A stretch of 63,947 nt of DNA, counting the filler, from Octopus bimaculoides (lineage: Eukaryota): the NCBI RefSeq assembly GCF_001194135.2. It is 5 parts of 5 records of this genome, joined end to end, with 100 filler letters (N's around TTAATTAATTAA, not from the genome) between each part and the next. Parts side by side here need not be neighbours in the genome. Positions count along the whole stretch, not along the records: positions 13,960 to 39,222 come from NC_069002.1; 4 more parts are not named here. One strand, given 5' to 3'. The position numbers and the translations under genes were made by a program. The notes under the pieces were generated by a model. It was not told the DNA's origin. It made no database searches and saw only the letters and a list, made by a program, of their open reading frames with translations. How positions within the stretch are numbered: the stretch's first letter is position 1; every line of letters begins with the position of its first letter. Positions 1-63,947 of the stretch are shown here, one piece after another.

Positions 1-375
1 TATATATATATATATATGTATGTAAATATATGCATATATATACATATATATAAATAGGTGTAATGAACATATTTATGTATAAGTATATATACTATACATC
101 ATTTATGTACGTATGTATGTATGTATGTATATATCTATGTATCCATGTATTTACGTATGTGAATACCTATTCATTTCTTTGAGTTAGCACTGCGTATTCA
201 TAAATGTGTAATTGTGTGCAGATGACATGTACACATATTAGTAAATGTGACGGTGCCTAATGCATGTCCGAGAATGCGTGTGTGTATGTGGGTATTTTGA
301 GCATGATTATGAGACAAATAAAATCGTCACCTAGACACACTAATATGTATGTACATAAGTAGAAATGTATATGCA

Positions 376-427
<52 letters not shown>

Positions 428-1689
428 TTGATGTCAATCATTAGATATATATGTATACAATAGATCCTTGTAGGCAGATTGATCTATGCGGTAAGAAGCT
501 TCTTTCTCAATCACANNNNNNNNNNNNNNNNNNNNNNNNNNNNNNNNNNNNNNNNNNNNNNNNNNNNNNNNNNNNNNNNNNNNNNNNNNNNNNNNNNNNN
601 NNNNNNNNNNNNNNNNNNNNNNNNNNNNNNNNNNNNNNNNNNNNNNNNNNNNNNNNNNNNNNNNNNNNNNNNNNNNNNNNNNNNNNNNNNNNNNNNNNNN
701 NNNNNNNNNNNNNNNNNNNNNNNNNNNNNNNNNNNNNNNNNNNNNNNNNNNNNNNNNNNNNNNNNNNNNNNNNNNNNNNNNNNNNNNNNNNNNNNNNNNN
801 NNNNNNNNNNNNNNNNNNNNNNNNNNNNNNNNNNNNNNNNNNNNNNNNNNNNNNNNNNNNNNNNNNNNNNNNNNNNNNNNNNNNNNNNNNNNNNNNNNNN
901 NNNNNNNNNNNNNNNNNNNNNNNNNNNNNNNNNNNNNNNNNNNNNNNNNNNNNNNNNNNNNNNNNNNNNNNNNNNNNNNNNNNNNNNNNNNNNNNNNNNN
1001 NNNNNNNNNNNNNNNNNNNNNNNNNNNNNNNNNNNNNNNNNNNNNNNNNNNNNNNNNNNNNNNNNNNNNNNNNNNNNNNNNNNNNNNNNNNNNNNNNNNN
1101 NNNNNNNNNNNNNNNNNNNNNNNNNNNNNNNNNNNNNNNNNNNNNNNNNNNNNNNNNNNNNNNNNNNATATATATATATATATATATATACATATACTTA
1201 TATGGGTACAGGACGTCACCCACAGTAAACAACATGAAATACGAAAACATGATTTCAATACGCAAACAACGAGAGAAACAAATGGAAAACAGGACAATTA
1301 ACACAAAGAACGACCATTTATCAGGTGTCGGCCGTCTATCTACTTCTCATTTCGAACATTGTACGAAAATATGAGAAGACAGTTGTTCCCATAGGTACCA
1401 AAATAAATTTTGGGATTTATGTAGGGTCAAATTTGGGAACAAAAACAGAACAGTTGAGATATACAAGGAAATCGAACGAAAACAAACATCGAAGATTGTT
1501 AGACCAGAACGAGGTTAAAATAGCGAACGCTGGAGGAAAATTCTCTTTGAAAAGAGAAAATATAGAAGAGAGAGATAGAATATGTCCAGTACTTAGGACA
1601 ATCCTGAAGGAAATGAAAGATGATTGCGTGAGGACAAAAAAGATGGACGGCAAAAATATCAATTCTGTAGACGAATTTTTCGTCACGGA

Positions 1690-1853
1690 CAAGTGTATTT
1701 TGGAACAGGGGGCTTGCAAGTCTACCAGTTAGAATGAAGCGCATTGTAGAAAACGAAGGAGAGTATATTTTAGATTAAAAAAGAACTTTATCTTAATTTT
1801 GAAAAATAAAAGAAGTATACAAGAAACCGCATTATTAATGGGATGACCCAATA
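1690..1853 (+). mobile_element. mariner transposase 3' end plus right terminal inverted repeat (relic)
   Basis: 1698-1778 reads FWNRGLASLPVRMKRIVENEGEYILD*, typical of a mariner C-terminus. It is followed by ...GCATTATTAATGGGATGACCCAATA, a mariner-type TIR ending at TA. Confidence 0.7.
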
Positions 1854-1982
1854 TATATGTATATATGTGTGTGTGTATGTTTGGGTGTGTGTTTGTGTAT
1901 GTGTATACATCCATTTATTACTATATGTGCCCATATTCTGTCTAAAAACGGTCTCATTAGTGATATGTAGTGCTTTATTACT

Positions 1983-1983
1983 A

Positions 1984-2024
<41 letters not shown>

Positions 2025-2065
2025 GAGAAAAAGAGAAAGAGACAGAGGTAAATCTGAGAGAAAAG

Positions 2066-2122
<57 letters not shown>

Positions 2123-2150
2123 GTAGATAGATAGATAGATAGATAGATAA
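1983..2150. repeat. compound (AG)n/(GACA)n/(GATA)n microsatellite
   Basis: Read directly from the sequence. Confidence 0.95.
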
Positions 2151-3824
2151 AGACTGATAGCATTCATGAAAGGGAAAGTGATTGATTTTATATGTATCAT
2201 ATGTTTACATCTAAGTGCATGAACATGTATAAGGTTATGTATTTGTGTGTACACACACACACACACACACANNNNNNNNNNNNNNNNNNNNNNNNNNNNN
2301 NNNNNNNNNNNNNNNNNNNNNNNNNNNNNNNNNNNNNNNNNNNNNNNNNNNNNNNNNNNNNNNNNNNNNNNNNNNNNNNNNNNNNNNNNNNNNNNNNNNN
2401 NNNNNNNNNNNNNNNNNNNNNNNNNNNNNNNNNNNNNNNNNNNNNNNNNNNNNNNNNNNNNNNNNNNNNNNNNNNNNNNNNNNNNNNNNNNNNNNNNNNN
2501 NNNNNNNNNNNNNNNNNNNNNNNNNNNNNNNNNNNNNNNNNNNNNNNNNNNNNNNNNNNNNNNNNNNNNNNNNNNNNNNNNNNNNNNNNNNNNNNNNNNN
2601 NNNNNNNNNNNNNNNNNNNNNNNNNNNNNNNNNNNNNNNNNNNNNNNNNNNNNNNNTATATATATTTATATATATTTGTGTGTGTGTGTGTATACATATA
2701 TGTGTATATGCATATATAAATATAAACATACAAATATGCATGTGTATATTTAAGTATATATAAATATTTACACATTTATATATATATATGTATATATATA
2801 CATACATATTTATGTATTTTATATACATATATATGAGTGTGTGTACATACAGACTTACACACGCACACACTTTTATATACACACACAAATACATAATATT
2901 AGTGAAAATATTATTTTTACCATTTCGTCATCATTATTATTATTATTATTATTATTATCATTATTATCATTGTTATTATTATTATTATTATTACTATTAT
3001 TATGCACTCATACATTTAGACCCTCCCTGACAATCTACTTTCTATTAACTCCGGCGTAAATCATGTTTCGTTTTCATCTCATGCATTCCCGCCCATACAT
3101 ATATTTTTTTACAGAAAGGTACGCACATGCACTTGCGTATCCATACACACATATGAAAACACATGCACGCAGATACACGTACACACACACACATTGACAA
3201 ACATACTCACGCATGCACCTGAATGCACACATTCACTCACTCATGCGTTCGCATGCACATGCACATTTGCTTTTGTGAAAAGCAAGCCTCTTACTATGTC
3301 TAAATACGAACATTTCTATTCATTTGATATCTGGTTTTTCACTTATTAATAATTATGATGCTTCATTCATATACAATTCCTGTATATCTTGCTTCATATA
3401 TATTACACTTCCGTATGTAGCAGTTTAGAGAGCAAATTCTAATGAGAGCCGAAGCCTTATGTATTTAAATGTGTACATGTAGCACGAATCAAACACTATA
3501 TGTAACATATTGTAAGATAACTCATATGTTAGACTACAAAATTTATGCCACGGTTTATTCTCATGAACATTACATAGTTTAAAGCTTTACAAACTGAATA
3601 AGTATCATATCACTTATCATCTTCCTTGGCCGCTGTAAGGAAACAGTCATGGTAAATACGGGCAAATACGAAGTCAAGTCAGTCACTCTCACCAAAATAT
3701 ATATATTTTTTTTTGGCTGCATTGCCTTCAGCGTTCGTGTGATAAATGGTGTTGCTCTTCAAGTTATGTAACCTAGGTTGAACTTTAATCGTTCCTGCTT
3801 TCTTTCTTTTGTTACAGAGTAAAC

Positions 3825-4824
3825 ATGGCCGCTCTGCTGACAGTGTGCAACAAGGAAGAACAGAAGCCAGTGCTCCAATTTCTCTCGTGTGAAGATGTGA
3901 CAGGCGTTGAAGCTCATCGGAGGCTTTCAGTACAACATAAGGGAACAACGCTCTGTGTGTCGAAGTTTTATAATGGCCGGACAAACATGAATCAAGAGGA
4001 GAGTGCAGAACGCCCATTAATCTCTACCACTGATATGAAGATACAACAAGTTCCAAACATGGTTCTGGCGAACCTACAACTGACCGTCTATGAGGTGACA
4101 TGTTCTTTGTAAATTTGTCGTGAATGTGCATACAAAATCGTACTCGAGTCTGTGCAAGCTGTGTGTGAAGAGAACTTAGCGAAGGGCATATGGGCAACCG
4201 TGTGGTAATATCTATCAGAGTTTACACGACCGCTACAACGATGAAAGTAAAGAGAGAATAGTCACAGGAGATGATAGTGGATCCATCACTTTGAACCAGA
4301 ATCCATAAGGCAGACTATGAAGCTGAAACATTCCGGAAAATCAACCTTCCACAGAATACTTCGTGCTAAGTGTTTTGTGGGGGCGCAAAAGTGGCCATTG
4401 CTGGAACATTACCCCGAAAAGGGATCTACAGTTACCGGTGTATGCTGCAGTGAAACACTAGCCAACAATCTGAAACCAGCAATCTGAAACGCCGAGGTCT
4501 AATGTCAAAGCAAGTCTTATAGCTGCACGACAATGCACGCCTACATACAGTCGCCTACTCCGTCGGAACCATTGAAAAATTGAGTTTCGAGTGGCTGGTA
4601 CATCCTGCATAAAGTCCAGATCTTTCCCCTTCCGGTAACCACCTCCTTGGATCGCTCAAACATTCTTTACGAGGTCGTCGATTCATTACGGCCAAAGAAG
4701 TGCAGGAAGCGGTGCATAAATAGCTGCTCGCCCTGCAGCAAACCTTCTTCTGTGATGGAATAGCAAGCAAGTGGACCTCTGGAAGAAGTGCAGAGAAAAG
4801 CAAGGTGATTACATCGAGAAATGA
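3825..4824 (+). mobile_element. degenerate near-full-length mariner transposase (pseudogene)
   Basis: HTH-type N-terminus MAALLTVCNKEEQKPVLQFL...GVEAHRRL, then LHDNARLHT, HPA*SPDLSPSGNHL (compare YSPDLAPSDYHL) and terminal KQGDYIEK*. Contains stops and frameshifts; TIRs not found. Confidence 0.9.
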
Positions 4825-6559
4825 TGTAATTCTTCAACCGCTGCTTTTGTTTTAATAAATTATAGAAATGACAACTTATTTACACTTGATTACTTATTTA
4901 CACATCAAAAGCATAAGCAACATTGATCCAAGGAAATAACTTAATGGGGCTGTGTAAACGGCTAGATATAGTAACTACATCTCTCGAACAATGTACCCAA
5001 CCTCCGGGGGAAAACGAAGGTCGCATGGGGTAATATCTTCCTTGATATGCAATCTCCGAGAAAGAGAGGGAAAATTTACTTGTTTTCGAAGCCAGAACTG
5101 ACCAGTTGTTGATCAATAATAAATATATCAAAAACAAAAACCTGAAATTATGGCACAAAGAGATTAAGCTAACCTTTTTAAATACTAACGAATGACTCTA
5201 TCGTCAGACCGCAGATGTTGCTCACACAGTAGAATGACGCTCATATGCTAAAGAAAAGGATATTCTTATTGTAACGCGAAATAAAACGAAGCCTACCATT
5301 TTTGTCATAATTTAACTGGTGCGATTTGTGTTGACTTACATATCAGAAACGCCACGTTCTTTCAGTTGTGTTCATAAATATGCTTATAAGTTTTTATATA
5401 TATTCCTTTTTGAATATTGTTAAATTCTATATTCCATAAATATTTCTACATAAATAAATTCATTTATTTCACCTGAGCCACAGAGTAATCAGCGTGTAAA
5501 GATAATGACGAATGTGTATAACCATTACTGTTTCGATTCCCAGTTGAAGCCATTTCACTTGACAGCCATCATTATATTCCTCATGAACGTAAAGTCCTCA
5601 TAAAATCCAGTGTATTCCTCACCTCGTTCAATAAATTCATATTATCCAGCAAAGAAACATGAGCAGGTTTCTTTTAGTTCCTTCGATTAAGCAGAAACAG
5701 AAGTCACAACTTCAAATCATATTTTAACGTCTCAAATAATGCGGTTTGCGTTGAATTTAGTAGACGACCGAAATATAAAACAACAAAATAAAGAATGCGA
5801 GGCGATGGTCGAGGTCGGAAAACTCTCGATAATAGATCTACATCTTCAGTACAGACAGCGACAACGATAACAGTAAGACACACCTTGCATCTAATCAAAT
5901 ATAACCAATAAATTATTTGGTATTATTTGGTATTTGCCACCTGATATTTCCACTTCGTAGTTTTCTTTCCGCCGTCGTCCATTTTACGAATGGCTTCTGT
6001 TTACATTTAGTGTCATCAGTGTTTAAACTTCTGTATTTATTTACGTATTTATTTACTTCATTTGTCATAGTCGGCACTTTGTTCCGCGAGACAAATGTTG
6101 GCTATTATTTAATGTCGATCACTGTAATAAATCCGATGGTTTAAGCAAACCAATATAAGACACACTATTAAGTCTCTCAAAATGTTTAAAATAGCACCCA
6201 GAGAACATGCAATCGTCTTAAAGAGTAGAGGATATATTAAACAGTATAGACCTATGTACAACATTTGTAAAGCGAGTTTGGTGTGGCTGGAACACATGTG
6301 AAACGTGTGTTCATTGAATGCCAACTAAAGATTAACAACAAAAACAACGATAGCTACAATTAAATAACCAAATATCAACAAGTATGGAGGAATATGTTTA
6401 TTTAACCTCCCAAAATAGCATTCAAATATCCTCAAACACGAAATGGACTATCTCTAAAAACATTACTTCTGTCCTTGCGTAGCAACTGTTATTTCTTCTA
6501 TGTTTGCCCTTAGAAAGTATGAAAAATTGCTAATGTTTCCTTCGGATTTTGCTTTGGTC

Positions 6560-6745
6560 ACATTTATTCAACCTCAAAAGAATCCCTCTTAACACATGGC
6601 TATGATACTCTCACACTCCTCATGATCAGAGATATACACATTGTCAGCAACTAAGGGAGGTGCTCAACTGGTTAAATTTAAGAGTCAAGTAACTAACAAT
6701 CAAATCTGTGGTATTGAGTAGACTATTTGCTGTAACGATATTTCT
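6560..6745 (+). repeat. unclassified interspersed repeat, diverged copy of the element at 63530-63920
   Basis: AACACATGGCTATG..TGATCAGAGAT..GTCAGC.ACTAAGGGA..TGCTCAACTGGTTAA..CAAATCTGTGGTATTGAG matches the reverse complement of about 63625-63780. Confidence 0.75.
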
Positions 6746-7801
6746 GCTTCAGCAACTCAGCACTGAATGCGTTTGAAATGTAATGGAAAATAACTTAGTT
6801 TCAAAGAAATTGATGTCCAGGTCACAAAAGCAAAATTTGAAGGGAATAGTAGTCATTTCCTTGCATTTTTTGATAGAAACAAAAAGGAAATAACACATAT
6901 TGGCCAAAGACCAAAAATATATTAAAAAATATGTAACAGTGATTTAAGCCATGACTTATGCGGCCCACTTCTTGATAAAGCTTGCCTAAACATATGTTTA
7001 ACAGTAGTTGCTCAGGTTTAATCTGGGCCTAAAGAACTATAACACAAAGCCATTGCTTGTAAATTGCTGATATTTATTTTAGTGATTAGGTCCCGCCATT
7101 GTATCCGCCCTCGTTCCTATAATTCTCTTGTACGTCATTTTATTGGTGGGTGGCTTATATTTATTTAATTATATTGACATCTTCATGCTTATTTCTCTAT
7201 CTTGTTTTTATTATATCTTTGATGCTGTCTTTATAATGTAATTCTGTCATCGATGTCGTCACCATTGTTCACATTTTGCTCTTATTAATGTTTTTGTTGG
7301 TTGTGGTGACGATGATGATGATGATGATGATGTGGTGTTGTTGTGGTTGTTGTTGTTGATGGTGATGCTGATGGTGGTGGTGGCGCTGCTGGTCGTCGTC
7401 ATCGTACTATAAGTTGTTGTTTTTGTGGGCGGCGGCGGCGGCGGCGGGAACGGCAGTAGTGATGGTGAAATAATTAGGAATAGGTGGAGGGGAGGAGGAT
7501 GAAAAGGAGGAGGAAGAAGAAGAAACGGAAGAAGATGTGGAGGAAAACAAGAAGAAAGTGATGGAAGTGTAGGCTGCTTTCCGAGATGATAATATTAATA
7601 ACGATGTGGGTTTTCGTTCTAATTATCGTTACACATTTCTCTGCGCTTCTGTGTTCCACAGACCGCGAAAAAAATGACAAGTATAATATAATAGAATCTA
7701 TGATAATCATAATGACAAGCACCATATAATGATGATCGGGACGATGATGATGATGATGATGATGATGACGATGATGATGATGATGATGATGATGAATATA
7801 A

Positions 7802-8115
7802 TCTATATATATAAAAATGAGAATGTCTGTATGTCTGTCTGTCTGTGTGAATCCCTAAAACTCGAGAACTACGCAACCAATTTCATTCAAATTTTACACA
7901 TGCCTTACTTAGAGATCCAGTTGTGTTTTAGTCAAAAACAATTTTAACTTCTTGCAGAGTTCGAGCCCACAGCAACATAATATCTTCTCCACTATTTAAG
8001 TATTACGTGTCAAAAGTGAAACAAAAACACTCATGTCAAATACTTTCACTTTAAAAATGAAACTATTCTACTAACTGAAACAATCACATTTCGATACTGT
8101 AATGACAGATACTTT
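7802..8115 (+). mobile_element. 5' part of a putative non-autonomous Helitron-like element
   Basis: Starts A|TCTATATATATAAAA, then (GTCT)n and ...CAACCAATTTCATTCAAATTTT, like Helitron/HINE 5' ends. The 3' hairpin/CTRR end is not visible because of the gap. Confidence 0.5.
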
Positions 8116-8135
8116 CAGAGAGAGAGAGAGAGAGA

Positions 8136-8235
8136 NNNNNNNNNNNNNNNNNNNNNNNNNNNNNNNNNNNNNNNNNNNNTTAATTAATTAANNNNNNNNN
8201 NNNNNNNNNNNNNNNNNNNNNNNNNNNNNNNNNNN
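8136..8235. other. 100-bp assembly spacer (N45-TAATTAATTAA-N44)
   Basis: Same design as the spacers at 13860, 39223 and 57813. Confidence 0.95.
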
Positions 8236-8279
<44 letters not shown>

Positions 8280-8329
8280 GTATATATATGTGAATGTGTA
8301 CCTTTTGTCTTTGTTTGATCCCTTCATCA

Positions 8330-8448
8330 CGGCGTGATAACAGGTTTTAGTTTGTTTACGTCTCCGTAACAATACAGTTCGGCATTAATCGATAAACACT
8401 TCTAGGTAGTGCCCCAACATGGCCGCAGTCTAACGACTGAAACAAAAC
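8330..8448 (+). mobile_element. 3' tail fragment of an OR/CORE-type SINE
   Basis: ...TTTACGTCTCCGTAAC...CCAACATGGCCGCAGTCTAACGACTGAAACAA matches the family 3' end seen at 34976-35100 (reverse complement). Confidence 0.7.
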
Positions 8449-9734
8449 AAGTTAATATTATATGTATATATTAAAGTTTCCATAACTGTGGATTTGAATT
8501 TGAGTGAAAGTCTTGAGTATGTGTTTATGACATATTTGTTTATGTATCTTAGTCATAATACGAAAAACGAAGCACGGTAGAGAATCATCTGGAAGAATTG
8601 TACCTTTCTGGAAACTATTTTGTGGCGAATTAAATGTATTAACAATGAAATTGGGAAATTAATCATGTACTTGCTTCATTTATTAGACTGCGGCCAAGCT
8701 CTAAAACAGTCTGAAAAGATGACCGCAAGTGTAATTTTAAGTCTTGTAGAAATGCACTCGGTAACCTTTTGCAGAATTCCTACCTTACCGAGATGTACAG
8801 AATCCAAACCAATATTGGTTGTTAAGTAGTGAGGAACAACTAAAAGATGCATACGCACACAAAACGCACACACAGACACACACACACACACACACACACA
8901 GACACACACATATACACACGCACTCACACGCATACACACACTCACACACACATACACAGATGCACACACAAGCACACATACCGAATTCCATATGTGTGTG
9001 CGTGTGTGTAAAAAGCGATGTCCAATATGTTGTAGTTGTGAACACGAATCAGCATGGTTGCAAAGCTAACGTCTTAACCACGCAGCCATGGCAGCACCTC
9101 TACTAATAAATTTATGCTGTTAAAAATATCTGATGGTAACGAAAAATTTTTTGTTAGGGGAATTCATCTTCGAATAGCTTTCATTAGATTTTCGTCATCG
9201 TAATCTACTCTTTTTCGAATTATTTTTATAGTCTTGATTAACCTATTAATGCTGTCTTTATTAAATATGCCAGCAAAATCTATTAAGTGAAGCTATGTAT
9301 TTTTATTAGTGATTAGTCATATTGTTAAGTCTCAGGAGAAATGTAGTGGACTTACATTAGAGACGTTGCTGAATTTAGAACTGTATAAGTTGTCGGTATA
9401 ATTGGCAACATTGGAATCAAAATGGAATGATAGATCTGATTTACCAAAATCTACCCAAGAAACAGCCACACTCGACTTTGGACATATTATTTTCTTTAGC
9501 AATGACGGAATGTATGATAAGTACGAGTTAAATTTCCATTAAGCTTAATAGAAGAAAATTGGATAGCCTTGGAAAAGAGTAATTGGTGTGAAAATTGTGC
9601 GGTTGGCTAATAGTCAAGTAGCAAATTTATAATATTTCTTTCTCGAGAGTCGCTCACATAAACTTCGTAGTACCTAGGTGAAATACAAGAGGAGCTTAGC
9701 CTTGCTGTTACAAGCAGAGCGGCTGTGCCTTCTA

Positions 9735-10450
9735 AAGTCGTAGTATTTCTCTGACTACCACTTCTGAGTTTTTCCAGACGTATAGCAGGAAGCCGAATCC
9801 TACTGCAGCACACATGAACCTCCAGCAGCAACTCTCTCTAGTCAGGTTTTGACAACAGTCTCCAGCAGATTCACACAGTCATAGTCATCTTAACTGAGCC
9901 AAAGGGGTTGTTCAAAAATGTGGGCTGGCATGACGTTCCCCACGCGGGAGATACGCCCAAAGGTCATCACACTTGGAACAACACACGAATAATAGGTCAC
10001 ATGCTATTCTGGGATTTGTGCAACTAGTGCTGGCAGAAGTTGTTTTCATTGAGAATACCCAGATCATCTCCAGCCCAGCAAGATGCCTCAACTTGTTCAG
10101 GAGGTTCTTTGCCTTAGTCAAACGGTTCTCCTTGGCCTTGATTGTCCTAATTCTTCCCTTGCATGTCTTGTACGAATGATATCAAGAGTCTTCATTCAGA
10201 GACATCTTTACCCTGGTGATTCCAGCACACATGTCTCTCGCCAAATCCTAAATTCCCTTATCAGATCTTCTATCACCTTGTTCTGAAGTTGTTGGAGGAA
10301 CTCTGCGAACGCAGTTAGAACAAACGGACCGCCTATCGTGTTCTTTCCTGCTGGCCACTTCTTTGTAGACGCTGTTGCAGCGGTCCAGTGTCCGAACATT
10401 GAGCAGCTGTCACGATATCAGCATTTTGTTACGCGGCGCGAAACTTTTTA
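9735..10450 (-). mobile_element. degenerate Tc1/mariner-superfamily transposase, maT (DD37D)-like
   Basis: Minus-strand frames give KEVASRKEHDRRS, EFLQQLQNKVIED, LARDM..KMSLNEDS*YHSYK..KENRLTKAKNLLNKLRH, IWVFS/NENNFCQH*LHKSQN, VMTFGRISRVGNVMPAHIFEQ, LLETVVKT*LERVAAG, VLQ*DSASCYTSGKTQKW*SEKYYDF. The third catalytic motif is missing. Confidence 0.85.
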
Positions 10451-10799
10451 TTCCAATTACCCATCAAAATCCAATATTTTCAGCTTCTGTGTCTTCTCGT
10501 CGACAGCCCTCCTGCCTAATCGCGTACAACAACACTCATCTGCCAATTTACCGATATAATGGACGGTAAATGTAATTAATCACTACCAAAGTTTGAAAAA
10601 AAAACAATGTTTGATAAACATGTCTCTTCTTACTCCCCCCACTGTTTCACGAGTAGCTGAAATGCAGCAGGAGAATCGGCGACCAGGAGATACAGCACCA
10701 AAAAATCATCGAACCATCTCTCACGGCCACTAATCTCTGTAAGCCCACTCTCCTAAATACAAAATATATTGCAGAAAACTCTTGTCAACAATTAATTCT

Positions 10800-11640
10800 T
10801 CATCTATACTAACTTATCCTAGGATAGATTCAGTAGGGGCAAAAGAATCGGAGACCTATTCCTTTATGATACTGGCTTATTTTGCTAAGGCGCCGTATAT
10901 GTGTTCCATGCGGCTCTCAACTATTTTTATTTGTGAATGCATACCACAAAAGTTGAGCTCTTTACCCTCATATGGAATAACAGCGTACTCAATGTCAATA
11001 TATCATCACTAGCTCCTATGACAACTCTATCACTTTTTATAACCGGTTTCTTTTTTAGAAAAAACGAGCCACCAGTGCACAAACTAAGCAACTACTTAGA
11101 AACCTCTGCAGCTACTTAGAAACACTTTCGAATGGATCACGTCCAGTCTGTCTCCTTCAACTATTCAATCATTTAGTGTCTATACCAGTCGAGCATTTGC
11201 CCACTTTTCTAGTATTTGGATAATATATTACTGAAATCCACAAATTCACTACAAATAATAATGATCACAATCATTGCTGATCTCTTATTTAAGGCTGAGG
11301 AAAACTTTCAGCTCGGAAAGTTTATTGACTGTTTATGGAGGAGATATTGGGCACATAAAAGAATACTGCAAATAGGCATGTCTCACTCACAAATATTCAA
11401 CGCTACGTTCCGAAGAAAGCCATTCTACCGACTTGGATAATGTTTACACACATGAAAATCTATTCTACAAGTTTTCTGTCTCCATACTCTACATTTTCTA
11501 CCAGTACTTCAATGGCGTTTACTCTACGGAATTATATAAAGTATCTTCTTATCTAACTATCCGAGCTAATGACTAGTCACCATACCTAATCCTATCACTC
11601 CACACTTTGAACGTTCTGGAAAGAGCTTCCTGAAAACATG
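10800..11640 (-). mobile_element. highly decayed non-LTR reverse transcriptase relic (possibly L1/Tx1 clade)
   Basis: Weak motif echoes only: CPISPP*TVNKLSELKV (compare RPISLLN.DYK), DRLDVIHSKVF (compare FDRVDH) and VIGASDDILTL (compare YADD). Confidence 0.3.
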
Positions 11641-12160
11641 TCTCTTGTTGATGTAAAACAACAGTCATTCAACAGTTACTCAAATTGCTACTAATTATAC
11701 GTTGTATCATTAGTACCAGTATCATTAGTACATGCTAGGAAATAGTCTACCATTGCCAAGGAGATAGCTCTTTCCGCCTGATTTTCCGCCTTTAAAAATA
11801 ATGTGAACGTAATGAATGTAGCAGTTAATGTTAAACTTTTGATGGTGAACAATTGGTGAGGAAGGTAATAAAAGTCATAAAAGTCTTTTTAAACCTTCCT
11901 TTTTCTGGTAAAATATAATATATATATCGTTCACTGAAGGCTTCAGGTTACTTTTTATGTGAAATTACGTTCATTTAGGGTTTGGGGTTGTGAAATAATA
12001 TGAAAACTGAGAAAGGGAGATCAAAGTTACGAGTGGATTAATGGGAGAGACAACGTTTCACAAATGGAAAGAGGAAGTAGATGCAGTCGACCTTAGGGAA
12101 AGCTATCAGTATGTTATGCTATCTAATAGAAAGGATAAACACAAGAAATAGTAAAAGTAG

Positions 12161-12220
<60 letters not shown>

Positions 12221-12470
12221 AGTATACATATACATATATATANNNNNNNNNNNNNNNNNNNNNNNNNNNNNNNNNNNNNNNNNNNNNNNNNNNNNNNNNN
12301 NNNNNNNNNNNNNNNNNNNNNNNNNNNNNNNNACTTTATCGTGCAGTTACTGTTAACACCTCGTTCAGAGATTTAACATTGCTTGTTTTCACTTTTTTGA
12401 TATCAGTGAATAACTTCACTGGAAAAAGACTTATATATTGCCAAGGGATTGTCATTCTCATCGAAGGTCG

Positions 12471-12529
12471 GCGATTATCGTACGCTGAAGAAGGGAAATA
12501 ACCCTGAAACTCGGGTCCGTACGTATCGC
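12471..12529 (+). ncRNA. type I hammerhead ribozyme
   Basis: Stem I CGTACG (12479-84) pairs with CGTACG (12518-23), extended by GCGAT/ATCGC. Core CUGAAGA at 12485-91; stem II AGGG/CCCT; GAAA at 12506-09; stem III AC-TCGG-GT; predicted cleavage after GUC at 12517. Confidence 0.85.
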
Positions 12530-12659
12530 AGATCAAGATGGGAAGGATAACTTCCCTTGGCAAAAATAGACAGGACACAGATATGTGTCGATAAGCCAGC
12601 TGGAGGAGATGTTCTCCTGGGGCTAAAAGCAACAGTAACATCCACCCTTAGGGGTCAGC

Positions 12660-25779: not shown

Positions 25780-26040
25780 AGCGTAACTAACAGAGATTGT
25801 GGACATTATCTAATTGTGTCGTTTTTAGTCTTCATGCTGGTCTCCTGCCGTTTAGCGCGCCTCGAAGAATGTGTCTTGTGATTCTTTCCAGTGACATTCT
25901 AATCACATGTATGGGGTATCGGAGCTGTGGCTCTCCATGCGGAGAAATAGCGGCCCGACCTGGAAAGAAAGTCTTCCTAGTCCCTAACAATCCAACTCGA
26001 ATATGTAGCATTGATAACCTACAACTTTCCATTATAGAGC
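25780..26040 (-). mobile_element. decayed C-terminal fragment of an RTE-clade LINE
   Basis: PQLRYPIHVIRMSLERITRHILRGALNGRRPA*RLKT resembles QLRW.GHVIRM..ER....IL.G...GRRP.GRPK. Confidence 0.6.
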
Positions 26041-26204
26041 AAGAATCTCTTTGGAGTTCCCAGCTATCTTGATGTGATGATTATAGCAGTATTTATATTT
26101 CTTGCCCGCCAATTTCATCCTCCTCATCATCTGGTTGAAGCAATTTATGTCATTACAATATAATAACGGAGCGTATTCTGAATAAAGTGCGTCTTAAATG
26201 TGCT

Positions 26205-26525
26205 CCAAACTGAGCGTAGACATTATGTAGGAATGGTTCGAGAATATTTCAACCTCGATACTTTAGATTAAAGTCTCTCTTCAAAATCACAGGGAACGGT
26301 AAAGAATGGAGCAAAAGTTTCACTACATCTGTAATTTTAAGCTGCTGAAGTCGACATCAAATTTAAGATTCTCGAAAGATGTACACTTTACGGAAGCTCC
26401 ACAACACGCTGTAAATTATGCATAGCTGAAAAGATCTGCATACTTAACAAGATTAATCCGAAGACAATCTAAGCATCAGAAATTTTCAGTAAATGTTGTA
26501 ATTTCGATAAATATCAACTAAAAAG
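26205..26525 (+). mobile_element. Penelope-like GIY-YIG endonuclease C-terminal relic
   Basis: EVDIKFKILERCTLYGSSTTRCKLCIAEKICILNK..SEIFSKCCNFDKYQL carries the CxLC..EK and SKC motifs; RHYVG lies upstream. Confidence 0.75.
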
Positions 26526-28181
26526 TCAGAAAATTATTCAAGAACTTGAAAGAACAGATTAAGACTTAGCTATTTGCCTAGAGCAATCAGCGGCTCTCCA
26601 TTTCTCTCTTTCTCTCCTTGAGTTTTGAGAACTATAATGCTCTTACTATCTAAATAGTATTTGTCATTTATACTGCCAATCCCTTCAGGCAGCTCATTAA
26701 ACTGTATAAGAATGCATTCATTGATACATTTATTACCTCAAATATTTAACATCCCATAATAATTAAGATGGAGATGCTTTTAAAAAATCCGTTCCACCTT
26801 AATCACACTTCAAAAGTTCTCCACCGATATTATTGTTGACCAACTCAAGGAGATGAACTCATATCAAAACACACACGCACACACATACACACATTTATAT
26901 ATATATATATATNNNNNNNNNNNNNNNNNNNNNNNNNNNNNNNNNNNNNNNNNNNNNNNNNNNNNNNNNNNNNNNNNNNNNNNNNNNNNNNNNNNNNNNN
27001 NNNNNNNNNNNNNNNNNNNNNNNNNNNNNNNNNNNNNNNNNNNNNNNNNNNNNNNNNNNNNNNNNNNNNNNNNNNNNNNNNNNNNNNNNNNNNNNNNNNN
27101 NNNNNNNNNNNNNNNNNNNNNNNNNNNNNNNNNNNNNNNNNNNNNNNNNNNNNNNNNNNNNNNNNNNNNNNNNNNNNNNNNNNNNNNNNNNNNNNNNNNN
27201 NNNNNNNNNNNNNNNNNNNNNNNNNNNNNNNNNNNNNNNNNNNNNNNNNNNNNNNNNNNNNNNNNNNNNNNNNNNNNNNNNNNNNNNNNNNNNNNNNNNN
27301 NNNNNNNNNNNNNNNNNNNNNNNNNNNNNNNNNNNNNNNNNNNNNNNNNNNNNNNNNNNNNNNNNNNNNNNNNNNNNNNNNNNNNNNNNNNNNNNNNNNN
27401 NNNNNNNNNNNNNNNNNNNNNNNNNNNNNNNNNNNNNNNNNNNNNNNNNNNNNNNNNNNNNNNNNNNNNNNNNNNNNNNNNNNNNNNNNNNNNNNNNNNN
27501 NNNNNNNNNNNNNNNNNNNNNNNNNNNNNNNNNNNNNNNNNNNNNNNNNNNNNNNNNNNNNNNNNNNNNNNNNNNNNNNNNNNNNNNNNNNNNNNNNNNN
27601 NNNNNNNNNNNNNNNNNNNNNNNNNNNNNNNNNNNNNNNNNNNNNNNNNNNNNNNNNNNNNNNNNNNNNNNNNNNNNNNNNNNNNNNNNNNNNNNNNNNN
27701 NNNNNNNNNNNNNNNNNNNNNNNNNNNNNNNNNNNNNNNNNNNNNNNNNNNNNNNNNNNNNNNNNNNNNNNNNNNNNNNNNNNNNNNNNNNNNNNNNNNN
27801 NNNNNNNNNNNNNNNNNNNNNNNNNNNNNNNNNNNNNNNNNNNNNNNNNNNNNNNNNNNNNNNNNNNNNNNNNNNNNNNNNNNNNNNNNNNNNNNNNNNN
27901 NNNNNATGTATGTATGCACGCACATACACACACACATGCATGCATCCTTACACATGCAGATACACACACATGCGCTTGTTTAATAGGTTTGTGTAAGCGT
28001 AACTACGACTCTAAACACGCACCGAAGGGCTCAAATAATGTTTATAGTGGCGAAATAATTTCTAATTTTGCTACTGATTGCTTAGTTGAAATTTTGCCTT
28101 CAAAATTGACTTAAAAAAAAAAACACTGTCACGTGAAGCTAGATTTAACGACGACACGATATTATGTATAAATGTGTGAGT

Positions 28182-28218
<37 letters not shown>

Positions 28219-28509
28219 TGTGTGTGTGTCTATGTCTGTGTCCCATTGTGTTTACGATTTTAAAGCAAGTTTAAGAAAACGGAATACTTACTGGTGAGAT
28301 GAAGACTGAGAATAGAGACAAATTTATTGTATCAGACTGTGTAAAAATAAGCCACGTTTTGTACCATGAAGAATTTGTACTGGAATTTGGCAGAGTTTTG
28401 TATTGTTTTAAACACTTTTTTGAAATTGTCTGATAATACAGACAAACTCTTGTCCAAATTCATCAATAAATTAACATTGATATTTTTTCACCGTTGTTAC
28501 AACCATCTG

Positions 28510-28565
28510 GAATGGAACTGTCAAAGCGCGATATTCAAGCAATTTTGCTATTCAACTTAAAAATT
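28510..28565 (+). mobile_element. possible mariner transposase N-terminal scrap
   Basis: MELSKRDIQAILLFNLKI resembles mariner N-termini, but the match is very short. Confidence 0.35.
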
Positions 28566-29061
28566 TAGAATCATATGGTGTTGAGTAAAACTTATTAAAA
28601 TTGTATGTAACTCCTATCAAATGTGTTGGGAGTCTCTTTCTTTCTCTTAGCCACTCATTTGTGTTTATATATCTATCTCTCTCTCTCTCTNNNNNNNNNN
28701 NNNNNNNNNNNNNNNNNNNNNNNNNNNNNNNNNNNNNNNNNNNNNNNNNNNNNNNNNNNNNNNNNNNNNNNNNNNNNNNNNNNNNNNNNNNNNNNNNNNN
28801 NNNNNNNNNNNNNNNNNNNNNNNNNNNNNNNNNNNNNNNNNNNNNNNNNNNNNNNNNNNNNNNNNNNNNNNNNNNNNNNNNNNNNNNNNNNNNNNNNNNN
28901 NNNNNNNNNNNNNNNNNNNNNNNNNNNNNNNNNNNNNNNNNNNNNNNNNNNNNNNNNNNNNNNNNNNNNNNNNNNNNNNNNNNNNNNNNNNNNNNNNNNN
29001 NNNNNNNNNNNNNNNNNNNNNNNNNNNNNNNNNNNNNNNNNNNNNNNNNNNNNNNNNNNNN

Positions 29062-29121
<60 letters not shown>

Positions 29122-29941
29122 TGTTTGTGTGCGTGTGCGTGTGTGTGCGCGCAACGAGAATACGTACCAAACTTAAAAACTATAATAAGTAATCGGGGTC
29201 GATTCATTGGAGTAAATTTCTTCAAGGTGCTGCCCCAGCATGGCCGCAGTCTAATGACTGAAACAAGTAGCGATAAACGATATAAAACATAAGCTAAAAG
29301 ATGAAAGATGTGTGTATATGTGTCTTTGAGAAAAGACAGAGAGAAGGAAATTTGAAATGACGCGCATGTATATAAGGGGAATAGATAGGTCAGGAAGGCG
29401 CAGTGACATGGCGTCGAAGCAATATTGATGAAACCACTGAAAAGAAGAAAAGAGCAAGAACTGCATTTCTTTCAGCGACAAATACTTATGTATCAGCGAT
29501 CAATAATTTCTATACGGTTACGTAATATATATTTGATATACCTGACATATCGATTACAATCAATGCTTTCAATAGGCGTTGCTTCATGAGTTTTAGACGA
29601 GTTCACGTTTTGTTCATGTATCAAGTTATTTCTTGCGTAAATTTGTGGAATTGAAGAAGAAGTAAAAAAAAATAAACGGCCATTTTGAAATGCATCTTCA
29701 CAAATCATAACTTCAACAATAAAAGGTAAAAAAGGAAAAATAAGAAGACAAGAACGAAAGAAAAAATAACTTTTAAGTGCATGCATCACTGTATGGTAAA
29801 GAAGCTCACATGGTTTCAGGTTCAAGCCTGTTAAGCGCACTGTTGAGTATCTTCTATTATAGGTATGAACCGACCAATGCTTTCTGTGTGAATTTGAGAC
29901 GAAAACGGTGTAGTACCTCATCGTTGATTTATGTACGTATG

Positions 29942-29980
<39 letters not shown>

Positions 29981-30174
29981 ATCTGTATCTATATCTTTCT
30001 CGCCTTCTCTCTTTCTCTATCTCTCTCTATCTCTCCACATATACATACATACATAAATATATACAAACATATGTAATATATATATATATATATATATATA
30101 TATTCGATCTAATCGACAAGCCCCACTCCCCCAAAATTTTGGGCCTTGTGCCTAGAGTAGAAAATATTATTATT

Positions 30175-30272
30175 ATTGTTCAGTAGTTTTATTTTTATAA
30201 CGTGCTTTCACTTCACTACCGAGCGCAGCTCTGTGTGCCTTGGGTATGTGCTGTGGTTTGCTGTGATGCTCT
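30175..30272 (-). mobile_element. 3' UTR of the R4/Dong-like element
   Basis: Reverse complement of about 21495-21592, embedded in (TAT)n/(CTT)n. Confidence 0.9.
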
Positions 30273-30292
30273 TCTTCTTCTTCTTCTTCTTC

Positions 30293-30335
<43 letters not shown>

Positions 30336-30345
30336 TATTACTATA

Positions 30346-30566
30346 AAGGCGACGAGCTGGCAGAATGGTTATCACGCCGGGCGAAATGCTTAGTGGTATT
30401 TCGTCAGCCGCTACGTTCTAAATTCGAACTCCACCGAGGTCGACTTTGACTTTCGGCCTTTTGGGGGTCGATTAAGTAAGTACCAGTTACCCACTGGAGT
30501 CGATGTAATCGACTTACCCCTCCCCCAAAATAATTTCAGGCCTTGTGCCTACTGTAGAAAGAATTA
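30346..30566 (+). mobile_element. full-length Meta-like tRNA SINE
   Basis: GGCGACGAGCTGGCAGAAT..GAGGTCGACTTTGACTTTC..GGGGTCGATTAAGTAAGTACCAG..GGCCTTGTGCCTACTGTAGAAAG. Confidence 0.9.
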
Positions 30567-30568
30567 AA

Positions 30569-30770
30569 TCATTCTCTGGTATGAGATTTGAGTAATTCAT
30601 ATACATTTGAAGATTCAACTTTATCATAACCATACTGTTTGCCTAACACCTGTAACTTCTTCAAAAACAGTCGGTGCTTGAGAAAAAAATGTTCTTCAAA
30701 ATCCTTCCTGCATTTCTGTAGCAAAAATTTCCAGGTGGCACTCGTGTTTCTTCCTGACAACCATCCTCAT
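30569..30770 (-). mobile_element. pogo/Tigger transposase C-terminal relic
   Basis: TWKFLLQKCRKDFEE..LQVLGKQYGYDKVESSNVYELLKSHTRE resembles WKKL..ECV.DF..LGK.LGF.EV...DV.ELL.SH.EE. Confidence 0.65.
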
Positions 30771-30891
30771 TCCCGTTATTTGTGCTGTTGCATGCGTAAA
30801 AATATTTCATAGTGTACTGACGTCAAGTGTTGTAGTTACTGTTTGATCTTTTGGCTTTGATAATTATTTCCACTTGAGGTACAGATTCGAG

Positions 30892-31100
30892 GAAATGGAG
30901 CTCATAGAATCGTTATAACGCCGGAAAAAAAGGCTTGGCGGTATTTCACACAACCTCGTGTTGAGAGTTCAAATTCCGCCGATGTTGACTTTGCCTCTCA
31001 ACCCTACGAGTTCGATAAATTAAGTGCCCGTCAAACATTGAGGTCGATGATATCTCAACCTCGCCCCTGAAATTGTTGGTCTTGTGCCAAAATTTGAGAC
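30892..31100 (+). mobile_element. diverged Meta-like SINE
   Basis: GAGTTCAAATTCCGCCGATGTTGACTTTGCC..GTCTTGTGCCAAAATTTGAG. Confidence 0.85.
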
Positions 31101-31117
31101 CGATTTAGGTATAACTA

Positions 31118-31743
31118 TTTTACTCTTTTACTCTTTTACTTGTTTCAGTCATTTGACTGCGGCCATGCTGGAGTACCATCTTTAGCCGAGAAAATCGACC
31201 CCAGGACTTATTCTTCGTAAGCCTAGTTCTTATTCTATCGGTCTCTTTTTGCCGAACCTCTAGGTGACGGGGACGTAAACACACCAGCATCGGTTGTCAA
31301 GCGATGTTGGGGGACAAACACAGACACACAGACACACAAACACACATACATATACATGTATATATNNNNNNNNNNNNNNNNNNNNNNNNNNNNNNNNNNN
31401 NNNNNNNNNNNNNNNNNNNNNNNNNNNNNNNNNNNNNNNNNNNNNNNNNNNNNNNNNNNNNNNNNNNNNNNNNNNNNNNNNNNNNNNNNNNNNNNNNNNN
31501 NNNNNNNNNNNNNNNNNNNNNNNNNNNNNNNNNNNNNNNNNNNNNNNNNNNNNNNNNNNNNNNNNNNNNNNNNNNNNNNNNNNNNNNNNNNNNNNNNNNN
31601 NNNNNNNNNNNNNNNNNNNNNNNNNNNNNNNNNNNNNNNNNNNNNNNNNNNNNNNNNNNNNNNNNNNNNNNNNNNNNNNNNNNNNNNNNNNNNNNNNNNN
31701 NNNNNNNNNNNNNNNNNNNNNNNNNNNNAATCCTGCGCCTATA
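31118..31743 (-). mobile_element. OR/CORE-type SINE interrupted by an assembly gap at its internal microsatellite
   Basis: Tail at 31118-31365; head end TCCTGCGCCT at 31731-31740. Confidence 0.85.
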
Positions 31744-31749
31744 AGTTCA

Positions 31750-32140
31750 CTAAATTTAAAGGGAAGGGTGTTAATCGATTATATCGGCCCCAGTACTTTT
31801 TTGGTACCTTATTTTATCAACCCGTAGTAATGAAAAGCAAACTTGATCGCAGTGTGATTTGAATTCAGAACGGAAAGAGCCAGAAAAAATATTGTAAAGT
31901 ATTTTCTCTGACGATTCTACCAATTCACCGACTTTGGTTCAAATTTTGGCAAAAGCTTAGGCAGAATTTGTTAGAAGTCTGTCGAAATCATCGCCCGCAG
32001 AACTTAGCTAGCATTTCATTTTAATGATCCTGGAGGAAGGAAAGGCACAGTTGATTGCGGTGAGATTTGAACTCAGGGCGTAATGAGTCGGAACAAATAC
32101 TGCGAGGAATTTTTTTCCGATACTTTAGCGATTCCACAAC
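31750..32140 (-). mobile_element. two adjacent degenerate Meta-like SINEs
   Basis: GATTTGAATTCAGAACGGAAAGAGCC and GATTTGAACTCAGGGCGTAATGAGTCGGAAC head segments, plus TTCAAATTTTGGCA tail. Confidence 0.7.
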
Positions 32141-32559
32141 CCGCTTTATTCGTTGTAATAATGCTGCCGTATTCAGCAGTAAAAGAGATGCCCTGTATTT
32201 TCACACAAAAAAATAATTGCGTGTAGTTGGATGACTGGGTGTATTATCTCCTACAATAAATTCGTAATGCTTTCAATGTATTTTATGTTGCTTCACAGGA
32301 GGGTCATTATGCCAGTGATAAACACACGCACTGATTCACATTTACTTCTTTATCACTTTTCGCCAATTGGTTAACTATTTAATCCAACTAATGAATTAAC
32401 TGTTTGATTAGTCTTTCGGTTAATCCATCAATCAGTCGTGTTTATCCGAGTCGTTTCGTCACCATTTGCAGCCTCTTCAAATGAAATACCATCTCTACTC
32501 CAGGTCAGCTTCGTGTCTACTTCATTCAGGCATATAATAAAGAAGCAAAATTAAACCAG

Positions 32560-33280
32560 CGCGTGTTATTATTGTTGACATAATGGCCCTCCCAATGTAC
32601 AACAAAATCTGATTCAATATACAAATTAGCATCAAGAATCTTGCAAACCATGGCAACGAAATATTTAAAGGGCATTATTATTTTGCTTGTAATATTTTTT
32701 CGACAACCGGTTAATAATACGTAAAAAACATTCTTCGAAAAGACATTTGGTCGCCCAACAATTAAGTTTATATTGGCAGCCAAAATATTGGAATTTATCG
32801 GTACTTGTATACTTTGTAAATGTAGATATTTTGAATGACAATATTCAAACATTGATTTTTAACTCGAAAACTCCAGCTGAATTCTTTGAAAATAAAATAG
32901 TCAAACGGGTTAAACTTTAAAATTTTGGTTACAATTTTGTTTTCATTTTTAGGAATCTAACTTATTCAGGTTAATCTTTTCCAAAATAATCCGGTGTTGT
33001 CTAGTTTAAATATTTGTGGATCAATATATCCGCCTTCTTCGATAATTTTCTTCAGAAGAATCTAGATATTTTGGTTTTGCAGTAGATTCTTGATCAGTAC
33101 CGGATGACTTTCTGTAAATCTTTACATTACGCCACGGAATTCTATTCTTAAATCATTCAAACCTGCCAGGAATTGCAATGTTGCTTCACTTTCCGTTCCA
33201 TTATCACTATTCTTAATGCTTGTCTTCCTCAGGGCATTTTTAGAACGGAGACTATGGAGTCGAAACCTGGAATCTATTGA
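32560..33280 (-). mobile_element. pogo/Tigger DDE transposase relic
   Basis: PGRFE*FKNRIPWRNVKIYRKSSGTDQESTA, KKIIEEGGYIDPQIFKLDNTGLFWKRL (compare EEGGYLPEQIFNVDETGLFWKRM) and WATKCLFEECFL. Confidence 0.85.
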
Positions 33281-33937
33281 TTCCAAATTTTGGCAGAAGT
33301 ACAGAGTTTTTGAGGGTGAGGGATAATGGATTACATCGACGATGTAATACACTAATCCAGTACGTTTTTTTTATCGCTCCCGAAAGGATGAAAGGCAAAG
33401 TCGACTTGCGTGGAATTTGAACTCAGAAGAAAAAACGGACGAAATGCTGCTAAGCAATTTGTTCGGCGTGCTAATAATTATGCCAGCTCGTCGACTTTTT
33501 CTCTTCTAATGTTGATTTCAAATTTTGGCACAAGGCCAGCAGTTTCGAGGAAAGGAATAAGGCGATTACATCGACCCCAGTGGTTAACTGATACTTATTT
33601 TATTGACCCCGAAGGGATGAAAGGCAAAGTAGACCCCGGCGGAATTTGAACTCAAAACGTAAAGATGAACGAAATACCGTTAAGTATTTTGTCCGCCGTG
33701 CAAACCATTCTGCCAGCTCGCCACTCTAAATCTGGAATACACTGGTTTCAGATTTTGGGACAAGACCAGCAATCTCACGGCGTCAGTGATTAACTTGTAC
33801 TTAATTTATCGACCCTCCGAAAGAATGAAAGGCAAAATCGATTTGGGTGGAATTTTAACTCAAAACGCAAAGATGGACGAAACGCCGCAAAGTATTTCGT
33901 CCGTCTTCCTGATTAGTCTGCCAGCTGACCGCCTTAA
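33280..33937 (-). mobile_element. three head-to-tail Meta-like SINEs
   Basis: Three copies of ..GAAAG(G/A)ATGAAAGGCAAA..GGAATTT.AACTC..TGCCAGCT at about 33280-33495, 33510-33725 and 33745-33937. Confidence 0.9.
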
Positions 33938-34299
33938 AAACTTGGAATATATTTACGAGTTGAATGTCTCATCAGGATCACATTGATGGTTGATACCGTT
34001 GGCCACTCATAAGAGCTCAAAGATCTTGCGATTAAGCCGAAGAGGGGAGATTAATGCAGATATTCTGCCTATCTCTAGCATTACTGTTCAAAGCAGGGCA
34101 GGCTTTGCTGCTCACTGTCCTCCACGGACTGAACAGCAGGCAATAGCAATATCGGTCGTTATATTTTGGAGACTGCGGTACATATTAGTCAAACGTGATT
34201 TGGATGCGGAAGAGTTATCGTTTCATCTTGGAATAATGTGAAAAGGTTATGACATTGCGAAGACGTAATTACAGATAAAGATAATGTTTATTCGGATTG

Positions 34300-34512
34300 A
34301 GATCACGATGATGGTGACGATGATGATGATGGTGATGGTGGTGGTGGTGGTGGTGGTGGTGGTGTGTTGGTGGAGGTGGTGTTGGCGGTGGTGGTGATGA
34401 CGACAACGATGATGATGAAGATGATGACGATGATGACGGTAATGATGATGTTGACAAAGACGATGATGATGACGATAATGAAGATGACGACGATGATGAT
34501 GGTGATGGTGCA

Positions 34513-34543
<31 letters not shown>

Positions 34544-34674
34544 ATGATGATAATGATGGTGGTGATGATGATCATTTTCATGATGACTTATCGATCTTTT
34601 ATCTCGTTCTGATGGAGAAGCTAAAAAATCAGGTCACTAGGCCAATCGAACGCTACGAATGATTTCGTTACTTT

Positions 34675-34739
<65 letters not shown>

Positions 34740-34740
34740 G
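34300..34740. repeat. compound (GAT)n/(GGT)n/(GCT)n/(GTT)n microsatellites
   Basis: Read directly from the sequence. Confidence 0.95.
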
Positions 34741-34975
34741 CCAATATATATTCTAATTACTTGTCGAGGTCAGCTTTGCATTTCATCTTTTCCAAAATTG
34801 ATGAAATAAAGTACCTGTAGAAACTTAGGTCCGATCTTATCAATTAATCTCCTCCACCTAAAAACTCTGGCCATGCATCGGAATTTGAATCCACCGCCTC
34901 ATCACCATCCTCATCATGATCACCATCACGATCATGATTACCATGATGGTGATCATCATCATAATCATCACTCGC

Positions 34976-35380
34976 TTTCTCTTTTACTTGTTTCAGTCAT
35001 TTGACTGCGGCCATGCTGGAGCACCGCCTTTAGTCGAGCAAAACGACTCCAGGACATGTTCTTTGGAAGCCTAGTACTTACTCTATCGGTCTCTTTTGCC
35101 GAACCGTTAGGTTACGGGGGACGTAAACACGCCAGCATCGCTTGCCAAACGATGTTGGGGGCACAAACACAGACACACAAACATATACACACACATACAT
35201 ATACATATACATATATACGACGGGCTTCTTTCAGTTTCCGTCTACCAAATCCACTCCCAAGGTTTTGGGCGCCCCGCGGCTATAGTTAAAGACACTTGCC
35301 CAAGGTGCCACGCAGTGGGAATTAACCCGGAACCATGTGATTGGTAAGAAAGCTACTTACCACACAGCCACTCCTGTGCT
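34976..35380 (-). mobile_element. complete OR/CORE-type tRNA SINE (best copy in the window)
   Basis: Reverse complement: GCACAGGAGTGGCTGTGTGGTAAG..GGTTCCGGGTTAATTCCC..GGCACCTTGGGCAAGTGTCTT (CORE-like)..(TA/TG)n..CAGCATGGCCGCAGTCAAATGACTGAAACAAGTAAAAG. Confidence 0.92.
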
Positions 35381-35381
35381 C

Positions 35382-35452
<71 letters not shown>

Positions 35453-36090
35453 NNNNNNNNNNNNNNNNNNNNNNNNNNNNNNNNNNNNNNNNNNNNNNNN
35501 NNNNNNNNNNNNNNNNNNNNNNNNNNNNNNNNNNNNNNNNNNNNNNNNNNNNNNNNNNNNNNNNNNNNNNNNNNNNNNNNNNNNNNNNNNNNNNNNNNNN
35601 NNNNNNNNNNNNNNNNNNNNNNNNNNNNNNNNNNNNNNNNNNNNNNNNNNNNNNNNNNNNNNNNNNNNNNNNNNNNNNNNNNNNNNNNNNNNNNNNNNNN
35701 NNNNNNNNNNNNNNNNNNNNNNNNNNNNNNNNNNNNNNNNNNNNNNNNNNNNNNNNNNNNNNNNNNNNNNNNNNNNNNNNNNNNNNNNNNNNNNNNNNNN
35801 NNNNNNNNNNNNNNNNNNNNNNNNNNNNNNNNNNNNNNNNNNNNNNNNNNNNNNNNNNNNNNNNNNNNNNNNNNNNNNNNNNNNNNNNNNNNNNNNNNNN
35901 NNNNNNNNNNNNNNNNNNNNNNNNNNNNNNNNNNNNNNNNNNNNNNNNNNNNNNNNNNNNNNNNNNNNNNNNNNNNNNNNNNNNNNNNNNNNNNNNNNNN
36001 NNNNNNNNNNNNNNNNNNNNNNNNNNNNNNNNNNNNNNNNNNNNNNNNNNNNNNNNNNNNNNNNNNNNNNNNNNNNNNNNNNNNNNNNNN

Positions 36091-36362
36091 TTGTTCAAGT
36101 GAATGTTTAAGAAACCATAAGAAAAATATGTGTTTGCTTTAAAATTTGAGATCACATAGACAGTATTTTACGTAGGATATGGGCAGTTCCCATGAGCACT
36201 ATTTTTTGAACTTCAGCCATTTTGGGGTTTCCTGGAATCTGATCTAGGTAGTAATCAGCCCGTTTCGCTGTCATTCCCAGGGCACCTATGACAATAGGTA
36301 TTGTTTTCGTCTTCAGATTCCACATTTTGCTAATTTCTATTTCAAGATCTTTATATTTACTC

Positions 36363-36364
<2 letters not shown>
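36091..36364 (-). mobile_element. R4/Dong-like retrotransposon 3' fragment (second subfamily)
   Basis: LSKYKDLEIEISKMWNLKTKTIPIVIGALGMTAK..QKIVLMGTAHILRKILSM*. The 5' junction abuts (ATA)n. Confidence 0.9.
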
Positions 36365-36424
<60 letters not shown>

Positions 36425-36666
36425 GTATTTGTAATATAAACACTTATTCATTTACCATTATAACTCTATATCTAAGACTGTGAAGAATTTATTCGTTAGA
36501 ATCCTTGATTAGATTGAACGAAAACTGGTGGAAACGTGTTCCTAATTTTCTCATAGCTTTCGGGCATGAAATATATTCTGCTCAATCAGAATGGTTGGAT
36601 ATGCAGTTTCAGGTGTCACAATAAGAATATAATGGATTAATTAGTCTTATTGATAATCAGACACGC

Positions 36667-36705
<39 letters not shown>

Positions 36706-36862
36706 TGATGATGATGATGATGATGATAATAATGAACTGACACCAAATTGATATGAAAGCATTATTCCACAACGCTGTTGTTCGTTTTGTTGTGAAGTAT
36801 GCTGCCAGTAGAAGTTTGGTAAAATTAGTTCCGCAACACATATGCACACACACACACGCGCG

Positions 36863-36912
<50 letters not shown>

Positions 36913-37039
36913 GACATACATACTGAGCGAGATAGAGAGAAAGAGATGGGGATCTAAATTTTCTGAGGAAGAAGAGAAATTAGACAGTATCTAAATACTT
37001 ACAAACATACATACATACATACATACATACAAACATACA

Positions 37040-37071
<32 letters not shown>

Positions 37072-37373
37072 CATACACGCATGCGCACGTTTATTTTCAA
37101 ATTTATATATATGTCTCTGTGTGTGTGAAGGTAAAATCCAGAGATCAAGGTGTAGGAAGGTAGTCAGCTTCAAGCAATTCGTAGAAGATATGAAATATAG
37201 TGGTTTATCGTATCAAAGTACGATAAGAGGAAAAAAGTTAATTCTATAATTCATGTCTAGCAACAGGGGTTTAGTGAATATGCGAATAGACATCTCAAAT
37301 TTAGGGAATGGAGAAGATAAAATCCAGACAAATTTTGTTTACATATGTATATATATATATAGGAATTTTCAAT

Positions 37374-37445
37374 GGCCGGATAACTGAAGAGATGGCGGCG
37401 TGGGTTCCCACCCCGGCATCCGAAACTCAGAGTTTTATCAGGGCT
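37374..37445 (+). ncRNA. type I hammerhead ribozyme, slightly decayed, with GC-rich long stem II
   Basis: Stem I GATAA/TTATC (extends to GGCCGGATAA/TTATCAGGGC with mismatches). Core CUGAAGA at 37384-90; stem II GATGGCGGCGTGGG-TT-CCCACCCCGGCATCC; GAAA at 37422-25; stem III ACT-CAG-AGT; site GUU at 37432-34. Confidence 0.7.
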
Positions 37446-37626
37446 ATCGAATAAGTGTCACATATTTTTACAGATAAATTTCTCTATTTACATAATATCG
37501 AGGTCACTTTCTTTCTTTTGTTGTCTTTTCAATCAATCAATCAATAAATAAATATATATATATAAAACATGAGTAGAGATGGCTTTCGAGGTGGAGATAA
37601 TTTTTATTTTAATGATAATGTTTATA

Positions 37627-37677
37627 GTTTAGTTCCAAATAAGAATCTGCATTATCATCTATTTCACCAAGGATTTC
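37627..37677 (-). pseudogene. LSM8: LSM8 retrocopy, C-terminal segment
   Basis: EILGEIDDNADSYLELN versus recalled human LSM8 AVIGEIDEETDSALDLG. Confidence 0.75.
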
Positions 37678-37680
37678 TTG

Positions 37681-37906
37681 ATCAACATACATGTTTCCTT
37701 CCTTTTAGTATGCTGCATGCTTGAGCCAGCACTGCTCTTTTATCTGCTGACAAATCAATAAAACAGATGGAAATAATGGTATCAAAAAAAGATTTTCCTC
37801 GAAGCATTCACCATAGCCCTTAACAAATTGAACATTAGTTGTTTTGTTGTCCATAGAGTTTTCAATGGTAGTCTATATTCTGATTACCAACACGAAGTCC
37901 TTGTGA
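37681..37906 (-). pseudogene. AS3MT: processed fragment of an arsenite methyltransferase
   Basis: QGLRVGNQNIDYH*KLYG / TTNVQFVKGYGE / FDTIISICFIDLSADKRAVLAQACSILK versus recalled AS3MT QVEVAEKYLDYHMEKYG-FQASNVTFIHGYIE / [28 protein letters not shown]. Contains a stop and frameshifts. Confidence 0.75.
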
Positions 37907-37946
37907 ACCACAGTTATTGTATACGTTATTCATGTCTTGATGCCCA

Positions 37947-38141
37947 CTTGTCTCCACGGATTATGTATTGTCACTATACAACTTGTTCAACTCCAGAAAT
38001 AGAGCTGAATATTCTTTCATGGCTTTCATCTAAGATTAAGTTAATCGTCTGATCAAAACCTTTCCAAGTACCCACAATCATTTGTCCACCAGCAGTCACT
38101 ATAGACACTGTTTTACTAATATAATTTTCCAGAGCTGAAGC
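37947..38141 (-). pseudogene. LSM8: LSM8 processed pseudogene, codons ~2-66
   Basis: One uninterrupted frame: ASALENYISKTVSIVTAGGQMIVGTWKGFDQTINLILDESHERIFSSISGVEQVV**QYIIRGDK versus human TSALENYINRTVAVITSDGRMIVGTLKGFDQTINLILDESHERVFSSSQGVEQVVLGLYIVRGDN. Start ATG is lost and there are two in-frame stops. Confidence 0.95.
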
Positions 38142-38159
38142 TTTTTAAGATATGGTTTC

Positions 38160-38660
38160 AGAGCGTTTTTTAATAATGACTTCAGACTGCTTTTAGAAAT
38201 GGCTTCATTGGATGACCCAGGTTGTGTGCCTCACCGTCAGACTCTCCACTGCTCTTATCACTGGTACTTTCCAAAGTGAAAACTGATTGTTCTTCCTACG
38301 AAGAATCTCTGCTCCTCTTCTTATACCCTCTTGCATTTCCCTTATTGCTTTGCAACATAATTCCTGTCAATAGCATGCATATAACCTTGTCTTCCTTTCT
38401 CAATTTAATTTTGATTACTCCTTGATTTTGTTTCTTTAAGTGATCTATATTGTTCATACGTTTTTTCGAATCTTGGTAAGCACATGTTCTTTGTCCCTGA
38501 TTGGTATCTTAGCGTTGTCGCAGATCTCATTTATTTCTGAATATAAAATTACTGCTGCTTCCTTCACCGTTCTCTTATTATGTGTGTGATAGAAAGAGCC
38601 GTCGTTATATGTCTCCAATTGATGGGATTTTTTTTCTACCATTAATCATTTCAATCATAT
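38160..38660 (-). mobile_element. N-terminal relic of a DNA transposase, probably hAT-like (hATm-type)
   Basis: KIPSIGDI*RR/FYHTHNKRTVKEAAVILYSEINEICDNAKIPIRDKEHVLTKI/YEQYRSLK resembles the LPS.GDVL..F..H...KRTV.E.A....W.KA.IP N-termini I recall from such transposases. Family assignment is from memory. Confidence 0.5.
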
Positions 38661-39179
38661 ACCTAATAAATCAAATCTGTTTTACACTTCCTATCATTCA
38701 AATAAACATTTAATTAAAAGCGTTTAATTAACACTCTATGGCAATGAAGCGCTGAAATATCTAAACTCGGCAAAAGCTTATAACTATACTGATTACGGAA
38801 TACGTCCAACGGCTTGGAATGAACTTCGGTCTCACACAAGCAGGGAGAGGAGGAGCTCATTCGGCCAACACATGAACTGTGTATGTGTGTGTGTGTTTAT
38901 AAATATATATCTATATGCTTATATATGCAAGCACATATGAGTGTACACACATTTTGTATCTATATCTATTTATACATACATACATATGCTTGTATATATA
39001 TACATATATATGTATGCGAGCGTGTATATACATACATGTGCCTCAATATTTATCTCTCATTGGATGGGGTGCCTTTCTTATTTTCTTCAACTTTCAGGCA
39101 GATTGTTTATATGTCAAGCCCCACAAATTGATGGGGAAAGGGTTAAACATTTCTCAAATTTGCTTTTTGGGCCACCCAA

Positions 39180-39222
<43 letters not shown>

Positions 39223-39322
39223 NNNNNNNNNNNNNNNNNNNNNNNNNNNNNNNNNNNNNNNNNNNNTTAATTAATTAANNNNNNNNNNNNNNNNNNNNNN
39301 NNNNNNNNNNNNNNNNNNNNNN
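39223..39322. other. 100-bp assembly spacer
   Basis: N44-TTAATTAATTAA-N44. Confidence 0.97.
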
Positions 39323-39334
39323 TATATATGTATG

Positions 39335-39394
<60 letters not shown>

Positions 39395-40814
39395 TGTTGG
39401 TATATATGTATATATATATATATACATGTATATATACATACATATATATATACATATATATATATAGATATATGTATGTGCGTGTGTGTTTGTGTTTGTG
39501 CATGTGTGCGCCTGCAGTTTTGTTAAACATCTTGTAGATATAGGTTAGAGATAGAAAGTGAGTGGGTGACACATACATATATACATACATGCATACATAC
39601 ATACATACATATAAATGTGCATTTATAGATATTGATAGAAAGGAGAGAGATACATATCTTACATACAGGCATAAATAATCTTGTTAGATTGTGGGGTGAG
39701 AGAGAGAGAGAGAAAGAGAGAGAGAGATAGAGATAGAGAGAGAGAGAGAGAGAGATAAGGAAATGGGCTGAACCAGTAAGGGTCCGGCTCAGAACATTTG
39801 ATAAATAGACGCACGCACGCGAAAGCTGCACAAACATGCAGGCACCACTCGTGCATATACTGAAGCAGAAACACGCATTCATGCATATACACACACACGT
39901 GTGTGTGAAGGTGGGTGGGTTAAGTAGTTCGATCCGAAATCATTAAGGAAGAGGTTTGATCTTCGCTCGAATCTCTAGGTTCAATCCGCCCTTGTTCTTC
40001 GTGAGATCCATTCATAAACACAATTAAGTTAGCCGACAGGTAATAACGCCTACGTATATAGACAACATTGTCTCGAAGACATTGCAGTGAGTTTATAANN
40101 NNNNNNNNNNNNNNNNNNNNNNNNNNNNNNNNNNNNNNNNNNNNNNNNNNNNNNNNNNNNNNNNNNNNNNNNNNNNNNNNNNNNNNNNNNNNNNNNNNNN
40201 NNNNNNNNNNNNNNNNNNNNNNNNNNNNNNNNNNNNNNNNNNNNNNNNNNNNNNNNNNNNNNNNNNNNNNNNNNNNNNNNNNNNNNNNNNNNNNNNNNNN
40301 NNNNNNNNNNNNNNNNNNNNNNNNNNNNNNNNNNNNNNNNNNNNNNNNNNNNNNNNNNNNNNNNNNNNNNNNNNNNNNNNNNNNNNNNNNNNNNNNNNNN
40401 NNNNNNNNNNNNNNNNNNNNNNNNNNNNNNNNNNNNNNNNNNNNNNNNNNNNNNNNNNNNNNNNNNNNNNNNNNNNNNNNNNNNNNNNNNNNNNNNNNNN
40501 NNNNNNNNNNNNNNNNNNNNNNNNNNNNNNNNNNNNNNNNNNNNNNNNNNNNNNNNNNNNNNNNNNNNNNNNNNNNNNNNNNNNNNNNNNNNNNNNNNNN
40601 NNNNNNNNNNNNNNNNNNNNNNNNNNNNNNNNNNNNNNNNNNNNNNNNNNNNNNNNNNNNNNNNNNNNNNNNNNNNNNNNNNNNNNNNNNNNNNNNNNNN
40701 NNNNNNNNNNNNNNNNNNNNNNNNNNNNNNNNNNNNNNNNNNNNNNNNNNNNNNNNNNNNNNNNNNNNNNNNNNNNTATATATATATATATACATCAAGA
40801 ATCTTGCAAAAGGA

Positions 40815-40866
<52 letters not shown>

Positions 40867-40886
40867 CTGTGTGTGTGAAGACAGAC

Positions 40887-40939
<53 letters not shown>

Positions 40940-41533
40940 CATAGATACATAGATACATAGAGAGCTAGATAGATAGATATGTGCACTTTTAGCTGTAGCT
41001 GTTATGGTTTATAAATATTTGAAAGTGTGGCTGTATAAATACATATATATGTGCATATGCATACCTGCAACCTTTTATATTAATGTGTATGTATAGATAG
41101 ATAGATAAATAGATATACATACATGCATACATATATACATACGTGTGCAAATATGTGGCGTGTGGGGTGTTCATACCTTATGCCTAAATGTATCTACTTG
41201 AATGCTGAATGCGATAATAGGAAATACGAGATTTGAAGACATTGGTGTTCGCTTGTATAGAGAACTGCAGGAGGGAACCAATTTCTGCTACAGGTAGGGG
41301 GGTGTCACGAAGAGGTGGGAGGGGGTGCAGATAGCAATGTTACATTAAAATATAAACACTTCATATAAATGAATAAATAAATAAGAGGATATTTGTAATG
41401 GCACCCGCCCCTACCGCTCCACCTTAAATATAGGCTTTGTTTCATTTGAGAGATGCGTTGGCTGTCATTTTTTGTTGGTATATTTTGTGTTATGTTTTTG
41501 TAGAAGGGATATATATATATATGTATATATATG

Positions 41534-41578
<45 letters not shown>

Positions 41579-42401
41579 NNNNNNNNNNNNNNNNNNNNNN
41601 NNNNNNNNNNNNNNNNNNNNNNNNNNNNNNNNNNNNNNNNNNNNNNNNNNNNNNNNNNNNNNNNNNNNNNNNNNNNNNNNNNNNNNNNNNNNNNNNNNNN
41701 NNNNNNNNNNNNNNNNNNNNNNNNNNNNNNNNNNNNNNNNNNNNNNNNNNNNNNNNNNNNNNNNNNNNNNNNNNNNNNNNNNNNNNNNNNNNNNNNNNNN
41801 NNNNNNNNNNNNNNNNNNNNNNNNNNNNNNNNNNNNNNNNNNNNNNNNNNNNNNNNNNNNNNNNNNNNNNNNNNNNNNNNNNNNNNNNNNNNNNNNNNNN
41901 NNNNNNNNNNNNNNNNNNNNNNNNNNNNNNNNNNNNNNNNNNNNNNNNNNNNNNNNNNNNNNNNNNNNNNNNNNNNNNNNNNNNNNNNNNNNNNNNNNNN
42001 NNNNNNNNNNNNNNNNNNNNNNNNNNNNNNNNNNNNNNNNNNNNNNNNNNNNNNNNNNNNNNNNNNNNNNNNNNNNNNNNNNNNNNNNNNNNNNNNNNNN
42101 NNNNNNNNNNNNNNNNNNNNNNNNNNNNNNNNNNNNNNNNNNNNNNNNNNNNNNNNNNNNNNNNNNNNNNNNNNNNNNNNNNNNNNNNNNNNNNNNNNNN
42201 NNNNNNNNNNNNNNNNNNNNNNNNNNNNNNNNNNNNNNNNNNNNNNNNNNNNNNNNNNNNNNNNNNNNNNNNNNNNNNNNNNNNNNNNNNNNNNNNNNNN
42301 NNNNNNNNNNNNNNNNNNNNNATATATATATATATATATATATACGCACACACATACGCAAACAATACACCACACACACACACGCATATATATATACATA
42401 C

Positions 42402-42565
42402 ACTACGGGATTCTTTCGGTTTCCGTTTACCAAATTCACTCACTGGCCTTTGGTCAGTCCGAGGCTACAATAGCAACATTTGTCCAACGCGCCAGGCATT
42501 GGAGCTGAACACGGAACCATGTGATTGGGAAGCAAATTTCTCACGACACAGGCACGCCTGCCCTG
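42402..42565 (-). mobile_element. 5' half of an OR/CORE-type SINE
   Basis: TTCGGTTTCCGTTTACCAAATTCACTCAC..GAGGCTACAATAG..GAACACGGAACCATGTG. Confidence 0.8.
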
Positions 42566-42596
<31 letters not shown>

Positions 42597-43179
42597 ATGC
42601 TTATATATACTGTATAATGTATAATGCTGCGTACATATACAAGCCTACAATGCACACCTAAACATGCATTGAGTATAATAGATGAGGTGTCCATTCTAGC
42701 TCACATCCAGCGATAGTCATCTGGTTCCTGTCTTTACAAATTATAGGAAGGCGAAAAATCTAATTGCTGCACTGTTTAGTTTCAGCCTTTCTCTCTGTAC
42801 ATGCCTCTATCCGTGTCTCTGTGAATGCGTTTCTGTAGCTTTGCTTGTGTTTGTATGCGTATGTGTGTGTGCGTGCGTATGTGTGTGTGTCTGTGTGTAT
42901 TTATATGTGTGTGTGTTTGAGATCTATTGCTGCTGGCGTTTAGCTTCGAACCAAGTCTGAATAAACAGACCTTGATCAAAAATGTTCCATCCCTGACCAT
43001 CACGCCTTATAAGTTAAAAAGACTGAACGTATCTAAATTTGCATAATGCCACACGTCTCACCGCTCGTTGTAAAGACAAGCTGAAATTTGAAGGGGATTC
43101 GACTGCTATTTCTGGTATAGGTTCGTTCTCCATGGAAGCTCAGATCTGTGTAAGAATATCTGTGTGCGTTCATGTCTGT

Positions 43180-43260
43180 GTGAGTGAAGGTTTGTGCGTG
43201 AGTGAGGGTTTGTGCGTGAGTGGGGGTTTGCGCGTGAGTGAGGGTTTGTGCGTGAGTGAA
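43180..43260. repeat. 18-bp minisatellite (GTGAGTGAGGGTTTGTGC), about 4.5 copies
   Basis: Read directly from the sequence; it produces the VSEGLC repeats in the ORF track. Confidence 0.9.
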
Positions 43261-43751
43261 GTAGTGTTTTTATGTATTTTCGTGGGTTTTATGTATTTTG
43301 AACATTTTGTGTTTTGCGTGTTTTACGGTGATTCTGTTGGTCAAATCACAAGTTCCAAGCAAAACACTTTTACGTTGACATCAGACTGTCTTAGCCGGAA
43401 GCCATGATTAACTTTAGGTGAGTATGTTCTTGAGAAGTGCATTGAAATTTTTTTTTTTTTTTACCTTTGTATCTATAATGTCCTTGAGGCAAATAAAGAA
43501 ATATTATCACCATTCCGCTAGCGGAGGAATCGCTGTTATTTCTAGCCTTCAGGCGTCTGCCATCGACAAAGCTAAGGAAGGCTTATATCACGTGATTTGG
43601 TAGTCCTGGCGGCGATGGCTGATGATTATCTCCCGCTAACGATATAAACACAAGTGCTCATATGCACCACAAGTCTATATGAGATGTTTTCTCATGGAAA
43701 GTAACGCAGTATTTTGTGTTCTAACACAACATCCACTTTTAAGTGGAAGAT

Positions 43752-43790
<39 letters not shown>

Positions 43791-44314
43791 TTTATCATCA
43801 TTCGCTTAACTCTCCCTGTTTTAATTCTTTAACTTTCCCCCTTCTTCAGATTTCTCGTTTGTCTTTTATTTATCCTTTTTCCACCCCTGCCCCTTTTCTT
43901 CTCCTCTTCCTTCCCTTTCTCCTACTTGCCAACAATTACGTGTTAATATATACACCTTATTATATTTGTCTATGGCCGGCGGACATTCCACCCAAACCAC
44001 TTCNNNNNNNNNNNNNNNNNNNNNNNCCACCCACCCCGCATAAGTAGCGCTGTTTACTAAAATTATATCCTTCGGTGACAGAATGTCTTTTGGTCTTTTG
44101 TAATCAGGTTCCACTTGTTGGTTTTGTTGCTGTTGTTATTGTTGTTGTTGGTGTTGTTTCATATTTTAGGCAGATGTTTGACAAACGATTATATTGTTGA
44201 ACCTAGATGTATTACTATATTTGTACATCGTTTTTTATGAATATATAAATATATATATTCTTGAAGTTTTAAATATATATATATATATGTGTGTATGTGG
44301 GCGAATGTGTGTAT

Positions 44315-44480
44315 AGGCGCAGGCGTGGCTGTGTGGTAAGACGCTTGCTTTCCAACCACATGGTTCCGAGTTCAGCCCCACTGCGTGGCACCTTGGCTAA
44401 GTGTCTTCTACTATAGCCTCGGACCAACCAAAGCCTTGTGAGTGGATTTGATGGACAGAAACTCAAAGAAGCCCTTCGCA
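44315..44480 (+). mobile_element. 5' half of an OR/CORE-type SINE
   Basis: AGGCGCAGGCGTGGCTGTGTGGTAAG..GGTTCCGAGTTCAGCCCC..GGCACCTTGGCTAAGTGTCTTC. Confidence 0.9.
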
Positions 44481-44496
44481 CATATATATATATTTT

Positions 44497-44680
44497 GCGG
44501 TTTCGATTCCCTAACGGGCCGGTGCGTTATGTTCTTGAGCAAAACACTTCATCTCATTGCGGCATGTCACTCAGCTGTTGAAGAGTAAGTCTATAGGGGG
44601 GACTGGTGTCCTGTTCAAACAGAATGGGGTAACCTCGGTCACTTATACGTCTTTGGAACAGGGTAACAATCCCTATGAGT
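44497..44680 (+). mobile_element. fragment of a CORE-like SINE
   Basis: GGTTTCGATTCCC (B box) ..TGTTCTTGAGCAAAACACTTCATCTCA. Confidence 0.65.
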
Positions 44681-45981
44681 CTTAGGACTTGATACAGCAG
44701 TATTCAGATGTTGAGGATCATGATGGTGATGTGATATAGTTAAGCACTTAGATTAAAAACTGCGTCATTGACTGGTATTTGCAATTATTAGCTACGATGC
44801 TTAACTACGAGCCTCAAATAGGATCCTTTAATGGGTTCTTTAACCACGATCCTTAATAACAACCATTAGATGTCATCATTAATTGCAATCCTTGTCTACG
44901 ATCCTTAACTGTTATCTTTAATTGTCCCCGTAACGGATGCAATACGATGAACCATATTATTCTAGGATACCACGTTTCAGTTACGTAGACTCGGCCGTTG
45001 ATAATTCAGTGGGTCGGACATTGACACATTGCAATTAACTACACGATGCAATGGTAACAAGGAACACCTAGAAGCATGGCCTGTTGGTAGATGTCTCCGC
45101 CAGAGACACACTGCTCTACCACGCAACGCTGCCTCTCACAACTCTCTATATTAATTGCTAACAGGGACACAGTATTTCATTTTGCAACCATAAAATACTA
45201 CCAAGGATGTTAAAGGTTTACAAGTCAATATAGTGTTTTACCTTTTGTGTTAGCAGTGCGATGTTCTCAATTTTAAGCTTATCTCTATAGAATTTCCATA
45301 AAGTTCGGAGCCAAGCCGTAACTGTCTCTGAACTCTATAGAAAATCTCTAGAGATAAATTTTAAGATTTTCTTTTTAATACTTGCTACTTCCTCGTGGTG
45401 TTCCCCTAATCTAAGCCCCTGTGACTAATAAAAGAAATTATTTTATCCTTTATACATTAAACATTATCGCTACGCAGTGAGGTATGATTTTGAGGTGGAT
45501 ATGGCTGCTATTTATAGCAAATAAAGTGACACACTACTTACTCTATCATCAGATTGTGTGTTGGTTTGTTTATGTTGTTTTGTTGTTTGTTGTTGTAGTT
45601 TTCAGTGTTTTTCTTGTAGGCGTTTAGTCCCTCCATCTCACACCGCTCCCAGATAGGAACATTGCCAGATCACTGTTGGTGCAGAACATCTTATTGCTAT
45701 TGGTGACGGTGTTGTTGCCGATGTTTATACTGGTGTTATCGGCGATGGTAGCGGTGGTGGTGGTGGTGGTGCTGTTTTTGCTGCAATCAATGCACAATTA
45801 GTTGATAGAAGAGAGCAATTATCCACGGCAACCTGAGACCGTTTATCAATTAAAGACACTCACTGTTAAACAGGGACAGCGGCAAAAGGCGGCGCAAACA
45901 CAGGCCTTTGTTGGCAGGGTTTCACTTAGATACTTTCGTAATTGCAGATATTCATAGAAATACACATACATATATATACAC

Positions 45982-46013
<32 letters not shown>

Positions 46014-46632
46014 NNNNNNNNNNNNNNNNNNNNNNNNNNNNNNNNNNNNNNNNNNNNNNNNNNNNNNNNNNNNNNNNNNNNNNNNNNNNNNNNNNNNNNN
46101 NNNNNNNNNNNNNNNNNNNNNNNNNNNNNNNNNNNNNNNNNNNNNNNNNNNNNNNNNNNNNNNNNNNNNNNNNNNNNNNNNNNNNNNNNNNNNNNNNNNN
46201 NNNNNNNNNNNNNNNNNNNNNNNNNNNNNNNNNNNNNNNNNNNNNNNNNNNNNNNNNNNNNNNNNNNNNNNNNNNNNNNNNNNNNNNNNNNNNNNNNNNN
46301 NNNNNNATATATATATATATATATTTGTAACTATTGTATATTTATACGTGTGTGTATATATATATATGTGTGTATGCAAACATGTCTGTACACACACACA
46401 CACACACACACACACACCCATAAATTGCATTTCGTGTGTGTGCAGATATAAACAGCATCTTGTGTTTACACACACACCAAAAAGTATGATAGACACAAGA
46501 TGCAGTTTCTATCTGCACACACACGAAATGCATATATGAATGCACACATGTGTGTGTGTGTGTGTATTTAGATATGTATGTATATACAATCATATTTCGG
46601 TCGATATAGTTAGGACTATATGTGTTCGTATA

Positions 46633-46794
46633 TACGAGGTGGCATCAAGAAGTTCCTGAACTAGTTTTGTAGCTCGCCTACAGGTGGCAGCACACGGTTG
46701 CGTGCGCAGTGAGAGCTAGCAGTGACCTTCATGAGGCAATGTGCCGAGTGACATCGCTATATTTACTTTGCAAGTTGTGAAATTTGTGTTTCTT

Positions 46795-46797
<3 letters not shown>
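46633..46797 (+). mobile_element. mariner-type left end (TIR) fragment
   Basis: TA|CGAGGTGGCATCAAGAAGTTCC resembles TACGAGGG..TCAAAAAGTT mariner TIRs. It is truncated at (TA)n. Confidence 0.55.
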
Positions 46798-46827
<30 letters not shown>

Positions 46828-46830
<3 letters not shown>

Positions 46831-46990
46831 GACGGGTTTCTTTCAATTTTCGTCTATCACAACCACTCAAAGGGCTTTGGTTGGCCTGAGGCTATAGTAG
46901 AAGACACTTGCCTAAGGTGTCACACAGCGGGACGGAACCCGTGACCATGCGGTTTGGAACCACCTTCTTACCACACAGCCACGTCTGCTA
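46828..46990 (-). mobile_element. 5' half of an OR/CORE-type SINE
   Basis: CGACGGGTTTCTTTCAATTTT..GAGGCTATAGTAGAAGACACTTGCC..CCACACAGCCAC. Confidence 0.88.
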
Positions 46991-47578
46991 TAAGCACTCA
47001 GTTTTTGCTTTCATTGCGTCTGACAGCAGAAACAGCTGTAAGCTAATGACATTCATTACATAATAACTTGTTCACTTGTCATTTATATAATCTCTTATAT
47101 TGACGTGTGTGTGCGTGCGTGTGTGTCTGTCTCTATGCATGTATGTATGTGTAAGCATGTGTCTATAAGATACACATAATCGTATGATTTAATCGACAAT
47201 TCACAAAACGAAAGGAGCTCAATATATTTGAAATGCGGATTGTATTTACTTTATTGAGAACAATAGCTCAGGGGCAGCAGACTCGTTTCCCTATTTACAT
47301 AGTTCTTCAGAGAGAGATATAAGAATTAATTAAGTTTTACTGTTTTTATATTCGGGGAAACCGATAGGAAATAAATAGGTTTTAAGATGGCGGAAGGTAA
47401 ACAAAAATAGCAATAAATGAAATTTTGGCCAGCGGGAATAGGGAGACAGGAGGGAATCCGTGGGAGTTGAAAGGTGAGGGATAAAAGATGGAAAGAAGGA
47501 AAGAGGTAAAAACAGGAAGAATACAGAAGGAGAATGTTGTTGTGGAAAGTGCGTTGTTGTTCGTGTTGTTGTTGTCGT

Positions 47579-47618
<40 letters not shown>

Positions 47619-48339
47619 GCTGTTTTTGTTTCAAATCGTTTGTGTTTGTGAAATATCAATCAGATTCCAGTAATATTTAACTAAACATATTCCGCTCGTG
47701 ACCAACGCGCGCGCGCGCACATGCAGACAGACACACAAGCACATACACATGCATATGTATACGTATATACACACATTTCTATATAAACACATACGCATAC
47801 ATAAAAAAACAAAATGTGTACAGGCATTTATTACATACACAAGTTCATACAACCATACATACACACCTACATAGATGCACATACAAATACATGCATACAA
47901 TACAATACATACATATATATAAACATACATGCATACACACCTGCGTACATAGAACATCCATCCATCTACCCATCCATACATCCATACGTGCATACATATA
48001 TTAAAAGATGAATCAATGAAGATTTGATTGAATGTGGTCTTTGTTCCAACACTGAGCTGCGAGTAGAAATACAACCGAGCCGAGGTGAACTTTGCCATTC
48101 TTGGATAAATAAAACAGTTCGGGGTCCGATGGGATGATCGTGGCATGCTGGTTCTTTGCCTTGTGAGGACAAGACTGGACGCGGCATTTGAACCAGGTTC
48201 ATGGTCGGTTTTATAAGGAATATAGGACTCAGCTTCAAATAGAACGAAATATATTTATTGAGACTGAAGGGTTGCTTGGACACACACACACGTTATATTG
48301 ATCTGAGCAATTATTGTGTCTCAATGGCATTAAACTATT

Positions 48340-48482
48340 AGGAGCTCAAGATTGCTTCCAAGTCACACACGGTTCCGGGTTCAGTTCAACTGCGTGGCAA
48401 CTTGACGACTTGAGCAAGTGTCTTCTGCGATAGGCTCGGGTCGACCAAAAGCTTTGTGGGTGGATTTGGCTACGGAAACTGT
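48340..48482 (+). mobile_element. 5' half of an OR/CORE-type SINE
   Basis: GGTTCCGGGTTCAGTTC..TTGAGCAAGTGTCTTCT..GACCAAAAGCTTTGTGGGTGGATTTGG. Confidence 0.8.
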
Positions 48483-48687
48483 GTGTGTGTGTACAGAGAG
48501 AGAGAGAGAGAGAGAGATCTGTTCATATGTAAGCAAATGTACATATCAGCACATTTCTAGTTATATGTGTATACATACGTATATATTTATATATGTGTGT
48601 GTGTGTGTGTGTATTTTGTATACTCACGTATATATATATATATATATATATATGCGCTTATGTGTGTATATACATATGCATGTCTAT

Positions 48688-48757
<70 letters not shown>

Positions 48758-49020
48758 TATTATTTCAGTAGCAAATCCTGAAAGGTTTTAAAACAATTTT
48801 CATTAAAGTCTGACTGGTCTGATTAAATTAACTTTGACACAATCTCTTTATTTTTGTATATTTTCTCAATTTCCTCCGAATACGTCGTTTTTAACTGTGT
48901 ACATATGCGTGGGTTTGGGCGTACGTGGGCGTGTACGTGGGTGTGGGTGTCTTGAGGCAGAGAGAGAGAAATGCATGCATACATGAATATATGCAAGTAT
49001 GTATGTATATATGTATATGC

Positions 49021-49065
<45 letters not shown>

Positions 49066-49458
49066 CATGTGTGTGTGTAAATATATATATATGTAAATAA
49101 TTAAATATATGTGTGTGTGTGTGTGGTTGTCAATGTATGTGTATATTTACGCATAGATATAATCTAATGATATTCTCCTTTCACAAGACATATAAAAACG
49201 CACGGACACACACATACATACACACGCATACATATACACACACAATGCATGTGATTATGTATACAAAAAAATCTGTCTGTATATATATAAATATATGTGT
49301 GTGTGCGTGTGTTTGTGCGAGTGAATATATATATGTGTATACAAAGAGAGAGAGAGAAAGAAAGAGATGGATAGATAGATAAATAGATAGATAGATACAG
49401 ACAGATAGATAGATAGTTGGACATACGTCCAGTGACGCACATATATATATATATACAC

Positions 49459-49515
<57 letters not shown>

Positions 49516-50129
49516 CACATATATATATACACACGTGTACACACATACGCGCGCACACACACACACACACATATAGTTATGTTGCGTTCTTTTTTAGTAC
49601 TAATTCCTCCGCAGCACTTAGTTTTATGTTTACACAGAAGGGAAAGCTAAAAGGATACAAAAGTATCTGGCTAAATTACTGTTAGTCTTTCGCTTGTTGC
49701 CAGCAAACATGGCTCTGAAAGACATGTCGAAGGTTGTTAGCGTCTAATGGCCGACGTTGCAAACGTTTCATGGCCGCCATTTCACAAACAGCAATGTTCC
49801 AACGAAACACTTGTCGCTCGATGATGCTTTTAGCCTCGTACTTGAACATATATACGTATGTATGTATGTATGTATGTATATATGTAGCTAGCGAGGAAAT
49901 AAGTATACATACATACACACATACACATATAGATATATATATATGTAGACACATACACACACATATATATATATGTAGACATATTTATATATAAGTAGAC
50001 AGACGCACACATATATATATCTAAATATATGTATGTATATAGAAATAAGTGTGTGTATATATCTATGTGTGTGTGTGTGCAAATGTAGCAATGCTTGTAT
50101 ATAGACATATGCATATCTACATATATAGA

Positions 50130-50160
<31 letters not shown>

Positions 50161-50523
50161 GATCCTGTCACTTCGTTAAAATGGGAAGACATTTTCTAAA
50201 ACAATCGGTGAATCGCACCGAATGTTTCCTTTGTCGTCAATAAGTGCCATGGTGAATACACGCATGCACATAAACGCTTACGTACACCAGACGTATCCAT
50301 AACCACACATATACTTAAACATACGTGCATAAATATACATATACACATATGGTATTTACTTCTATATACATGCACAAGTATGTATATATATGCTCGTATA
50401 AGTTTATACGTTATATACCTACACCATGCATACATAAAATTGTAGAGATACACCTATGCCTACATGTGTATCACATGCACAACATACACTTAAAAGCACG
50501 TGTACATGTATGTATTTATGTAG

Positions 50524-50571
<48 letters not shown>

Positions 50572-50715
50572 CGAGAGAGAGAGAGAGAGAGAGAGAGAGG
50601 AGTGAGAGAGAAATTGAGTGACAGAGAGAGAGGAGTACTCATCACAAATGTTGGCCAGATATATTTAAACACACACATACGCGCTCAGACACATACGTGC
50701 ACACACACATACACA

Positions 50716-50755
<40 letters not shown>

Positions 50756-63290: not shown

Positions 63291-63377
63291 AGATTTTCCT
63301 CTTTTAAATGGTGTAACGTGGTAATGAGAATGTTTCCGTGCAGCACTTCCACCGTTCGTGCTCCAACGGAAGTAATG
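63291..63377 (-). other. candidate 87-nt internal exon
   Basis: Acceptor TTTATTCTCATAG| and donor CT|GTAAGT; length is a multiple of 3 and two frames are open. No homology recognised. Confidence 0.3.
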
Positions 63378-63404
63378 CTATGAGAATAAATTGAATTTCA
63401 TAAT

Positions 63405-63528
63405 AATAACAACAACAATACTAACGATAATAATAATAATAATGATAATAATAATAATGATAATAATAATAATAATAATAATAATAATTATTATTATTAT
63501 TATTATTATAATTATAATTATAATAATA
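63405..63528. repeat. (TAA)n/(TTA)n microsatellite
   Basis: Read directly from the sequence. Confidence 0.95.
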
Positions 63529-63529
63529 A

Positions 63530-63920
63530 AGGCAGTGGCTCTCATGGCCAGGCAATGGCTCTCATGGCTTCTGATCTTAATTGATTGGAAGTGTTATGTA
63601 CATTGTTTTGTCTTGGTATAAAAGATGGGCTACAGCAAATATTATGCTCAATACAACAGATTTGCATGTCAGTTGTTTGACCTTAACCAGTTGAGCATGT
63701 CCCTTAGTGGCTGACGATATGTGCATCTCTGATCATGAGCAGAAGTAGTGGGGGAGCAGCATAGCCATGTGTTGAGAGGAATTCTTTGCGGTCTGAATAA
63801 TTCACCTTTGGAATCATGGGTGTTTTGCTCAACATCTTTAACATTCTTAAACAAACCTTATTCAGGGACCTTTTGAGCGGGATGGGCTACTCGACCTGCA
63901 GAAAATTCTAACTGCGAGTT
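63530..63920 (-). repeat. unclassified interspersed repeat
   Basis: Homologous to 6560-6745 in the opposite orientation; no coding potential recognised. Confidence 0.7.
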
Positions 63921-63947
63921 TATGCGCTGTTTATCTTGATATGAGAT

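What the first reader, a model, noticed from the sequence alone, without database searches (positions are those of the whole stretch)
37627..38141. Chimeric retrocopy: AS3MT-like cDNA fragment nested inside an LSM8 processed pseudogene
Seen (minus strand): LSM8 codons ~2-66 in one uninterrupted frame (38141-37947), then ~260 nt that translate as an arsenite methyltransferase segment (DYH*KLYG, NVQFVKGY, DTIISIC.IDLS.DKRAVL), then LSM8 resumes with ILGEIDDNADS (37677-37627). Both genes are in the same orientation. The insert is bracketed by a 7-nt direct repeat, ATCAAGA (37935-41 and 37676-82), but removing it still leaves ~7 non-LSM8 nt, so it is not a clean target-site duplication. Recalled: the break is about where vertebrate LSM8 has its last intron, and the AS3MT segment spans several exons in vertebrates. 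Inference: two unrelated spliced mRNAs were joined either by double template switching during reverse transcription or by a second retro-insertion. A there-and-back switch between two cellular mRNAs is unusual.
Basis: partly seen in the sequence, partly recalled or inferred. Interest (0 to 1): 0.85.

Follow-up and report, generated by a model that had tools for sequence, protein, structure and literature searches.

The report
Pseudogene patch inside LSM8 retrocopy
A dead, intron-less octopus copy of the LSM8 gene carries a 273-base patch copied from another dead gene fragment (AS3MT-like), joined through short matching sequences; it is an ordinary by-product of DNA repair or reverse transcription and has no function.

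Summary
On the minus strand, 38144-37944 and 37670-37627 are a processed LSM8 pseudogene fragment. It is 92-93% identical to Octopus LSM8 exons 1-4, all three introns are absent, the start codon is lost and there are two stop codons. Between these stretches lie 273 nt (37943-37671) that derive from an arsenite methyltransferase (AS3MT).

The interpretation needs correcting in four places.
1. A second copy of the same AS3MT-like stretch lies in Octopus vulgaris (locus L001) with no LSM8 around it. It differs at 6.7% of sites and shares at least two frameshifts with the window copy. The source was therefore already a degenerate pseudogene, not a working AS3MT mRNA.
2. Both ATCAAGA heptamers are inside that source, so they are not a target-site duplication. 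There is no poly(A) either, so a second retro-insertion is rejected.
3. The junctions sit on microhomologies: GTGG, and TTGGTGAAATA against TTGATGAAATA in L001. Six LSM8 bases (CGGTGA) were lost. "ILGEI" is partly AS3MT-derived.
4. Divergence suggests the patch is younger than the retrocopy (p about 0.03-0.07).

The best reading is a microhomology-guided templated insertion into an existing pseudogene. A one-step there-and-back template switch is not excluded. Interest is low.

The parts
38114..38144 (-). LSM8 exon-1-derived sequence. The start codon position 38144-38142 is mutated to AAA and the 5'UTR is absent.
   Evidence: blastn to Octopus LSM8 exon 1, 96-100%
38073..38113 (-). LSM8 exon-2-derived sequence, abutting exon 1 with no intron
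   Evidence: 92.9% identical to exon 2 of L003/L004/L005. Intron 1 (2.4-2.7 kb) is absent
37946..38072 (-). LSM8 exon-3-derived sequence, with in-frame stops TAG TGA at 37976-37971 and a 1-nt deletion near its end
   Evidence: 91-92% identical to exon 3. Intron 2 is absent
37944..37947 (-). Junction 1: the 4-nt microhomology GTGG. It is the last 2 nt of LSM8 exon 3 plus the first 2 nt of exon 4, and it is also present at the start of the shared stretch in L001 (9987-9990).
   Evidence: three-way comparison of the window, the native LSM8 gene and L001
37671..37943 (-). 273-nt AS3MT-like patch that replaces LSM8 mRNA nt 304-309 (CGGTGA). It carries three frameshifts and one stop relative to AS3MT.
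   Evidence: No LSM8 homology. 252/270 identical to O. vulgaris L001. AS3MT similarity
37687..37906 (-). Core of the patch with clear AS3MT coding homology, from (S)QGLRVGNQNIDYH to ILK-GNMY. This corresponds to about residues 110-190 of vertebrate AS3MT.
   Evidence: frameshift-tolerant alignments to frog, ostracod and human AS3MT; HMM hit E=1.3e-6
37935..37941 (-). First ATCAAGA heptamer. It lies inside the donor-derived sequence and is not a target-site duplication.
   Evidence: L001 has ATCAAGA at the same place (9993-9999) without any LSM8 target
37676..37682 (-). Second ATCAAGA heptamer, also inside the donor-derived sequence
   Evidence: L001 has ACCAAGA at 10265-10271
37660..37670 (-). 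Junction 2: the 11-nt microhomology TTGGTGAAATA. It is identical in native LSM8 exon 4 and is TTGATGAAATA in L001 (10277-10287).
   Evidence: L001 continues with AS3MT-like EICTHK-TLW, whereas the window continues with LSM8 GATGAT
37627..37670 (-). LSM8 exon-4-derived fragment (mRNA 310-353). LSM8 homology ends here, 40 nt before the stop codon.
   Evidence: 41/44 identical to exon 4. No further LSM8 homology downstream

Best explanation
I read this as two events. First, a spliced LSM8 mRNA was reverse-transcribed and a fragment (mRNA about 103-353) entered the genome as a dead processed pseudogene. Later, that pseudogene broke next to the former exon 3/4 junction. The break was repaired by copying 273 nt from an unrelated sequence: an older, already frameshifted, intron-less AS3MT pseudogene fragment, of which locus L001 in O. 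vulgaris is a copy. One broken end annealed to the donor at GTGG. Synthesis ran through the donor, and the new strand re-annealed to the other broken end at TTGGTGAAATA. Six bases of LSM8 were lost.

Shown:
- the anatomy of the locus;
- the processed nature of the LSM8 part;
- the existence of an independent AS3MT-like copy that shares frameshifts with the insert;
- the microhomologies and the 6-nt deletion;
- the absence of a target-site duplication and of poly(A).

Inferred:
- the order of the two events;
- that the mechanism was break repair;
- whether the donor molecule was DNA or a transcript/cDNA.

Nothing here is functional.
For: 1. Processed LSM8. The alignment to the spliced mRNA is continuous, and the three introns present in the O. 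bimaculoides, O. sinensis, O. vulgaris and Argonauta genes are absent.

2. Independent donor-type copy. Window 37660-37950 aligns to L001 9984-10287 at 87.9% (E=2e-106), with unrelated flanks and no LSM8.

3. Direction of copying. L001 carries AS3MT-like sequence beyond junction 2: EICTHK-TLW against human EEIRTHKVLW, and there is a weak collinear continuation to HMM positions 209-244 (p about 0.01).

4. The source was already a pseudogene. The same +1 frameshifts, after YGQ(Q/R)NN and at ILK|EGN, occur in identical DNA context in both copies.

5. Junctions. The microhomologies are 4 nt and 11 nt (10/11 in L001). A blunt random join would show 10/11 or better with probability about 8e-6. Six target bases were lost, there is no target-site duplication and there is no poly(A). 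These are the stated hallmarks of class 2 templated insertions (PMC5110952).

6. Age.
- The LSM8 part differs from its parent at 17/243 sites (7.0%). About 15 of these fall on the pseudogene lineage when Argonauta is used as outgroup.
- The insert differs from L001 at 18/270 sites (6.7%), and that figure covers two neutral lineages. It equals the ordinary intron divergence between O. bimaculoides and O. vulgaris (6.8%).
- A likelihood-ratio calculation worked out by hand from these counts, not run as a tool call, gives p about 0.03-0.07 against equal age.
Against: - The dating rests on small counts and on a molecular-clock assumption. The window's species is not known; the gap pattern suggests O. 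bimaculoides, but that is inference only.
- I could not reach the donor copy in the window's own genome, or the orthologous "empty" site in a sister species.
- The LSM8 fragment has no poly(A), no 3'UTR and no clear target-site duplication. It is therefore not a textbook LINE retrocopy and could have arisen in a template-jumping event.
- The break lies almost exactly at the LSM8 exon 3/4 junction. Under a random-break model this is a coincidence of a few percent.
Confidence: 0.5

Rival explanations
1. One-step origin. While copying LSM8 mRNA, a reverse transcriptase jumped at TTGGTGAAATA onto a transcript of the AS3MT-like pseudogene. It copied about 270 nt and jumped back onto the LSM8 mRNA at GTGG, six bases upstream of where it had left. 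The A-B-A cDNA was then integrated.
For: - The orientation is the same, the joins are direct, and there is microhomology at both junctions.
- The LSM8 part itself is atypical: truncated at both ends, with no poly(A) and no clear target-site duplication. That fits a cDNA made by template jumping.
- There is a possible inverted copy of the LSM8 5' end just upstream (16/17 nt; p about 0.05).
- Double template switches by LINE enzymes are documented (PMC2104539).
Against: - The insert-to-L001 divergence (6.7% over two lineages) is about half of what is expected if the insert were as old as the LSM8 part (6-7% on one lineage). By my hand calculation p is about 0.03-0.07 (counts).
- The second template would have to be a transcript of an already dead pseudogene.
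- Described chimeras are serial (A-B or A-B-C), end in a LINE or poly(A) part and are flanked by 10-20 bp repeats. None of these features is seen here.
- A return to the first template within 6 nt is not a described outcome.
Confidence: 0.27
2. Splicing origin. The AS3MT-like stretch behaved as an exon: L001 has ttcag|GTGG at its start and CTG|GTAAGG 24 nt past junction 2. It was spliced between LSM8 exons 3 and 4 in an aberrant or trans-spliced RNA that was then retrocopied. Later deletions of 3 nt and 38 nt, the second between the 11-nt direct repeats, produced the present junctions.
For: - The insert sits at the exon 3/4 junction.
- The shared homology begins right after an AG in L001.
- GTAAGG in L001 falls at the W|G intron position, which is conserved in frog and ostracod AS3MT.
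Against: - No AS3MT-like sequence occurs in any LSM8 intron or flank of three Octopus species.
- In O. vulgaris the two loci are 46 Mb apart.
- The model needs two trans-splicing steps plus two deletions.
- The fragment lacks the other conserved AS3MT introns, and weak homology continues past GTAAGG. L001 therefore looks processed rather than like a genomic exon.
Confidence: 0.05
3. Artefact. The junctions were produced by chimeric reads or misassembly in a gap-rich draft scaffold.
For: The piece has seven N gaps and is clearly a short-read draft. Microhomology-guided chimeras do arise in library preparation.
Against: - Both junctions lie in 3.1 kb of uninterrupted sequence (36091-39222).
- The insert is bracketed precisely by contiguous LSM8 pseudogene sequence with only 6 nt missing.
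- A chimeric read would rarely enter an assembly consensus.
Confidence: 0.05
4. The 273-nt stretch is part of a mobile or dispersed repeat that carries a captured AS3MT fragment, and it transposed into the LSM8 pseudogene.
For: There are at least two dispersed copies (the window and L001). In L001 a loose direct repeat (CTTTTTT..GGGGGA) flanks the region.
Against: - There are no terminal inverted repeats, target-site duplication or poly(A) at the window insert.
- The protein search found only one annotated ORF from such copies.
- The ends of the insert are set by microhomology with LSM8, not by element termini, and L001 continues beyond them.
Confidence: 0.05

Closest known systems
Class 2 templated sequence insertions (patches at double-strand breaks; Onozawa et al. 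2014, reviewed in PMC5110952)
   Same: A stretch of a few hundred bases is copied from a distant locus and inserted without target-site duplication or poly(A), with a microdeletion and microhomology at the junctions. The donor is left intact elsewhere.
   Different: Here both donor and recipient are pseudogenes in an octopus germ line. The 11-nt microhomology is longer than usual. I could not tell whether the donor was RNA or DNA, and no empty site has been seen.
LINE-mediated bipartite or tripartite chimeric retrogenes formed by template switching (Buzdin, Gogvadze et al.; PMC2104539)
   Same: Copies of unrelated transcripts are fused directly in the same orientation, and at least the LSM8 part is cDNA-derived.
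   Different: Known chimeras are serial (A-B or A-B-C), have a LINE or polyadenylated 3' part and a full-length 5' part, and are flanked by 10-20 bp direct repeats. This one is A-B-A, lacks all of those features, and its B part comes from an already degenerate pseudogene.
Ordinary processed pseudogene (retrocopy) of a housekeeping gene
   Same: The LSM8 part is intron-less, 92-93% identical to the parent mRNA and disabled.
   Different: It is truncated at both ends (mRNA about 103-353), has no poly(A) tail or clear target-site duplication, and is interrupted by foreign sequence.

Membership tests
Processed pseudogene of LSM8 | Collinear with the spliced parent mRNA; parental introns absent | tested here: met
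   One continuous alignment crosses the exon 1/2, 2/3 and 3/4 junctions. Introns of 2.4-2.7, 2.2-2.6 and 0.9-2.2 kb in L003-L005 are absent.
Processed pseudogene of LSM8 | Disabling mutations and no intact ORF | tested here: met
   ATG changed to AAA, TAG TGA at 37976-37971, a 1-nt deletion and the 273-nt insert.
Processed pseudogene of LSM8 | 3' poly(A) tract after the parental 3'UTR | tested here: not met
   LSM8 homology stops at mRNA 353, before the stop codon. There is no 3'UTR homology and no A-run.
Processed pseudogene of LSM8 | Flanking target-site duplication | tested here: inconclusive
   No convincing direct repeat brackets 38146-37627. By eye there are only AT-rich near-matches.
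Second (nested) retro-insertion of an AS3MT cDNA | Target-site duplication of recipient sequence at both ends of the insert | tested here: not met
   Both ATCAAGA heptamers are also present in L001, which has no LSM8 target. Six LSM8 bases are deleted rather than duplicated.
Second (nested) retro-insertion of an AS3MT cDNA | Poly(A) at the 3' end of the insert | tested here: not met
   The insert ends in ...GATCAAGAAATCC and joins LSM8 directly.
LINE template-switch chimeric retrogene (PMC2104539) | Parts joined directly in the same transcriptional orientation | tested here: met
LINE template-switch chimeric retrogene (PMC2104539) | The 3' part is a 5'-truncated LINE or polyadenylated RNA, and the 5' part is a full-length cellular RNA | tested here: not met
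   The 3' part is an internal LSM8 fragment with no poly(A), and the 5'UTR of LSM8 is missing. A LINE-tail-like ORF lies 1.2 kb away and is not adjoining.
LINE template-switch chimeric retrogene (PMC2104539) | The whole chimera is flanked by 10-20 bp direct repeats | tested here: inconclusive
   None found with seed 8. The flanks are AT-rich.
Class 2 templated sequence insertion (PMC5110952) | The inserted sequence has a separate donor copy elsewhere in the genome | tested here: met
   L001 on O. vulgaris OX597824.1 differs at 6.7% of sites and has unrelated flanks. It was seen only in a related species, not in the window's own genome.
Class 2 templated sequence insertion (PMC5110952) | No target-site duplication, no poly(A); microdeletion and microhomology at the junctions | tested here: met
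   A 6-nt deletion (CGGTGA) and microhomologies GTGG and TTGGTGAAATA.
Class 2 templated sequence insertion (PMC5110952) | An empty (uninserted) allele or ortholog exists | not testable with these tools
   No tool searches octopus genomes by DNA. Window ORFs are not on record, and the metagenome scan found nothing.
AS3MT/ArsM methyltransferase (origin of the insert) | Significant sequence similarity to AS3MT over the SAM-methyltransferase core | tested here: met
   PDB 8xt7 E=1.8e-7. AS3MT HMM E=1.3e-6 on an uncorrected ORF. The best named relatives are arsenite methyltransferases at 40-47% identity.
AS3MT/ArsM methyltransferase (origin of the insert) | Intact reading frame and a complete domain | tested here: not met
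   Three frameshifts and one stop. Only about residues 110-190 are present, and no other AS3MT part lies within the piece or within 10 kb of L001.

The most novel reading that the evidence does not exclude
The chimera was made in one reverse-transcription run. A retroelement enzyme copying LSM8 mRNA hopped onto a pseudogene transcript and then back to within six bases of where it had left. This A-B-A product is not among the described LINE-mediated chimeras, and it would be the first seen in a cephalopod.
Probability: 0.25. Interest if true: 0.5.

Novelty: new member of a known kind. Interest (0 to 1): 0.2.

Why it matters
It matters little for biology, because both partners are dead sequences. 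It is a clean natural example of a microhomology-guided copy-and-paste patch between two unrelated pseudogenes in a cephalopod germ line. Patches like this can mislead annotation. The O. vulgaris gene model P0121 is an ORF read across the sister copy, and a naive reading would report an AS3MT-LSM8 fusion. If the one-step reading were proved, it would extend the known range of template jumping by retroelement enzymes. A side question is whether octopods have lost a working AS3MT gene, and that deserves a proper check.

Tried and rejected
- Cassette exon from an LSM8 intron: rejected. No homology to the insert occurs anywhere in the LSM8 loci of O. bimaculoides, O. sinensis, O. vulgaris or Argonauta, introns and flanks included.
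- ATCAAGA as a target-site duplication: rejected, because both copies are inside the donor.
- L001 as the native genomic AS3MT exon: I considered this because of ttcag|G and G|GTAAGG at the conserved W|G intron position. I then downgraded it. The other conserved intron positions are intron-less, weak homology continues past GTAAGG, and no other AS3MT exon lies within 10 kb.
- Finding a native cephalopod AS3MT: three word-index protein searches and one exhaustive representative search gave none. The nearest relatives are 40-47% identical and come from vertebrates, an ostracod and protists. Absence is not proven.
- Finding the window's source or an orthologous locus: two window ORFs are not on record, one AS3MT representative was not on record, and the metagenome DNA scan found 0 hits.
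- LSM8 remnants in the flanks: none significant, apart from a borderline inverted 17-mer.
- RNA families and tRNAs in 36091-39222: only microsatellite noise below threshold.
- Pfam on flanking ORFs: nothing.
- Transposon termini around either copy: none convincing.

Full report
**What is there.**
- The piece is gap-rich, 32% G+C draft sequence.
- On the minus strand, 38146-37944 aligns in one block to the spliced O. bimaculoides LSM8 mRNA (positions 100-303, 187/204 identical, E=8e-68). The block crosses the exon 1/2, 2/3 and 3/4 junctions.
- I fetched the parent genes for Argonauta hians (L002) and for O. bimaculoides, O. sinensis and O. vulgaris (L003-L005).
- Their exons lie 0.9-2.7 kb apart. 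The window copy is therefore processed.
- It is dead: ATG is AAA at 38144-38142, and the Leu-Gly codons are TAG TGA at 37976-37971.
- A second block, 37670-37627, matches exon 4 (mRNA 310-353, 41/44 identical).
- LSM8 homology then stops, 40 nt before the stop codon. There is no 3'UTR, no poly(A) and no convincing flanking repeat.
- Identity is 92-93% to Octopus LSM8 and 80% to Argonauta. The copy therefore arose within the Octopus lineage.

**The insert.**
- The 273 nt at 37943-37671 replace six LSM8 bases (mRNA 304-309, CGGTGA).
- Read with three frame corrections and one stop, they match arsenite methyltransferase:
  - human AS3MT structure 8xt7, E=1.8e-7;
  - an AS3MT profile hit on one uncorrected ORF in a six-frame scan, E=1.3e-6;
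  - frameshift-tolerant alignments to frog, ostracod and human AS3MT, running from (S)QGLRVGNQNIDYH to ILK-GNMY.
- Of 150 family representatives, the closest are only 40-47% identical. Those that carry names are arsenite methyltransferases of vertebrates, an ostracod and protists.

**The key new fact: a second copy.**
- The only database protein that matched the AS3MT-like translation is a 103-residue "hypothetical protein" of O. vulgaris, P0121. It is an ORF read across a second DNA copy of the same stretch (L001).
- Window 37660-37950 aligns to L001 9984-10287 at 87.9% (E=2e-106). That is 252 matches, 18 substitutions and 4 indels.
- The flanks are unrelated and L001 contains no LSM8.
- In O. 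vulgaris, L001 and the LSM8 gene lie on the same chromosome and the same strand, 46 Mb apart.

Three consequences follow.
1. Both ATCAAGA heptamers are present in L001 (ATCAAGA at 9993-9999, ACCAAGA at 10265-10271). They belong to the AS3MT-like sequence and are not a target-site duplication.
2. The two copies share the same +1 frameshifts, after YGQ(Q/R)NN and at ILK|EGN, in identical DNA context. They also share a disrupted T-run before FFDTIIS. Their common source was therefore already a pseudogene, not a working AS3MT mRNA.
3. L001 carries more AS3MT-like sequence past the window's 3' junction. EICTHK-TLW aligns with human EEIRTHKVLW, and there is a weak collinear continuation to profile positions 209-244 (2 of 300 shuffles reach it; only marginal with single proteins). 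The window insert is therefore a sub-fragment of an L001-type sequence, not the reverse.

**The junctions.**
- Native LSM8 reads ...GGTGACAAT-GTGG-CGGTGA-TTGGTGAAATA-GATGAT.
- L001 reads ...GCATTCAG-GTGG-ATATCAAGA...AGAAATCC-TTGATGAAATA-TGCACT.
- The window reads ...GGAGACAA-GTGG-GCATCAAGA...AGAAATCC-TTGGTGAAATA-GATGAT.
- Each junction therefore lies on sequence shared by donor and recipient: 4 nt at junction 1, and 11 nt (10/11) at junction 2.
- For a blunt random join, a 10/11 overlap has probability about 8e-6. The joins were guided by annealing.
True LSM8 resumes at 37670.

**Mechanism.**
- A nested retro-insertion is excluded, because there is no target-site duplication and no poly(A).
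- Two models remain:
  - (A) a later, microhomology-guided templated patch at a break in an existing LSM8 pseudogene. The features match those listed for class 2 templated insertions: no target-site duplication, no poly(A), a microdeletion and microhomology (PMC5110952).
  - (B) a there-and-back template switch during a single reverse transcription.
- Dating leans towards (A).
  - The LSM8 part differs from its conserved parent at 17/243 sites. About 15 fall on the pseudogene lineage when Argonauta is the outgroup.
  - The insert and L001, two neutral lineages together, differ at only 18/270 sites.
  - That equals the ordinary intron divergence between O. bimaculoides and O. vulgaris (6.8%).
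  - Equal age would predict about 13%. My hand likelihood-ratio calculation from these counts gives p about 0.03-0.07. This is suggestive, not decisive.
- Model (B) gains some support because the LSM8 fragment is itself atypical, being truncated at both ends. There is also a borderline inverted copy of the LSM8 start region just upstream.
- Model (B) loses support because described LINE chimeras are serial, end in a LINE or poly(A) part and are flanked by direct repeats (PMC2104539). None of this is seen here.
- A splicing model is hinted at by ttcag|G and G|GTAAGG in L001 and by the position of the insert at the exon 3/4 junction. It needs two trans-splicing steps plus two deletions, and no LSM8 intron contains such sequence.

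**Limits.**
- No tool could search octopus genomes by DNA. I could not examine the orthologous site in sister species, the donor in the window's own genome, or the copy number.
- No intact cephalopod AS3MT was found, but the searches were not designed to prove absence.
The independent PDB, profile, frog and ostracod comparisons agree with it.

**Verdict.** It is a pseudogene-in-pseudogene patch of a known kind. Interest is low.

Noticed in passing
L001 10001-10312 (O. vulgaris OX597824.1): The annotated protein CAI9730590.1 (P0121, "hypothetical predicted protein") is an ORF read across a frameshifted AS3MT-like pseudogene fragment. It is almost certainly an annotation artefact.
   Followed up: partly
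window 37671-37943; L001 9984-10420: No intact cephalopod AS3MT turned up in any protein search, and the octopus fragments are only 40-47% identical to any AS3MT. Octopods may have lost a working AS3MT gene. Other molluscs have one (PMC5398495).
   Followed up: partly
window 38191-38207 (minus strand): This is a reverse-complement copy of the LSM8 start region including 7-8 nt of 5'UTR (TTTCAGAAATGGCTTCA, 16/17). It lies 45 nt upstream of the retrocopy start. Weak inverted similarity to the 5'UTR continues down to 38147 (p about 0.05). It may be a 5' inversion, and it remains unexplained.
   Followed up: partly
window 38140-38194: A loose 24-nt tandem repeat (2.2 copies, 74% match) abuts the 5' end of the LSM8 fragment and partly resembles its first 25 nt.
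   Followed up: no
window 36152-36451 (minus strand); related piece at 21281-21366: The ORF ending ...KTIPIVIGALGMTAKRADYYLDQIPGNPKMAEVQKIVLMGTAHILRKILSM looks, from memory only, like the C-terminal tail of an invertebrate LINE ORF2. It has no Pfam hit. It lies 1.2 kb downstream of the LSM8 fragment, next to an (ATA)n run and an assembly gap.
   Followed up: partly
window 34966-35379, 31114-31362, 19974-20349: A SINE-like dispersed repeat of about 400 bp has four copies at 80-87% identity in the unrelated O. vulgaris locus L001.
   Followed up: no
window 23928-24085, 30326-30516, 33366-33938: These are units of a satellite-like repeat with a period of about 220-240 bp. The repeat is tandemly arrayed in L001 at 10540-11970, right next to the AS3MT-like copy.
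   Followed up: no
L001 and L005 (O. vulgaris OX597824.1): The LSM8 gene (40.54 Mb) and the AS3MT-like copy (86.58 Mb) lie on the same chromosome and the same strand, 46 Mb apart. The position of the window locus relative to them is unknown.
   Followed up: no
window 38135 (LSM8 CDS position 9): The retrocopy has A at LSM8 CDS position 9, as does the O. bimaculoides gene. O. sinensis, O. vulgaris and Argonauta have G. The site is a CpG, so this could be parallel mutation. Together with the N-gap pattern it hints that the window is from O. bimaculoides.
   Followed up: partly
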